A DNA stretch of 64,000 bases, from contig CAXXFL010000006.1 in assembly GCA_963674965.2 (NCBI GenBank), positions 384,001-448,000 of the forward strand, written 5' to 3'. Positions 1 to 64,000 of the stretch are shown in pieces (the first letter of the stretch is position 1; each line of letters starts with the position of its first letter). This DNA is from a bacterium (lineage in GTDB: Bacteria > RBG-13-61-14 > DATKZS01). The position numbers and the translations under genes were made by a program. The notes beneath the pieces are model-generated. The model was not told where the DNA came from and did not search any database. It saw nothing but the letters and a program-made list of their open reading frames with translations.

Positions 1-1089
1 GCGTCCCGGCGAGTACATCATGTCGAAAGCCTTCACCGTCCCTTTATAATGGACCTTGAAGGCCTTGCGGTTGTCCGGTCCCCAGACGTGGACCTTGACC
101 CTGCCCGACCCCTCGCCCCGCATGTCGGGCATGGTCTTGCTGTGGGCGATGGGGGGCCACAAGGCGGCGGCCCTTACCGAGGGAAAGCTCGCCGCGGCGT
201 CGAGATTCACGTCGAAGTGGAAGGGCTTGAGCTTCAGCTTGCCCGCCACCCGGTGGATATTAATCCCCGACCAGGCAAGGGACAGGCGCTTCACGTCTAT
301 CTCCTGGTTGGTGGGGGCCTCGAGGGCGGCCTTCAGCCTGAGGGGAGGTCCGCTTTTGCTTCCCCCGGTTTGAGGAAAGGGAAAAGTCAACTCGAGCTCG
401 GCGGGCTTATCCGGCTTGGCGCCCTGGAATTTAAGGTCCAGGTTGGAAAGATGGACGGGCACGAGGAGCGCGTGTTTTCCCTTTTTGGTAAAGCCCCGGT
501 CGACGATATTGAGCTTCATGTCCTCTATACTGATTTCCTTGATGGCCAGGGCGCCCATAAGGTCGAAGTCGCCGGTGGGAGTGATTTTTTTGAGGAAGTC
601 CCTGAGGGCCCACTTAATAAAACTTTCGTTTTTCTCGGGAGGGGTTTTTTCTGGCTTCTTCTCTTTCTTGGGCAGGCTCTTGGCCCACTTGGCCACGTTG
701 AACTTGTTTTTCGAGTCGCGCTCGAGGAAAACCTCGGGCTCGACCAGAATGACCTCGTTCCATACGATCTTTCTTTCCCGGATCAGCTTGTCCGCGTCGG
801 CCACCACCTTTATGGTCTTGGCCTTGAAGAAGTCCTCGGACGTCCCGTTTTCGTTTTTCAGCTTGATTTCCAGGTCGTTTATCTGAATGCCCAGACCCGG
901 CCAGAACATGGGCGTGGCCCATCCGGCCTTCATTTCCGCCTTGAGATTGGCGTCAACCCACTCGGCCAGAATCTCGGAGCCGGGCTTCTCCGGCAGGTAG
1001 GCGGGCAGCCTGGTGACGGCGTAAATTCCGCCGGCCATCACCAGCGCGGCGACGGCAAGCGCCACCAGGATAAACCTTCGCCGGTTCAT
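1..1089 (-). CDS. AsmA-family-like membrane-anchored periplasmic protein (3' end runs off window)
   Basis: Not in ORF track. ATG at 1089 overlaps the upstream GT2 stop (ATGA) and the frame is open to base 1: MNRRRFILVALAVAALVMAGGIYAV...WPGLGIQINDLEI...VILVEPEVFLERD. N-terminal TM plus AsmA-like beta pattern. Confidence 0.6.
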   Translation of the reverse strand, partial: MNRRRFILVALAVAALVMAGGIYAVTRLPAYLPEKPGSEILAEWVDANLKAEMKAGWATPMFWPGLGIQINDLEIKLKNENGTSEDFFKAKTIKVVADADKLIRERKIVWNEVILVEPEVFLERDSKNKFNVAKWAKSLPKKEKKPEKTPPEKNESFIKWALRDFLKKITPTGDFDLMGALAIKEISIEDMKLNIVDRGFTKKGKHALLVPVHLSNLDLKFQGAKPDKPAELELTFPFPQTGGSKSGPPLRLKAALEAPTNQEIDVKRLSLAWSGINIHRVAGKLKLKPFHFDVNLDAAASFPSVRAAALWPPIAHSKTMPDMRGEGSGRVKVHVWGPDNRKAFKVHYKGTVKAFDMMYSPGR

Positions 1090-2027
1090 TGGTGGCCAAG
1101 TTCCTCGAGCACGACGTATTGTTCTCCTTGACGGAAGGACATGTGAGTGATCAGCTCGCCCACCAGGCCGATGGAAAGAAGCTGGGCGCCGAGGAGCATG
1201 AGCATGACTCCGCCCATGAACAGCGGCCTGGTCCCTATCGGTCCCATCCCCATGAGCCACAGCGCGGTCAGATAGGCCAGCGCGGCGAACCCGACGGCCC
1301 CGATCGAGACGCCGATGCCCCCGAAAAGATGGAGGGGCCGTTTGGCGTATTGAGTGAGGAAGATGACGGTAAGGAGATCGAAGAACCCTCGCGGAACGCG
1401 CTCGAGTCCGTACTTGGATTTCCCGTGCCGGCGGGGATGGTGTTTCACGGGTATCTCGGTCACGGTAAATCCCTTGGCCGCGGCGAGGGTGGGGATGAAC
1501 CTGTGCAGGTCCCCGTAAAGCCGGATGTTTTCCGTCACCTGTCTCTGGTAGGCCTTGAAGCCGCAGTTCATGTCGTGTATCTGGATTCCCGAGGCCTTGT
1601 TGGTGACCCAGTTGGCTATCCTGGACAGGACCTTTTTTTCCATGGGGTCCTTGCGGTCCATTTTCCAGCCCGTCACCAGGTGGAAGCCTTGCTCGATGGC
1701 CTCGATGAACCGGGGTATCTCGGAGGGGTCGTCCTGCAGGTCGGCGTCGATCGTGATAATAATATTTCCACGCGAGCGCTCGAAGCCGGCCGCCAGGGCC
1801 GCCGACTTGCCGAAGTTCCTGACAAACCTTATTATTCGCGTCCGGGCGAAGGCCGAGCGTATCTCCTTCATGCGCTCGAGCCCGTCGTCCACGCTGCCGT
1901 CGTCGATGAAGATCAATTCATAGGTCTTGCCCGAGCCGTCCAGGGCTTTCCTTATTCCATCCGCCAACTCGAGAAGGGTCTTTTCCTCATCCTTGACCGG
2001 AATAACCACCGAGACGTCAATTTCCAT
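1086..2027 (-). CDS. GT2 polyprenyl-phosphate glycosyltransferase (ArnC/GtrB/DPM1-like)
   Basis: SVVIPVKDE, IDDGSVD, RNFGKSAA, IDADLQDDP, DMNCGFK and two C-terminal TM helices. ATG 2027 (GTG 2033 is an alternative). Confidence 0.9.
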   Translation of the reverse strand: MEIDVSVVIPVKDEEKTLLELADGIRKALDGSGKTYELIFIDDGSVDDGLERMKEIRSAFARTRIIRFVRNFGKSAALAAGFERSRGNIIITIDADLQDDPSEIPRFIEAIEQGFHLVTGWKMDRKDPMEKKVLSRIANWVTNKASGIQIHDMNCGFKAYQRQVTENIRLYGDLHRFIPTLAAAKGFTVTEIPVKHHPRRHGKSKYGLERVPRGFFDLLTVIFLTQYAKRPLHLFGGIGVSIGAVGFAALAYLTALWLMGMGPIGTRPLFMGGVMLMLLGAQLLSIGLVGELITHMSFRQGEQYVVLEELGHQ

Positions 2028-2056
2028 AATCACTCCGAGCCGGCCTGATAAAAACC

Positions 2057-3709
2057 TCAGCCGGGTCCTTTGCCCAATCCCGTTTCATCGAGACGGCCGT
2101 AAACGAAATAGTCCTCGATTTTCGTCTCGAGGTAATAGTCACGCTCGATCATTTCCCAAAACTCCGTGAAAGCCCTCGCCTGGGCCGCCGAGTCGAGCGG
2201 CTCGATGGCGGTGGCGTCGTTCTCGATAATTATTATATATTTAGGCGGCCTTTTTTGCAGGGACGCCATGAATTCCGCCCGCAGGACGTCGCGGTACCTC
2301 TGAAAATCTAGGTTCCCCGCCGGATCGGCCGTCAAGGGCTGGTCATAGGCGAAGCGCGTGGGGGGAAAGCGATTCATCATTAGATATAGAGCGGGCTCGA
2401 GTCCGAAAACCAGGACCCCGTCGGAAGGCGTGGAATGCCCCGACACGTATTCGGAGACGGCCTCCGCCGCCATCTGACATATATCTCCTCCGCCCCATTT
2501 CCCATAAGCCGCCAGGAAGTTGTTTCTTTCGATCTTGCCCGCGTCGTAGAGATATTCCCGATAATATCGCTTGGAATCGGGATTAAGAGAGCCGATGAAT
2601 AAGGCCGCGAGAAGCGCGAGCAGGGCAAGGCGAGAAGCGCGAGTTCTTGAAGAACCCAATGAAATGGAAGACAACAGAGCCGCCGCTCCCCAGGCGGACA
2701 TGACGGAAAGGGGCAAAAGGAGAGGAATCCAGTGATAAGTGAAGAACTTCATCTGGATTACTATCTGAAGGAGCAATAAGGCGGCAAAGACAAGCGCTAC
2801 TCGAAGCCTGACTGATGATCGTCCATCCAGGGCCAGTGAAGCTCCCGCCAGTACCGCGAGGAACCTCCAGTCGATGGCCCATTTAATAAGACTTTGGATC
2901 ACGTTGGATATAGTCTCAGCAAGTCCGCCGTATTTCTGTCCCCCGTAAAATCCGCCGAACCTGATTACCGACTCGAGCATGGCGCTTAACGTGCCGGTCG
3001 AAACCAGATAAATAAGGAGCGGCAAAAAAGACAACGCGAACCCCGCGCCGGTCGCCAGGATCGCGGTTATGGGGCCTGGCTTTTGTCGGCGCCGCGCCAG
3101 GGCCACTTGGATGCAGACGAGGACGACGATCCCCAGGGTCGGCTTGTACTGGGCCGCGAAGCCGGAGAACAATCCGGCCAGAAAGGCGAAGGCCACGATC
3201 TTGATCCCCGCGGACTCGCCATTGTCCTCGCCGGGTACGGACTTTAAAAAGAACAGCAGGGCCAGGGAAAGGGGAAGACAAGCCAGGCTTTCCTTTTGCG
3301 CCACGTCCCAATAGGCCGTGTACATGACCACGGCGAAGCCGCCATAGAAGATCGAGGCGAAAGCCGAGGCCAACGGACGGAGCATGGTCCTGGCCGCCGC
3401 GTAAACGGCCAGATAGGTAAGTCCGGTAAAGACGAGGTGGACGAGGTTGACCGCCTCGACGAGGCTGAGAGGGAGCCTGGCCGCCAGTCCGTAAGTGAAG
3501 AAAATGGCGGGAAGGTTGAAATGGTAAACGTCCTTGTAAATCAGTCCTCCCCTGGCCATGACCTCGGCCACGTAGGCGCTGACTCCCTGGTCCCTGCCAA
3601 AGGGAACGTGGATCGAGATCAGGCCCAGGCCCATCGCAAGGACAAGCCCCAGCGTCAAAACCAGCGGACCTGAATGGAGCCGCTCTTTTTTATCGCCAAT
3701 TTCGGACAT
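2057..3709 (-). CDS. GT-C fold (ArnT/PMT-like) polytopic membrane glycosyltransferase
   Basis: About 11-12 hydrophobic segments, RDQG...Y in first loop, GLIYKDVY, C-terminal soluble domain; upstream of GT2. Confidence 0.7.
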   Translation of the reverse strand: MSEIGDKKERLHSGPLVLTLGLVLAMGLGLISIHVPFGRDQGVSAYVAEVMARGGLIYKDVYHFNLPAIFFTYGLAARLPLSLVEAVNLVHLVFTGLTYLAVYAAARTMLRPLASAFASIFYGGFAVVMYTAYWDVAQKESLACLPLSLALLFFLKSVPGEDNGESAGIKIVAFAFLAGLFSGFAAQYKPTLGIVVLVCIQVALARRRQKPGPITAILATGAGFALSFLPLLIYLVSTGTLSAMLESVIRFGGFYGGQKYGGLAETISNVIQSLIKWAIDWRFLAVLAGASLALDGRSSVRLRVALVFAALLLLQIVIQMKFFTYHWIPLLLPLSVMSAWGAAALLSSISLGSSRTRASRLALLALLAALFIGSLNPDSKRYYREYLYDAGKIERNNFLAAYGKWGGGDICQMAAEAVSEYVSGHSTPSDGVLVFGLEPALYLMMNRFPPTRFAYDQPLTADPAGNLDFQRYRDVLRAEFMASLQKRPPKYIIIIENDATAIEPLDSAAQARAFTEFWEMIERDYYLETKIEDYFVYGRLDETGLGKGPG

Positions 3710-3785
3710 CGTTAAGTTCTTCTTGACCGATCCGCTATTTTACTTGCCCGCGCGGGGAGGTTGCAAGAAGATGGCCTGGTCAGGG

Positions 3786-4187
3786 TTAAGAAGGAGGCGC
3801 TTCATGCGTCCCACTCTTGAATAAAAAATGACGGACCGCGGCGGCCAGGGCGACTCCCGCGGCGTAGGCTATGAGGTCGGGCCAGTTGAAAGACGTCCCG
3901 AAGATCAGCCTCAGCAGAATATGCCGCGACGAGAGCCAGGCGAGTCCGGGCGTCAGTTGAAGGAACTCGACGGCCCAGCTTATGGCCAGGGCAATGATAA
4001 AGGAATTTTTCGTCCTGATCGATGGACTTAGAAAAACGACGCACCAGTAAACCATGGCGGCCCAGGCGGCGACCCCTCCATACTTTGAAAGGAAGCCCTC
4101 GAGGCCGTACCTTATGGCCAGTCCCGCGAGCAGGGTCACAACGCCGGCGGCCGCGGGGGAGGTCCTTGGTTTAAGGCGACCCATCAT
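3786..4187 (-). CDS. DUF2809-family membrane protein
   Basis: KYGGVAAWAAMVY, VEFLQL, LIFGTSFNWPDLIAYAAG pattern. Confidence 0.8.
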   Translation of the reverse strand: MMGRLKPRTSPAAAGVVTLLAGLAIRYGLEGFLSKYGGVAAWAAMVYWCVVFLSPSIRTKNSFIIALAISWAVEFLQLTPGLAWLSSRHILLRLIFGTSFNWPDLIAYAAGVALAAAVRHFLFKSGTHEAPPS

Positions 4188-4352
4188 TGCATTTAAAGAT
4201 ATATCTTGCGCCCGGCCGCGGCAAAGTTCATTAAGGAAGCATTACCGCCTTCGCGACGCGGAGAGATTCCTCAGTATCCTCAATATCTCCTTTTCTTTGC
4301 CATATTATTTTCATAATTCGATACTATGCTTCGCAGAAAAGGAGATTCGGAA

Positions 4353-5159
4353 ATGAACGCCGAAAAAATAAATGACCAAGTCCGCTCATTAGCCAGAAAG
4401 ACGTTGCCTTTTAACTGGCGGGTGGAATTGAGAAGACTTCCTCGCGCCTTGTCAGACCTGCGGGACATGAACCTAATGGCGCGGCAAAAGGGAGAAGAAA
4501 GCGAGTTCCCCTGGTTGCTTTTCCAGGATTCGTCTCCTCTGCGCCGCTTTTCCGATCGTATTCCGCGTGATCTCCAACTGGGCAAGGAAAGGAACCTAGC
4601 CGTGGCCTGCCAGGCCATCGATCGGACCGTAATCGAGCCAGGCCAGATATTCTCCTATCACCGGCTGGTGGGACGGCCTTCTCGCCCGCGCGGTTTTCGG
4701 CCCGGCCTCGAGCTTCACGACTCGGAGCAATCGGCCGGAACGGGCGGAGGCCTATGCCTTATCAGCAATATCATCTATTGGCTGGCCCTGAATTCAGGCA
4801 TGATAATCCGCGAGCGTCATCGACATTCTTTCGATCTGTTTCCGGACCATAACCGATCGAGGCCCTTCGGGTGCGGAGCCACGGTTTTTTACAATTACCA
4901 CGACCTCCGCTTCGAGAACCCGCTGGCGGCGAGAGTAATGGTCCGCCTTGAAATCGTTGAGGACGGACTGGAGGCTCGAATGCTGGCGGACGATGACGCG
5001 GGTTACGAGGTGAGGATACTGGAGCGAGGCCACCGTTTTTTCGAGGATGAGGGAGTAAAAACGCGAGAGAATTATATTTGGCGACAAATCCGCAACAAAT
5101 CGGGAACTCTCATCCGTGAGGAACTCGTCGCTCATAACCTTTGCCGAGTGATGTACTGA
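4353..5159 (+). CDS. VanW-family protein
   Basis: KERNLAVA, IEPGQIFSYHRLVG, GGGLCLISN, ERHRHSFD, FGCGATVFYNYHDLRFEN. GGAGA RBS before ATG 4353 (ORF opens at 4326). Confidence 0.85.
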   Translation: MNAEKINDQVRSLARKTLPFNWRVELRRLPRALSDLRDMNLMARQKGEESEFPWLLFQDSSPLRRFSDRIPRDLQLGKERNLAVACQAIDRTVIEPGQIFSYHRLVGRPSRPRGFRPGLELHDSEQSAGTGGGLCLISNIIYWLALNSGMIIRERHRHSFDLFPDHNRSRPFGCGATVFYNYHDLRFENPLAARVMVRLEIVEDGLEARMLADDDAGYEVRILERGHRFFEDEGVKTRENYIWRQIRNKSGTLIREELVAHNLCRVMY

Positions 5160-5172
5160 GCGAGGTTGTTAG

Positions 5173-6135
5173 ATGCAAAGGGCGCTGATAAAAGGAGCCG
5201 GATTGTTTTCCTCGGGGGTCATCCCCGGGGGCGAGCGGGCCTATCGGTATATTACCAGGCGAGTAATGGGAAGCCAGGCGGGCCACGTTACCAAGTTAAG
5301 GAGAGTGTGGCCCATCTATGTCAGCGTTCTGTCCAAGATATTCGGCGGGTCCATGGATGGTCTTCGCGTTTGGGACCATGAGCCCGGATGGACCCCATAT
5401 CTCGCTCTATTGAACTATATCACCACCGGTGAAGGTGGAAGCCTGATTAACACCAGGATATCGGGCGCGAGCGTCCTGGACCGACACGCTACGGACTCGA
5501 TCAACCAGGCCATGGCTATTATCCCCCGGTTGGCGGATATGATCCATATCCCGGACGAGCGTCAAGAGCGAATAGATGGGCTTCGTTTTTGCGGAGGGGC
5601 AAGGGAAATGATGGAGGCGGTCGGGTGCCGTTATCAAGAAGGAGTGGACCCTGAAAGGCTTCCGCTGGATAATGCATCCATGGACCTGATGCATTGCGGC
5701 GGACAGTTCGAGCACTATACTCCCGCTGAACTATCCATTTTTTTGCGAGAGGCGCGAAGGATTTTACGACCCGGCGGAATGATAAGCGCGGTGGTCGACC
5801 ATCGCGATCATCTTTTCCATTTCGATCCCAAGCTACCGTTCCTTTTTCATTACTCACAAAGCGACGGGGTCTATCGCGTTACGCGCTCCAGCCAACTCCT
5901 ATATCACAACCGCCTGACTCCCGCCGAGTTTTCCGCGGCCCTGGAACGTGCCGGGTTTCATCGAGTCGGGCTTCGCAGGTTGACTTTGCCCGACCACTCC
6001 TGGAATGAGGAACAAGACGAACTTCAAGGCCGGGATGGACTTGACCGCCATCTTCTTGCGCCGCGTTTCCGGGAAATTTCGGACCGGGACCTCAAAACCG
6101 CGGCCGCCCACTATATTTACTCCAATCCAGCCTGA
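5173..6135 (+). CDS. class I SAM-dependent methyltransferase-like protein
   Basis: LPLDNASMDL, FEHY, RRILRPGG, VDHRDH, YHNRL; motif I atypical (WDHEPGW). Confidence 0.7.
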   Translation: MQRALIKGAGLFSSGVIPGGERAYRYITRRVMGSQAGHVTKLRRVWPIYVSVLSKIFGGSMDGLRVWDHEPGWTPYLALLNYITTGEGGSLINTRISGASVLDRHATDSINQAMAIIPRLADMIHIPDERQERIDGLRFCGGAREMMEAVGCRYQEGVDPERLPLDNASMDLMHCGGQFEHYTPAELSIFLREARRILRPGGMISAVVDHRDHLFHFDPKLPFLFHYSQSDGVYRVTRSSQLLYHNRLTPAEFSAALERAGFHRVGLRRLTLPDHSWNEEQDELQGRDGLDRHLLAPRFREISDRDLKTAAAHYIYSNPA

Positions 6136-6264
6136 AGCTTCTTCATTATTTCCTCACGCTTGTCTTCCCTATCACAACCGTTATATGATCTTTTCTGAAA
6201 TCTTTCTCCACGTCGCGAAACGTTTGAGAAAGGTTAATACGCCGGGAAAGGAGATATCATCCTT

Positions 6265-8334
6265 ATGAAGAGGAAAACCATAGGCGTGGCGGCCGTTTTT
6301 ATGGCCCTGGCCGTTTTGGCTCCAGCCGTAGAAGCTTGGGGCAAGGAAACGAGATGGATACTGGATTTGTCCGGTGAGGGAAAGTTTTTCGATCTTCCCT
6401 ATCCGACTGAACTGAGAAGGATGGACGACGGGACCATCGACATGAGCGGCTTTCCCAATCCCTACGACATGGAGATGATCGAAAGGGCGGCCGACTCCGC
6501 GTCGAAAGGATACGGCTACAGCACGGCCCCCACCGTCTACTTCCGGTTTAAGGGACCCGGAGTCGACCCGGACCTGTTTCCCCAGCCGGCCGAGACCATG
6601 GCCAAGGGCGCCAAGCTTTTCATTATCGACGTGGACCCGAGCTCTCCGGAAAAGGGAAAACACTTTCCCGTTGTAGCCAGGTACTATAAATACGGCGCTC
6701 GGCAGATGAAGTCGCAGCGCAACCTTCTCGCGCTAATGCCCGTCCCCGGCTTCGTGCTTCGTGAGAACACGCTTTACGCCGCGGGGGTAAGAAGGTCCGT
6801 CGGGGGCAAGGACGGCGGATTGACGCCCAACGATGACCTCCTCAAGATAGCGGCCGGCCAGAAACCCGACGCTCCTCTTGGGCAAAAGGCCCTGGACGCG
6901 TACGGTCCCGCGCTGGCGTACCTGGCGGAAATGGGGGCCGAGGCCGACAAGCTGGCGGCGCTGACCGTGTTCCGTACGGGAGACCCCACCGCCCGCATGC
7001 AGAAGCTGTTCGACGGGGTCAAGGACATGACCGGTCTCGATATCCGGCAGCCCTTTACGCGGACCCGGGACTACGAGCTTTACTCCGTGCTGGAGGGCGT
7101 GGTCATGATGCCCCAGTTCCAGGACGGGACCCCGCCCTACGGCCATGGAAAGGGAGGCAGGATCAGTTTCGATGAAAAGGGCAAACCCATAGTGCGCCGC
7201 CATGACGAGGTACCAGTGGCCATCAGCGTGCCCAAGGGGAAGATGCCGCCGAAGGGTTTCCCTCTAACCATCTATATTCACGGAACGGCGGGAGTATCCA
7301 CCCAGTTTATCGACCGGGGCGAGGTTAAGGGCAAGGATAAGGCCCGCCACCATAACATTATCCGGGAGATGATCACCCCACCGGACAAGGCCCCCGAGGG
7401 GACCGGGCCGGCACTGATCTACGCTCTCCATGGCATAGCCGGGGCCGGGGCGGCCCAGCAGCACGCGGGCGAGAGAGGCGGCCTTGACGCCCAGCTTTTC
7501 TACTACAACTTCCTGTCGCCCGAGGCCCTGCGCGACAACATGCTCCAGGCTGCGGCCGAGGCGGCCATGCTGCTCAGGTTCCTGGCCAACCTCGAGATCG
7601 ACCCGTCCCTTTGCCCGGACACGGACTCGGGGGGAAATCCCATCGCGTTCGATCCCGACCTGGTCTTCGCCACGGGCCAGTCTTTAGGCAGCCTCATCCT
7701 GGGTCCGTGGGGCGCGGTCGAGACCGAGGTCAAGATTTTAATGCCCGCGGGCAACGGGGCCTACTGGCAGCTTTTCCTCTCGGAAGGGAACGCCTTTTCC
7801 CTGAACTTTCTAAGGAGAAAACAAAAGGGGCAGGGAGAGTTCCTCAAGTTCGACCGCTACCACCCCTATATATCCCTCATGTCCCAGGTGCTGGCGGAGG
7901 GAGACCCCTTCGCCTATCAGCCCCATTATTACAAGCGCCCCTTGCCCGGCCGGGACCCGAAGCATATATGGGCGTCCTTCGGCCAGGGCGACAACTATTT
8001 CTATCCGGTCTCGCAGAACGCGGCCATCCTCTGCATGGGCCTGGATTTCGCCGGCGAGGTGGCCGAGCCCTCGGTGCTGGACGCCCTCGAGATCGGCGGG
8101 CTCGAGAAGCTCGAGTATCCGGTCAAGTCGAACGCCAAGTCCGAGACGGGAGAAAAGGTCACGGCCGTGGCCGAGCAGTTCAAGGAGCACGGGCCGCTGA
8201 ACGGACACCACGTCAACTACCAGCGCGAGGACGCCAAGTACCAGTACGGCTGCTTCCTGGAGAGCATGGTCAAGGACGGCGTTCCCACCCTATACGAGGC
8301 CGGGGACGCTTGGGACGCGGAGTGCGGACAATAA
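6265..8334 (+). CDS. secreted alpha/beta-hydrolase (lipase/esterase-like) with N-terminal Ig-like region
   Basis: Signal peptide MKRKTIGVAAVFMALAVLAPAVEA, FFDLPYP, YIHGTAG, nucleophile elbow GQSLG, GDNY and GHH candidate Asp/His; AAGGAG RBS. Confidence 0.7.
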   Translation: MKRKTIGVAAVFMALAVLAPAVEAWGKETRWILDLSGEGKFFDLPYPTELRRMDDGTIDMSGFPNPYDMEMIERAADSASKGYGYSTAPTVYFRFKGPGVDPDLFPQPAETMAKGAKLFIIDVDPSSPEKGKHFPVVARYYKYGARQMKSQRNLLALMPVPGFVLRENTLYAAGVRRSVGGKDGGLTPNDDLLKIAAGQKPDAPLGQKALDAYGPALAYLAEMGAEADKLAALTVFRTGDPTARMQKLFDGVKDMTGLDIRQPFTRTRDYELYSVLEGVVMMPQFQDGTPPYGHGKGGRISFDEKGKPIVRRHDEVPVAISVPKGKMPPKGFPLTIYIHGTAGVSTQFIDRGEVKGKDKARHHNIIREMITPPDKAPEGTGPALIYALHGIAGAGAAQQHAGERGGLDAQLFYYNFLSPEALRDNMLQAAAEAAMLLRFLANLEIDPSLCPDTDSGGNPIAFDPDLVFATGQSLGSLILGPWGAVETEVKILMPAGNGAYWQLFLSEGNAFSLNFLRRKQKGQGEFLKFDRYHPYISLMSQVLAEGDPFAYQPHYYKRPLPGRDPKHIWASFGQGDNYFYPVSQNAAILCMGLDFAGEVAEPSVLDALEIGGLEKLEYPVKSNAKSETGEKVTAVAEQFKEHGPLNGHHVNYQREDAKYQYGCFLESMVKDGVPTLYEAGDAWDAECGQ

Positions 8335-8405
8335 AGGTTTGAGGCGTCGCAATATTCGCGGGCGGCCCGGATAGCCATATCCGGGCGCCATGAGGCGCGG
8401 GGCAA

Positions 8406-9380
8406 TTAATCCTTTTCGGTATTATCGATGAAGTAGCGTCTTATCAGGGACTCTATCTCATGGGCCTTCTTGACCTGGAACAGGTCCCTTCTAAAGCTCA
8501 CCGCCTCGGGGATGCCCCTCGAGTACCAGACCAGGTGCTTTCTTATCTCCGAGGCCGCCCTGTCCTCGTCCGAGTAATCGATCATCATGCGAAGGTGCCG
8601 GATGGCTATCTCGCCCTTTTGCGCCCTGGTGGGATTGGCCTCGGGATGGTCCGGACCCTTGGCCATGGCCGCGAATATCCAGGGAGCGCCGATGGCGACC
8701 CGGGCGGGCATGACGCCGGCGCACCCGGTATGCTCGATCATGCGGTCGGCGTCCTCCTTCGAGGCTATGCCGCCGTTTCCGATGACGGGTATGCCAACGG
8801 CCCGGACCACCTCCCGGATGGCGTCAAGGTCCGGCTCTCCCGAGAAGCCCCGTGACCTTTCCCGGCCGTGTACTATGACCGCGTCCACCCCCTCGCCCTC
8901 GCAAATCCGGGCCAACTCGACGGCGTTCCGGGATTGCCTGTCCCATCCCAGGCGCATCTTGACGGTCAGGGGTACGTCGATCGAGCGCCGGACGGCCCTG
9001 ATGATGGACTCGGCCCGAGTAAGGTCCTGCATCAGCGCCGCGCCCGCGCCGTTGCGGGTGATCTTCTTGACCGGGCATCCCATGTTCAGGTCGATGATAT
9101 CGGCCTCCATGGCGCCCAGGGTCCGGGCGGCCTCGGCCATCTCGTCCGGGTGAGGTCCGAAAAGCTGGATGGCCAGGGGCCTGTCCTCCGGGTGGGTCTT
9201 GAGGGCGTAAAGCACGTCGGACTGGAGACGCCGGAGGGCCACGGCGGTGGAGCTGACCATCTCCGTCACGGTAAGGGCCGCGCCGAAGCGGCGGCATAGA
9301 AGGCGCATGGGCCAGGATGAGTATCCGGCCAGGGGCGCGAGTATCAGGGGGGGCTCGATCTGAAGGGGACCGATTTTCAT
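8406..9380 (-). CDS. dusB: tRNA-dihydrouridine synthase B
   Basis: LAPLAG, TEMVS, QLFG, DLNMGCP, TVKMRLGW, VHGR, IGNGG, IRKHLVWY. Confidence 0.92.
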   Translation of the reverse strand: MKIGPLQIEPPLILAPLAGYSSWPMRLLCRRFGAALTVTEMVSSTAVALRRLQSDVLYALKTHPEDRPLAIQLFGPHPDEMAEAARTLGAMEADIIDLNMGCPVKKITRNGAGAALMQDLTRAESIIRAVRRSIDVPLTVKMRLGWDRQSRNAVELARICEGEGVDAVIVHGRERSRGFSGEPDLDAIREVVRAVGIPVIGNGGIASKEDADRMIEHTGCAGVMPARVAIGAPWIFAAMAKGPDHPEANPTRAQKGEIAIRHLRMMIDYSDEDRAASEIRKHLVWYSRGIPEAVSFRRDLFQVKKAHEIESLIRRYFIDNTEKD

Positions 9381-9429
9381 GGACCGCGTCGTCGCGGCGG
9401 GAGCGCACCGCCACCGCTCCCGCCGGCTC

Positions 9430-10083
9430 TCATTTCAGCGACAGGCCCTGCTTTTCCCAGTCGGCCAGGAAAGCGGCCATGCCCTTGTCCGTCAGCGGAT
9501 GAAGTGCCATCTGCTTTATGACCTTGAGTGGAATGGTGGAGATATGGGCGCCCATGAGGGCCGCGTCCAGGATGTGGAGGGGATTTCGGATCGAGGCCAC
9601 GATTATCTCGCTGGCGTATCCGTAGTTGTTGTAGATGGTCACGAGCTGCTCGATAAGCTCCATTCCCCGGTTGGAGATATCGTCCAGCCGTCCCACGAAG
9701 GGACTCACGAAACTGGCCCCCGCCTTGGCCGCCAACAGGCCCTGCAAGGGAGAGAAGACCAGGGTGACGTTGCACCTGATGCCCTCCGGCTCGAGGGCCG
9801 CCACAGCCTTCATGCCCTCCACCGTCATGGGTATCTTGCAAACGATGTTGGGATGGATCGCGTGAACCAGTTTGGCCTCCTCGATCATGCCCTTGGCCTC
9901 GGTCGCCACCACCTCGGCGCTGATGGGACCGTCAACGATGGTTACGATCTCCTCGATTACCTCACGAAACGGACGGCCCGTCTTGGCCACCAGAGACGGG
10001 TTCGTCGTGACGCCGTCTACCAGTCCCATCTCGTTGGCCTCGCGGATTTCGCCCACGTCCGCGCTGTCAATGAAAATCTTCAT
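9430..10083 (-). CDS. tal: transaldolase (TalC/FSA family, 217 aa)
   Basis: GVTTNPS, Schiff-base Lys in [15 protein letters not shown]. Glu in SAEV and Phe in SPF favour transaldolase over FSA. Confidence 0.9.
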
Positions 10084-10306
10084 CTAATTCCCCCTGAAAT
10101 AAAAGATTCGCGTCCCCCTCAAAAGGCTCGCGGTAAATAAATGCTCGCATGAAAAGAAGGGGTTTTCAAGCCAATGGCGGCCGACCAGTCGCGGCCGACC
10201 GTGACTGGAGCGGATCGGGAAGGATAGTTCGCGTGAACGAAATCAAGGTTATCGAAATGAAAAAACAAGAAACTGAAATTAGCATGACCCTTTGGCCAAT
10301 ACGGCG

Positions 10307-11743
10307 TCATTGCGGCGTCTTCCACTGGTAAGGCGCGTCTCGGAGTATTTGCTTGGAATAGTCCCGGGCGTTGGGGTTTTCCGGCTCTAGTTTCATGAAA
10401 GCGGGGTACTCGTCCAGGTCGAAGCGGTGGGTAAAGGAGCAGCCGCCCCGCAGAATGACCATTTTGGACGGGACCTCGCACTCGCCCGCCGACTCGAGTA
10501 TCCGGCTATGGGCCATCATGGGGACCCAGTCCGAGCCCTCGGGCAGGACGATCTTCTTTTTTCCTCCCGGCTCGTCGATGGGCGCCACCAGGATGGACCT
10601 TCCCAGCATGTAGTGGTTCCTTCCCCCCTTAAGCGGCCTTATCAGGGTCTCGCCCTCATCCATGGCCCGGGCCGTCTCGCTCAGGAAGTACTCCTTCAAT
10701 CCCTTGTGGAGGTGAACGTATTGGCGGTATACGGACAGGGTCTCCTCGTCAAAGGCCCAGGGCCTGTGCTCCCCTACCCCGCCGTTTTCCATGACCGAGC
10801 AGAAGGCGCCGAACTGGGCCCACCTGATAAAGGTTTCCTTTTCCGGCCCTCCTCCCCTGTACCCGCCAATATCGGAGCCAATGATCTGGTAGCCGTAGTC
10901 GGCCGAGTCGAGTATCCACCTCTGGGCTATCTTCATGCCGGAAAAGGTCGGGTCCTGGTCGCCCACCCAACTCATGTAGCTGACCTCGACGGGAGCGAAC
11001 TCGAAATAGAGCCCCAGGCCGAGAGGATTGAGGCTCGGTCTGATTTTCAAGCGGCTCTCGTTCAATATCTGCTCGAGGGGCCGGGCCATGACCACCGTGT
11101 TCCTTCCCGACCTCTCCCTGGTGTAGTTATAAAAGTCCGAATAGTAGGCGCGGGAATAGCTCTTCCTGGCCTTCCATCCCCGCAGGATGACGTAGGGGTC
11201 CACGCCGTCGCACTTCCATCCGTCTATTCCCATGTCGATGGCCTTGTTCATCCGGGCGTGGAACCACTCGAGGGCCTCGGGGTTGGCGTAGTCGATCCAT
11301 CCTCCCGGCCCTTTCCACCAGGTGACCTTTTCCATGCCCTTGACGAAGTACCCTTTTTCCAGGCACATGGAATATTCCGGGTCCTCCAGGTTGATCACGG
11401 GCGTGATCCAGAGGATGACCTTGATCCCGTTCGCGTGGAGGTCGTCGATCAGCTTTTGCGCGTCCGGGTAGCGTTCGGGATCGAACTCGAAAGTGTTATA
11501 CGCCGTCTCCCAGGGGGAATCGATGATAACCGCGTCCACCGGCATTCCCCGCTCGAGGTAGCCTTTGACCAGATCGTAGGTACCGGACGTGGTGGACTCG
11601 TCCTCCCAGACCACGTGGCCAAAAACCCAGTCGGGAAAGGGACGATCAGCGGAAGCCCCCTTTGCGGACAAGACCAGCCCAAAAAGCAAAAGCGCGGACG
11701 CCGCGGTAAGAAAAATTTGGTAAATATGGCTTTTCTCTCGCAT
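10307..11743 (-). CDS. glycoside hydrolase family 31, exported, compact
   Basis: Signal peptide, IIDSPW, FDPERYPD, WKCDG nucleophile, WVGDQ, SDIGGY, FIRWAQFGAF. Confidence 0.88.
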   Translation of the reverse strand: MREKSHIYQIFLTAASALLLFGLVLSAKGASADRPFPDWVFGHVVWEDESTTSGTYDLVKGYLERGMPVDAVIIDSPWETAYNTFEFDPERYPDAQKLIDDLHANGIKVILWITPVINLEDPEYSMCLEKGYFVKGMEKVTWWKGPGGWIDYANPEALEWFHARMNKAIDMGIDGWKCDGVDPYVILRGWKARKSYSRAYYSDFYNYTRERSGRNTVVMARPLEQILNESRLKIRPSLNPLGLGLYFEFAPVEVSYMSWVGDQDPTFSGMKIAQRWILDSADYGYQIIGSDIGGYRGGGPEKETFIRWAQFGAFCSVMENGGVGEHRPWAFDEETLSVYRQYVHLHKGLKEYFLSETARAMDEGETLIRPLKGGRNHYMLGRSILVAPIDEPGGKKKIVLPEGSDWVPMMAHSRILESAGECEVPSKMVILRGGCSFTHRFDLDEYPAFMKLEPENPNARDYSKQILRDAPYQWKTPQ

Positions 11744-11814
11744 AACCGGTCCCCCCTAAAAACAGGATTCAACTATATCACGTTGGAAAGAGGGTGGAAA
11801 ATTCCAGAGGCAGA

Positions 11815-12732
11815 TTAAATCTCGCGCTGCTCGTGATCCTCGGGAAGGCATTTATAAACGAAGGCGGGAAGGGAAAAGGCGGCTTTATGAATGCCGGGGG
11901 TGTAGTATTTGCAATCGAGGTCGCCGATGTTTTCCGTCCTGAAGTCGTTCAGGGGATGGCTGGCCATGGAGCAGTAGCAGAAGGTCCACATAAAGCCAAT
12001 ATAGGCGGGGACCACGGCCCAGTACATCCAGGCGTTGGTGAAAAGCCCGTCCAGCTTCGCGTAGAGTTCCTTCATGAAGGGGCCATGATAGAAGGGGTTT
12101 TCCGTCTGAGCCACCATGACTCCCTTTTCGCTCATGGCGTTTTTGACGTATTGGTAGAATTCCCTGGAGAAGAGTACCTCACCGGGACCGATGGGGTCGG
12201 TGCTGTCCACCAGCACCAGATCGAGGCTTCCGGGTTCCAGGCTTTTCACGTACTCGATGCCGTCCTCGAAGCGCAGGTCCACGCGGGGGTCGCTGAGGCC
12301 GCAGGTCAGTTGGGGGAAGTACTTCTCGCAAATTCTGACCACCATCTCGTCTATCTCGACCATGGTGATGGTCTCGAGTCCCTTGTGCTTGACCAGTTCC
12401 CTTACCGTTCCCCCGTCGCCGCCGCCGATCACGAGGGCGTGCCTTGCGTTCTCGAGGGTCTGCATGGGCAGGTGGGAGATCATCTCATGATAGATGAACT
12501 CGTCGCGCTCGGTGAGCATGACCAGGCCGTCAAGGGTCAGCAGCTTGCCGTGGGAATAGGTGTCGAAGACGTCGATGCGCTGGTAATCGCTTCTTTCGGA
12601 GTACAGGGTCCTTTCCACTCGGTAGCCGTAGCTGACCATTCCCTTGTACATCTCTCGATACCACACGTCGGCCGCTCCCTCCAGGGAGGGCGGTATGGTA
12701 TAGTCGAAAATCCAGCCTTTCTGGTCAGTCAT
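11815..12732 (-). CDS. speE: spermidine synthase (polyamine aminopropyltransferase)
   Basis: SDYQRI, LDG..MLTERDEFIYHEM, IGGGDGG, VEID, DSTDP; overlaps speD stop. Confidence 0.95.
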   Translation of the reverse strand: MTDQKGWIFDYTIPPSLEGAADVWYREMYKGMVSYGYRVERTLYSERSDYQRIDVFDTYSHGKLLTLDGLVMLTERDEFIYHEMISHLPMQTLENARHALVIGGGDGGTVRELVKHKGLETITMVEIDEMVVRICEKYFPQLTCGLSDPRVDLRFEDGIEYVKSLEPGSLDLVLVDSTDPIGPGEVLFSREFYQYVKNAMSEKGVMVAQTENPFYHGPFMKELYAKLDGLFTNAWMYWAVVPAYIGFMWTFCYCSMASHPLNDFRTENIGDLDCKYYTPGIHKAAFSLPAFVYKCLPEDHEQREI

Positions 12733-13157
12733 ATAAAGCCCTGACTGAACTTCTGAAGCTCCGCGTATTCCTTTGCCTCCGCCTCGGGGACCGGATATCT
12801 TTTAATAACCTCGAGGTCTCCCCGGGTAAGGACTTTAATCTCGTGATGAGTGGGATTTAAATTGTCCAGGAGGTATTGATGGCCCGCCTCGGGATCGGCC
12901 TGGGAGCCGCAGGTGAAAACCTCGACCGAGGCGTATCCATATTCGGGCCAAGTGTGAATAGCCAAGTGGGACTCGGCTAAAATAACAACGCCGCTCACGC
13001 CCTGGGGCGCGAAACGGTGAAGACAAGTTTGAACTACGGTCGCGTTTGCCGCTTTAGCCGCTTTCTCCAGCAGTGGGGCCAGATAAGCGGCGTCATCCAG
13101 CTTGGCTGGATCGCACCCATAGTATTCCGCTAGAACGTGTCTTGCCAGTCCTGCCAT
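12729..13157 (-). CDS. speD: S-adenosylmethionine decarboxylase proenzyme (class 1B)
   Basis: HRFAPQGVSGVVILAESHLAIHTWPE (E-S autocleavage site), FTCG. Confidence 0.95.
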   Translation of the reverse strand: MAGLARHVLAEYYGCDPAKLDDAAYLAPLLEKAAKAANATVVQTCLHRFAPQGVSGVVILAESHLAIHTWPEYGYASVEVFTCGSQADPEAGHQYLLDNLNPTHHEIKVLTRGDLEVIKRYPVPEAEAKEYAELQKFSQGFI

Positions 13158-13187
13158 TTCTCACATCCCTTCCCCTTCAGGTTTTTT

Positions 13188-13276
13188 TGCGCTGGAAAGG
13201 ATCTTGCTCTCCAATGGGGCAAAGCAGTCCTCCAGCGCATGAATCCTTATTTTAGTTATTTGGTTCCCATTGTCAA
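13188..13276 (-). promoter_or_regulatory. sigma70-type promoter plus 5'UTR stem-loop of speD-speE
   Basis: TTGACA (13276-13271), 16-nt spacer, TAAAAT (13254-13249); hairpin TGCGCTGGA...TCCAGCGCA at 13188-13239. Confidence 0.65.
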
Positions 13277-13401
13277 GCCCCTTATGGCCATGAATGACTA
13301 AACCATATAAATATTCTTTTTTTTCAAGATGATATGGAAACTAAGACGGACTTGGGATAGAAAAAGGTTAGGCTGAAGTTAACAAAAAGTGAAAATAGAG
13401 A

Positions 13402-13586
13402 AAGCCTCTTGAAAAACCCCCGCTTTGGAGTGCGGCGGCTCGACGCCGCTTTTTTCCCGAGCGGCTTGACGCGAGGCTCTCCGTTGTATTTTCAGGCCTT
13501 GTCAAGCCAAGGCCATCGAAAGCGGTCTCAAGCGACCGACTCTCAAAGCGGCTATGCCGCCAAGAAAAGGACTTATCAAGAAGCAC
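13402..13586. repeat. ~185-bp REP-doublet MITE, copy A (inverted relative to B and C)
   Basis: Aligns end to end with 17684-17869 and 46454-48089; core GGAGTGCGGCGGCTCGACGCCGCTTT; imperfect terminal IRs. Confidence 0.9.
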
Positions 13587-13629
13587 ATAGAAAGTAAAGC
13601 GGAACTGCATGGTTGGCATAAGGCCCCGG

Positions 13630-15312
13630 TCATTTCTTCCGCTTGAAAAATCCCCCCTTTTTGGATTGGGAGTCGGCCTTTTCCTTTTGTCTCCAGATTA
13701 TCTGCAGTTCCCGCTTGACGTCCACGTCGTGAGGCTTCATGTCAGCGGCCTTGGCGAAGTTCTTCTCCGCCTCGTCCAGACGGCCGTCGTTTTTGAAAAT
13801 AACGCCGAGGAAATAATAGGCGTCGGCCAGTTTCGGGTTCTTTTCCATGGCCTTCTGGATCGTGTTCTTGGCCTTCATGGCGGACGGATGTCCTTCAAGC
13901 CTGTAGTCGGCCCAGGCCAGATACATCTGGTACTCGATTTCCTCGGGCATCAATTTAACCGATCTTTCAAGCAGTTCCTTGGCCGCTTTCCAGTTCTTCG
14001 AGCGCAGCATGGCCTCGGCCCGCTGGAACTCGACTTCAGCCTCGATGGCGCGGGAGGCCTTCTCCATGTCGGCCTTGCTGACGTTGGCGTCAAGGTCCTT
14101 GACGTACTGAGCCTTGGCCCGGTCGTCGCTGAGGACCTTGTAAGCCTCGCTCACCATTGTAAATAAATCCTCCACCTCATCCTTGACCTTGCCCTTGTAA
14201 AGGTCCGGACGGGCGTCGGGATGGAATTTCTTGGCGAACTTGAAGTATATCTGTTTGATTTTCGAGGCCGAAGAATTACGCTCCACTCCCAAAAGGTCGA
14301 AAAAGTTCTTTTTCGAGTCCTTTCCCATTTCGAGCATGGAACTGATTTGTTTCAATATCTCGTCGTTTGAGAGGTCCTTGTCAAGGACGTCCTCGATGGG
14401 GAGCTTGGTATCGTCTTTCTTGCGCGCGCCCTCAGCCTTGGCGGCGTCTTTCGGTTTCGATTCCTTGGTGTCCGTGTCCTTCTTTTCGATCACGGGTTTG
14501 GGAGGAGGAGCGGCCTTGGGCTCGTGGGCCCTGGGACCGGGGAAATTGTTTTCTCCCTCGGGAAGCATTAAAAGGTCGGCGAAAAAGAAAGCCAATAAAA
14601 GCGCCTCGGCGTCGTCCTTGCCCAGGGGCGAGGTCTTGACAAGGTTGGCGAAGCTGAATTTCTCCGGAGCCTCTCCAAGCCATTTCATGGTCTTGGCCGA
14701 GCAGCCGAAGGCGCCGAGAGAGTCCTCAAGCCCGGGAGCGGCGGAAAAAGTTTTCCGCTCGATATCGGGATATTCCTTCTTGACGCGGGCGGCCGGATAA
14801 TGCTCCCTTACCCCCTCCAAAAGCAGCTGGCCGGGAGCGATGGGAATAAGGGCGTGCTTTTCCATCAGCGACTCGGGGTCCTGGTCCTTGAACTCGTAAA
14901 ATCCCTTGATAAGGGCGAACAGGTTCTTGATCTTCAACCCTACCTGTCGGGTGACCAGATCGGGAAGCTCGGAGGGGCTGACGACCGCGCCGGTCATGAT
15001 CTTTTGCTCGATCTTTCCGTAATCTCCGCCCGCCTCGGCTTTTAGTTCCTCGTTTTCTTTGGGCGTTATTTTTCCGAGTGAAACCAGAATCTCGCCAAGG
15101 GTCTCATGGACCGATCCGCCCTGCACCGCGAAGGCGTCTCCGCCGCTGATGATAACGCGCTTCAATATCTTACCGCCCTCGGCCCTGGATTTGTCGCGCA
15201 CGTCCAGAAACCCCGAGCGACGGTCAAGGCATATCGAGTAGAAAACCCGGGCAAAGGGTATGTCCCTTAAATCTCCCGAGTCGGGAATTATTTCACTTAC
15301 TTCGGCGGCCAA
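13630..15312 (-). CDS. DUF4388-like + DnaJ (J-domain) + TPR protein
   Basis: FFDLLGV...AKKFHPD J-domain, C-terminal TPRs (ADAYYFLGVIF), ETLGEILV N-terminal domain. TTG 15312 follows GAGGACAGGA (ORF opens at 15408). Confidence 0.8.
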   Translation of the reverse strand: MAAEVSEIIPDSGDLRDIPFARVFYSICLDRRSGFLDVRDKSRAEGGKILKRVIISGGDAFAVQGGSVHETLGEILVSLGKITPKENEELKAEAGGDYGKIEQKIMTGAVVSPSELPDLVTRQVGLKIKNLFALIKGFYEFKDQDPESLMEKHALIPIAPGQLLLEGVREHYPAARVKKEYPDIERKTFSAAPGLEDSLGAFGCSAKTMKWLGEAPEKFSFANLVKTSPLGKDDAEALLLAFFFADLLMLPEGENNFPGPRAHEPKAAPPPKPVIEKKDTDTKESKPKDAAKAEGARKKDDTKLPIEDVLDKDLSNDEILKQISSMLEMGKDSKKNFFDLLGVERNSSASKIKQIYFKFAKKFHPDARPDLYKGKVKDEVEDLFTMVSEAYKVLSDDRAKAQYVKDLDANVSKADMEKASRAIEAEVEFQRAEAMLRSKNWKAAKELLERSVKLMPEEIEYQMYLAWADYRLEGHPSAMKAKNTIQKAMEKNPKLADAYYFLGVIFKNDGRLDEAEKNFAKAADMKPHDVDVKRELQIIWRQKEKADSQSKKGGFFKRKK

Positions 15313-15550
15313 GTCTATCCTGTCCTCGCCGACTATAATGCCAAATATAACCTGGAAAATCAATACGATCCGACGCCACGCGGTTTGGCGTTCAAAGGAA
15401 CGCCGCAAATTTGCGCTCCCGGAGAGGGGAAGCGGGGCCCTTTCCGATTACTGAACAAAAGATGAGACCGCGGGAAATCCGGCTCACTGGCTCCGCCCTT
15501 GCCGATCATGATAAAATATCCGGAGGTTTCGATCAGCGGGACTGATTCGC

Positions 15551-17638
15551 ATGAAGAAAAAAGATCGCCCACAAACAAAAGACGCGAAAGGGGGCCGGAA
15601 AAAGGCGCCGGAGAAAAGTCCCCCCCGCGTCAGGGTAAAGGAGGGCTATATCCTGGCGGTGATTTTCCTGCTCGCCTTTTCAGTCCGACTCGCTTGCCTT
15701 ATTCAATTCGACCGAGCGCCCAATTTCGACAATCCCATCGGCGATTCCAACGAGTATTATCAGAGGAGTCTTGCCATCCTTGAGGGAGATATCATCGGCC
15801 AGGAGATATATTTTCACTCTTCACCGCCCTACCCTTATTTCATGGCCCTGATTTTCGCCATTTCCGGCGGGAGCTTTTTCGTCTTAAGGCTCGTCCAGAT
15901 ACTTATCGGCTCGGCCAATTGCGTCCTCATCTGCCTTTTGACCAAACGGCTCGCGCCCTCGAGCCGGGCCGCTCCGGCGCTGGCCGGGATATTAGCGGCC
16001 CTTTACGGCGTGCTGGCCTTTTTCGACCTCGATCTTCTGATGATATTCATGACCCTCTTCCTGGTTGACGCCTGTCTCCTTCTGCTCATCAGGGCGCGGG
16101 AAAGCGGCGGCCCGGCCACGACTTTCCTGGCGGGCGCCCTACTCGGCCTCGCCGCGCTGGACAAGACCAACCTCCTTGTGTTCGCGCCCCTCGCGGCCTG
16201 GTACCTGGCGGGGGATTTCTCGCTCAACTTCATGCAATGGAAATGGTCCCGAGGTTTCATCCTGGCCGCGGGCGTGGTCCTCATGATTCTTCCCGTTACC
16301 ATTCGGAATTACGCCGTGGGAGACGATTTCGTGCTCGTTTCCTCCAACGCCGGCGTGAACCTCTTCATCGGCAACAACCATGAAGGCAGGGGCATCTTCC
16401 TCTTGCCCCCAAGCTCGGGGCTGCGCAATACCGACCTGCCCGGGACCTCGATCGAGGTGGCGGAGAAGGCCCTGGGAAGGTCGCTCAAACCCTCGGAGGT
16501 ATCCGGCTTCTGGGCCGAAAAGGCTTGGGAATTCATCCTCCGAAATCCCCTCGAGGCGTTAAAACTGATTGGCCTGAAGGCGGTGCTCCTTCTCGGTTCC
16601 TTCGAGATTCCGAACCACCTCAACTTCTACTTCATGCGGCAGGATTACGTCGGCGCCTATAAATTTCTGCCCGCGGGATTCTGGCTGGTGGTCCCCCTTG
16701 GACTGGTGGGTATCTTCTGGCGCCGCCAAACCGGATTTACCGGACCCGACCGGCTCCTTGCCGGATTCCTTGTCGCCTATACCATCTCGATCCTTCCCTT
16801 CTTCATCACCTCCCGGTACCGACTGCCCATGATACCGGTCCTGATCGTCTTCGCCTCGGCGGCCCTGGTTGACTGGATATCCAGGGCCCGAGAACTGGGT
16901 CCGAGAAAATTGGCCCCCTGGGCCTTGGCCCTTATCCTCGTCTTCGCCTTTGTCAACCGCCCACAAACCAGCTTCAGCTACGGCTTCAACCGCGTGGTCA
17001 TGGCCAACAAGTACCTGGAACGCTCGCTCAAGGACAAGGACGGCGACCAGGGACGGATGGACGCGGTCAGGGCCATTGTCGAGTTCAAGCGGGCCCTCGA
17101 GACCGACCCCTTGTCCACCGACGCGCATTACAACCTGGGCCGGGCCTACGAGATGGTGGGTTTCTACTCGGGCGCGGCCCGGGAGTGGGAGGAAACCCTG
17201 AAGATAGACCCGGGCATCGAGTTCGCGGCCGGCGCCATCGAAAGCGTGAGGCCCAAGCTGGCCTCGGGAGGCGACAGAATCCCCGCCGACGCAATCCCCA
17301 AAACGCCCTACGAGACAGCGGTGATCGAGGAATCGAGGGGGAACGGGGCCCTGGCGCTCGATATGTACGGAAGGATCATTCGGGACGACCCTTACCACTT
17401 CATGGCCATGAACAACATGGCCTACCATTACTATCAAAGGGGCGACCTGAAAAAGGCCGTCAAGTACTTTGAAAAGGGACTTGCGATAAAGCCCGACCAT
17501 TTCTTCATGCTCAACAACCTGGCCGGGGCCTACTACAAACTGGGTGAAAAGGAAAAGGCAGAGGAGCTATGGCAAAAATGCCTCGCCATCCAGCCGGACA
17601 GCGAGTTGATCCTGAATCAACTCAAGATGGTATTGTAA
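15551..17638 (+). CDS. GT-C (GT39-like) membrane glycosyltransferase with C-terminal TPRs
   Basis: GDSNEYY, PPYPYF, VTIRNY, GVNLFIGNN, SRYRLP, TPR motifs (AHYNLGRAY, NNLAGAYY). Confidence 0.8.
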   Translation: MKKKDRPQTKDAKGGRKKAPEKSPPRVRVKEGYILAVIFLLAFSVRLACLIQFDRAPNFDNPIGDSNEYYQRSLAILEGDIIGQEIYFHSSPPYPYFMALIFAISGGSFFVLRLVQILIGSANCVLICLLTKRLAPSSRAAPALAGILAALYGVLAFFDLDLLMIFMTLFLVDACLLLLIRARESGGPATTFLAGALLGLAALDKTNLLVFAPLAAWYLAGDFSLNFMQWKWSRGFILAAGVVLMILPVTIRNYAVGDDFVLVSSNAGVNLFIGNNHEGRGIFLLPPSSGLRNTDLPGTSIEVAEKALGRSLKPSEVSGFWAEKAWEFILRNPLEALKLIGLKAVLLLGSFEIPNHLNFYFMRQDYVGAYKFLPAGFWLVVPLGLVGIFWRRQTGFTGPDRLLAGFLVAYTISILPFFITSRYRLPMIPVLIVFASAALVDWISRARELGPRKLAPWALALILVFAFVNRPQTSFSYGFNRVVMANKYLERSLKDKDGDQGRMDAVRAIVEFKRALETDPLSTDAHYNLGRAYEMVGFYSGAAREWEETLKIDPGIEFAAGAIESVRPKLASGGDRIPADAIPKTPYETAVIEESRGNGALALDMYGRIIRDDPYHFMAMNNMAYHYYQRGDLKKAVKYFEKGLAIKPDHFFMLNNLAGAYYKLGEKEKAEELWQKCLAIQPDSELILNQLKMVL

Positions 17639-17683
17639 GAATAAACGCCCGCCATCTAGCGTAAGATGACGCTTTTGTCACTC

Positions 17684-17869
17684 AAGCTTCATGCAATATT
17701 CTTTTTCTTGGCGTCATAGCCGCTTTGGAGCGCGATCGCTTGAGACCGCTTTCGATGGTCTTGGCTTGACAAGGCCTAGCAAGAAAACGGCTTGCCTCGC
17801 GTCAAGCCGCTCGGAAGAAAAGCGGCGTCGAGCCGCCGCACTCCAAAGCGGGATCGTTGCATGAGGCTC
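17684..17869. repeat. ~185-bp REP-doublet MITE, copy B
   Basis: Same sequence family as copies A and C; ends AAGCTTCATGCAA / TTGCATGAGGCTC; lies between convergent genes. Confidence 0.9.
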
Positions 17870-17870
17870 G

Positions 17871-18074
17871 TTATTCTTCCTTGTCCTTTTCGAAAAGACT
17901 CGAGTAGAAAAGAAGGAACAGCACCAGGTCCACGGCCAACAAGGCCAGGAACCCGATCGAGGCGGGAACCATAATGCCGTCGGTCATGGCCGAGGCGAGA
18001 AAGAATACGCCTATGCCCGCCGCGGCCCCGGCCAGCCCCATCAGCGCCACCTTGCCCAGCCATCCCTTGGCCAT
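17871..18074 (-). CDS. small two-TM membrane protein
   Basis: 67 aa, two hydrophobic helices, starts 2 nt after the kdsD stop. Confidence 0.6.
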   Translation of the reverse strand: MAKGWLGKVALMGLAGAAAGIGVFFLASAMTDGIMVPASIGFLALLAVDLVLFLLFYSSLFEKDKEE

Positions 18075-18076
18075 GA

Positions 18077-19039
18077 TTACACTACTCCCGCCTTGAGAAG
18101 GTCGTGAAGATGGATGATGCCCACCGGCTTTTTGCCGCCGGCGTCCTCAAGCACGGGCAGGGCCGTGATCGAGTGCTTCTCCATCAACTGGAGCGCCTTG
18201 GCCGCCAGGTTGTCGGGCAGGATGAACTTGGGGTTTGCCGTCATGATATCGCCCGCTCGCTTCTTGTGTATTTGCTCGTCCCTCGAGATGGACCGGCGAA
18301 GGTCGCCGTCCGATACGATCCCCTTCAGCTCGCCGCCGTCCACCACCATGGCGTGCCCCAGCATCTTCGAGTTCATCTCGCAGATAAGCTCGTTAAACGT
18401 GGCTTGGGACGAAACCGCGGGCGCCTCGTCTCCGGTCCTCATCAGGTCCGAGACGCGGTAGAGGAGCTTCTTGCCCAGGGACCCCGCCGGATGACGCAGG
18501 GCGAAGTCGTCGGCCGTGAAGCCGCGCCTCTCGAGAAGAGCGACGGCCAACGCGTCGCCCATGGCCAGGGCCGCCGTGGTGCTGGCCGTGGGAGCGAGCT
18601 TTAGGGGACAGGCCTCCTCCTTGACGCTCACGTCGATCACGGCGTCGCAAGAGCGGGCCAGAGAGGAATCCCTTTTCCCAAGAAGCCCGATGATGGGAAG
18701 ACCAAGCCGTTTCAGCACGGGCACGATGGCCAGAAGCTCCTCCGTCTCCCCGCTGTTCGACACCACCAGGGCCGCGTCGTTCTTGTCGATCATGCCCACG
18801 TCGCCGTGGACACCCTCCGCCGGATGCACGAAAAAGGCGGGAGTGCCGGTGCTGGCCAGGGTCGCGGCTATCTTGCGGCAGACGTGACCCGACTTGCCTA
18901 TGCCCGCGACTATGACCTTGCCCTTGCACGCCATTACAATATCGATGGCCAGAAGGAAATCGTCTCCGATCCGGCCCGCCATCTCCAGGATGGCCTCGGC
19001 CTCTATCTCGAGCACTCTCTTGCCGGTTTCGACGCTCAT
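18077..19039 (-). CDS. kdsD: arabinose-5-phosphate isomerase (KpsF/GutQ; SIS + 2 CBS)
   Basis: [39 protein letters not shown] 19039 overlaps kdsA stop (ATGA). Confidence 0.95.
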
Positions 19040-19869
19040 CTTGCCTTGACCTCCCCGTCCAGCCTCATAAGAAGCGAGACGAGCGGCTCGACCTCCCCGA
19101 GGGGAAGGGAGTTGGGGCCGTCGCAAAGGGCGCACTCGGGATTGGGGTGGACCTCCATGAATACGGCGTCCACCCCCGCCGCCGCCGCCGCCCGGGCGAG
19201 GACCGGAACGAACTGACGCTCACCGCCCGACGAGGTCCCCCTCGCCGAGGGAAGCTGGACCGAGTGGGTGGCGTCGAATATCACCGGATATCCCATATCC
19301 CGAATGATGGCCAACGAGCGCATGTCCACCACCAGGTTGTTGTAACCGAAACTGACGCCGCGCTCGGTTATTATTACGCCGCCCTCACCGGCGCTCTCGA
19401 CTTTCCTCGCCGCCTCGGCCATGCCCGCCGGGGCCATGAACTGACCCTTCTTCACGTTGACCGGCTTGCCCGAGCGGCCCGCCTCCACCAAAAGGTCCGT
19501 CTGCCGGCAAAGAAAAGCCGGAATCTGAAGAACGTCCAGGGTCCGGGCCGCCGCTTCCACCTGCCCGGGCGCGTGAACGTCCGAGAGAACGGGCACGCCG
19601 AACTCCTCCCTGATCCGGGCCAGGATCGCCAGTCCCTCCTCCAGGCCGGGACCGCGGAAGGAATCCACGCTCGAGCGGTTGGCCTTGTCGAAGCTGGCCT
19701 TGAATATCCAGGGCAAGCCCAGCCGGTCCGTTATCTCGCGCAAAGTCCCGGCTACCCGGCGCGCAAGCTCCTCGCTCTCGATCACGCAGGGGCCGGCGAT
19801 GAGGGCCAAGGGCGCGTCGCCCCCGATGGCAATGGGACCGACTTGAACCGGGTTCGTCCGGGGAATCAT
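19036..19869 (-). CDS. kdsA: KDO-8-phosphate synthase
   Basis: [49 protein letters not shown]. Confidence 0.97.
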
Positions 19870-21587
19870 TTAGACTCCCGCTTGGAAGCACTTTTCTTGG
19901 GGGAAGTCTTTTTAGGGCTTGCCTTGGCCTTGGACGCCGCTCCCGCGCCGGACCGGGCCCCCTTTTTGTATTCCTTGGCCGCCGCGATGAACTCGCGGAA
20001 AAGCGGGTGAGGGTCCCAGGGCCGGGACTTGAACTCGGGATGGAACTGGCAGCCCAGGAACCAGGGATGTTTCCTTTGATCGAGCTCGACCACCTCGACC
20101 AGGCCGCGGGTGGGATTCACGCCCGTCAGCTTGAGCCCCTTCTTGCAAAGGACCTCCCGGTAGGCGTCGTTGAACTCGTAACGGTGCCGGTGCCTCTCGG
20201 AGATATGCGTCGTCCGGTAGGCCTTGAAGGCCTGGGAGTGCTTCTCGAGCACGCAGTCCCACGCGCCCAGCCTCATGGTGCCGCCCTTGTTCGAGACGCC
20301 TTTTTGCTCGATCATCAGGCTGATGACCGGATGGGGCGAGTTCTCGTCGAACTCGGTCGAGTTGGCGCCCTTGAGCTTGGCAACCGCGCGGGCGAACTCG
20401 ATGGTGGCTATCTGCATGCCCAGGCAGATGCCGAAGTAGGGTATCTTTTTCTCGCGGGCGTACCGGGCCGCCTTAATCTTGCCCTCGATGCCCCTCGATC
20501 CGAAGCCGCCGGGAACCAGCACGCCCTGGCATCCCTCCAGCAGCTCGGCGGGAGTCTTTCCCTTCTCGAGTTCCTCCGAGTCCACGAACAGCAGCTCGAC
20601 GCGGCAGTTGTTGGCGATGCCCCCGTGGGCGAGCGCCTCGTTGAGGCTCTTGTAAGACTCGGTCAGGTCCACGTATTTACCCACGATGGCTATCCGGACC
20701 ACGGCCTTGGGGTCCTTGATCAGCCGGGCTATGCGCTCCCATTCCTCGAGGCGGGGGTCGCCCGTCCAAATGCCCAGGACGTCCACTATCTGGCCGTCCA
20801 GGCCCTCCTGGTGGAGCATGATCGGGACCTCGTAAATGGTGGCCGCGTCCTGCGCGGCGATGACCCGGGAGGGCCTCACGTTGCAGAAAAGGGCTATCTT
20901 TCTTTTCAGATCGTCATCGAGCGGATACTCGGTGCGGCAGACCAGGATATCTGGCCTGATCCCGATCTCCTGGAGCTTGTTCACCGAGTGCTGGGTGGGC
21001 TTGGTTTTCAGCTCTCCCGCGGCGCTTATGTAGGGGACCAGGGTCACGTGGACGTAGCAGCAGTGCTCGGGGCCCACGTCGAACTGGAACTGCCTGATGG
21101 CCTCCATGAAGGGAAGGCTCTCGATGTCGCCCACCGTGCCGCCTATCTCCATGATGGCGATGTCGGCGTCGCCGGCGGCCGCCGTGATCCGGTTCTTGAT
21201 CTCCTCGGTCACGTGGGGGATGACCTGGATGGTCTTGCCCAGGTAGTCCCCCCTCCTCTCCTTCTCGATGACCGTTTTATAAATCTGGCCGGTGGTGCAG
21301 TTGTGCTTCTTGGTGAGCTGGGCGTTGGTGAAACGCTCGTAATGCCCCAGGTCAAGGTCGGTCTCGGCCCCGTCGTCGGTGACGAAGACCTCACCGTGCT
21401 GAAGGGGGTTCATGGTCCCGGGATCGACGTTAAGGTATGGGTCGAGCTTGGCCAGGGTGACGGTAAGCCCCCTCGCCTCCATCAAGGCCCCGATGCAGGC
21501 GGCGGTCAGTCCCTTCCCCAGGCTCGAGACGACTCCTCCGGTTACGAAAATGAACTTAGTGGCCCTCTCCTTTTCACGCGTCGCCAT
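19866..21587 (-). CDS. pyrG: CTP synthase
   Basis: [48 protein letters not shown]. Confidence 0.98.
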
Positions 21588-21624
21588 GCCATCTCTCCCT
21601 GCCCCCGCGGGGCGTCTTTTCGTC

Positions 21625-22404
21625 CTATGCTTTCTCCTTCTTAAGAAGGGCCTTGACTTTTTTTACGTCCTCGGGAACGTCCACCCCCACCGACTCGTGG
21701 GGCGTCTCCACCACCCTGATCCGAAAACCCCACTCGAGCACCCGAAGCTGCTCGAGCGACTCAGCCTTCTCGAGGGGCGTCCGGGGCAGGCTGGCCAGCG
21801 CCTGGAGGAAACCGTGGTTAAAACCGTAAATGCCCACGTGCTTCATCGGGGCGGGTACCAGCTCTTTGGGCGGCCCTTGCCCCTTTTTCCACGAGTCCAT
21901 GACCTCGACGCTCACCCGGTAGGCGGGAAGAGGAGAACGGGAAAAGTACATGGCGTTCCCCTGCTCGTCGCGTACCACCTTGACCACGTTGGGGTTAAGG
22001 TAGTCGGAGCGGCTCGAAATGGGCCTCATCAGGGTGCTCATGGGCAGGTCCTCATCCATGAGGAGGGGCTCGGCCACCAGGTCGAGACTGTCCGGATGAA
22101 TAAGCGGCTCGTCGCCCTGAAGGTTGATGATCACGTCGGCGCTGATCTTGGCCGCCGCCTCGGCGACCCGGTCGGTCCCGCTCTGGTGATGGTCCGAGGT
22201 CATGACCACGCGGCCGCCGAACTCGCTGACGGCCTCGGCCACGCGCTCGTCGTCGGTGGCGACCATGACCTCGTCCACCTTTTCGGCCATGGACGCCCGT
22301 TCCCATACCCATTGGATCATGGGCTTGCCGTTTATGGGGACTAGTACCTTTCCGGGAAATCGGGTTGAAGCGTATCGGGCGGGGATTATTGCCACTACCT
22401 TCAT
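21625..22404 (-). CDS. kdsB: CMP-KDO synthetase
   Basis: [45 protein letters not shown]. Confidence 0.97.
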
Positions 22405-22429
22405 CTAAGAGCCAACCTGCTTGGAAAAG

Positions 22430-22457
22430 AGTATATCAGAGTAGGGTGAAGAGTCAA
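22430..22457 (-). promoter_or_regulatory. sigma70-type promoter of kdsB-pyrG-kdsA-kdsD
   Basis: TTGACT, 16-nt spacer, TATACT preceded by TG. Confidence 0.55.
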
Positions 22458-22474
22458 AGACGGGACCCCCATCC

Positions 22475-23686
22475 TCACGCCATCAGCTCGAGGATTTCGT
22501 CGATCAGCCGGGTCAGCTTGCCCGACTCGTCGGGGTTGGGCTTTCGGCCCTGGTCCAGAAGCTCACGGTAAAGCCCGTCGTAGGTTTTCCCGATCGTCTC
22601 GTGAGTAAAGGCCTCGGTGTCGAAAGGCTCGTGGAACTCCCCGGGAGCATCGAGCACCCGCTGGATTTTATCCGCGAAATCCCCCGGGTCGTCGTCGGCG
22701 AAAAGCCCGTTTTTTCCAGGCTTTACCGCCGCCCGCGAGGCCATGGTCTCGGTGGCCACCACCGGCAGACCGGCGGCCCCGGCCTCGTAAAGCACGATGC
22801 CCTGGGTGTCGGACAAGGAGGGAAAAAGGAACACGTCGCCCAGGAAATAAGCCGCCGCCAGCGTGTCCTGGTCCAGGAACCCGCCCCATATCAGGCGCCC
22901 GGACAACCCAAGCTCGGCGGCCTCCTTGTCCAGGGCCCCTATCTCGGGGCCGTCTCCCACCATGAAGAGCGCGTAGTTCCTGCCCTTGTCCACCAGCTTC
23001 TTCAAGGCCCTCAGGCAAAGGGCCACGTTCTTCTCCTGGCTGATCCTTCCCACGTTCAAAAGCACGGCGTCGAACTTGTCGAGACCGTATTTTCCCGCCA
23101 AGTCCTTGACCGTTTCGGGCGTGACCTTCTTGAACCTAGAAAAATCCACGCCCGTGGGAACGGGAACCACCTTGACCTCGACCCCCGCCTCGGCCAGGTA
23201 CTCCGCGATGGGGGCCGTCGGGGCGATGACCAGGTTCGTCCGATTGGCGTAGCGGATGACGTAATCCCGCACCGCCTTGCGTACCGCGTCCGAGTCGAGC
23301 ATCAAGTAATGAGTGAAAAACTCGTAAAGGGTATGGAAGGTGTAGACAAGAGGAAGGCCGAACTCGTCGGCCATCTCCAGGCCGGCCTTGCCGAGAAGGA
23401 AGGGATGGTGGCTGTGAATGAGGTGGGGCCTCCACTTTTCAATCACCTCCCGAATGGCGTCCATGTCCAGGCCCCGAAGGGGAAGGCTCATCCTGGCGTT
23501 GCGAAGATAGGCGGACTTGACGCGGAAGACCTCGATCCCCCTCACCTTCTTGCCGTAGCCGTAATCGGGCGCGATAATCAGAGTCTCGTGGCCCATCCGG
23601 TTGAGGGCCGAGTTTAAAAAATTCACCGCCACCGACACGCCCGACAGGCGCGGGAAAAAATTATTGGTAAATAAAGCCACTCTCAT
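22475..23686 (-). CDS. GT4 glycosyltransferase (diacylglycerol glucosyltransferase-like)
   Basis: FFPRLSGV, HSHHPF, TFHTLY, VGRISQEKN, DTQGIVLYEA. Confidence 0.88.
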   Translation of the reverse strand: MRVALFTNNFFPRLSGVSVAVNFLNSALNRMGHETLIIAPDYGYGKKVRGIEVFRVKSAYLRNARMSLPLRGLDMDAIREVIEKWRPHLIHSHHPFLLGKAGLEMADEFGLPLVYTFHTLYEFFTHYLMLDSDAVRKAVRDYVIRYANRTNLVIAPTAPIAEYLAEAGVEVKVVPVPTGVDFSRFKKVTPETVKDLAGKYGLDKFDAVLLNVGRISQEKNVALCLRALKKLVDKGRNYALFMVGDGPEIGALDKEAAELGLSGRLIWGGFLDQDTLAAAYFLGDVFLFPSLSDTQGIVLYEAGAAGLPVVATETMASRAAVKPGKNGLFADDDPGDFADKIQRVLDAPGEFHEPFDTEAFTHETIGKTYDGLYRELLDQGRKPNPDESGKLTRLIDEILELMA

Positions 23687-23900
23687 TCGTCCGTTTTCCC
23701 TGGTGAGATTTTACATCGCGGGCTCCCCCGGCGCAATCGCCGGCCAAGACGCCCGCCAAAACGAGAGGAAACCCCTTGTCGGCCCCGGATTGCGCTCGAT
23801 CGAGCGGGCCTGGCCATAAAATGCTATTGTAAAAAAACGCGCCATGCACTAGATTACGGATAATCCGGCGGCTCCCGCCGAACTGAAAGGAGTTCTCAAA

Positions 23901-26183
23901 ATGGTCCGGGAAGTAACCTTCGACCGAAAAAGCCTCATCATCGACGGCGAGAGAAAACTTATTTTCTCGGGCGCCATGCATTACTATCGTCTGCCTTCTC
24001 CGGAGCTTTGGCGCCATCGCCTGCGGCGGATGAAGGACATGGGCCTGGACACGGTGGACCTTTATTTCTACTGGGCCTACCACAGCCCTCGGGAGGGCGA
24101 GTACGACTTTTCCGGCTTCAGGGACGTGGACCTTCTTATGGACATGGTCGAGGAGGAGGGGTTGTACCTCATGGCCCGGCCCGGGCCCTATATCTGCTCG
24201 GAGGTCGACGGAGGCGGTTTTCCCGGCTGGCTCCTTAACAAGGACCTCAACTTCCGCTGCAAGCGGGACGGAAAGTTCGAGTACGACGCCGAGTACATGA
24301 GGAGCGTCCGGGAATGGTACGAGCAAATAGTGCCCCGTATAGCGCGCAGAAAAAACCTCATCCTCTTCCAGATCGAGAACGAGTATCACTGGCTGCCCAC
24401 GCCCAAGGGCGTCCTCCTCAAGTCCCAGAAGGCGCTCCAAAAACGGATGGGGCCCACGGCCCTCCTGGACCTGGCCATGCGGCGGCCGATTAGGGCGGCC
24501 ATGCTGGCGGCCCAGAAGAGGGCCATGAAGCGCCCGGACCATTGCCAGTCCAACCGCTATTTCAAGGAACTCTACGAAATGGCCCGCGAGATGGGGATCA
24601 AGGTCCCCATCTTCCACAACGACGTCGAGGGCGCCATGCACCGCTTCGTGGACGTGGACGTGGTCGGCATTGACGATTACCCGATCAAGACCTTTAACGT
24701 GGACTGGCACAACAGGCCTCACGTCTTCGCGAGCCTGGATATTATCGAGGAGGGACACGCGGCTCACGGCAAGGATTGCCCGGTGCTGATAGGAGAGACA
24801 CAGGGGGGCTGGTTCGATCCGTGGGGAGCCATGGGACACGCGGCCAACCGGAGAAGACTCGGTCCCGAGTCCCTGGACATAACCATTAAAACCTGCCTGT
24901 CCCAGGGAGCGGCGGTGATAAGCACGTTCATGGCCTGCGGCGGCACGACCTGGGGCTACGTGGGCAGCCCGGACGTCTATTCCTCCTACGACTTCTCGGC
25001 CCCCATCACCGAGGGCGGCCGGCCCTCCGCGAGAAGCAAGGCGCTTAAAAAGGTCATCGAGTTCGCCAGGCGCCACGAGAGGGAAATCCTCGAGTCCGTG
25101 CCCGGCCCTCCCCTTTGCGAGCTCTCCCCCCAACTGTACTGCAAGGCCAGGAAGGCCCCCACCGGCTCCCGTTTCCTCTACTTCAGGAACTGTACGAGGG
25201 ACGCCCAGCGGGTCAAGATCGGAGATAAAAGAATGAGCGTGGCCCCCTCGGCCATGACCGTCGTCAAGGTCGATGAAAGAAACGAGATTCTGGACACCTT
25301 GGCGCCCGCGACCGACACGGCCGAGTTCGTCTTCCCTCCCACCGAAATCCCCAGGCTCTCGGGATGGAGGTTCGGATGGGCCAGGTCGCCCATTGACGTC
25401 GATTTCGACGACTCGGCCTGGCTCGAGGTCCCGCCGGGAGAAAAAATGGACATGGACGCGGCCGGGGTCCACTACGGCTTCATCTGGTACAGGGCGAGGC
25501 TCGAAAAACGAATGACCTCGTTCAAGATCGACGCCAGGCACTGCTGGGCCGCCTACTTGAACGGCGTATTAATCCACGCCCATGACAACCATAAAAACCG
25601 GCTGGGCACGGGCGACGACATGGCCGAGACGGTCACGGTCAACGTGCCCCTCGGGCTTTTTCGGGACGCTGAAAACGTGCTGACCATCCTGGTCGAGAGC
25701 CTGGGCCACAACAAGGGTTTCCTCGAGGACCTGCACCAGAAACGGGGCATCGTCTCCTTCAAAGCCAAGGACGCGCCCGGCTTCCGCGTACGGGGAGGAC
25801 TTTTTCACGACCGGGAAGGCATGACTCCTCACGTGGATTTCTCGAAAGTCGAGCTGAGGCACGAAAAAGACGTCAAGGCCCCTCACCAGTGGCCGGCGGA
25901 CCGCCACGGCATAGGCGTTTATCGTACTATTTTCATTCTCGATCTGGAGGGACCCGATTCCCCTCCCCTTTCCCTGGACATACCCAGATCCTCGGAGAAG
26001 GCCCTCGTCTATATCAACGGATGGCTGGTGGGCAGGTATTGGGGATCGGTCGGACCGCAAAAGCTGTTCTACCTTCCCGCGGGCCTGCTAAACTGGAAAG
26101 GGGAAAATGAGCTCGCGATCGCCCTGTGGAGATGGGAGGAACCCGGCCTGCTCGGCGGCGTCCACCTCGAGATGCACCCTTGA
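23901..26183 (+). CDS. beta-galactosidase, GH35
   Basis: SGAMHYYR, RPGPYICSE, QIENEY (acid/base), GETQGGWF (nucleophile), SYDFSAPI, GRYW..GPQ; AAGGAG RBS. Confidence 0.92.
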   Translation: MVREVTFDRKSLIIDGERKLIFSGAMHYYRLPSPELWRHRLRRMKDMGLDTVDLYFYWAYHSPREGEYDFSGFRDVDLLMDMVEEEGLYLMARPGPYICSEVDGGGFPGWLLNKDLNFRCKRDGKFEYDAEYMRSVREWYEQIVPRIARRKNLILFQIENEYHWLPTPKGVLLKSQKALQKRMGPTALLDLAMRRPIRAAMLAAQKRAMKRPDHCQSNRYFKELYEMAREMGIKVPIFHNDVEGAMHRFVDVDVVGIDDYPIKTFNVDWHNRPHVFASLDIIEEGHAAHGKDCPVLIGETQGGWFDPWGAMGHAANRRRLGPESLDITIKTCLSQGAAVISTFMACGGTTWGYVGSPDVYSSYDFSAPITEGGRPSARSKALKKVIEFARRHEREILESVPGPPLCELSPQLYCKARKAPTGSRFLYFRNCTRDAQRVKIGDKRMSVAPSAMTVVKVDERNEILDTLAPATDTAEFVFPPTEIPRLSGWRFGWARSPIDVDFDDSAWLEVPPGEKMDMDAAGVHYGFIWYRARLEKRMTSFKIDARHCWAAYLNGVLIHAHDNHKNRLGTGDDMAETVTVNVPLGLFRDAENVLTILVESLGHNKGFLEDLHQKRGIVSFKAKDAPGFRVRGGLFHDREGMTPHVDFSKVELRHEKDVKAPHQWPADRHGIGVYRTIFILDLEGPDSPPLSLDIPRSSEKALVYINGWLVGRYWGSVGPQKLFYLPAGLLNWKGENELAIALWRWEEPGLLGGVHLEMHP

Positions 26184-26184
26184 T

Positions 26185-26224
26185 AAAAAAAGACGGGAGA
26201 GGCGATAAAAGCGCCTTTCCCGTC
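26185..26224 (-). terminator. intrinsic terminator downstream of glpB
   Basis: Stem GACGGGA-GAGGCG / CGCCTT-TCCCGTC followed on the minus strand by a T7 run; between convergent genes. Confidence 0.7.
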
Positions 26225-26241
26225 CGGAAAAGCAATAATTA

Positions 26242-27540
26242 CTATTCCGCCGCGTTCATGCCCGCCTTGGCGCCGGTGGCGATGGCCACCCCGGCTCCGG
26301 TCCCGTCCACCATGTAGTTGTAGCCGGAAAGAACGGCGCCCGCGGCGAAGAGGTTCTCGTAGGCCCTTTTGCCCGAGCGGTCCACCGGCCTTAAAAGCTC
26401 GTCAACCTTCACGCCCACCTCGAAGAGCGCGTGTCTGTCCGTCACCTTCAGGCCGGTCACGTTGCCCGAGAACTTTTGGCTGACGATCCGGTCGTTCAGG
26501 AAAAGGGGAAGCCCGAAAATGGTTTCCCTGAAGGCCCTGGTTTTTTCGAGGCCCCCTCCAATGTACTTGCCCGACGCCAGGACCCAGGACTCGGCCTCGA
26601 CGCTCTCGCGGCCGCCGACTTCCACGGAACGCGCGAAGCCGTCGCGCGACTCGAACCGAGTAACCTTGCCGCTTATGGTCCGGACGCCCTCCCTCGCGAG
26701 CCGGTCGGACAGGTGCGTGGCCAGCCTCTGGCCGGGCGCGGAGGGCGGCATGGCCAGTAGCTCGTAAACGGGCATGTTGATCCTTTCCCCGATGAACCAG
26801 GCGATGTTGGACCTGATTCCTGAGGGCAGGACCGGGGGAAGGATGATGGAGCGGACCCCCTGCGCCTGGGCGGCGGCCTCACTCACGGCCTCGACGAAGG
26901 AATCGGGATCGCGAGATATTTGCATCATAAAAGCCGTGGACGGCCTCTCACCCGTTCCCTTGAAGCGGACTTTTCCTAATCTCGGCTCGACCCGGTTACC
27001 GAGCTTGGAGGCGGAGTCCTGGGCCACCTTGGCCCACGCGGCCGCGTTGAACTGGCTGAGCCCATCGACGTCCAGAATAAGGGGAGACTCGAGCCCGTCG
27101 GACGAGGGCTGGGCCGCTCCCTGCGGGAATAAGGCGGTGAACTTCACCGTGCCGAACTGGGTGAAGCAGGGCTGATTATGGAACAGACCCCCCGCCAGCT
27201 TCAAAAGACCATCGCGAGGAAAGAGCACGGGAAGGGCCTCGTCGATTACGCTCATGACCGCGTTCTTGTTGCCCGCGGCCCGGGCGATAATTGAATATGG
27301 GTGCCCCGGATGGGTCAAGATGACCTTCTCGATGTTGAGGTCCACGTCGGTGCAGCGCTTGCCCGGACTCCCGATGGGAGGACAAGGGTCCCCCGCCACG
27401 TCCAGGGAACCGGACGACATGGACGTGGCCCCTCCCCCGGCCGCCACTATGGTTACCGAGGCCCCCGCCCGGCGGGCGAAAAGAGCGGCCGCCGCGCCCG
27501 CGAGTCCTCCTCCTATGACCGCGACTCGTTTGCCCTCCAT
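26242..27540 (-). CDS. glpB: anaerobic glycerol-3-phosphate dehydrogenase subunit B
   Basis: MEGKRVAVIGGGLAG, MSSGSLD, PPSAPGQRL, VLASGKYIGGGL, NLFAAGAVLSG. ATG 27540 overlaps glpA stop (TAATG). Confidence 0.85.
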   Translation of the reverse strand: MEGKRVAVIGGGLAGAAAALFARRAGASVTIVAAGGGATSMSSGSLDVAGDPCPPIGSPGKRCTDVDLNIEKVILTHPGHPYSIIARAAGNKNAVMSVIDEALPVLFPRDGLLKLAGGLFHNQPCFTQFGTVKFTALFPQGAAQPSSDGLESPLILDVDGLSQFNAAAWAKVAQDSASKLGNRVEPRLGKVRFKGTGERPSTAFMMQISRDPDSFVEAVSEAAAQAQGVRSIILPPVLPSGIRSNIAWFIGERINMPVYELLAMPPSAPGQRLATHLSDRLAREGVRTISGKVTRFESRDGFARSVEVGGRESVEAESWVLASGKYIGGGLEKTRAFRETIFGLPLFLNDRIVSQKFSGNVTGLKVTDRHALFEVGVKVDELLRPVDRSGKRAYENLFAAGAVLSGYNYMVDGTGAGVAIATGAKAGMNAAE

Positions 27541-29183
27541 TAGTCGAACCCCTTGATGGCGGCCATCTTGGCCAGGTTGGCGGAGAGGAAATGGGAAGCC
27601 TGGTTGATCTCCTCCTGGTCGACCATCACGCCGCCCAGTATCGGCCGCTTTCCCCTCCATCTCCTTTGCAGGAAGCTGAGTAGTTGTTCCTGAATCTCGC
27701 GTCCCGAGAGTCCCATCTCCTCGGCTAAAACGGCCACGGCGCGGGAGGCGCAGGTGGCGGCCTGACACGGGCCGGCGCCCAGCCTGGTCCGGTTGCGAAG
27801 GTCGGTAAGGCTCACGGCCCATTCCTTGCGCATGGAGTAAACCAGCTCGCAGGCCAGTACGGGCTCGCACTCGCAAACGGTCCGCTTCAGGCCCGGGTTT
27901 TCGCGGGTCAGCTCGAGGACGTCCCTGGCTCGGGCGCCGTGACGGTAGATCATCCGGGAGACCGCGTAGCGGGAGACCCCATATTCACCGGCCAGCTCGG
28001 CCGCGTCCGGCGTTTCCTCCCCCCCGGGAAGCGGCACGACGTGGGTCTGGCACCTGGCCTCCACGCCCAGTTTCGAGCAGATCAGGTCGGAGGCTTCCTC
28101 GCTCATCATCCGGTAGCTGGCGAGCTTGCCGCCCGCTATGCTTACTATGCCGCTCATCCCCTCCAGTTTTTCATGGTCATACACCATGTGGTCCCGGGAG
28201 AGGGCGTCCTCGTTCTTGCCCCATCCGTAAAGGGTGGGACGGACGGCGGCCCAGGCCCGGATGATCCTGGCCTCCCTTATGCCCGGAAGCATCCTCTCGG
28301 CCCCCTCGAGGAGGTACTCGACCTCGTCCTCGGTGACCCGCAGGTCGTCGGGGTCGCCGTAATAATCGTCGTCCGTGGTCCCCAGTATGCTGGTGTTTTC
28401 ATGGGGCATGATAAAGCTGCCCCGGCCGTCGATCATCTCGAGGATCACGCTCATGTTGAGCAGCCGGCGGTCGAAGGTCAGGTGCACCCCTTTTCCCGGC
28501 CTGATCTTCACGTCGACCCCCGCCATTTTCGAGGTGCGGTTGAGCCAGGGGCCGGTCGCGTGCATCACGATCCGGGATAAAACGTCCCTCTCCGACCCGA
28601 AGCGGTCACGGGTCTTGACGCCGATCACGTTCCCTTTCTCGTCCTTGAGAAACTCGATTACCTCGACGTGGTTGTGGATATGGGCGCCGTGCTCGGAGGC
28701 GGAGAGGGCATTGGCGGCGCAAAGCCGCTGGGGGTCTATGCCCCACTCGTCCGTGGTAACGGCCCCCACGATGTCGCGGCTGATGGTGGGGACCAGCTCG
28801 ATCACCTGCTCCTTGGACAGCATGGTGTGGGGCTTGCCCCTTTTCTCGGGCGCGAACTTGTCGTAGACCTCGAAATAGGTCTCGAAAAAAGGCGCCGTGA
28901 ACTTATGGGGTATGGGCATAATGAAGGGTATGCGAAAGAGCATGTGGGGCGCTATCTTCTGGATGTAGCCCGAGTCCACGCAGGAGTGCCTGGTCGTGTC
29001 CACGTCGTAAAGAAGGTAGCGGAGCCCGCCGTGGATCATTCCCGAGCACCCGCCGGTGGCCCCGCTGGCCAGGTCTCTTTTCTCGAACAGGGCCACGTCG
29101 ACGCCGCGGATGGCCAGGTCCCGGGCTATACCCGTTCCGTTGACCCCTCCCCCGACGACGATCACGTCGTGACTTTCTTTCAC
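27540..29183 (-). CDS. glpA: anaerobic glycerol-3-phosphate dehydrogenase subunit A
   Basis: GGGVNG, SGMIHGGLRY, GTTD, AVRP, GGKLASYR, C-terminal CECE...RTRLGAGPCQAATC (BFD-like Fe-S). Confidence 0.92.
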   Translation of the reverse strand: MKESHDVIVVGGGVNGTGIARDLAIRGVDVALFEKRDLASGATGGCSGMIHGGLRYLLYDVDTTRHSCVDSGYIQKIAPHMLFRIPFIMPIPHKFTAPFFETYFEVYDKFAPEKRGKPHTMLSKEQVIELVPTISRDIVGAVTTDEWGIDPQRLCAANALSASEHGAHIHNHVEVIEFLKDEKGNVIGVKTRDRFGSERDVLSRIVMHATGPWLNRTSKMAGVDVKIRPGKGVHLTFDRRLLNMSVILEMIDGRGSFIMPHENTSILGTTDDDYYGDPDDLRVTEDEVEYLLEGAERMLPGIREARIIRAWAAVRPTLYGWGKNEDALSRDHMVYDHEKLEGMSGIVSIAGGKLASYRMMSEEASDLICSKLGVEARCQTHVVPLPGGEETPDAAELAGEYGVSRYAVSRMIYRHGARARDVLELTRENPGLKRTVCECEPVLACELVYSMRKEWAVSLTDLRNRTRLGAGPCQAATCASRAVAVLAEEMGLSGREIQEQLLSFLQRRWRGKRPILGGVMVDQEEINQASHFLSANLAKMAAIKGFD

Positions 29184-29210
29184 TTCACTCCTCCATAAAC
29201 AAAGGGAACG

Positions 29211-30854
29211 TTACCGCGGCTCCTCCGGTGGTTTTTCGCTTGGCGGACCCTCGTCTTCCTTATAGTATTGCCAGAGGCATTTGTAAACGACCATCCAGTT
29301 GCTCGCCACGATTTGAGTCTCCGGAAAGGACCTGTCGAAAAGGGGCACGAACACGGACCCATCGTCGGCCAATCCGGGGTAGGTTTTGGGAAAAAGCGCC
29401 AGGTAGTCCGGCTTTTTATCACTCAAGTAACCAAGCAAGGATTTGGACCTGGCCTCGGTCATGCCCTTGCCTTTTACGTAGGGCACCACCTCGGGCGTGA
29501 CCAGCCCGACGATATCTATCACCTTCCTATCAGTGTAAAACCCAATTGCCCCGATGTCCATGGTGGCGATGACCGAGTCCTCGCTCGTTATCTCGGACAA
29601 GCACGACGCGATGGCCACGTGCATCGAGTTTATCTCATCGGCGCAGTTGACGATTATCTTGGGCCATCGATAAAGCCCGTAAACGCCGGGCGCCACCATC
29701 AGGAGAGCGGCCGCCAGCGGAGCGTAACGCGCAACCAGTCCCGTTTTCGTTTCAGCTTCGCCGCCGGCTTCCGGCGACGGCGTCTTGAAATAGTTAACGG
29801 CCGTCTCGGCGAGTCTCGCCGCGAGGACCAGAAAAAAGGGCAGCACCGGAATCTGGTAGCGGCAGAAGTGGTAGGGCATGGGCGTCAGGATCATGGAGGC
29901 CGCGTAATGGCCGAAAGCCCAAAGTGCGACGGCCCCCTCCCCCGAGGTGAGATAACCGAGGCGCGTCTTGACCGTCAACCAGACCGAGCGAAAAAGAGCG
30001 GCGATGACGAGAATGGAGACGACGGGGTTGTCCATCCAGAAGTACCAGGTCGACCAGTAAAGGTAGCGGCCTCTCTCGCGCAAAAGGTCGTGCTGCTTGG
30101 CCACGTAGGTCGAGGGCATGGGATGGCCGGTGGTTACGAAAGCGAAAACAATATAGGGAAGGACCAGCGCGGCGTAGACGGCGAGCGCGGACCATGGAAT
30201 GGCCCTCATGAGCCGCGAGAGGATGGTCCCCTCATCTTTAATGGAGACGCGCGCCATGAAATGGAGAGTCGAAACGAGGAACAAGAGGTAGCCCTCCGGC
30301 CGGGCCAGCGTGGCCAGCCCGAGAAAGGCCCCCGTGGCCGCGCCCATTTTTCCCTTCTCCTCGTCCTTTACAAGGAGCAAAATGGAAACGGCCGAGAGGA
30401 CGGCGAACAGGTCGGTCTCCATGCCGCTCGATCCCGCCCAGAGGACGCGGCCGTTAAGGGCGACCAGTGCCGCGGCCGTCAGATCGAAGGGCTTTTTTAC
30501 GCCTATCCTCCTTGCCAGGACGAACGCCAGGGGAGGAACCGCCGCGTATGAAAGAGCGGAAAGCCAAAGCGAGGACTTGACCAGGAAACTCTTCGACCCA
30601 AAGCCGAAAACGGAAAGCAACAGTACCCAAAGAGGAGAAGTCGTCCCGGGCACGATCTCCCCCGGATTGAAGCAAAAACCCTCGCCCGACGCCAAGTTGC
30701 GGGCGAAGCGAAGATGGATATAGGTGTCGTCCAGGGTCGGGCTTATGCCCCCCAGCTTGAGCGCCTCGTAAATATAGACGGCGCATATCAGGACAAGAGC
30801 CAAAGCCGCGGCCAGGGCCAGCGACCAGGCGAAGTATTTTTTCTCCGAGTTCAA
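29211..30854 (-). CDS. GT-C-like polytopic membrane glycosyltransferase
   Basis: DDTYIHLRFARN, GTTSPLW, SGMET, LARPEG, DIGAIGF, DIVGLVTP. Confidence 0.75.
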   Translation of the reverse strand: MNSEKKYFAWSLALAAALALVLICAVYIYEALKLGGISPTLDDTYIHLRFARNLASGEGFCFNPGEIVPGTTSPLWVLLLSVFGFGSKSFLVKSSLWLSALSYAAVPPLAFVLARRIGVKKPFDLTAAALVALNGRVLWAGSSGMETDLFAVLSAVSILLLVKDEEKGKMGAATGAFLGLATLARPEGYLLFLVSTLHFMARVSIKDEGTILSRLMRAIPWSALAVYAALVLPYIVFAFVTTGHPMPSTYVAKQHDLLRERGRYLYWSTWYFWMDNPVVSILVIAALFRSVWLTVKTRLGYLTSGEGAVALWAFGHYAASMILTPMPYHFCRYQIPVLPFFLVLAARLAETAVNYFKTPSPEAGGEAETKTGLVARYAPLAAALLMVAPGVYGLYRWPKIIVNCADEINSMHVAIASCLSEITSEDSVIATMDIGAIGFYTDRKVIDIVGLVTPEVVPYVKGKGMTEARSKSLLGYLSDKKPDYLALFPKTYPGLADDGSVFVPLFDRSFPETQIVASNWMVVYKCLWQYYKEDEGPPSEKPPEEPR

Positions 30855-30908
30855 AACGCGAATAATTATATCACAACTTCCTCACGCCGCCCTTTCACTC
30901 CTCCCGGC

Positions 30909-32633
30909 CTATGGGGCGGCCTGGCGCCTTAAAATAGTCCCGTTTTTCGCGCCCGTGTGCCTTCCGCCCTCGACGGTGACGACGCCGTTGACGAGGACCA
31001 TTTCTATTCCCTCGGGATATTCCTGCGTCTTCTCGAAGGTGGCCACGTCCCGAACGTTCTCGAAGTCGAAAAGAACCAGGTCCGCCTTGTACCCTTCCTT
31101 GAGAAAGCCCCGGCCCTCGAGACCCAGCTTGGCCGCTCCCATGCCGGTCATTTTATGGACCGCCTCCTCGAGGGACACGAGCTTCTCCTCCCTCGCGTAC
31201 TTGGAAAGGAAACGGGGGAAAGCCCCGAAACTCCGGGGGTGCTGGCCGCTCGCGGCCTTGCCCATCCCGTCCGACCCGATCATGACGATGGGAGAGGCCA
31301 GGGCCGCCTTGACGTCGTCCTCATCCATCATGAAGCTGATTATGGTGATATCGTGTCCCGTCTCGGCGATGATATCCATGCCCAGGTCCAGAACGTCGCC
31401 CTTGAATCCGCGCGCCTTCTTGACCTCTTTAAAGGTCTTGCCGTCATACTCGGGATGGCCGTACACGCCCACCACCAGGTTGCTCCCGCTCAAGACGTAC
31501 TTGACCAGGCCGATGGCGATGGAATCGGGCGCCAGCTTGAATATTCCCGTCTTGGGCAAAAAGCCCAGCATGCGCTCCTCGGCGAAGGCCTTGACCTCTT
31601 TCCTCGTTTCCTCGTCCTTAAGGCCGGCGATCGCGGCTTTGAAGTCGCCCGACTCGAAGACGGAGGGCGGCATCATGATGGCGGACAAGGAGGTCGAGCT
31701 GGCGACGTAAGGGTAGACGTCGCCGGTCACGTCCATGCCCCGGTCCCTGGCGGCCTGCATCTTGGCCAGCACCTCCGGGACTTTCCCGTAATTGGGCGAT
31801 CCCACGGCCTTGACGTGGCTTATCTGCACCGGGACCCCGGCCCGGTCTCCAATCTCGATGGCCTCGTCAACGGCGTCCAGGACGCCCGATCCCTCGTCGC
31901 GGATGTGACTGAAATAGGCTCCGCCGTAATCGCCCGCGACCTTCATAAGCTCGACCAACTCGTCCTCGTCCGAGTTATAGCCCGGCGGATAAGCCAGTCC
32001 CGTGCTCATGCCGTAGGCCCCGTCCTTCATGGCCCCCTCGAGCAGGGCCTTCATCTCCTCCAGTTGTTCCTGGCTGGGCCTTCCTTGCGCGTGCCCCATG
32101 GCCGTCTCCCGAATGATTCCGTGGGGCGCGAGCATGGCCAGGTTGACGGAGGTCCCGTTCGACTCGACCTCCTTGAAATAATCGGCCAGGGTCGCGAACT
32201 GGAGTTTGCCGTCCTCGAGGCCCAGCGCCGCCAGGTAGCCGGCCAGCATGGAGGAGCTTTTCGGCTGAGGGGCCAGGGCGAAGCCGCATTGGCCTCCCAC
32301 CACCGTGGTCACTCCCTGCCTGACCACGTTCTCGGCCAGGGGCTGGCGCGTGAGCTGGAAGTCCAGGTGGGAGTGCATGTCGATAAAACCCGGGGCCAGG
32401 ACCATGCCCTTGGCGTCGATCACGCGCGTGCCCGCGGGCCAGTCGAGGACCTCGCCTATCTCCTTGATCCGATCTCCCTCGACCAGCACGTCGCCAGTGA
32501 AAGACGGGGCCCCCGTCCCATCCACTATACGGGCCCCCTTGAAAAGCACCGTCTCGGACGCGGCAGTGGAAGCGAGGAAGACGAACGTTAAGAAAAATAC
32601 CGGCAGGGCGCGTAATAAGTCTTTCGCGCGCAT
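30909..32633 (-). CDS. N-acyl-D-amino-acid deacylase (amidohydrolase), signal peptide
   Basis: APGFIDMHSH, GQCG, STGLAYPPG, SHIRDE, QISHVK, GSDG, HPRSFGAFPR. Confidence 0.9.
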   Translation of the reverse strand: MRAKDLLRALPVFFLTFVFLASTAASETVLFKGARIVDGTGAPSFTGDVLVEGDRIKEIGEVLDWPAGTRVIDAKGMVLAPGFIDMHSHLDFQLTRQPLAENVVRQGVTTVVGGQCGFALAPQPKSSSMLAGYLAALGLEDGKLQFATLADYFKEVESNGTSVNLAMLAPHGIIRETAMGHAQGRPSQEQLEEMKALLEGAMKDGAYGMSTGLAYPPGYNSDEDELVELMKVAGDYGGAYFSHIRDEGSGVLDAVDEAIEIGDRAGVPVQISHVKAVGSPNYGKVPEVLAKMQAARDRGMDVTGDVYPYVASSTSLSAIMMPPSVFESGDFKAAIAGLKDEETRKEVKAFAEERMLGFLPKTGIFKLAPDSIAIGLVKYVLSGSNLVVGVYGHPEYDGKTFKEVKKARGFKGDVLDLGMDIIAETGHDITIISFMMDEDDVKAALASPIVMIGSDGMGKAASGQHPRSFGAFPRFLSKYAREEKLVSLEEAVHKMTGMGAAKLGLEGRGFLKEGYKADLVLFDFENVRDVATFEKTQEYPEGIEMVLVNGVVTVEGGRHTGAKNGTILRRQAAP

Positions 32634-32697
32634 GATCTAGCCTCCTTGCTGTCCGGAAGACGACGAAGAAGTCGGATTTCCCCCGGATAATTCAAGT

Positions 32698-33480
32698 TTA
32701 TTTTTCGGCCTCGCGGTGGACCCGCTTAATCGAGGAGGCCTTCCCCGTTTCGGAGTCGCACTCGATGAGCACGCCGTTAAGCTCGACCGGGCCGCCGGCG
32801 GTCTCGAAGCGGTTGGGCATACCAGTGATGAACTTGCGGAGCACGGGCTCGATCTTGACGCCGATGACCGAGTGGCTGGGTCCGGTCATTCCCACGTCCG
32901 AGATATAGGCCGTTCCCTTGGGCAGGATTTTCTCGTCGGCCGTGGGCACGTGGGTGTGGGTCCCCACCAGCGCGGTTACCCTTCCGTCCAGGTAATACCC
33001 CAGGGCCTCCTTTTCGCTGGTGGCCTCGGCGTGAAGGTCGACCAAAATCACGCGCACGTCCGGGTCTATCTCGGCGAGAAACCTGTCGGCTGATAAGAAG
33101 GGACAATCGACCGGCGGCATGTAGACCCTGCCCGCCAGGTTGGCCACCGCCGCCGGGCCGCAGTCGGTCTCGACCACCGCCCATCCCCGGCCCGGCACGC
33201 CGTCGGCGTAATTGTCGGGCCGGATGAGGCGGGGACAATCGCCGATTTCCCCGATGAAGTCGCGCCTGTCCCACACGTGGTTGCCCGTGGTCATGACGTC
33301 GACTCCCAGGCCCACGAGCTGGTCGTATATCTGGCGGGACATGCCGAAGCCCCCCGCCGCGTTTTCCACGTTGGCCACCACCAGGTCGGCCTCCAGCTCG
33401 TCAACCAGTTCCGGCAAAAGCCTGGTGAAAAGCTTTCGGCCCGGCTTACCTACCACGTCCCCGATGAAGAATATATTCAA
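32698..33480 (-). CDS. ymdB: YmdB-like metallophosphoesterase (TIGR00282)
   Basis: GDVVGKPG, NVENAAGG, GNHVWD, DLHAEATSEK, GTHTHV, DVGMTG; follows rny. Confidence 0.93.
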   Translation of the reverse strand: MNIFFIGDVVGKPGRKLFTRLLPELVDELEADLVVANVENAAGGFGMSRQIYDQLVGLGVDVMTTGNHVWDRRDFIGEIGDCPRLIRPDNYADGVPGRGWAVVETDCGPAAVANLAGRVYMPPVDCPFLSADRFLAEIDPDVRVILVDLHAEATSEKEALGYYLDGRVTALVGTHTHVPTADEKILPKGTAYISDVGMTGPSHSVIGVKIEPVLRKFITGMPNRFETAGGPVELNGVLIECDSETGKASSIKRVHREAEK

Positions 33481-33543
33481 ACCATCGCCTTTCCATGTCC
33501 GTCTCCATGGCCCGCGCCTCGTTTCGAGGGCGGCCCAAAGTCC

Positions 33544-35103
33544 TTACTTCGCGTAATCGATGGCCCTGGTTTCCCTTACCACCATGACCTTGATCTGTCC
33601 GGGGTAGGTCAGTTCCTGCTCGATTTTCTTGGCGATGTCCTTGCTGAGGATGACGGCCTGCTCGTCGTCCACCTTGTCGCTTTGCACCATGATCCTTATT
33701 TCCCGCCCCGCCTGGATGGCGAAGCTCTTCTCGATGCCCTTGAAGGTCCCGGCGATTTTCTCGAGTTCCTCGAGCCTTCTCACGTAGGTCTCGAGGGTCT
33801 CGCGGCGCGCCCCGGGCCTGGCCCCGGAGAGGGCGTCGGCGGCCTGTATCAGGTTGCCCAGTATGGTCCCGGGCTCGTCGTCGTGATGGGAGGCGATGGC
33901 CTGGACCACGGCGGCGGACTCGCCGTGCTTCTTGGCCAGCTCGGCGCCGATCTGGGCGTGGGACCCCTCGACCTCGTGGTCAACGGCCTTGCCCACGTCG
34001 TGGAGAAGGCCCGCCCGCTTGGCCCGCTTGATGTTTATGCCCAGCTCCGAGGCCATGACGCCGCATAAAAAGGCGACCTCCATGGCGTGCAGGTACTGGT
34101 TCTGGCCGTAGCTGGTCCGGTACTTGAGGCGGCCGATCAGCTTGATAAGCTCGGGGTTGACCCCGTGGACCCCGAGGTCGAAAGTGGCCTGCTGCCCGGA
34201 CTCCCGCACCCCGTCCATGACCTCCTTCTCCGCCTTGCGCACTATCTCCTCGATGCGCGCCGGATGGATGCGGCCGTCCTGAATCAGCCGCTCGAGGGAA
34301 AGCCTGGCTATCTCGCGAGCGATGGGGTTGAAGCTCGAGAGGACCACCGCCTCGGGCGTGTCGTCCACGATCAGGTCCACGCCGGTGGCGGCCTCGAGCG
34401 CCCGGATGTTGCGGCCCTCCCGCCCGATGATCCGACCCTTCATCTCGTCCGAGGGAAGGGCAACGACCGTAACCGTGCGCTCGGTCACGTAGTCGGCCGC
34501 GTAGCGGTCGATGGCCAGGCTGAGTATCTTCTTCGAGCTCTTCTCCGCCTGCTCCTTGGTCTCCTCCTCGATCTCCCGAATCTTGCGGGCCGCCTCGTGC
34601 TTGGCCTCCTCGAGCATCGAGTCAATGAGCTGCTTCTTGGCCTCCTGCGAGCTCATGCGAGCCACTTTCTCCAGCTCCTTTTGGGTTTCCTCGATGAGCT
34701 GGTTGTATTTGTCCTCCCTGGACTTGAGGTCGTTGTCCCGCTGCTGGAGCTTTTTGTCCCTCTCCTGGAAGTCCATCTCCTTTTTGTCCAGAAGCTCCAT
34801 CTTCTTGTCCAGGTTCTCCTCCCGGTGGATCAGGCGCTGCTGCATGGACTTGTGCTCGTCCTGCAGCTTCCTGGACTCGGTGTCCATCTCCAGCTTCGCC
34901 TGGTAAAGGAAATCCTTGGCCTGAAGCTCGGCCTCCTTCACGATCCGCTTCGAGTCCGAGTCCGCCTCCCTCCTGATTCGCTCGGCCTCCTCGGCCGCCG
35001 CCAAAACGCGGCTGCCGCCCAGCTTCTTCAAGCCCATGTAAAGGCCGGTGGCCCCCAGTCCAGCGCCGATTAAAAACAGAAAAACGTAAGCTAAAGTCTC
35101 CAC
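33544..35103 (-). CDS. rny: ribonuclease Y
   Basis: N-terminal TM, coiled coil, KH ([13 protein letters not shown]), HD (LLHDVGK), [12 protein letters not shown]. Confidence 0.98.
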
Positions 35104-35128
35104 GGTTTGTCTCCTTCCCTATATATAT

Positions 35129-35737
35129 TCAGCCGCCGCTCCGATCGCCGGACGGCAGTACCTTGCTTTCCGTGACGATGGCCGATAAAAACACGTCGTG
35201 CTCGTCCATGGGGACCTCGCTCACCAGTTGGAAGTCGTAGCCGACCCCCACCAGCGCGGCCCCCGGCCTGGTCTTCTCGAGCACCCGGTCGTAACAGCCC
35301 ATGCCATATCCAAGCCTTCCCCCTCTCCGGTCGAAGGCTATGCCCGGAACGAGGACGAAGTCGAACTCGCCGTAGTCCGCGGCCTCCCCTTCCGGACCGG
35401 GCTCGGGAATCCCGAGAGGGGAGATGATCAGGCCGTCCCAGTCCGAGACCCGGAAGAAATCCAGCTCGGGCCCTTTTCCCCGCACCCGGGGGAGAAAAAC
35501 CCTGACTCCTTCCCGAATCAGGTCCTCGAAAAGAGGCCGGGTGTTCACCTCGAGGTCGGCCGAGGCGTAAAGGGCCACGTTCCGGCGTCCCTGTAAAAGG
35601 CCGCTTTCCTTAAGACCGGCCATGACCCTGGCGCTCATGCGCCGGGCGCTTTCCTCGGACAATCCTTGCCTCATGGCCCGGATTTCCCTTCGCAGCGCCT
35701 TTTTTTTCTCCCGTATCATCGCGGACGTTTCGCTCAT
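35129..35737 (-). CDS. ygfA: 5-formyltetrahydrofolate cyclo-ligase
   Basis: KKALRREIR, EVNT, LPRV, GIPEP, VPGIAFD..GGRLGYGMGCYDR, HDV. Start 35737 or 35719. Confidence 0.92.
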   Translation of the reverse strand: MSETSAMIREKKKALRREIRAMRQGLSEESARRMSARVMAGLKESGLLQGRRNVALYASADLEVNTRPLFEDLIREGVRVFLPRVRGKGPELDFFRVSDWDGLIISPLGIPEPGPEGEAADYGEFDFVLVPGIAFDRRGGRLGYGMGCYDRVLEKTRPGAALVGVGYDFQLVSEVPMDEHDVFLSAIVTESKVLPSGDRSGG

Positions 35738-36115
35738 ATCCAAACTAAAGGTCGGATCGGACCAAGGGCGCAAGACGCCCCGCCTGGGGAAGGCCGTTAT
35801 CGAGGAGAGTAAATGGACCTATTTGGAAATATTGATACTATGGCTCGCGACGTTGGGCTATATCGCCCTGGGCTTTTGTTGTCCCACTATCGAGTCCCAA
35901 ATACAATATTGCGCCGACGCCGGGAGAGCAAGGCACTACCGATACGAAATTTTCCCGTCGTCTTATTACTTCAAAACCATCAAAGGCCATGGACTTCTCC
36001 GTTTGAAACGGCTCTCATTTTCCCGCTTTGGCGAAAGCGCGCCAGGCTATAAATACTACTTTTATCGCCTGGTCCGCGGTTTCGCCGCCTTGGCGATCGA
36101 TCCGGATTAATTGTC

Positions 36116-36306
36116 ATCCCCCGCTTCTGCCGTGTGGACGGCCATTCTCAGAACCCGGTGAAACCAGGTGGGCGCCGTATTGACGCTTTTGGATCCTGAA
36201 CGAGACGGTAAGCTCTCCAGGTTCACGCCACGACAAGGAACAGCCCCCAATCATGAGATATCGGTTCAAAAGATACAACCGGCCAATCACGAGCAGCGCA
36301 GGGGAT
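36116..36306 (-). ncRNA. ssrS: 6S RNA
   Basis: Directly after zapA and before ygfA. Terminal stem ATCCCCTGC/GCGGGGGAT with conserved-looking TCGTG, TTGAACC, GCCCACCTGG..GGGTTC and CACGGC segments; ~190 nt. Confidence 0.9.
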
Positions 36307-36320
36307 AGACCTCCTAATTC

Positions 36321-36590
36321 CTATTCCGGCAAAATGGACAAAAGCTCATCGACCCGCTCATTGAGGTCGGAAAAGACTCGGTCCATGTCCGCCTTGTCTT
36401 TAAACCATTCATCGGCCACGTTCAGGGCCGTGAGAACGCCTCCCTTGGCGCTCAGTCCCTGGTTGGGCCCGCCTAACAGCCTGTTCATCATCTGGTCAAC
36501 GTAGAGCGCGACCCGCTCGATCCGCCTGGGGTCGTCCCCCTTGATCGAATAGGTCTGGCCGTAGATTTTAACGCTGTGATCAACGCTCAC
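36321..36590 (-). CDS. zapA: cell division protein ZapA
   Basis: VKIYGQTYSIKG, RVALYVDQMM, VLTALNVADE; GTG 36590; canonical position. Confidence 0.9.
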   Translation of the reverse strand: MSVDHSVKIYGQTYSIKGDDPRRIERVALYVDQMMNRLLGGPNQGLSAKGGVLTALNVADEWFKDKADMDRVFSDLNERVDELLSILPE

Positions 36591-36900
36591 CCTCGATGAC
36601 CCCCGCTTCCCGCGTCTGGAAGGAATCGGACTCGCCGTCTTCCTCCCGGCTGGACGAGTCGCCAAGAGACTCGATACTCTCGATCAGGTCGCCGATCATG
36701 GCCGAGGCTTTGGTCCTTACCGACCTCTCCTCCTCGAGCACCACCCGAAGTCGCGAATTCTCGGCCTCCATGGACCGGACCTTTTCCCTGAGCGAGGCGA
36801 CCTCATCTCGCGTCGAGCGGTTCTCGACCGCCATCTTCCTCACGCGGCGCTCAAGTTCCGCGAACTTTTCCAAAAACATACGAAGGGATTCTTCCACCAT
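36580..36900 (-). CDS. ZapB-like coiled-coil protein
   Basis: Heptad-rich 106 aa, immediately upstream of and overlapping zapA. Confidence 0.7.
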   Translation of the reverse strand: MVEESLRMFLEKFAELERRVRKMAVENRSTRDEVASLREKVRSMEAENSRLRVVLEEERSVRTKASAMIGDLIESIESLGDSSSREEDGESDSFQTREAGVIEGER

Positions 36901-36906
36901 TACTTG

Positions 36907-36935
36907 ACTATATCCTTACCCCTGAGGCAAGTCAA
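36907..36935 (-). promoter_or_regulatory. sigma70-type promoter, probably giving a leaderless zapB mRNA
   Basis: TTGACT, 17-nt spacer, TATAGT, then 6 nt to ATG 36900. Confidence 0.65.
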
Positions 36936-37153
36936 GATCGGCTTTACAAACGATTATATTTTGAGCGCAAACCGATGGGACGCGAGGCAATAAGCGGGTT
37001 TTTCATTGGGCCACGAGGCCTTCGCGGGGCGTCTATTCTTTACCGTTATAAATGCCTTTGCCGGATCGAGAACGGCGGGAACCATCATTGAAAATGAAAA
37101 AAACCGGCGATCGATTTTCATTGACGGCCGCGCTCGTGCTATCCTTATTGACC

Positions 37154-38665
37154 ATGGCTGAAAAATTCAACGCCCTGGTCATAGGCGCCGGGCTGGGTGG
37201 ACTGTGCGCCGCCGCCAGGTTGCGGCGCGAAGGGCTCAAGGTACTCGTCCTCGAGCGGGCCCCGCACCATGGGGGCACAAGTCACGTTTTCCACCGCCGG
37301 GGCTACGACTTTCCCATGGGTCCCCTTGGCTTCTCGAGCCCCGCGCTGGTCAAGCGAAGGCTCGAGGAACTGGGAGCGCGCTCGGACCTCGAGTTCAGCC
37401 GGGTCGATTACAGGGTCAGGGCCTTCGGGCTCGACCTGCCACTAAGCCTGCCCTTCGAGAGCATGAAAAAGGAATACGGCGCGGCTTTTCCCCTCGAGGC
37501 CGAGGCCGTTTCCAGGTTCTTTGACGACATGGCCTCCATCGCCGCCGCCATGAAAAACCCGGAAAAGGCGGATGCCATAGGACTCGCGACGCGTGCCGCC
37601 TCCACCAGCGCCTTCGACTACGTGGAGGAACTGTTCGAGGACGCCCGTCTGAAAATGACGCTTGGCGGCATGGGCGCGGACGAGCCCTACTCGAGCCAGG
37701 CCCTTTTGGCGGCCATGTTCCACCTTATGTGCGAGGTGGGGGTCTGGTTTCCCCAAGGCGGGGTCCGGACGATTGGGGACCGCCTCGCCGAAGTCGTCTC
37801 CTCCCGGGAGGGCGATGGAAAGGGAGAGATCAGGCTGGGTAGCGAGGTAATCGAGGTACTGATCGAGGACGGCGTGGCCAGGGGGGTGGCCCTGGCCGAC
37901 GGGACCAAGATCGACGCCGACTTCGTGGTTTCCAACGCCGACTATAAGAGCACCTTTTTGAAACTGGTCTTCCCCGAGTTCGTGCCCGAGGAGTTTTTCA
38001 TGGAGGTATTCAACTCGAGGCAGACCTCGTCCAACCTCCAGGTCAGCCTCGGCCTCGACCCGGCAAAGGCCGACCTGGGGGCCTTTAAACGGGCGCAGAG
38101 AATCGTCTACCGCCGCGGGGGCATGCCCCCCTTCGCCGAGCCCGACTGGCGCTCGCTCGAGATAAATCCCAGGGACCTGGCCGGCCAGAGCATGGAGATC
38201 GCCCTGTGGAGCGCCCACGACGCGTCCGTCGCCCCCGAGGGCAAGGCGGCCGTCGTCATCAGGGTCGAGGCGGACTATCCCCATTTCACGCGCTATCGTC
38301 CGGGACGGGGCAAGCGCGTGGACTCTTATCTCGAGTACAAGACGCGGCTGGGCAAGGCCCTGGTCGAGGAGGCGGAAAACCTTATTCCCGGACTCGGCGC
38401 GGCCGTCGAGTTCATGGACGTGGCCACTCCGCTCACCTTCGAGGAAAGAGGGGGCCGGAGCGGCGGCGCGGTGGCGGGTTGGTCCTGGAACTTCGAGGAC
38501 AACAAGGACTTCCAGGCCCGGGAAATGATACGAACGCCCCTTCACCGCCTCTACATGGCGGGTTATCAGGCTTATTCCTCGCTTTTCATGGGCGGAGTTC
38601 CCATGGCCATGGAAAGCGGAATCAAGGCGGCCGAGCTGGCGATGGATGGCTCCGGCCCCGGATAG
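37154..38665 (+). CDS. phytoene desaturase-family FAD oxidoreductase
   Basis: VIGAGLGGL, VLER, FPQGG, VVSNAD, ATPLTFE, GAVAGW, LYMAG, GGVPMAMESG. ATG 37154 precedes the Rossmann motif. Confidence 0.88.
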   Translation: MAEKFNALVIGAGLGGLCAAARLRREGLKVLVLERAPHHGGTSHVFHRRGYDFPMGPLGFSSPALVKRRLEELGARSDLEFSRVDYRVRAFGLDLPLSLPFESMKKEYGAAFPLEAEAVSRFFDDMASIAAAMKNPEKADAIGLATRAASTSAFDYVEELFEDARLKMTLGGMGADEPYSSQALLAAMFHLMCEVGVWFPQGGVRTIGDRLAEVVSSREGDGKGEIRLGSEVIEVLIEDGVARGVALADGTKIDADFVVSNADYKSTFLKLVFPEFVPEEFFMEVFNSRQTSSNLQVSLGLDPAKADLGAFKRAQRIVYRRGGMPPFAEPDWRSLEINPRDLAGQSMEIALWSAHDASVAPEGKAAVVIRVEADYPHFTRYRPGRGKRVDSYLEYKTRLGKALVEEAENLIPGLGAAVEFMDVATPLTFEERGGRSGGAVAGWSWNFEDNKDFQAREMIRTPLHRLYMAGYQAYSSLFMGGVPMAMESGIKAAELAMDGSGPG

Positions 38666-38681
38666 GAGGCAAGGAGGACAA

Positions 38682-40406
38682 ATGGAACTGAGAATAGGCC
38701 GCGGCATAAAGCCCGTAAATCCCAGGAGCTTCATTCCGGACGACGCGGACCTGGGCGACCCGGAGGTGGTCGAATCGTTGTTCGACAAACTGGCCGGGCT
38801 TGCCCTGGAGGGACGCGAGGGTCTCGAGTCCTGGCTCCTTAAATGGAGCGAGCTGGCGTCGGCCATTCAGGAGGAGGAGGCCACCCGCTACATCCGGATG
38901 ACCCTGCAGACCGACGACGAGGACAGGGAAAAAGACTTCATGCACTTCGTGGAAAACATCTCGCCCCGGATCAAGCCCCGGCAGCACCAGATGGCCAAAA
39001 AGTTCCTCGAGTCTCCCTTCGTCGCCGAACTCGACCCCGATCGCTACGGCGTGTTGATAAGGGACCTCAAGAACGAGGTTTCCCTCTTCCGCGAGGAAAA
39101 CGTGGCCCTCCAGACGGAGGACGAGAAGCTGTCCCAGTCCTACCAGAAAACCATCGCCGCCATGACCATCGAGTGGGAGGGAGAGGAGATTACCCTCCAG
39201 CGGGCGGCCAAATACCTCGAGGTCACGGACCGGGAGGTGAGGCGCTCGGTTTGGGAAAGAATCACCGAGCGCAGGCTGAAGGACGCTGAAAAACTCGATG
39301 ACCTCTATGATGAAATGATCCGGATAAGGACGAGGATCGCCCAAAACGCGGGGTTCGAAAACTTCCGGGATTACGCCTTCAAGGCCCGGGGCCGCTTCGA
39401 TTACGGGGTGTCGGACTGCGAGAACTTCCACGCGGCCATCAAAGAGGTCGTAGTGCCCCTGTATCGGGAGAGGGAGGAACTCAGAAGAAAAAGAATGGGC
39501 CTTGACAAGCTTCGTCCCTGGGACCTCCAGCCCGATCCGCTTGGCCGGCCTCCCCTTCAGCCTTTCGAGAAGGTCGGCGAGCTACTGGACGGATGCGGGC
39601 GCATATTTGACGAACTCGATCCCGCGCTGGGCGAGCGTTTCAAATACATGGCCGATCACGAGCTCATCGAGCTCGAGAGCAGGAAGGGCAAGGCCCCCGG
39701 GGCCTACAGCCACAGCCTGGAGGAGACGCGGGTCCCCTTTATTTTTCAAAGCGCCGTGGGAAGGGACTCGGACGTCAACACCCTGCTCCACGAGTCGGGG
39801 CATTCCTTTCACACCCTCGAGAGCCGGGACGAGCCGCTCGTGTTCTACCGCCACGCTCCCATCGAGTTCGCCGAGGTGGCCTCGATGAGCATGGAGTTCC
39901 TCGGGAGCGACCACCTCGAGGTCTTTTATGGCGAGGAGGACGCCCTGCGCTCGAGGGAGCAGCATCTCGAGAGCGTGATCTGGATTTTCTGCTGGATCGC
40001 CGCGGTCGACGCCTTCCAGCACTGGGTATACACCCATCCCGGCCGCGGCCGGGAGGAAAGGGCCGCCGAGTGGACTCGTCTTCGCGATGAGTTCGGCGGC
40101 GTCGAGGACTGGTCGGGGCACGAGGAGGCCAGAAAACGCGAGTGGCACCGCCAGATTCATATTTTCGAGATACCATTTTATTACGTCGAGTACGGGATAG
40201 CCGAGTTGGGGGCGCTCCAGATTTGGGTCAGGGCCATGGATGACAAGAAGACCGCTCTCCAGGATTACCGCCGCGCCCTTTCGCTGGGGGGGTCCAGGCC
40301 GCTTCCCGATCTTTTTCGGGCGGCGGGCGTCAGGTTCGACATGACGGCCGAAACGCTGGCCCCCCTGATGGCGAGGGTCAGGAAGAAACTTGACGAGACG
40401 GGGTAG
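38682..40406 (+). CDS. M3B oligoendopeptidase F
   Basis: RKGKAPGAY, HESGH (HExxH), EFAEVASMSME, PFYYVEY; AGGAGG RBS before ATG 38682. Confidence 0.93.
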   Translation: MELRIGRGIKPVNPRSFIPDDADLGDPEVVESLFDKLAGLALEGREGLESWLLKWSELASAIQEEEATRYIRMTLQTDDEDREKDFMHFVENISPRIKPRQHQMAKKFLESPFVAELDPDRYGVLIRDLKNEVSLFREENVALQTEDEKLSQSYQKTIAAMTIEWEGEEITLQRAAKYLEVTDREVRRSVWERITERRLKDAEKLDDLYDEMIRIRTRIAQNAGFENFRDYAFKARGRFDYGVSDCENFHAAIKEVVVPLYREREELRRKRMGLDKLRPWDLQPDPLGRPPLQPFEKVGELLDGCGRIFDELDPALGERFKYMADHELIELESRKGKAPGAYSHSLEETRVPFIFQSAVGRDSDVNTLLHESGHSFHTLESRDEPLVFYRHAPIEFAEVASMSMEFLGSDHLEVFYGEEDALRSREQHLESVIWIFCWIAAVDAFQHWVYTHPGRGREERAAEWTRLRDEFGGVEDWSGHEEARKREWHRQIHIFEIPFYYVEYGIAELGALQIWVRAMDDKKTALQDYRRALSLGGSRPLPDLFRAAGVRFDMTAETLAPLMARVRKKLDETG

Positions 40407-40577
40407 ATTTATATAGCCGCGGAAGGGGCCCTGGGCCTCTCCCGGTTGGTTCCCGGGCCGATCTTCCAGGTCAAGAATGAAAAGGAATACGCGCGTGAAA
40501 ATTGTATACTACCATGGCCGCGGGGCGCGGGCCTCCCGCAACCCGACGCCCGCGGCGCCGGTTAAAAGGAGCGGCTG

Positions 40578-43500
40578 ATGTCGGACGATCGCAACCTGCT
40601 TTTCGGGGTAATGGCCGTCCAGCTCAAGTTCGTGACGCCCCAGGACCTCATGCTGGCGGCGGCCGCCTGGGCGGTCAACCGGGACGCCACTTTAAAAGAG
40701 CACCTGCTCGAGAAAGGCCTGATCACGGACCGCGTGTGCAACATGATCGAGGGCCTTCTTGAGGAACAGGTGGCGGCCCACGACGGCAACGTGCATAAGA
40801 CCCTGCAGAGCTTCGGAGGCGACCGGGCGGTCCACGAGAGCTTCGCCGCCTCCTCCGTCATATTCGAAAAAGGCGCCCTGGACAGCTTCGGGGGAGGCGA
40901 GCCGGCCACCGTCGCCATCCGAAAGGAGCCCGAGGCTTTTCCCGAGATAGGCTGCGTCTCCTCCTCCGGTTCTCCCGTCAACGCCGACGGGGGCGCCAAC
41001 GGCGAGCCCCTCGAGGACGTGGACGCCCTCACCTTCGAGCATCCCGGCCGCTATACCATCAAGGGCGAGCACTCGAAGGGAGGCATAGGCCGCATACTCG
41101 TGGCCTACGACTCGCACGTTGGCCGCGAGATAGCGATGAAGGAACTTTTGCCCGACGGCTCGATCGGCACCCCCAGCTTCGAGAGCGGCAGCCGCAAGAC
41201 GACGGCCCTGTTGAGGCGCTTTCTGAGGGAGGCCCGGGTAACGGGCCAGCTCGAGCATCCGGCCATCATTCCGGTTTACGAGGTGGGCAAGAGGCCCGAC
41301 GGCTCCATTTACTACACCATGAAGCTGGTGCGGGGAAGGACCCTGCAAACGGCCATCAAGGAGGCGGGCCGCCTGGAGGAAAGGCTCAAGCTTCTCACTC
41401 ATTTCCACGACCTGTGCAACGCTATCCGCTACGCTCATTCCCGCTGCGTGATCCATCGCGACATAAAGCCCCAGAACGTGATGGTGGGAGAGTTCGGCGA
41501 GACGGTGGTCCTTGACTGGGGCCTGGCCAAGGTCAAGGGCAAAAGGGACGACCGGGCCAGGAGCATCGAGCGCGACCTCCAGCTTATTCGCGAGGCCGGG
41601 GCCATGGAGACGGTCAAGGGGACCCCCATGGGCACGCCGGCCTACATGAGCCCGGAACAGGCGGAGGGCAAGCTGGAGGCGGTCGACGAGCGCTCCGACG
41701 TATGGAGCCTGGGCGCGGTGCTCTATGAGATACTGACCGGCGAGATTCCGTTCCAGGGGGTCAACGCCTACGAGATCATGGGGCACGTGTTAAAGGACGA
41801 CCCCCGGCCAGTGCGGTCCGTCGATCCACTGGCCCCCGACGAGATGGCGGCCGTGGCCATGAAGTGCCTTCGCAAGGAGCCCGAGGAGAGGTACCAGTCG
41901 GCCGAGGAACTTGCCCTCGACGTGGAAAACTATCTCACCGGCCGTCTCGTCTCGGCTTACGATTATTCCAGGGTGGCCCTGGCCAAGAGATGGATAAAAA
42001 AGAGATGGCCCATCGTTCTCACGGCCTCCGCCGCGATATTGGCGCTTCTAATAACCTTTGGCTGGTCCTACGTGAACATAAGGGCCGAAAAGGACAGGGT
42101 CGTCGAGCAGAGAAACGCGGCCCTTCGCAACATCGCCGAGGCCTATTTCGCCTATGGCCACTGGGCGGCGGCCGAAGCCAGGTGGCCCACGGCCGAGGTA
42201 TACCTGGCAAAATCCCTGTTAATGGACGATCGCGACGAGACTCGCTACGCCCTCAATTACGCCCATACCATGCCCCGGGTCCAGGCCAGGCTCAAGTTCC
42301 TCATGGCGGGACACGAGGGAAGCGTAATAAATATCGAGATCAGCCCTTACGGCGAATACCTGGCCTCGGCGGGACTGGACGGGACCGCCAGGCTCTGGAA
42401 CATGGAGACGGGCTCCGAGTTGGCGGTCTTTAAAAATCACACCGACAAGGTCTTCAACGTGGCCTTTTCCTCAGACGGCAAATATTTCGCCAGCGCCGGA
42501 GCGGACGGCCAAGTCTGCGTTTATGAGACGGGGAACGCCCGGTTTGTAAAGTGCATGCCCGGCACGGGCAAAAGGCTGTTCCGTCTGGCCTGGAGCCCCA
42601 CGCGGGATTTATTGGCGGCCGTCGGCGACGACCCGGTGGCCGTGGTCTGGGACACGGCCACCTGGAGCCGCAAATACGAGCTAATAGGCCATGACGCCAA
42701 GATATGGGGGATCGGCTTCAACCCGGCGGGAGATATCATCGCCACCTGGAGCCGGGACTGGACGGCCAGGACTTGGGACTCGCGGACGGGCAAGCCTCTC
42801 AGCCGTTTCGTGGGCCACCGGAACTCGGTCTCGAGCGCCGAGTTTCTTCCCGGCGGCAGGCTGATGTCAACCAGTTGGGACAAGACCCTTCGCGTCTGGG
42901 ACCTTCAGACGGGCGAGCAGATATTCGCCCATGACCATCCGGGAGCGCCCATCAGGGTCTTCCTCTTTCCCGACAAGCGCCGGGCCCTCATTGGATACGA
43001 GGAGGGCATGGTCAGGCTCATCGACACGGACGAGGACGAGGAAATCCGCTCGTGGAAATCGGCCCACTCGGGCCAGCTTCTGCACCTCGCCGGGCTGGGT
43101 ACCAGCGGCGGCTTCATCACCAGCGGCGGCGACGGTTTCGTACGGCTTTGGGACGTGGACGAGGAGGAGCCGGCCGAGACGCTTCAGGGGACGGAGGGGT
43201 TCTCGATCGAGCGCGTCGCCTCGGGCCCTTACGGCGACTCGATCGCCGCGGCGGGAAGGGACGGGATTATCCGAGTCTGGTCGCTTCGGGACAAGGGCGG
43301 GGTAAGGCGCGTCAAGGCCCTTGACTCCGACCTCCTGGACATGGCCCTTGACGGCGAGGGCAAGGTGGCGGCCGTGTCGGGCGACAAGGGAAGCGTGTCC
43401 ATCATCGACGCGGCGGGGGCCGAGCGCGTCGCGGTGCTCGTGGCCGACACCTCCGGGGCCGCGGTGAACGCCGTATCCCTCAGCGGGGACGGCCGGTTCA

Positions 43501-44447
43501 TGGTCACGGGAAGCGACTCCGGCCGGATCGGGTTCTTCGATCTTTCAGGACTTTGGCGCGAGGAGTCGCTCGAGCCGATGCGGTCAATCCTGGCCCACGG
43601 CGACACCGGCGGTCCAGTTCCGGTCAGGGCCGCCGCCGTCGGCGGTGACGGCAAAATCGCGGCCAGCGTGGGCGACGACGGCCGCGTCATAGTATGGGAC
43701 GTAAATTCGGGGGAGATGCTTCACCGGTTCTACTGCGAGATTGACAACGTAAGGCGCGTAATGGAGATCAGCCCCGACGGCAAGCTCCTGGCCGTCGGGG
43801 GCAAGGACGCCGACGTCAGGATATGGGACCTCGAGTCGGGCGCGCTCAAGTTTACTTTGAAGGGGCACTCGATAGGCGTGAGGCCGGTCAAGTTCAGCCC
43901 GGCGGGAAAGCTCCTGGCCTCCGGCGGCAAGGACGGCGACGTGAAAATATGGGACATGGCCGCGGGCAAGCTCCTCGCCACCCTGAAAGGGCACGGCCAT
44001 TGGGTCCGGATGATCGAGTTCTCGAACGACGGAAAGTTCATCGTCTCGGCGAGCATTATCGACAAGAAGGTGATTATCTGGGACACCTGGAAATGGAAGC
44101 CTCGGCATGAGGAAATCCTGACCGACCGTCCCCAGTCCATCGCCATCAGGCCCGACTCGGGTCTCGTCGCCATAGGATCGAGGGACCGAAAAATATGGCT
44201 TTGGGAGCCGAACTCGGGCAAGTTCCTCCACGTCATGGAAGGCCACCAGGGGTCGGTGGACCGCATGGCCTTCTTCAAGCATGGAAAAACCTATGACCTC
44301 CTTTCGATGGACTCCAAGGGCAAGGTATTCATCTGGCCCTTTAAAGACGAGATACTAAAGGGAGACTCCAGGAAAATTTTCGAGAAGACCCAGCAAAACA
44401 CCGGCCTCACGGTAAGGGGCATGGAACTGGCCCCCTGGAGTCCATAA
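40578..44447 (+). CDS. Hanks-type Ser/Thr kinase with TM and WD40 repeats
   Basis: GGIGRI, IAMKE, HRDIKPQN, DWGLAK, GTPAYMSPEQ, a TM segment, then more than 12 GH...WD repeats. Confidence 0.95.
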   Translation: MSDDRNLLFGVMAVQLKFVTPQDLMLAAAAWAVNRDATLKEHLLEKGLITDRVCNMIEGLLEEQVAAHDGNVHKTLQSFGGDRAVHESFAASSVIFEKGALDSFGGGEPATVAIRKEPEAFPEIGCVSSSGSPVNADGGANGEPLEDVDALTFEHPGRYTIKGEHSKGGIGRILVAYDSHVGREIAMKELLPDGSIGTPSFESGSRKTTALLRRFLREARVTGQLEHPAIIPVYEVGKRPDGSIYYTMKLVRGRTLQTAIKEAGRLEERLKLLTHFHDLCNAIRYAHSRCVIHRDIKPQNVMVGEFGETVVLDWGLAKVKGKRDDRARSIERDLQLIREAGAMETVKGTPMGTPAYMSPEQAEGKLEAVDERSDVWSLGAVLYEILTGEIPFQGVNAYEIMGHVLKDDPRPVRSVDPLAPDEMAAVAMKCLRKEPEERYQSAEELALDVENYLTGRLVSAYDYSRVALAKRWIKKRWPIVLTASAAILALLITFGWSYVNIRAEKDRVVEQRNAALRNIAEAYFAYGHWAAAEARWPTAEVYLAKSLLMDDRDETRYALNYAHTMPRVQARLKFLMAGHEGSVINIEISPYGEYLASAGLDGTARLWNMETGSELAVFKNHTDKVFNVAFSSDGKYFASAGADGQVCVYETGNARFVKCMPGTGKRLFRLAWSPTRDLLAAVGDDPVAVVWDTATWSRKYELIGHDAKIWGIGFNPAGDIIATWSRDWTARTWDSRTGKPLSRFVGHRNSVSSAEFLPGGRLMSTSWDKTLRVWDLQTGEQIFAHDHPGAPIRVFLFPDKRRALIGYEEGMVRLIDTDEDEEIRSWKSAHSGQLLHLAGLGTSGGFITSGGDGFVRLWDVDEEEPAETLQGTEGFSIERVASGPYGDSIAAAGRDGIIRVWSLRDKGGVRRVKALDSDLLDMALDGEGKVAAVSGDKGSVSIIDAAGAERVAVLVADTSGAAVNAVSLSGDGRFMVTGSDSGRIGFFDLSGLWREESLEPMRSILAHGDTGGPVPVRAAAVGGDGKIAASVGDDGRVIVWDVNSGEMLHRFYCEIDNVRRVMEISPDGKLLAVGGKDADVRIWDLESGALKFTLKGHSIGVRPVKFSPAGKLLASGGKDGDVKIWDMAAGKLLATLKGHGHWVRMIEFSNDGKFIVSASIIDKKVIIWDTWKWKPRHEEILTDRPQSIAIRPDSGLVAIGSRDRKIWLWEPNSGKFLHVMEGHQGSVDRMAFFKHGKTYDLLSMDSKGKVFIWPFKDEILKGDSRKIFEKTQQNTGLTVRGMELAPWSP

Positions 44448-44746
44448 TGACAAACGGACTTTAAAATTTCATAACCCATGGCGGCTCGAGGCAATTTGGA
44501 GAGCTTCCTCAAACTGAATTATGGTATGGATTACGAGATCACCTGAAGAAGCTGAAGGGATTGGTCGTCACGGATTTCATAACCGATCGCGTCACTGAGG
44601 CCTGGATAGACTTTTCGTATCGAGGCCATGCATTTTCAATAAACGATCAATTCGGGGAATACTGGTTTTTCGTTGAGGACCCAAATTGCCCTGACGAAAT
44701 TTTGTTCGACGTTTTAGGCCATTGCGAGAAGTTTTTAAAAAATTGA
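44447..44746 (+). pseudogene. small hypothetical gene with an in-frame TAA at codon 6
   Basis: ATG overlaps the kinase stop. Reads MTNGL*NFITHGGSRQFGELPQTELWYGLRDHLKKLKG and continues in frame into ORF 44561-44746. Confidence 0.6.
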
Positions 44747-44813
44747 AGACGGGCCGCGGTTGGCCCACCTTTATTATCCTTCTTATATTTTTCACGTCGC
44801 AATAAAGTCTTTC

Positions 44814-45230
44814 TTACGCCATCAGGTCCTCGGGCTCGACTCCCAGCGCTTTGGCCAGTTTGCAGGCGCACGATTTCGTGACCTTTTTGTCTCCCGCCTC
44901 GATTTTCTCGAGGTGAGACCTTGAGAAACCCGAGAGGCTGGACAACTCGTCCAGGCCCAGTCCGGCCTGAAGGCGCGTATATTTGAGCGGACAGCGCCCG
45001 AGTTGTCGGCAAAGGTCATCGTGCTCGATGACCTCCTCGTCCCGGTCGAGGCCGCCGGCTTGCTCATACTCGCAAAGGTCCACGTAGTCCTCCAGGTCTT
45101 CCATCAGCCTCTCCCAAACCTCCATGGGCACGATCACCGCCCGCTCGGTCCCTACCCTTATCTCCTGCACGCCCGAGGGCCAGGCCGGCCTTTTCCGTTT
45201 CTCTTCCTTCCCGGTCTTTTGCTTCGCCAT
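44814..45230 (-). CDS. antitoxin with C-terminal XRE HTH (HigA-like)
   Basis: AVIVPMEVWERLMEDLED N-region; RLQAGLGLDELSSLSGFSRSHLEKIEAG...KLAKALGV HTH; 4 nt after toxin. Confidence 0.85.
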   Translation of the reverse strand: MAKQKTGKEEKRKRPAWPSGVQEIRVGTERAVIVPMEVWERLMEDLEDYVDLCEYEQAGGLDRDEEVIEHDDLCRQLGRCPLKYTRLQAGLGLDELSSLSGFSRSHLEKIEAGDKKVTKSCACKLAKALGVEPEDLMA

Positions 45231-45234
45231 TAGG

Positions 45235-45498
45235 TCACCTCTTATACACGTCTCCGCGGGGCCTGATAAGGACCACGAGGATGATCATTTCTCCATCCCT
45301 TAGCTCGAATATGATTCTGAACGCCCCGGCCCGGAGCCTGTAGGCGGGGCGATAGGCCAGACGCTTGACGCCGAGGCTCGGAGAAAAGGGGTCCTCAGCC
45401 AGGCGCTCGATCCGGTCCAGAATTTTTTCTCTTCGCTCCCCGGTCAGGCGCTTTAAATAGGAAACCGCCCTCTTCCTGTATCTTACCGAGTAAGCCAT
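45235..45498 (-). CDS. RelE/ParE-family toxin
   Basis: MAYSVRYRKRA, GVKRL, YRLRAGAFRIIFE, IRPRGDVYK; 87 aa, very basic. Confidence 0.9.
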   Translation of the reverse strand: MAYSVRYRKRAVSYLKRLTGERREKILDRIERLAEDPFSPSLGVKRLAYRPAYRLRAGAFRIIFELRDGEMIILVVLIRPRGDVYKR

Positions 45499-45505
45499 GA
45501 GGGAG

Positions 45506-45534
45506 ATTATGCCCGAGGATGATGGGCGGGTCAA
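45506..45534 (-). promoter_or_regulatory. promoter of the TA operon (leaderless toxin mRNA)
   Basis: TTGACC, 17-nt spacer, CATAAT, then 7 nt to ATG 45498; no SD. Confidence 0.6.
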
Positions 45535-45556
45535 AGGTAAGAGGGACTTGGGCCGG

Positions 45557-46441
45557 CTACTCCGGTCCGGCCCAGAAGGCGGAGATCATGGTGTAGATAA
45601 GCGAAGCCGCGGTGAAGCTCGCGTGGTGAAGACACTTGATGGGCGCCATCTCCATCACGTCGAAGCCGACCACCTTCCTGCCCGAGGCCGACAGGGCCAG
45701 GACCAGGTCGATAATATGGTAGTAGTCGAGTCCTCCCGGCTCGGGCGTTCCCGTGGCGGGCATGATCGAGGGGTCAAGGACGTCCACGTCCAGGGTCAGG
45801 TAGACCTCCTTGCCCAGGGGGGCCAGGGTCTTTTCTATCCAGTCGTCCCGCTTCATGACGTAGCTCGCCGGAATGACCTCTTTTTGATTTTCCTCGAGCC
45901 AGTCCCTTTCGGCTTGTGACATGGACCTGATCCCGACCTGGACGAAGTCCATTCCCATGTCCGCGACCCTTTTCATTACGCAGGCGTGGGAGTGGGCCGT
46001 TCCCTCATAGGAGTCCCGAAGGTCGGCGTGAGCGTCGAGCTGGAGCACGCAAAGTCCAGGATGAAACTCGAGACAGGCCGCCGCGGCCCCGGCCGTAAGG
46101 GAGTGCTCGCCGCCGACGGTCACGGGATACTTGTCTGATTTTAAATGCCGGGTCACTTCCTCTTTCACCGCCTGAACGGCCCCTTCCGGTTCCTCGTGCA
46201 TCTTGATGGGAGGAACGCCGTGAATGCCGATCTTGTAGGCTTCCCTTTTAGTGGTGAAGTCGTAAAGCTCGATATTGGGCGAGGCCTCGAGGATGGCGTC
46301 GGGTCCGTTTGCCGTGCCTTCCTTCCACGATACGGTCCCCTCGTAAGAGGCCGGAATAATTACTACTTTAGACGTTTCGAGGTCGCGATATGGAGACTTC
46401 AGCCCAAACCACGCCTCGGGTGTTTTATTTATTTTGCCCAT
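45557..46441 (-). CDS. speB: agmatinase
   Basis: GGEHS, LDAHADL, SHAC, GIRS, DVDVLDPS, TGTPEPGG. Confidence 0.95.
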   Translation of the reverse strand: MGKINKTPEAWFGLKSPYRDLETSKVVIIPASYEGTVSWKEGTANGPDAILEASPNIELYDFTTKREAYKIGIHGVPPIKMHEEPEGAVQAVKEEVTRHLKSDKYPVTVGGEHSLTAGAAAACLEFHPGLCVLQLDAHADLRDSYEGTAHSHACVMKRVADMGMDFVQVGIRSMSQAERDWLEENQKEVIPASYVMKRDDWIEKTLAPLGKEVYLTLDVDVLDPSIMPATGTPEPGGLDYYHIIDLVLALSASGRKVVGFDVMEMAPIKCLHHASFTAASLIYTMISAFWAGPE

Positions 46442-46600
46442 TTATTGTCTCCCGAGATTCTTGCAAAAGTCCTTATTCTTGGCGGCATAGCCGCTTTGGA
46501 GCGCGGTCGCTTGAGACCGCTTTTAATGGCCTTGGCTTGACAAGGCTTAATACAGAGGCTTGCCTCGCGTCAAGCCGCTCGGAAGAAAAGCGGCGTCGAG

Positions 46601-48048
46601 TGTACAGACCGGAGACATGCTTCACAAGTGTTCGGGCACATAGGTAACATATTTCCTCGCTTGCTCGCGCTCCTGCTATTGACCTATTTTTCCTCGACCT
46701 AAGTTTATCTATGCATCGATCACGTGGCCAGTCAAGGGCGGCGCAGCCGTCCCGCAGGGATTTACCCTTGACGGGCCTCGTGGAGATGCTATCGTCCTCA
46801 TGGTCGAGAAAACCTTTTATCACGTTTGCCTCCAGCTATGGTCTCGCAGATCGACGACCATGATCCGTTGGCGGCAGTAATAAACCTCGATCACGCCGTC
46901 CACTTGTGTATTTCGCAAGCCGACCTTTTCACCAACGAAGGCCCGCCCCACTGGATAAAACTCGCCTTTGATTCTAACCGCCCCGCCCGGGTTCACCTTG
47001 CAAGTCGGCCAATCATCCCGATACCAGACTTCGGGCAGAGTCTCGGGATAGGCAAAGGGGCTCATCGCGTAACGGCTGGCCGGCGTGTTCATGTCCAGGG
47101 CCTCGTGGGGACGTTCATGGTTATAGCAGTCGCGAAAACGGTCGAAGGCTTTCTGACAGTCGTTCAGGTCGCCGAAGTTGCGTCCCCTTATCGCCTCCTC
47201 CTTAAGGGTCCGGTTGAACCGCTCGTTCTTGCCCTGGGTCTGGGGATGAAAGGGACGGCCGTGGCTGATGCCGACGCCGAGCCTGATCAGCCAGGCGCTC
47301 ATGTAGTTGTAACGCGAGTTCGGCGCGCAGAAGCTCGATCCGTTGTCGGTAAGTATGCGGCTGGGCAGGCCGTAGCGCATGAAGACCGGCGCCAGGCTTG
47401 CCCGCACGGTGTCCGCCCGTTCGTTGGAGCAGGCGGTGACCGTCAACGCGAACCTGGAGTGGTCGTCCACCACGGTGAGAGGGTGACAGGAACCGGCCGC
47501 CGTCGGAAAATGTCCCTTGAAATCCATCTGCCACAACTGGTTGGGAGCCTCTCGTTCGAAACGCTTCATGGGACCGCGAGCCTTGCGCTGGGCGTCCCGC
47601 AGCCTGCCGTTGCGGTCGAGGATCGCCGTGATCGTGCTCGGCCTTGGCACTTCGTCGTGACCAAGATCGATCAGCCGCCGCTCGATTTTGCGCCCTCCCC
47701 AGGTCGGATGCTCGTCGCGAACCGAAAGCACCAACTGCTCGACCTCCGGGCAAACACGCTGGGGAGATCGCCTGGGACGGCGGGACCTGTCACATGCCCA
47801 GTCCTCTTCACCGCTTTGCCCACGGCTGATCCACTTGTAGCCGGTGCGGCGACTGATACCGAATCGACGGCATAACTCGCTTATGTTGGAACCTGGCTGC
47901 ATCGCTAAATAAACAAAATCCTTCCTCTGAGACACTTCGGTAACCTCATTCCATGGCATCTTTCTTCTCCTGTATTGACATACAGAAGAATGTACCAACT
48001 GTTACCCATGTCTCCGAACACCTGTTACCCATGTCTCCGGTCTGTACA
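46601..48048 (-). mobile_element. IS481-family insertion sequence, 1448 bp, apparently intact
   Basis: TGT...ACA ends; 19-bp perfect IR TGTACAGACCGGAGACATG extending to ~49 bp imperfect; CGAG duplication (46597-46600, 48049-48052). Confidence 0.95.
46820..47959 (-). CDS. IS481 DDE transposase
   Basis: MPW..., LCRRFGISRRTGYKW HTH, WQMDFKG, VDDHSR, TDNG, HPQTQGKNERFNRTLK, YNHERPHEAL; AGGAG RBS before ATG 47959. Confidence 0.97.
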   Translation of the reverse strand: MPWNEVTEVSQRKDFVYLAMQPGSNISELCRRFGISRRTGYKWISRGQSGEEDWACDRSRRPRRSPQRVCPEVEQLVLSVRDEHPTWGGRKIERRLIDLGHDEVPRPSTITAILDRNGRLRDAQRKARGPMKRFEREAPNQLWQMDFKGHFPTAAGSCHPLTVVDDHSRFALTVTACSNERADTVRASLAPVFMRYGLPSRILTDNGSSFCAPNSRYNYMSAWLIRLGVGISHGRPFHPQTQGKNERFNRTLKEEAIRGRNFGDLNDCQKAFDRFRDCYNHERPHEALDMNTPASRYAMSPFAYPETLPEVWYRDDWPTCKVNPGGAVRIKGEFYPVGRAFVGEKVGLRNTQVDGVIEVYYCRQRIMVVDLRDHSWRQT

Positions 48049-48096
48049 CGAGCCGCCGCACTCCAAAACAGGACTTTTGCAGGAGGCTCTCCCGAT

Positions 48097-48137
48097 AAAA
48101 AAAGCGGACGGCGGTCGCGAGAGGGACCACCATCCGC
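48097..48137 (-). terminator. intrinsic terminator downstream of pdaD
   Basis: 13-bp stem GCGGATGGTGGTC/GACCGCCGTCCGC (two G-U pairs) followed by T7 on the minus strand. Confidence 0.8.
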
Positions 48138-48149
48138 CCTACCCTTCTT

Positions 48150-48692
48150 CTACATTACAAAAACGGCCGCCGCCACCGCCGTGGTCCATCGGCCCGACTC
48201 GTCGCCCTTGGCCGAGGCGGTCATATGCCGGGCAAGAAGCCGTGTCTTGCTAAGCACATAGACGCCGTCTTTCTTTTGCGGCGGCAGGTCATGATCGAAC
48301 GAATCGTCGATAAGTGACGCCAGCATGGCCACGGCCATCCTCTCGGAATCCCTGGCCGCTTTTTCCTCGCCGAGTCCGACGCCGGCGTGCTCGGATAGGT
48401 ATCCGTGTTTGATCCGGTCCTCCGGGTAGGCCAGGCCAATGGACGCGGCGATGGGTTCGCCCGCCTGGTTGGTCTGGGTCCTGGCCATGACGCAAAAGGT
48501 GATCTGTCCGTCTTTGAGTTTTTTCTTTCCCTCCTCGGGCCCGATTATCTCGCAATCGGGCGGCAGAATACTGGATACCAGCACCAGGTTGCAGCCTGAA
48601 ATGCCGGCCTGGCGAAGCGCCATCTCGAAACTCACGAGCTTGTCGGCGTGGGTCCCCACGCCCTTGGTCAGAAACATTTGTTTGGGGATCAA
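48150..48692 (-). CDS. pdaD: pyruvoyl-dependent arginine decarboxylase
   Basis: FLTKGVG, SFEMALRQAGI, NLVLVSSILPP (S-S cleavage), GYLSEH, WTTAVAAAV; TTG 48692 after GGAGGAGG. Confidence 0.9.
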   Translation of the reverse strand: MIPKQMFLTKGVGTHADKLVSFEMALRQAGISGCNLVLVSSILPPDCEIIGPEEGKKKLKDGQITFCVMARTQTNQAGEPIAASIGLAYPEDRIKHGYLSEHAGVGLGEEKAARDSERMAVAMLASLIDDSFDHDLPPQKKDGVYVLSKTRLLARHMTASAKGDESGRWTTAVAAAVFVM

Positions 48693-48719
48693 CTGTGTAA
48701 TCCTCCTCCCCGCCACTGG

Positions 48720-48812
48720 AATTAAAACGGCGGCCCTTCTCCCCCGGCTGATCGTCAGGGGAGGGCCGCTGTCATTTGGGCCTATGATAATGCCGGAAAG
48801 CGCGCAAATCAA
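48720..48812 (-). promoter_or_regulatory. pdaD promoter and structured leader
   Basis: TTGATT, 17-nt spacer, TATCAT (48812-48784); hairpin 48727-48772 followed by TTTAATT. Confidence 0.55.
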
Positions 48813-48866
48813 GGGCGCCCCCGCGGAATATTTCCGCGAGGCCGGGACGCGCCTCCCGGACCCCGG

Positions 48867-49487
48867 CTACATCATCATCAGCGGCGTAAGCTGCATGAGG
48901 ATGGTCATGTCGCCGCTGATCTGAATCCTGCCGGCCATGAAGGCCGACTGGGGGTTGAGACTTCCCGAGGCCATCTCCTTCATGGTGTCCAGGTCCACGA
49001 CCACGGTGGCGGTGGGCTCGGGAGTAATGGGCCCGGCGAACTTGATGGTGGCCTCGAAGGGTTTGGACTCATCATCCACCACCCACTTGATCGAGCCGCT
49101 TATGTCGCGCAGGGCGGCCATGTTCTCCTTGGCCTGGCCGACCATGGCCGCGGGGTTGCCGCCCCCGCCGCCGGGCGGCTGCATCCTCAGTTCGTCCCTT
49201 TCGCCCGTCACCGCCTCGATGAAGTTTTGCTTGTTCAGGATAAAGGTCACGAGAGCGTCTTCCTTTACGCCCGAGGAGAACTTAACCTCGCCGTTCTCGA
49301 TATCGGCCGTCCAGTCCCCGCCGCCGTCGCCGGTCACGCGGGTGGAAATGGAGAAACTCACGTCCCCGGCCAGTCCCTTGATGATTTCCTGGAAGCCGGA
49401 AATCTGCTCGGGCAGCCACTGGTTGAAGAATTTTTCAGGGGTGATGTCCTTGGGAGCCCTGGGCGGCTCGAATGCATTGGCGTTCAT
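48867..49487 (-). CDS. tandem SCP2 sterol/lipid-binding domain protein
   Basis: TGDGGGDW...TFIL and SGSLNPQSAFMAGRIQISGDM. Confidence 0.8.
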   Translation of the reverse strand: MNANAFEPPRAPKDITPEKFFNQWLPEQISGFQEIIKGLAGDVSFSISTRVTGDGGGDWTADIENGEVKFSSGVKEDALVTFILNKQNFIEAVTGERDELRMQPPGGGGGNPAAMVGQAKENMAALRDISGSIKWVVDDESKPFEATIKFAGPITPEPTATVVVDLDTMKEMASGSLNPQSAFMAGRIQISGDMTILMQLTPLMMM

Positions 49488-49572
49488 GACGTACCTCCGT
49501 GCTGGCGGTTGACGGACCCGGCGCCTTTACGCCGGACAAAGAGCCATATCTTTAGCGCCGGGCGCGAAAGAT

Positions 49573-49842
49573 TCATCCATCGTTATCCGGGACGCCGCTG
49601 AACAGGGCCTCGAGTTCCTCCTCCACCCCCGGCAGCCGGAGGCAGTCGGCGCAGGTGACGACGAAGCGGGGGTCGTTTAATTTATAGAACTCGAGTATCT
49701 CCGTTTCGTCTCTCGGGTTTTGTATGGCCACCCGCTCGAGGTTTCCCGTGAGAAGGCGGTAGTAGTCGACTCGATAGGGGTTTTCCGTTTCCCGCCTGTG
49801 CGTCGTGGGCCCCACTTCCCGTCCGCATCGCGAACACCGCAA
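49573..49842 (-). CDS. small putative Zn-binding protein (CxxC...CxxC)
   Basis: CSRC and CADC pairs. AGGAGG upstream suggests a possible start at CTG 49863. Confidence 0.6.
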   Translation of the reverse strand: MRCSRCGREVGPTTHRRETENPYRVDYYRLLTGNLERVAIQNPRDETEILEFYKLNDPRFVVTCADCLRLPGVEEELEALFSGVPDNDG

Positions 49843-49918
49843 CGTGCCTTCTTCTTTTTCCAGGGAGCGACCTCCTAAGACAATTTATGTATAAGCGGCA
49901 AGCCGGACCATGGCCGCT

Positions 49919-50305
49919 TCAGGCCGTCAGGTCCAACTTGTCTTTCACTATTTCCTTTACCTTGTCGACCATGCTTCCAAAGTCGTTGGATTTGATGATA
50001 AACGCCTCGGCGCCCGCCTCGTAGGTCAGGTCCATGAGGGCGGGGTCGTTTTTACCCGAGTGAATTATTATCAGGATGTCCTTGGTGACCGGGCTCTTTT
50101 TCAGTTTCTGGCAGACCTCGATGCCGTCAATGCCCGGCATCATGATATCCAGGAGGATGACCTTGGGCTTGAAATCGAGCACCTTTTTGAACACCTCGAT
50201 GCCGGAATCGACGGCCGCCACCTCGAAGCCGGCCTCGGCCAGGGCGTCCCTGGACATGGCCAGGAGAAGCCTGTTGTCGTCGGCAATCAAAATTTTTAGC
50301 GCCAT
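49919..50305 (-). CDS. single-domain response regulator (CheY-like)
   Basis: ILIADD, LLDIMMPGIDG, HSG, FIIKS. Confidence 0.92.
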   Translation of the reverse strand: MALKILIADDNRLLLAMSRDALAEAGFEVAAVDSGIEVFKKVLDFKPKVILLDIMMPGIDGIEVCQKLKKSPVTKDILIIIHSGKNDPALMDLTYEAGAEAFIIKSNDFGSMVDKVKEIVKDKLDLTA

Positions 50306-50335
50306 AAAAACCTCTTTACTTACTTTGAGCCCAGT

Positions 50336-50857
50336 TCACATCCTTCTGGGCTTTCGCATGGCGATGGACAGGGCGGTGGTCAGCTTCTTCACGTCCATGT
50401 TGGTCTTTCTGAGCCTGGCCGCGATGGTCTGGGCGATATTCAGGAGAATGCGATGGGCGCTGGCCAGGTCATCCTCCGTGAACTTCCTGAAGTCCTCGCT
50501 CCCGACGCGCAAAAGCTTGCCCTCGCTCAAGGCCGTGATGGTCGCCGACCTCACGTCCCGGTCGAAAAGGAAGGCCATCTCGCCGAACATGTGGCCCGGC
50601 CCGAGCTTGACCAGGATTTTATCCAGGTTCTCGGCCTCGTCCAGAAAACCCGAGGCCATGGTAATGGCCATGGACACTTCCACCTGCCCCGTCTCTATTA
50701 TATAGACGCAGTCGCCTTCTTCACCTTCCCTAATTATCACATCACCGGCGTTCATTTCAAACGGCCGGCAAATTTTCGCGAGCCTTTTCAGGCCCTCGTC
50801 GCTGACGCCGGCGAAAGCGCTAACTTTTTTCAGGAACTCGACGGATTGATCACTCAT
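50336..50857 (-). CDS. stand-alone cyclic-nucleotide-binding domain protein (no HTH)
   Basis: IIREGEEGDCVYIIETGQVEV, FGEMAFL..DVRSAT phosphate-binding cassette; start overlaps channel 3' end (ATG 50857 or 50866). Confidence 0.88.
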   Translation of the reverse strand: MSDQSVEFLKKVSAFAGVSDEGLKRLAKICRPFEMNAGDVIIREGEEGDCVYIIETGQVEVSMAITMASGFLDEAENLDKILVKLGPGHMFGEMAFLFDRDVRSATITALSEGKLLRVGSEDFRKFTEDDLASAHRILLNIAQTIAARLRKTNMDVKKLTTALSIAMRKPRRM

Positions 50858-52130
50858 CCTCGTCATCCCCCTGGACCGCGCCCGACCCGATGACCTCCTC
50901 GGAGGAGGAGATAATCAGCACCGCGTCGTTTCGCTGGGCCCGATAATTATTGGGCGGGTTAAGCCGGACCTTGATGGCCTTGCCCTTGAAGAAATACTGT
51001 TCCTCCATGCCCTCGAACTGCCGCTTGATAAAAAGGTCTATGGCCGACATGTCGTCCGACAGAATGTCGGAGAGGTTCATGCCCTTGGCCTCCTCGCTGA
51101 CCACGCCGATGGCCAGGGCGCCCTTCTTCTCCCGGAAGTAGGCGCTGACCGCCGAGAACTCCTGGTCCACGAGGCCGGCGGGAAGCCTGGTCTGCCGAAT
51201 GACGGACCCCCGGAAAGGATTTAGAAGCTCCTGCGCCGCGATGGTCACGCCGGGCGAGGTTACCGAGTTGGAAAGCAGGAAGTCGTTATGCTCACCCAGG
51301 ACCACGATGTGGTCCACGTGGGCGCGCTTCAAGTGGGACACGTTGGCCTTGTCCACGATCTCGGCGCAGACGCTGACCGAGGAACTCATGGACTTCACCG
51401 CGAGGGAACCCAGCACGGTGCGCTGATCGGCGCCGGCGTAGCCGTTATGAATGCTTCCGTCGGCCAGGATGACGACCGACTTGGCGTGCTGCACGTTGGC
51501 CCGCTCGAGAACGTTCTCGTGCTCGAACTCTCCCCGCACGTAGCGCAGGCCCTGCCTCCGGTAGTGGTAGAGGACCTCACTTATGGCGTCCTCCGAGACG
51601 TTGTTGATCATAACCACCTGGGCCCCGTCCTGGGTATTGTGGTATATGCCCTCCAGAAGAGACCTGACGCTCGAGTTCCAGCCGCAAATGACGAAGTGGT
51701 TCCGCCAGGTTATTTTCTCCATTCCCTTGCCCTCCAAGAGCCTCTTTTCCACGAACCATGAAGCTATCGTGGCCGTAAGCACCGAGGTTAAAACCATGCC
51801 GGAAATGATTATCGCCACAGTGACGATTCTTCCCAGGGTCGTATGCGGAGTTATATCCCCGTATCCCGTGGTGGTACCCGAGATAAAGGACATATACAGG
51901 GCTTCCCAGAAATTATGCACGTACGATTTATCGTCACTTGGAATGTAGGCGTTGCTTTCCAAAAGCCAAAGAAGAATGGCTAAGAGGACGATCAAAAGGC
52001 CGAGGGCCGACATGAGCCGTATTGACCTTTCCCGCGTGAGAAGATCGCGAAAGTCGCGAAACGTCTCCCGAACGGAAAGGCCGGCCCGTCTCAACACGCC
52101 CGAAAAGCCGTGATATAGCTGGTCGTCCAT
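50850..52130 (-). CDS. 2-TM potassium channel with RCK (TrkA-N-type) domain
   Basis: Pore TTTGYGDITP flanked by two TMs; HFVICGWN, GEF...LERAN, ADQRTVL. Confidence 0.9.
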   Translation of the reverse strand: MDDQLYHGFSGVLRRAGLSVRETFRDFRDLLTRERSIRLMSALGLLIVLLAILLWLLESNAYIPSDDKSYVHNFWEALYMSFISGTTTGYGDITPHTTLGRIVTVAIIISGMVLTSVLTATIASWFVEKRLLEGKGMEKITWRNHFVICGWNSSVRSLLEGIYHNTQDGAQVVMINNVSEDAISEVLYHYRRQGLRYVRGEFEHENVLERANVQHAKSVVILADGSIHNGYAGADQRTVLGSLAVKSMSSSVSVCAEIVDKANVSHLKRAHVDHIVVLGEHNDFLLSNSVTSPGVTIAAQELLNPFRGSVIRQTRLPAGLVDQEFSAVSAYFREKKGALAIGVVSEEAKGMNLSDILSDDMSAIDLFIKRQFEGMEEQYFFKGKAIKVRLNPPNNYRAQRNDAVLIISSSEEVIGSGAVQGDDEDE

Positions 52131-52309
52131 TTAGACAATCTTCCGTAATTATCCAGAATATCATGGTAAAATGGTATATTTCAAGCCGGGGGCCGCGAAC
52201 CGCGGAGCATGGCCAAGTGCGCCTCCATGTCCGGGCCTTCCTTGGCCGGCTTGCATATGCGCTCGCCACCCGGCATTATCGGACTGAAAACCAACGAGGA
52301 GACCGATCA

Positions 52310-53401
52310 ATGGCCTTAATAGATGAAGTAAAGATAATACCGTCACCCGACTTTAGCCGCTTCCTGAAGACATTGAAAAGGGAGGACCACGGGGTCGTTC
52401 CTCTTTACGAGTTCTTCGCCGATAAGCCCATCAAGGACAAAATCATGGGAAAACCCACTCTCCTTCCCATGGCCTTCCCCCTCGCGCCGGACATGGACGA
52501 GATCATCCGAAACGACGTCGAGTTCTGGTATCGGCTCGGGTACGACTACGTTCCCTCCGGCCCTCCCCTTTTGAATTTTTTCAGCGCCGAGTTCATAAAG
52601 GACACGGCCGAGCTTTCCATGGGAGCCAGGATGTGGATAACCGAGAAGTCCAGCTCCCGGATCGGGAGCAGGGAAGATTTCGACAAGTTCCCCTGGCCCG
52701 ATCCCGAGAAAATAGATTTTACCGTCTTCGATATGATTCCCCGGTTCCTGCCCGAGGGCATGGGACTTATCGCGCAGGGGCAGGGCATCCTCGAGCCCGT
52801 CATGTGGAGCATGGGCCACGAGGGCATGGCCTACGCCCTGGCCGACGACCCAGAACTGGTGAAAATGACCTTCGACCGGGTGGGCCGGATCATGACCCGC
52901 TTCGTCGAGCGCATGGCCGAGCGGGATTTCGTGGGCGCCATCGAGGTTGGAGACGACATGGGCTTTAAGACCGGCACCATGATCTCGCCGTCAATGCTCC
53001 GCGAGTACGTTCTGCCCTGGCACAAAAAGATGGCCGACAAGGCCCATGAGCGAGGCAAGCCCTACATCCTCCATTCCTGCGGCAACCTCGAGGCCATCAT
53101 GGACGACCTCATCGATTTCGTGGGCGTCGACGCCAAGCACAGCTTCGAGGACGTGATCATGCCGGTGGCGAAAGTCAAAGAGAGGTGGGGCTCCCGGACG
53201 GCCATCCTCGGCGGCGTGGACATGGACTTCCTCACCAGGTCAACGCCCGAACAAGTGAGGTCCTACTCCAGGAAGGTCCTCGAGGACTGCGCCCCCGGAG
53301 GCGGCTACGCCCTCGGCTGCGGCAACACCGTGGCCAACTACGTGCCCCCCCAAAACTTCCTGGCCATGATCGAGGAGGGATGGAAATTCAACGAAAAATG
53401 A
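52310..53401 (+). CDS. uroporphyrinogen decarboxylase / MtaA-CmuA superfamily protein
   Basis: FPWPDP, GDDMG, LHSCGN, ILGGVD, PGGGYALGCGN; GAGGAG RBS before ATG 52310. Confidence 0.85.
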   Translation: MALIDEVKIIPSPDFSRFLKTLKREDHGVVPLYEFFADKPIKDKIMGKPTLLPMAFPLAPDMDEIIRNDVEFWYRLGYDYVPSGPPLLNFFSAEFIKDTAELSMGARMWITEKSSSRIGSREDFDKFPWPDPEKIDFTVFDMIPRFLPEGMGLIAQGQGILEPVMWSMGHEGMAYALADDPELVKMTFDRVGRIMTRFVERMAERDFVGAIEVGDDMGFKTGTMISPSMLREYVLPWHKKMADKAHERGKPYILHSCGNLEAIMDDLIDFVGVDAKHSFEDVIMPVAKVKERWGSRTAILGGVDMDFLTRSTPEQVRSYSRKVLEDCAPGGGYALGCGNTVANYVPPQNFLAMIEEGWKFNEK

Positions 53402-53542
53402 GGCGAGCGGGCCAGACATGCTTGAAAAATGCGTGGATGGAGTAGCCTCATTGAATTCATTTCTATCACGGTATCCGGCGCGTAACTTAACGCGGAAGGC
53501 TCCAGAGGGAAACGGATAACGGCGTAATGGAGTGACCTTTAC

Positions 53543-54409
53543 TTATGATCCTTTCAGCGCGGCGGCGACGTAATAGGGCAGGCGCTCGAGGGATGACTCC
53601 TCGGGGAGGTTGGCCGCGTACCACTCGATGGCCTGGTAAATCTCCGTCCGGGAGAAGCCGTCCTCCAAAAGCTCGGTGATCACGGTCATGGCGACCTGCC
53701 TAGCGCGGACGCCGGGCTTTTGGTTCTTCAGCTCGAAAAAACGGTCCGCCAGCTCGGCCAGTCCCGGGCCTTTGACGCCGCGGCCGGAAAGGTCCGAGAA
53801 GCTTTCCTCATTTAGCGGGCTCTCGAGGGGCTTCTCGCGGCGGGGGATGGGCGCCCCGGCTTCTTTCCGCTTTACCTCGACGGATTTTTCCTCGATGGGG
53901 GCGGGGGCCTCTATCTCCTTGGCGGGAAGCTCCGCGGCCGGCTCCTCATGGGGAAGAAAGACCCGGTAGAGGGTACCCTTCACGCTTCTGTGCAGGGGCT
54001 TGATGTGGCCCTTTCTGACCAGGCCGTCAAGGGCCACGTTAAGCCGCCGGTCGGTAAGGCGAGAGCGGGAGGCCAGTTCCTTTTTACCCACCCGGCAGAA
54101 GTTGACGCCCGCGCCGCGGGAGAGCCGGAAGAGGTGGAGATATACCGACTGCTCGAGGGCGGACAGATCAAGGGCCACGTCGTCGAAAACGGAGAAAGGC
54201 ACGGTCACGCCCGAGTCGGGTGTCACCGGCCCGAGGGTCTCGCCGTTATATTCGAGCGAGCGCGGCTCCTCTCCCTCGCCGGCCTTGCCGCTCTCGGCGA
54301 TCGTCTCGAACGCGGCCAACTCGTCGTCGTCCTCGAGGGCGCGCGTGACCAGGTCGCGGCTTCCCGGCACCGCCCTGTAGTAGTAAGGCTTGTCCTTTTT
54401 TTCGGGCAT
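53543..54409 (-). CDS. hypothetical winged-helix DNA-binding protein (replication-initiator-like N-domain)
   Basis: LSALEQSVYLHLFRLS...KKELASRSRLTDRRLNVALDGLVRKGHI...GTLYRVFLP; Pro/Glu linker; helical C-domain. Confidence 0.6.
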   Translation of the reverse strand: MPEKKDKPYYYRAVPGSRDLVTRALEDDDELAAFETIAESGKAGEGEEPRSLEYNGETLGPVTPDSGVTVPFSVFDDVALDLSALEQSVYLHLFRLSRGAGVNFCRVGKKELASRSRLTDRRLNVALDGLVRKGHIKPLHRSVKGTLYRVFLPHEEPAAELPAKEIEAPAPIEEKSVEVKRKEAGAPIPRREKPLESPLNEESFSDLSGRGVKGPGLAELADRFFELKNQKPGVRARQVAMTVITELLEDGFSRTEIYQAIEWYAANLPEESSLERLPYYVAAALKGS

Positions 54410-54460
54410 CCGGTTAAGAGTAGCCCACGCCGGGAGGGCAAGTCAAAATCGGGCGGCGCG

Positions 54461-55864
54461 TCACAGCCCGTGCTCGTCGATAAGGTCCAGGCAAAGGGCC
54501 GGCCAGTTGAAGTCCTTCGTTCCCATGCCCTCCCCCGTCGAGGGATCGTAGAACTCCCTCATGCCGGAGGTCAGGATGAGGGCGGCCGCGTGGCGGGTGA
54601 TTTTTCGGGCCAGGTCCGGCCGGCCGTATTTTGCCGCTCCCCTGGCCGCCAACCAGTTCATGTTCGCCCAGATGCAGCGGCCGCGCCAGAGCATGGTCTC
54701 CGCGAGGGGCAGCTTTTCGCCCTCGATCTCCGAGACGGAGTTGAAGGGCACGAGCCAGGGGGAGTTGAAGTGATCGGCCGAAAGGAGCTTCTCATCTATC
54801 ATCCGCTCGGCCTTGTCCTCGCCGATCATGCCCGTTATCAGCGGCAGAAGGCCGGTGAGGCAAGTTCGGTTGGATTTCAGTTTCCTCTCGAGGTCGTATC
54901 GGGGATAGAAGAACCCCGCGGACTCGTCCCATAAGGTTTCCTCCATGGCCTGGACCAGGGACCTTGCCCTCGCTCGCCACTTCGCGGCGCCCTCCCCGTC
55001 TCCCCTGGCCTCGAGAAGGTCCGAAAGCTCGATCAACCCGGCGGCGAGGATCGAGTTGAGCCCCACGTCCTCCATGGCGAAGGCGTTTTCCTTCTTCACC
55101 CTTTCCATGTCCCATCCCAGCCGGTCCAGCCGGGAAAGAAGTTTCAGATATGAGAGCGCGTAGTCGATCTCGAAACTCGGATCGGAAGGGTCGGTCCCGA
55201 TGGGCCCATCGAATATGGGGGCCGAGTCCGTGCCCGACTCCCAGGGGTGGACGATCGAGGCCAGGCCGTCTCCAAAAAGGTCTCGTCCGGGAAGAAAAAA
55301 CTCGGCGCTCCTCTCCATGGCGGGAACAAGATCGAGCACCCGCTCGTCCCCGGTCTTCTTATAGAGCAGACCGGCCGCCAGAAGATATGAGGGCGGGTCG
55401 ATAAACATTGAGCTTCCCGCCTCGTCGTACTGCTTTCTCACCATCCATATGGTGGCCCTTCTCGAGAGGTGTTTATCAGCCACCCCCGGGATTCTCGCCT
55501 CGTGGGGCACGCGTCCGTCCTCCGCCTGGAAGGCGTAGATGGCCTGAAGCTCGCGCATGGCGGCCTCGGGGTCCAGGTGCATGAGCCCGATAACGTGCCA
55601 GCCCGAGTCCCAGGCGAAAAATGACCTGTAACCCGCCTCGCTGGGCACGTGGAACCGGCGGCCGTTCCACTCGAGGTAGTTCTTTTCAAAGACGGCCCGG
55701 CACTGGTCCTCGATGGCCCGGCGGGCGGCCTCCTTGTCCGCCAGGATGGACTCGAGGTCCGGCGGTGAAGCCATCGGCGCCTTCCCCGCCCTCGCCTTAA
55801 AACCCGGCATACCAACGGCGAAGGCCGCGGCGCCCCCCGCTCGCATGAAGTTCCTTCTGTTCAT
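54461..55864 (-). CDS. Tat-exported (alpha/alpha)6 glycoside hydrolase (GH63/MGH1-like)
   Basis: MNRRNFM twin-arginine signal, FAWDSGWH, HPWESGTD, WRG..WANMNW, REFYDP. Confidence 0.85.
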   Translation of the reverse strand: MNRRNFMRAGGAAAFAVGMPGFKARAGKAPMASPPDLESILADKEAARRAIEDQCRAVFEKNYLEWNGRRFHVPSEAGYRSFFAWDSGWHVIGLMHLDPEAAMRELQAIYAFQAEDGRVPHEARIPGVADKHLSRRATIWMVRKQYDEAGSSMFIDPPSYLLAAGLLYKKTGDERVLDLVPAMERSAEFFLPGRDLFGDGLASIVHPWESGTDSAPIFDGPIGTDPSDPSFEIDYALSYLKLLSRLDRLGWDMERVKKENAFAMEDVGLNSILAAGLIELSDLLEARGDGEGAAKWRARARSLVQAMEETLWDESAGFFYPRYDLERKLKSNRTCLTGLLPLITGMIGEDKAERMIDEKLLSADHFNSPWLVPFNSVSEIEGEKLPLAETMLWRGRCIWANMNWLAARGAAKYGRPDLARKITRHAAALILTSGMREFYDPSTGEGMGTKDFNWPALCLDLIDEHGL

Positions 55865-55960
55865 TCTTTCTCTCCGACGGTTAATCCGTAAGGTTTCGCG
55901 GATGGCCCATGCATTTTCCCAAAATGCATGGGTGGCAAAGCCGCGGGCTGAGAAATGCAT

Positions 55961-56021
55961 GGGTGACCCGTCCGGTTTCTCAAGAAACCGCGCGGGTCCC
56001 GCGGAGCGGGATAGGTAGCCC
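55961..56021. repeat. REP-like palindromic repeat, second family, copy 1
   Basis: GACCCG..CGGTTTCT-CA-AGAAACCG..CGGGTC hairpin; 48/61 identical to 56485-56544. Confidence 0.7.
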
Positions 56022-56204
56022 GCTCCAACTCTCCCCTCGTGACCTCATTCACACGCCAGTCTTTGCCATTTTGCCGAAGTGCTTGTCCGGCCGGCTGGCG
56101 CGGTATTCCCAAAATCTCGCCATCCATCCAATATGCAAACAAATCTTATCGCCCATGAGGCGTACATATCTAAGCCCGGGGCGACATGATTCGGCATAAC
56201 TGCG

Positions 56205-56450
56205 GGCGGCAGTTATTCGGAATTTCCGAATAGTTGCCTCGCGGAACAACTCCCCGGTTTCAAAGATATTTTTCAGATGCTCGTTGATGGTGGGCGCGGT
56301 GACGGCAAACAGAGTGCCCATCGTCTTCTGAGTCATCCAGACCGTTTCGTCCTCGTAGCGGACCTCGATGCTATCCTCCCCCGCCCGGGCGGTGAAGATG
56401 AGAAATTCCGCCGCGCTATCGCGGATGAGCTTTATCTTGTCGTCACTCAA
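56205..56450 (-). pseudogene. truncated RhuM-family protein (N-terminal ~82 aa)
   Basis: IRDSAAEFLIFT, EDETVWMTQKTM, TINEHLKNIF, TIRKFRITAA, then unrelated sequence; ORF stops at 56049. Confidence 0.8.
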
Positions 56451-56484
56451 TTTTAAGCCTCTTATTAATCAGCTTCTTGACGAA

Positions 56485-56544
56485 GGGCGACCCATCCGGT
56501 TTTGAAGAAACCGCGCCGGCCCCGCCAAGCAAAATGGGCAGCCC
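56485..56544. repeat. REP-like palindromic repeat, second family, copy 2
   Basis: Direct repeat of 55961-56021; self-complementary ends GGGCGACCCAT / ATGGGCAGCCC. Confidence 0.7.
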
Positions 56545-57158
56545 TTCCCGACCCATCCGATTTCTTCTCGATTTTCAATTTCCTCTTTGTCTACATATGG
56601 CTAGTTGGAAATTATAAGCTATCATTCGCGTTACTGAAAGCGGGATCTCCCGCAAAAGATATCCTCAAGGTTTCGACCGCCGCGCCGAATTGTCTGTGGA
56701 AAGGCGAAAAGCCGCGTTGAATAATGACTCTCGGGCTTAAGCCGTAACGTCCGCAAGGGACTTTTCTTTCATTGCGGTCTGCTAACAAATCGAGGAATAA
56801 GCCCGGAGGGCTTAAGCCCATGAGTGGCCGTAGGCGCCACAGCCCACGGGAGGCGTGAGGTCCCCCCTCGGGGGAGGGCGGCCGCGTCAGTTTCAGCGGC
56901 GGCGGCCGGCCGTTCGAGGAGGAGGCGTTTGATTTCCACTTCGAGCGTCGGACAACTTGCCTGTAAAAAAAAATAGCCAAGAGTGAAACGGACAAAATGG
57001 GGGGAAGTTACGGCCGCATTTTTCACGCTTGCCAATCCCGCTTCAGTTCACTTATCGTACGGTAGGCCGTCCGCCGGTTCGAGGTTTTCTTGACCTTGCA
57101 GTCGCCGCGATATATATTGCAAGACGTGCCTTAGATTAATTTTACAGGAGTATGGCCA

Positions 57159-57827
57159 ATGAGGAAGTATTTTCATATAGTCGCTTTTTCCGCTCTTTCA
57201 ATTTTAATAAGCTCGCCGGCTTTTTCGGAAAGCATGATTTCCCTGGAGGGCATGACCGGCTCGGCGCTTGTGAGCCAGACCTGGCTCCGCGTCCACCAGG
57301 CCGGAGAGCGCCCCATTTACATGGACAACGCCCGCTACCAGGTCAAGCCCTTCGAGGGCATGCCCTATTTCAGCGCCCGCGTGGGTTTGTGGAAGGAGGA
57401 AAAGGCCTGGGAGCTTGAGGTCCTCAACATGAACCTCTACCTTGATAACCCCTGTCCCGAAATCCAGGAGTTCGAGATATCTCAGGGCTATACCATGATC
57501 ATGGTGAACCGGGCCTGGCGCACATGGGGCGCCGAGGCCAGGATCGGCGGCGGCATCGTCATGGCCCGCGCCGACGGCGTGGTTCGAGGCCAGGAGTTCG
57601 ACTGGGACGACGCCGACTCGGGCGAGTACATAGTCGGCGGCCCGGCCGTGCAGGCGGCCATCGGCAAAAGGTTCTATCTGGCCGGCGACTTGTTCCTCAA
57701 CCTCGAGGGCAAGACCACCCTGTCACAGGCGACCACGCCCGTGGCCAACGGCGAAGCCTACGTCCCCTGCCTCGCCCTCCACGGCCTCATCGGCCTGGGA
57801 TACGATATCCATCGGGGAGCAATATAA
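57159..57827 (+). CDS. putative outer-membrane beta-barrel protein
   Basis: Signal peptide, alternating amphipathic strands, C-terminal LHGLIGLGYD; AGGAG RBS. Confidence 0.65.
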   Translation: MRKYFHIVAFSALSILISSPAFSESMISLEGMTGSALVSQTWLRVHQAGERPIYMDNARYQVKPFEGMPYFSARVGLWKEEKAWELEVLNMNLYLDNPCPEIQEFEISQGYTMIMVNRAWRTWGAEARIGGGIVMARADGVVRGQEFDWDDADSGEYIVGGPAVQAAIGKRFYLAGDLFLNLEGKTTLSQATTPVANGEAYVPCLALHGLIGLGYDIHRGAI

Positions 57828-57999
57828 GCGAAAAAAGCGCCAATGATTTGAAAAAACTCCAGAGTCAGGCGGCCCCTTCGCGGCCCTTTACATTACAGGC
57901 CGAACCTCTTTGGGGGAACCGCCGATCAGAGCATAGCAATCCCCCAATCCCCATGTCAAACGATAACGAGCGGGAGAAGGGACCGAAAATCTAAGCGCC

Positions 58000-59529
58000 C
58001 TATTCCGGGCTTTGGGCGAGGTGGGCCGGCACCTGGGCCAGGGGCAGCCGCACGGTGAAGGTGGTACCCTTGTTAACCTGGCTTCGGACCGTAATGTCTC
58101 CGCCGTGCTGTTGTATTATGCCCAGTGAAACGGACAGGCCAAGGCCGGTGCCCTTGGTGTTGGGTTTTGAAGTGAAGAAGGGGTCGAAGATATTGGGCAG
58201 CATCTGCTCGGGAATTCCCATTCCCGTGTCCTTGAACTCGACGGCCACGTAATCCCTGGCCTTAGTGTTGAACACGGAGATATCGAGCCTGCCTCCCCCA
58301 GGCATGGCGTCGAGTCCGTTTAGGACCATGTTGAGGAAGACCTGGTTAAGCTGCTGCCTGTCGCCATATACGCGGGGAAGGTTGGGCGCGAACTCGGTAC
58401 CGACTTTGACCTTGGCCAGCTTGATCTGGTTGCTGGCGAGCTGGAGGGTTTCCTCGATAAGGTCCGGGACCTCGAGCTGCTCGGACTCGATTTCGCTCTC
58501 CCTGGCGAAGTCGAGAAGGTTCCTTACGATCTTTCTTACTCTTTCGGACTGTCCCACCATGTCCTGGACCATGTCCAGCCTGTCCTCATCGGACAATTCC
58601 GCGTAGTCCTCTAGGAGCATGGCCGAGGTCAGCATGATGTTGTTGATGGGGTTGTTCAGCTCGTGGGCCACCCCGGCGGTCAGGGTGCCGATGGCCTTGA
58701 GCTTGTGGGCCTTGACCAACAGCTCATGGCGGTGCACGAGTTGGTGCATCATGTGGTTCATGGCCATGGCCAGCTCGGAGAACTCGTCGTGATATTTTCT
58801 CCTGGGGGTGATGGGCGTGAAGTCTCCGTCGGCGATCCTTCTCGTGGCTTGCATCATCCTGGCCAGGGGCGCCAGCATCTGTCCGGCGATGAAGAAGGTC
58901 AGGTAGGCGATGAGGAGCACGAGCAAAAAGAGGAAAGCCGCGGGAATGCGCTGGGAAATATGGAGCATGGAGTTGACCGCCTTTCTTTCCTTGGCCACCA
59001 GTTCCTCCGCCACCTTCACCATCTCGGCCCCGTGCTCGCGAAGCTCCGTTTCAATGCGGGCGTAATCCGGCCCGGCCTCGACTCTATCGCGTCCCTTCAT
59101 GTCCCTTAGCTGAGTTAGAAGCTCCTCGTAGCGCTTTAAGTGCCCGGACATGGTCTTAAAGTTCGTCGCCCCGATAACCGAGGCCATGTTGTCCCCGTCT
59201 TTCTCGAGGATCGCCCGGGCGTTGCTCACGTGCTCGAGAGCGTCGTCTATATTGGTGCCGTAAAGAAGATAGTTCTTCTCGAAACGGCGCGCCTGCTGGA
59301 TCTCGAAGGTGTAGTGGCCGGCGGACTCGGTGAAATACAGCTTATGCTTGATGCGCGAGATGGTGACCATCGAGATGATGGTCACCCCCAGGCTGAGGAT
59401 GAACCATAGAAGGAACCCCAGGGTCAGGCGGGTACGGATCGAGAAGCTGGGGCGTTCACGAAGCGCCCTCTGCGCCTCCTGCTCCACCGCGTCCAGGGAT
59501 GAAAGGTTTTCGTCGGAAGGCGTGGACAT
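58000..59529 (-). CDS. HAMP-containing sensor histidine kinase (NtrB-like)
   Basis: Two TMs, HAMP, AHELNNP, QVFLNMVLN, DTGMGI, FDPFFTSK, GTGLGL. Confidence 0.95.
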   Translation of the reverse strand: MSTPSDENLSSLDAVEQEAQRALRERPSFSIRTRLTLGFLLWFILSLGVTIISMVTISRIKHKLYFTESAGHYTFEIQQARRFEKNYLLYGTNIDDALEHVSNARAILEKDGDNMASVIGATNFKTMSGHLKRYEELLTQLRDMKGRDRVEAGPDYARIETELREHGAEMVKVAEELVAKERKAVNSMLHISQRIPAAFLFLLVLLIAYLTFFIAGQMLAPLARMMQATRRIADGDFTPITPRRKYHDEFSELAMAMNHMMHQLVHRHELLVKAHKLKAIGTLTAGVAHELNNPINNIMLTSAMLLEDYAELSDEDRLDMVQDMVGQSERVRKIVRNLLDFARESEIESEQLEVPDLIEETLQLASNQIKLAKVKVGTEFAPNLPRVYGDRQQLNQVFLNMVLNGLDAMPGGGRLDISVFNTKARDYVAVEFKDTGMGIPEQMLPNIFDPFFTSKPNTKGTGLGLSVSLGIIQQHGGDITVRSQVNKGTTFTVRLPLAQVPAHLAQSPE

Positions 59530-59585
59530 GGCTTTACCGTCCCCGAGATGTTTTGAAAGGGTTCGTCATTTTCTTTCCAGGGTAT

Positions 59586-59984
59586 CTAAATGGAATTATA
59601 CAAACCCTTGTGTCCCAATGACAACGCCGCCTTGTTGATAACGTCTCGCAGGTCCTTGGGCTTGATGGGCTTGGCTATGAAGTCGAAGGCCCCCTTGACC
59701 AGGGCCTCCCTGGCGACCTCGACCGTGGCGTAGCCGGTAATGAGGATGACCTTGGTCCGGTCGGACTTGGCCATGATGTGCTCCAGGACCTGGATGCCGT
59801 CCACTTCCTCCATTCTAAGGTCCGTCACCACAATGTCGAAATCTTTCTCGTTGATCCGGGCGATGGCCTCGGACGAGTCGACGAACACTTCCACCTCGAA
59901 GCCGTATTTTTCTATCGCCGGTTTGAGACGTTTTCCCACTATCGGCTCGTCGTCGAGAATCATTACCGTAACCGTTTTTTCCAT
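59586..59984 (-). CDS. single-domain response regulator
   Basis: ILDDE, VTDLRM, ITGY, FIAKP; no output domain. Confidence 0.93.
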   Translation of the reverse strand: MEKTVTVMILDDEPIVGKRLKPAIEKYGFEVEVFVDSSEAIARINEKDFDIVVTDLRMEEVDGIQVLEHIMAKSDRTKVILITGYATVEVAREALVKGAFDFIAKPIKPKDLRDVINKAALSLGHKGLYNSI

Positions 59985-60007
59985 CTTCCTTTTCTCCCCT
60001 TCGCCAT

Positions 60008-61555
60008 TTATTGTTGGGCGTACTTTTTGATGAAACCATCGATGCGCTCGGATGCCCCGACGCGGCTCCAGCCGGAGAGGTCGCCGTTCTTAAGGAACCC
60101 GAAGAGCCTTCCCAGCACGGCCATCTTCCGCTCGGCCTCGGGTCCGTCCAGCCGGCTCGACCAGGCCGCCACCGCCCGGTTGGTCTGGGTGGCCGCGAAG
60201 TCCAGTCGAGTGAGAATCTCCAGGGCCGCGTTGGGGCGCGCGAACTTCTGCTCCAGGTCCCACGTCCTCGAGTCGAACCTGCAATAGACGTGGTTGAGCT
60301 CCTTCTTGTCGATATAGGAGTCTACCATGTCGAAGTCCTTTTCCGAGGGCATAATAATATTCGTCCTTTTCCCATTGGACGAGACGACCATGGTCCCTTT
60401 TTCGGTTTCCTTTTTATCCGCGTTGTTTTCCTTTTCATATTCCCCGAGACCCCGGAGAAAGGCCTTCAGCGCCGGCGACTCGGGCATGGTTTGGGAGGGA
60501 CCATCCTCCCCTTCCATCTCCAGGTTCAGGGTCATAATGGAATAGGGGAGCCCGGCCTCCATGGGAGAGGCGTTTCTTTTCAGCGCTCTTCTGTTCATGG
60601 CCCTTTTGACCAGTGCTTCCCCGGCCAACTCGTGGGCCAGATGCACGAGGTCATGGAAGGTCCCCACGTCGTCCGGTCCCGGCAGATGGTCGCGCGCGTT
60701 GCCGAGGGTAAGGGGAAACAGCCGCCGCCGGAACCTGCGGAGCACGCTGTATTCCATTTCCTCCTCGATCTCGGTCCCCTCCCGCTCGCGGAAATAGGCC
60801 ACCAGCTCGGGTATCTCCCCCTCGTAGACCACGTTCTCCTCGGTGTCCACCGTCACCAGGGTCCCGCTTTTCAGGCGCTCCGCGGCGTCTTTAAGTCCCA
60901 CGATGGTGGGTATGCGGCTATTCCGGGTCAAGCGGCAGACGTAGTCGCTGGGGCTTCCCTTGTCCAGGAGCACGGCGCCCACCTTGTTCATGACCCCGAT
61001 CAGGTCCGTGGCGTGGGCCTGGTCCGGGGCCACCCAGACGCCGCCGTCGGGAAAGCTTTTGGGGTCGTCGCCGGCGGCGAGGTTGAAGACCTTGCCGGAG
61101 GCTATGCCCCGGGCCGCCACCCGTCCCGCGTCACGGTAGATGGCCTTGTGGCCGGCTATGGCCGAGGCCATGTCCTTGGCGCTCACGCTCGAGGCGGGGG
61201 GATCGGCCGAAGCCCCCTCCTCTTGCCTCGCGTTTTCGCCCAGGGCCACGATCCGGTCGCCCTCGTCCTCGAACCTCTCGAGCAGGTCCAGAAGCCAGAG
61301 GTGATGCTTGTCGGAAAGAATAATGGTATCGAAAATGACCGCCTTGGCCAGGTTGAAAAGGCCCTCGGACAGGTCGTGGATGTACCTTCCATCCAGGATA
61401 TACTGTTCGCCCTGCTTCTCGGCCGCGTCCTCCATCAGGTCCAGGATGCGGCCGTAGTTCCAGAGCAACCGGCCGAACCGGGCCGTCCACTGGGGAAAAA
61501 GCTTTTCCCACTCGGAACGGGACGGCTCAAGCCTGAGCCGGTCAAGAAGCGCCAT
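60008..61555 (-). CDS. degenerate PEP-utilising (swivel-domain) protein, PEP synthase/PPDK-related
   Basis: AARGIASGKV, IPTIVG, LVTVD..VYEG, TFHDLVHLAHE; phospho-His motif reads KGSPSDYVCRLTR. Confidence 0.75.
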   Translation of the reverse strand: MALLDRLRLEPSRSEWEKLFPQWTARFGRLLWNYGRILDLMEDAAEKQGEQYILDGRYIHDLSEGLFNLAKAVIFDTIILSDKHHLWLLDLLERFEDEGDRIVALGENARQEEGASADPPASSVSAKDMASAIAGHKAIYRDAGRVAARGIASGKVFNLAAGDDPKSFPDGGVWVAPDQAHATDLIGVMNKVGAVLLDKGSPSDYVCRLTRNSRIPTIVGLKDAAERLKSGTLVTVDTEENVVYEGEIPELVAYFREREGTEIEEEMEYSVLRRFRRRLFPLTLGNARDHLPGPDDVGTFHDLVHLAHELAGEALVKRAMNRRALKRNASPMEAGLPYSIMTLNLEMEGEDGPSQTMPESPALKAFLRGLGEYEKENNADKKETEKGTMVVSSNGKRTNIIMPSEKDFDMVDSYIDKKELNHVYCRFDSRTWDLEQKFARPNAALEILTRLDFAATQTNRAVAAWSSRLDGPEAERKMAVLGRLFGFLKNGDLSGWSRVGASERIDGFIKKYAQQ

Positions 61556-62669
61556 TTAAAGCTCCTTTCACCTCCGGCGACCCTCCCGTCGCCTGAAACA
61601 AGGTAGTCTGTATCCGACGTTTCACGATATAGGCCTTGATCACGTTGTAAAGAATGATCAATACCCCCGATATGCCCGCCACGAAAAGCATGACCTTGCT
61701 GGCCCCGTTAAAATAAACGTCCCAATCGGCGTTATAGGATATCCACTCCAGTTGGCGAAGATATACGGGCATGGCGATAAAACGGCTGATAACGCAAAGC
61801 AAAATGATGGTGCCGGTCACGAACCTGATGATTACCTCCTTGACCACCTTGGTGCCGTAGACCCCCACGTAAATCCCGATCAGCGACCCCAGGTAAAGGA
61901 GCATGGTCATCCTTATGTCAACGAAACCCTGGTAGGCGTAGTTGACGGCGCCGAAGGCCCCCATGAACATGGCCAAATAAAGCTCGGTACCGGCCGCCAC
62001 GGCCGTGGGTATTCCGAACACGTAGATCATGGCCGGAACGCCGATGAACCCGCCCACCCCGATGGTACCGGCCAGGTAGCCCGTGGCCAGGCCCACGGCC
62101 ATCAGCACCCACAGGGACACCCGCACGTTGGCCACCTTGAACTTGATATAGGGCGGCAGATGGAGCCGGCTTAGAAAGTTGGCGATGTCGGTGGACGGTC
62201 CCGATCCTCCCTCTTCTCCCCTGGACTTGAGCGCGTCGTAGAGCATGGAGATGGCGACGAGGGAGAGGATGCCCACGAACACGACGCTGATGTAGAGGTT
62301 GGAGGAAGCGCTTCCACCCCCTCCGTGGCCGTCTCCTCCGCCCTTGAACAGGGCGCTGTTTATCCAGACGGCGATCCTTATGCCCACGAAGGAGGTGAAG
62401 ATGAGGAAAGCCCCCAGTCTTTTGTCCACGTTCCCCAGCTCACCGTGTTTTTTGGACCCCATCATGGCCTTGCCGAACTTGTGGGTGATGTTGCTGCCCA
62501 CCGCGACCACGCCCGGGACCCCGAGGTTCATCATGCCGGGGGTCATGAAAAACGCCCCGCCGCTACCGATGAAGCCCGAGAGCATGCCCCCGATAAAGCC
62601 GAGTATTACGACCTGTATGGCGTTGACGGGCGTCAGGTGTATAAAATTTTCCGCGAGTAACTGATCCAT
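61542..62669 (-). CDS. TauE/SafE (TSUP) family transporter
   Basis: LGFIGGMLSGFIGSGGAFFMTP, HGELGNVD, GVGGFIGVPAMIY, AAGTEL. Confidence 0.92.
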   Translation of the reverse strand: MDQLLAENFIHLTPVNAIQVVILGFIGGMLSGFIGSGGAFFMTPGMMNLGVPGVVAVGSNITHKFGKAMMGSKKHGELGNVDKRLGAFLIFTSFVGIRIAVWINSALFKGGGDGHGGGGSASSNLYISVVFVGILSLVAISMLYDALKSRGEEGGSGPSTDIANFLSRLHLPPYIKFKVANVRVSLWVLMAVGLATGYLAGTIGVGGFIGVPAMIYVFGIPTAVAAGTELYLAMFMGAFGAVNYAYQGFVDIRMTMLLYLGSLIGIYVGVYGTKVVKEVIIRFVTGTIILLCVISRFIAMPVYLRQLEWISYNADWDVYFNGASKVMLFVAGISGVLIILYNVIKAYIVKRRIQTTLFQATGGSPEVKGALNGAS

Positions 62670-62688
62670 TAGATCGCTCCTTGTTTTA

Positions 62689-63999
62689 CTATTCCATGTT
62701 GATAAGCTTCATGAGGGACTTGGCCACGTTGCCGTAGGTATAGGCGATGAAGGGCACGAATAAAAACACCGCCACCGACACCGCGGCCTTAACCATCATC
62801 CCTCCGCCGCTCCAGGTCCCGGATACGAACTTGAGGATCGGCTCCTGATGAGTGAAAACCAGGAAATAGACGATCAGGACGACTATCAGGTATCCCACCA
62901 GCTTGAACACGTCGCGGACGCCGAACAGGTACTGGGCCTTCAATTCGTCGGACGTGACAACCGGGGCCTTGATCCGGTCGGTGACATAGCTCTGAAGCTC
63001 TCTGGTCTCGCGCATTTTCGTTTCATGGCCCAGGTCGTTGAACACGTCTCCTATTACCACCAGCGTGTAGGGATTGGACTTGGAAATGGATTTCATGAGG
63101 TCCTTGGCCCCGCCGCATACGATATGCCCGCCGCCGGAGCGGCCGACGCCCGCCAGTTCCCGCAGGGCGTCGGTCATGCCTCCGTCCTCGCAAACCGGCT
63201 CGTCAACGTCGTCCTCGATTCCGCCGTTGTATTCCGCGGGGACCTCGGAGACCCCGGACTTCACCTCGCCGGCCTCGGCCGGGGCCTCCTCTTCCTCGGC
63301 TTCCTCGCCCTGGTAGAGCCGCACGAGCTCGACGGCCGCGTTCCATTTGTTCGCGATCTTGACCACTTCCCGGTAGGCCTCGGAGTTGGCGTCGAAGGTT
63401 TCCTGAATCCAAAGGATATTGGTCGAGGCCATGGCGGCGCTGAATTCCTTAATATCGGGCACGGTCGAGACGACCTCTGGTATCCACTTCGAAATGGACG
63501 AGTCCTTGGGAAGGTAGGTCAAGGACACGGAACCGTTTTGGGACCACACCTTGAAGCCGGCCCCGGACGTGCGCTCGTCCCTGGCCAGGGCCAGACGCGT
63601 CCGCGCCGCCAGCGCCAGGTCGTGCATGGTCCTTTTCGAGGCCGGGGTCATCTGGAAGTCGGGAAGCTGAGCCACTCCAATAAGGGCGGCCACGGCGTTA
63701 TCCACGCTCATCTGCTCGAGGTTGACCGTAAGATCGTATTGTCCCGCGTCCTCCCAGGACGTCTGGTACATGGAACTGACCCAACGGTTCCAGTCCTCAT
63801 CCACGTCCTCGATGTACTTGACCGCCTTCTCGTGATCGAGGCCCAACTGGGACATGGCCGCCCGAACCCGCCGCTCGTCGCTCGTCACCACCCGAAGCCG
63901 GAGCACGTGACTTACTCCCGGCAGGAGAAGATGGCCCGTGCGGCCGTGGTAAACCAGGCGGCCCTCCTCCGCTCGGTCGCAAAGATAAGCGGTGCTGAA
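62689..63999 (-). CDS. cytidylate-kinase-like family protein with fused C-terminal domains and 2 TMs (5' end off window)
   Basis: Frame open to the window end: LVYHGRTGHLLLPGVSHVLRLRV, YIEDVDEDWNRW, YDLTVNLEQMS; acidic linker; two TM helices. Confidence 0.85.
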   Translation of the reverse strand, partial: FSTAYLCDRAEEGRLVYHGRTGHLLLPGVSHVLRLRVVTSDERRVRAAMSQLGLDHEKAVKYIEDVDEDWNRWVSSMYQTSWEDAGQYDLTVNLEQMSVDNAVAALIGVAQLPDFQMTPASKRTMHDLALAARTRLALARDERTSGAGFKVWSQNGSVSLTYLPKDSSISKWIPEVVSTVPDIKEFSAAMASTNILWIQETFDANSEAYREVVKIANKWNAAVELVRLYQGEEAEEEEAPAEAGEVKSGVSEVPAEYNGGIEDDVDEPVCEDGGMTDALRELAGVGRSGGGHIVCGGAKDLMKSISKSNPYTLVVIGDVFNDLGHETKMRETRELQSYVTDRIKAPVVTSDELKAQYLFGVRDVFKLVGYLIVVLIVYFLVFTHQEPILKFVSGTWSGGGMMVKAAVSVAVFLFVPFIAYTYGNVAKSLMKLINME

Positions 64000-64000
64000 G

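Follow-up and report, generated by a model that had tools for sequence, protein, structure and literature searches.

An insertion sequence (IS) of the IS481 family, found between pdaD and speB, is very probably site-specific. Its target is the centre of an 18-bp palindrome that in this genome exists almost only as a hairpin internal to a MITE. Insertion at the same four base pairs in nine of nine copies, the divergence of the host MITEs, the presence of 57 empty MITE copies, and the placement of 24 control insertions of other IS outside the MITE together point to target specificity, and not to chance, selection, or common descent. The window analyzed here is a 64,000-nucleotide stretch of one bacterial contig, and positions are given within this window unless a contig or locus is named.

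The IS481-Family Element

The element is 1448 bp in length (46601..48048, minus strand) and is one of nine near-identical copies in the genome. It contains a single ORF, the 379-aa transposase gene (46820..47959, minus strand; protein P0001), identified by ORF call, Pfam, and the NCBIfam IS481 model NF033577. The protein has an N-terminal HTH/leucine-zipper region followed by a DDE (rve) core, and its Pfam matches are rve, rve_3, HTH_32, and LZ_Tnp_IS481. With NF033577 the score is 277.6 bits (cutoff, 224), which places the element in the IS481 family; the IS3 model scores 138.4 bits, below its cutoff of 160.

A self-match of positions 1-49 of the IS to positions 1400-1448, with 85.7% identity, defines the terminal inverted repeats. 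The left repeat (46601..46649) is 49 bp long and imperfect, with the first 19 bp perfect, and the right repeat (48000..48048) contains a doubled CTGTTACCCATGTCTCCG motif. The IS starts with TGTACAGACCGGAGACATG, and the exact reverse complement is located at 48030-48048 (two matches, none expected by chance). Both inverted repeats open with TGTACAG. The target-site duplication is CGAG, with the left copy at 46597..46600 and the right copy at 48049..48052. Members of the IS481 family, as described in ISfinder, have one transposase ORF without a programmed frameshift, inverted repeats starting with TGT, and a short duplication. The element shows each of these traits as one 379-aa ORF, 49-bp TGTACAG repeats, and a 4-bp duplication.

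When the IS is excised and one CGAG is dropped, the 26-mer GCGGCGTCGAGCCGCCGCACTCCAAA is restored, base for base as in two empty MITE copies of the window. The uninterrupted 26-mer lies at 17822-17847 (plus strand, copy A) and at 13424-13449 (minus strand, copy B), with two matches found and none expected. This restoration had been proposed in the preliminary description and is exact, and the coordinates given there for the IS, the MITE, and both duplications all hold.

The Host MITE and Its Hairpins

The IS splits a MITE that spans 46454-48089 and is 184 bp in length without the IS and one CGAG. The left part (46454..46600, plus strand) is 147 bp long, carries the terminal inverted repeat GAGATTCTTGCAAAAGTCC, and terminates in the target palindrome's left arm and loop. 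The right part (48049..48089, plus strand) is 41 bp long including the second CGAG, and contains the palindrome's right arm together with the terminal inverted repeat of that end, GGACTTTTGCAGGAGGCTC. The MITE is itself flanked by a TCCC target-site duplication. The left copy (46450..46453) reads GGGA on the minus strand and is part of the speB ribosome-binding site (RBS) GGGAGA, and the right copy is at 48090..48093.

Two further copies in the window, copy A (17685..17869, plus strand) and copy B (13399..13595, minus strand), have the target palindrome uninterrupted. The family has 57 empty and nine occupied full-length copies in the genome, which amount to about 0.3% of 6.5 Mb. Of the 64 copies that were measured, 48 are 186 bp long and 37 are surrounded by a perfect 4-bp duplication. 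The terminal inverted repeats are of the GAGCTTCTTGCAAAAGTC type. Many copies are 98-100% alike. The family is classed as a MITE family on the grounds that its members are short, non-coding, and multicopy, have terminal inverted repeats and a duplication, and share their ends with a parent IS. This parent-type IS is 1373 bp long, has the terminal inverted repeats of the MITE, and carries a 390-aa ORF resembling IS1182/IS5 transposases at scores below the curated cutoffs. It is present in two copies (G000:C6:305099-306471, which is locus L093 200-1572, and G000:C1:87746-89118). The MITE family likely derives from this IS5/IS1182-like element. An Rfam search of the two empty copies (window 13300-18000) gave no match at E values up to 1, so the MITE does not correspond to a known RNA family.

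The predicted fold of the MITE is a long structure with five GC-rich hairpins. Only the last of the five is occupied by the IS. It is an 18-bp GC-rich palindrome composed of the arm GCGGCG, the loop TCGAGC, and the arm CGCCGC, with a predicted fold of six pairs and a six-base loop. The 18-mer has 55 uninterrupted occurrences in the genome; the MITE context was determined for its 12-mer core, which occurs 61 times, 59 times inside the MITE and twice outside it, both of the latter empty. The target had been described earlier as a REP hairpin. Its form is REP-like, but a REP in the strict sense is a short, free-standing palindrome that is itself dispersed in many copies, which the hairpin is not. 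Strict REPs are often linked to a RAYT transposase. It is best called REP-like because it is found almost solely inside the MITE.

Nine Copies at One Position

A BLAST search of the assembly (6.5 Mb, seven contigs) with the IS identified nine full copies that are 99.86-100% identical, with four variable sites in all and at most three between any pair. All nine come from this one assembly and represent surviving insertions. In the copy at G000:C4:18276-19722, one base pair is missing at IS position 229, within the final codons of the transposase gene.

In all nine, a member of one MITE family is interrupted at an identical 4-bp position. Whichever way the IS is oriented, and although the MITE copies have diverged, the flanks are GCGGCGT[CGAG] and [CGAG]CCGCCGC (duplication in brackets) as predicted. 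Relative to the MITE, four copies are oriented one way and five the other. The duplication is CGAG on both sides in seven copies and CGAG/CAAG in one. The remaining copy (C4:240990) has CAAG on both sides, meaning that a variant target was itself duplicated. The preliminary description had suggested from the single window copy that this IS481 element targets a REP palindrome, that recurrent flanks would support this, and that random flanks at other copies would refute it. The genome-wide count bears the suggestion out, as the predicted flanks recur at every copy and random flanks at none. An arrangement in which 100% of copies occupy the same repeat position, which permits definition of a target consensus, is termed a "type 1 association" in the accessible text of Tobes and Pareja (2006, PMC1525189). 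The present element, at nine of nine, is of this type.

A DNA search for the IS across 40 relatives, four of them from the same family, found it only in the window's own genome. A second IS481-type element was sought in this genome by tblastn and none was found; the next-best matches are 26% identical rve proteins.

Separate Insertions and Alternative Explanations

The nine host MITE cores differ pairwise at 0-25 positions. For seven of the nine, the nearest relative is an empty copy. The other two (C5:401202 and C3:274460) are an identical pair and are each other's nearest relative. Their MITE cores, their IS, and the relative orientation are the same, and their outer flanks differ. The corresponding MITE::IS composites are 1638 bp in length and lie at G000:C5:401161-402798 and G000:C3:274311-275948. 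This nested composite may have arisen from one insertion and then moved as a unit. Due to this pair, the number of insertion events is counted as at least eight rather than nine.

The pair raises the wider possibility that all nine copies trace back to one or two original insertions, after which the MITE::IS composite was spread by the transposase of the MITE's parent or by gene conversion. The MITE appears young enough to be mobile, given the many copies that are 98-100% alike and the two copies of the parent IS. However, the two orientations of the IS (four versus five) cannot be obtained from one insertion by either route. The host MITE cores other than the identical pair are 3-25 positions apart, against no more than three sites between any two IS copies, and the closeness of seven hosts to empty copies indicates that occupied MITEs are scattered among empty ones. 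The CAAG variant duplicated on both sides of one IS copy also speaks against spread from a common insertion. With two orientations, a variant target that was duplicated, and hosts that have diverged, neither descent nor gene conversion can be the main cause, and we regard this explanation of the whole set as very unlikely.

Random insertion followed by the loss of gene insertions, with copies left in neutral DNA such as the MITEs, is less probable still. Only survivors are visible and the MITEs are non-coding, as this explanation would have it. Selection cannot, however, bring nine copies to a single 4-bp site in an element of 186 bp, and the MITE copies make up a very small portion of the genome. 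As controls, two further rve-type IS from this genome were examined. Neither the 1661-bp element (0 of 21 full copies) nor the 1618-bp element (0 of 3) is found in or beside a MITE. Their 24 copies occupy 24 different non-MITE sites with flanks that are mutually unrelated. Outside the MITE, no IS was found at the shorter palindrome cores CGTCGAGCCG (138 occurrences) and GTCGAGCC (748 occurrences). Because the control IS avoid the MITE and the palindrome cores elsewhere are empty, loss of harmful insertions is ruled out as the explanation. The genome as a whole is rich in IS, and several copies of the 1661-bp element (for example, C6:330789-332450) cluster at 330-346 kb of C6 and 35-61 kb of C2.

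An assembly artefact, in which one collapsed IS repeat was placed into several MITE copies, is hardly credible even though repeats are the usual source of misjoins and the assembly has seven contigs, since each copy is set in outer flanks and a MITE variant of its own, with duplications that match, and the IS depth in Logan contigs is 8.2 and 8.5 times that of the flanks in two runs that may be the sample of origin. This depth fits nine copies and is used here as a consistency check only. Two joints in the run contigs that skip 1452 bp were considered as an empty allele of the window locus and rejected, as their letters and outer flanks differ; both stem from other empty MITE copies.

The speB-pdaD Interval and Order of Events

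The intact speB-like agmatinase gene (45557..46441, minus strand; 294 aa; Pfam Arginase, 1.7e-63) and pdaD, the gene for a pyruvoyl-dependent arginine decarboxylase (48150..48812, minus strand; Pfam PvlArgDC, 1.6e-52), have the same direction as the transposase gene between them. Downstream of pdaD is a terminator-like hairpin with a T run (48101..48140, minus strand). It is composed of 16 pairs followed by seven T, with a predicted fold of -12.5 kcal/mol. The order on the minus strand is pdaD, the terminator-like hairpin, ATC, GGGA, the MITE with the IS, and GGGAGACAATAA-ATG of speB. The preliminary description has the MITE landing at the speB RBS, behind the pdaD terminator, with duplication of TCCC, and base-level reading confirms this. 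The duplication rebuilt GGGAGA in front of speB. The gap between the two genes is 1708 bp, of which 66 bp is left after both elements and their duplications are removed. Just downstream of speB are two small overlapping ORFs (44814-45534, minus strand) of 138 and 99 aa. By eye, the 99-aa product resembles a RelE/ParE-type toxin and the 138-aa product an HTH antitoxin, and both assignments are putative.

The two events had been ordered with the MITE first and the IS second. This order is supported, as the IS interrupts the MITE. It is also favored by the near-identity of the IS copies, with their four variable sites. This MITE copy has at least 14 differences from every other copy, which likewise bears on the order.

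Relatives in the same family and order conserve the pdaD-speB arrangement, with gaps of about 8, 40, 210, and 235 bp at four loci and about 1.1-1.2 kb at two. An empty pdaD-speB allele was sought in these relatives, and their speB sequences, at 37-62% identity, are too distant for an empty site to be recognized at the base level.

Proposed Targeting Mechanism

Within the six-base loop TCGAGC, it is the central four bases, CGAG, that are duplicated, which implies staggered cuts centered on the axis of dyad symmetry between the arms. The two symmetric arms would position the DDE (rve) transposase complex, so that the two strand transfers fall 4 bp apart around the dyad. Because of this symmetry, insertion is possible in either direction, which accounts for the two orientations. 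Hairpin shape alone cannot be the signal, given that only one of the five MITE hairpins is used. Base-specific reading of the loop or arm sequence is presumably added to the placement by the arms, because the four other hairpins are never hit. The site may be read as duplex or as an extruded hairpin.

The IS481 family is related to the IS3 family, which moves by copy-out-paste-in. The element studied here probably moves in this way as well. At the window locus, the likely sequence of events is that the MITE first inserted downstream of the pdaD terminator, ahead of the speB RBS, and that its hairpin later received the IS. The MITE copies would thus serve the IS as gene-free landing pads.

Palindrome-Centered Insertion Among Transposase Relatives

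The closest transposases on record have 75-63% identity and are on contigs too short for site analysis. A scan of genome contigs gave 80 loci in many phyla with 44-52% identity, and relatives overall have 44-55%. Plasmid matches with a named annotation were ISRm20 and ISEc19. ISEc19 is yagA of E. coli K-12, and in that strain the sequence CCCCTCTCCCCTTTGGGG adjoins the yagA relic at its left end.

The IS ends of the relatives were placed by a motif-scoring heuristic. A first end-finder ran into the flanking palindromes and was replaced by these motif-scored ends. Sixty-six of the 80 genome loci were usable; 12 were dropped for weak ends or flanks shorter than 30 bp and two had no end found. 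A site was counted as palindrome-centered when the duplication lay inside a perfect palindrome with arms of at least 7 bp and a loop of at most 12. This was the case at 51 of 66 genome loci versus 119 of 2640 control windows, which were taken from the loci's own flanks and not matched for intergenic position, so the palindrome baseline may be set too low; loci of the same assembly are not independent. At least one palindrome-centered locus is present in 39 of 50 assemblies. The duplications of the relatives are mostly 5-6 bp (47 of 66), compared with 4 bp for the window IS. A metagenome set of 80 loci, 30 of them dropped, gave a duplication in a palindrome at 25 of 50 usable loci versus 23 of 940 controls, with 30 of the 50 lacking a duplication, possibly on chimeric short contigs.

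In three other genomes, the same repeat is both empty and occupied. A Nitrospirales MAG has 26 motif copies, and among the 12 listed seven are empty and five occupied, in both orientations. A Dehalococcoidia MAG has 119 motif copies, with 16 empty and four occupied among the 20 listed. Among 11 listed in Paraburkholderia xenovorans LB400, nine are empty and two are occupied.

An arm pair, CCCTCTCCC and GGGAGAGGG, is common to 25 of the 66 insertion sites of the relatives and to 16 of 2640 control windows. The loci with the shared arms are L013, L014, L017, L027, L033, L035, L036, L040, L041, L043-L046, L048, L049, L063, L064, L066-L068, L071, L073, L077, L084, and L089. Their hosts belong to the Alpha-, Beta-, and Gammaproteobacteria, the Chloroflexota, and the Acidobacteriota. 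Six loci (L024, L035, L017, L151, L157, and L218) have no direct duplication, and perfect inverted flanks of 19-31 bp abut their IS ends. These inverted flanks may be assembly fold-back in short metagenome contigs; L035 and L017 are on contigs of 0.9-2.2 Mb.

We place at about even the chance that palindrome-centered insertion is the general targeting mode of a phylum-spanning IS481 clade with TGTAYAGACCGGRGACAT-type ends. This TGTAYAGACCGGRGACAT-ended clade would take in the annotated ISEc19 and ISRm20 families, with an IS481-family element of Pseudomonas fluorescens SBW25 as a probable member.

Comparison with Known Systems

The SBW25 element is the closest known parallel. Ngan, Parab, Bertels, and Gallie (mBio 2024, PMC11708052) describe, in the text accessible to us, an IS481-family IS of P. 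fluorescens SBW25 that inserts at one REP position and is present in four copies, with a further copy acquired in the laboratory; its inverted repeats measure 49 bp and its duplication 4 bp. The palindrome- or REP-targeting kind of IS481 element is therefore already known. The preliminary description listed REP-targeting IS of the IS3 and IS110 families; its entries stand as precedents, and the list lacked this direct one (PMC11708052). The two elements share the family, the 49-bp inverted repeats, and the 4-bp duplication. They differ in size, at about 1.28-1.3 kb for SBW25 versus 1.45 kb here, and in target, which according to the same text is free-standing REPs and REPINs in SBW25 versus the internal hairpin of an IS5-like MITE, of other sequence, in the present genome (PMC11708052). 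The window IS is documented here with nine copies in both orientations. The two elements likely belong to the same clade, to which the SBW25 element is assigned as a putative member. The term NCTAGN does not occur in the accessible text of the SBW25 report (PMC11708052).

REP targeting is listed for the IS3, IS110, IS4, IS256, and IS5 families by Tobes and Pareja (2006), in whose accessible text IS481 is unmentioned (PMC1525189). A 2026 niche paper in ISME J mentions IS481 solely for juxtaposition to coding sequences. A search of the openly accessible main-text literature on IS481 in connection with REPs or palindromes, and on ISEc19 and ISRm20, returned the SBW25 report only.

IS1397 and ISKpn1 of the IS3 family resemble the window IS in having rve DDE transposases, in inserting specifically into repeated palindromes (the palindromic units of BIMEs), and in having a short duplication. 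Their insertion point is the loop of the palindrome. Unlike the window IS, they belong to another family, have a two-ORF frameshifted transposase, and target enterobacterial REPs. The transposases themselves are apparently responsible for specificity of this type, according to the accessible text of PMC1525189. The same text describes ISRm22 (IS4 family, Sinorhizobium meliloti) as 100% palindrome-associated and inserting at the palindromy axis, as the window IS does (PMC1525189). ISRm22 differs in belonging to an unrelated DDE family and in the length of its duplication.

All copies of ISPpu9, ISPpu10, ISPa11, and IS621 (IS110 family) are at one REP position, like those of the window IS. IS110 elements usually leave no duplication. 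IS481 of Bordetella pertussis, the type element, is in the same family as the window IS by NCBIfam and Pfam. Its target is a short 6-bp palindromic site and is not known to be a repeated hairpin. For IS110-family insertions in REPs, the accessible part of PMC1525189 gives 7 of 7, 7 of 7, and 6 of 6 (Table 2). IS110 elements further differ from the window IS in using a DEDD-type recombinase and, according to the same text, in mostly lacking terminal inverted repeats (PMC1525189).

Significance

Against this background, the present genome provides a second and stronger case of such targeting by IS481, in a distant and poorly sampled lineage, and adds a MITE hairpin as the target of an IS481-family IS. 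There is also an indication, beyond the SBW25 paper, that the habit is widespread in the clade. The system is a clean natural example of strict target choice by a DDE transposase, in which 57 sites left empty and 24 insertions by other IS types serve as an internal control within one genome. At the window locus, the nested elements part speB from pdaD by 1.7 kb, and expression of the polyamine genes may change. More generally, one mobile element uses another as a harmless landing pad and multiplies without breaking genes.

More than 100 natural transposase-target pairs are available as material on how an integrase-like DDE enzyme reads its target. If the pattern seen in the relatives holds, the habit is common to a large and widespread IS481 clade. 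This would explain why such IS often adjoin REP-like repeats, and the pairs could be used for studying, and perhaps re-using, site-directed integration. If the clade-wide reading is true, each lineage would be tuned to a repeated palindrome of its own host, and dyad symmetry or an extruded hairpin would place both strand transfers. In that case, the clade would have its standing niche in REP-like repeats and MITE hairpins.
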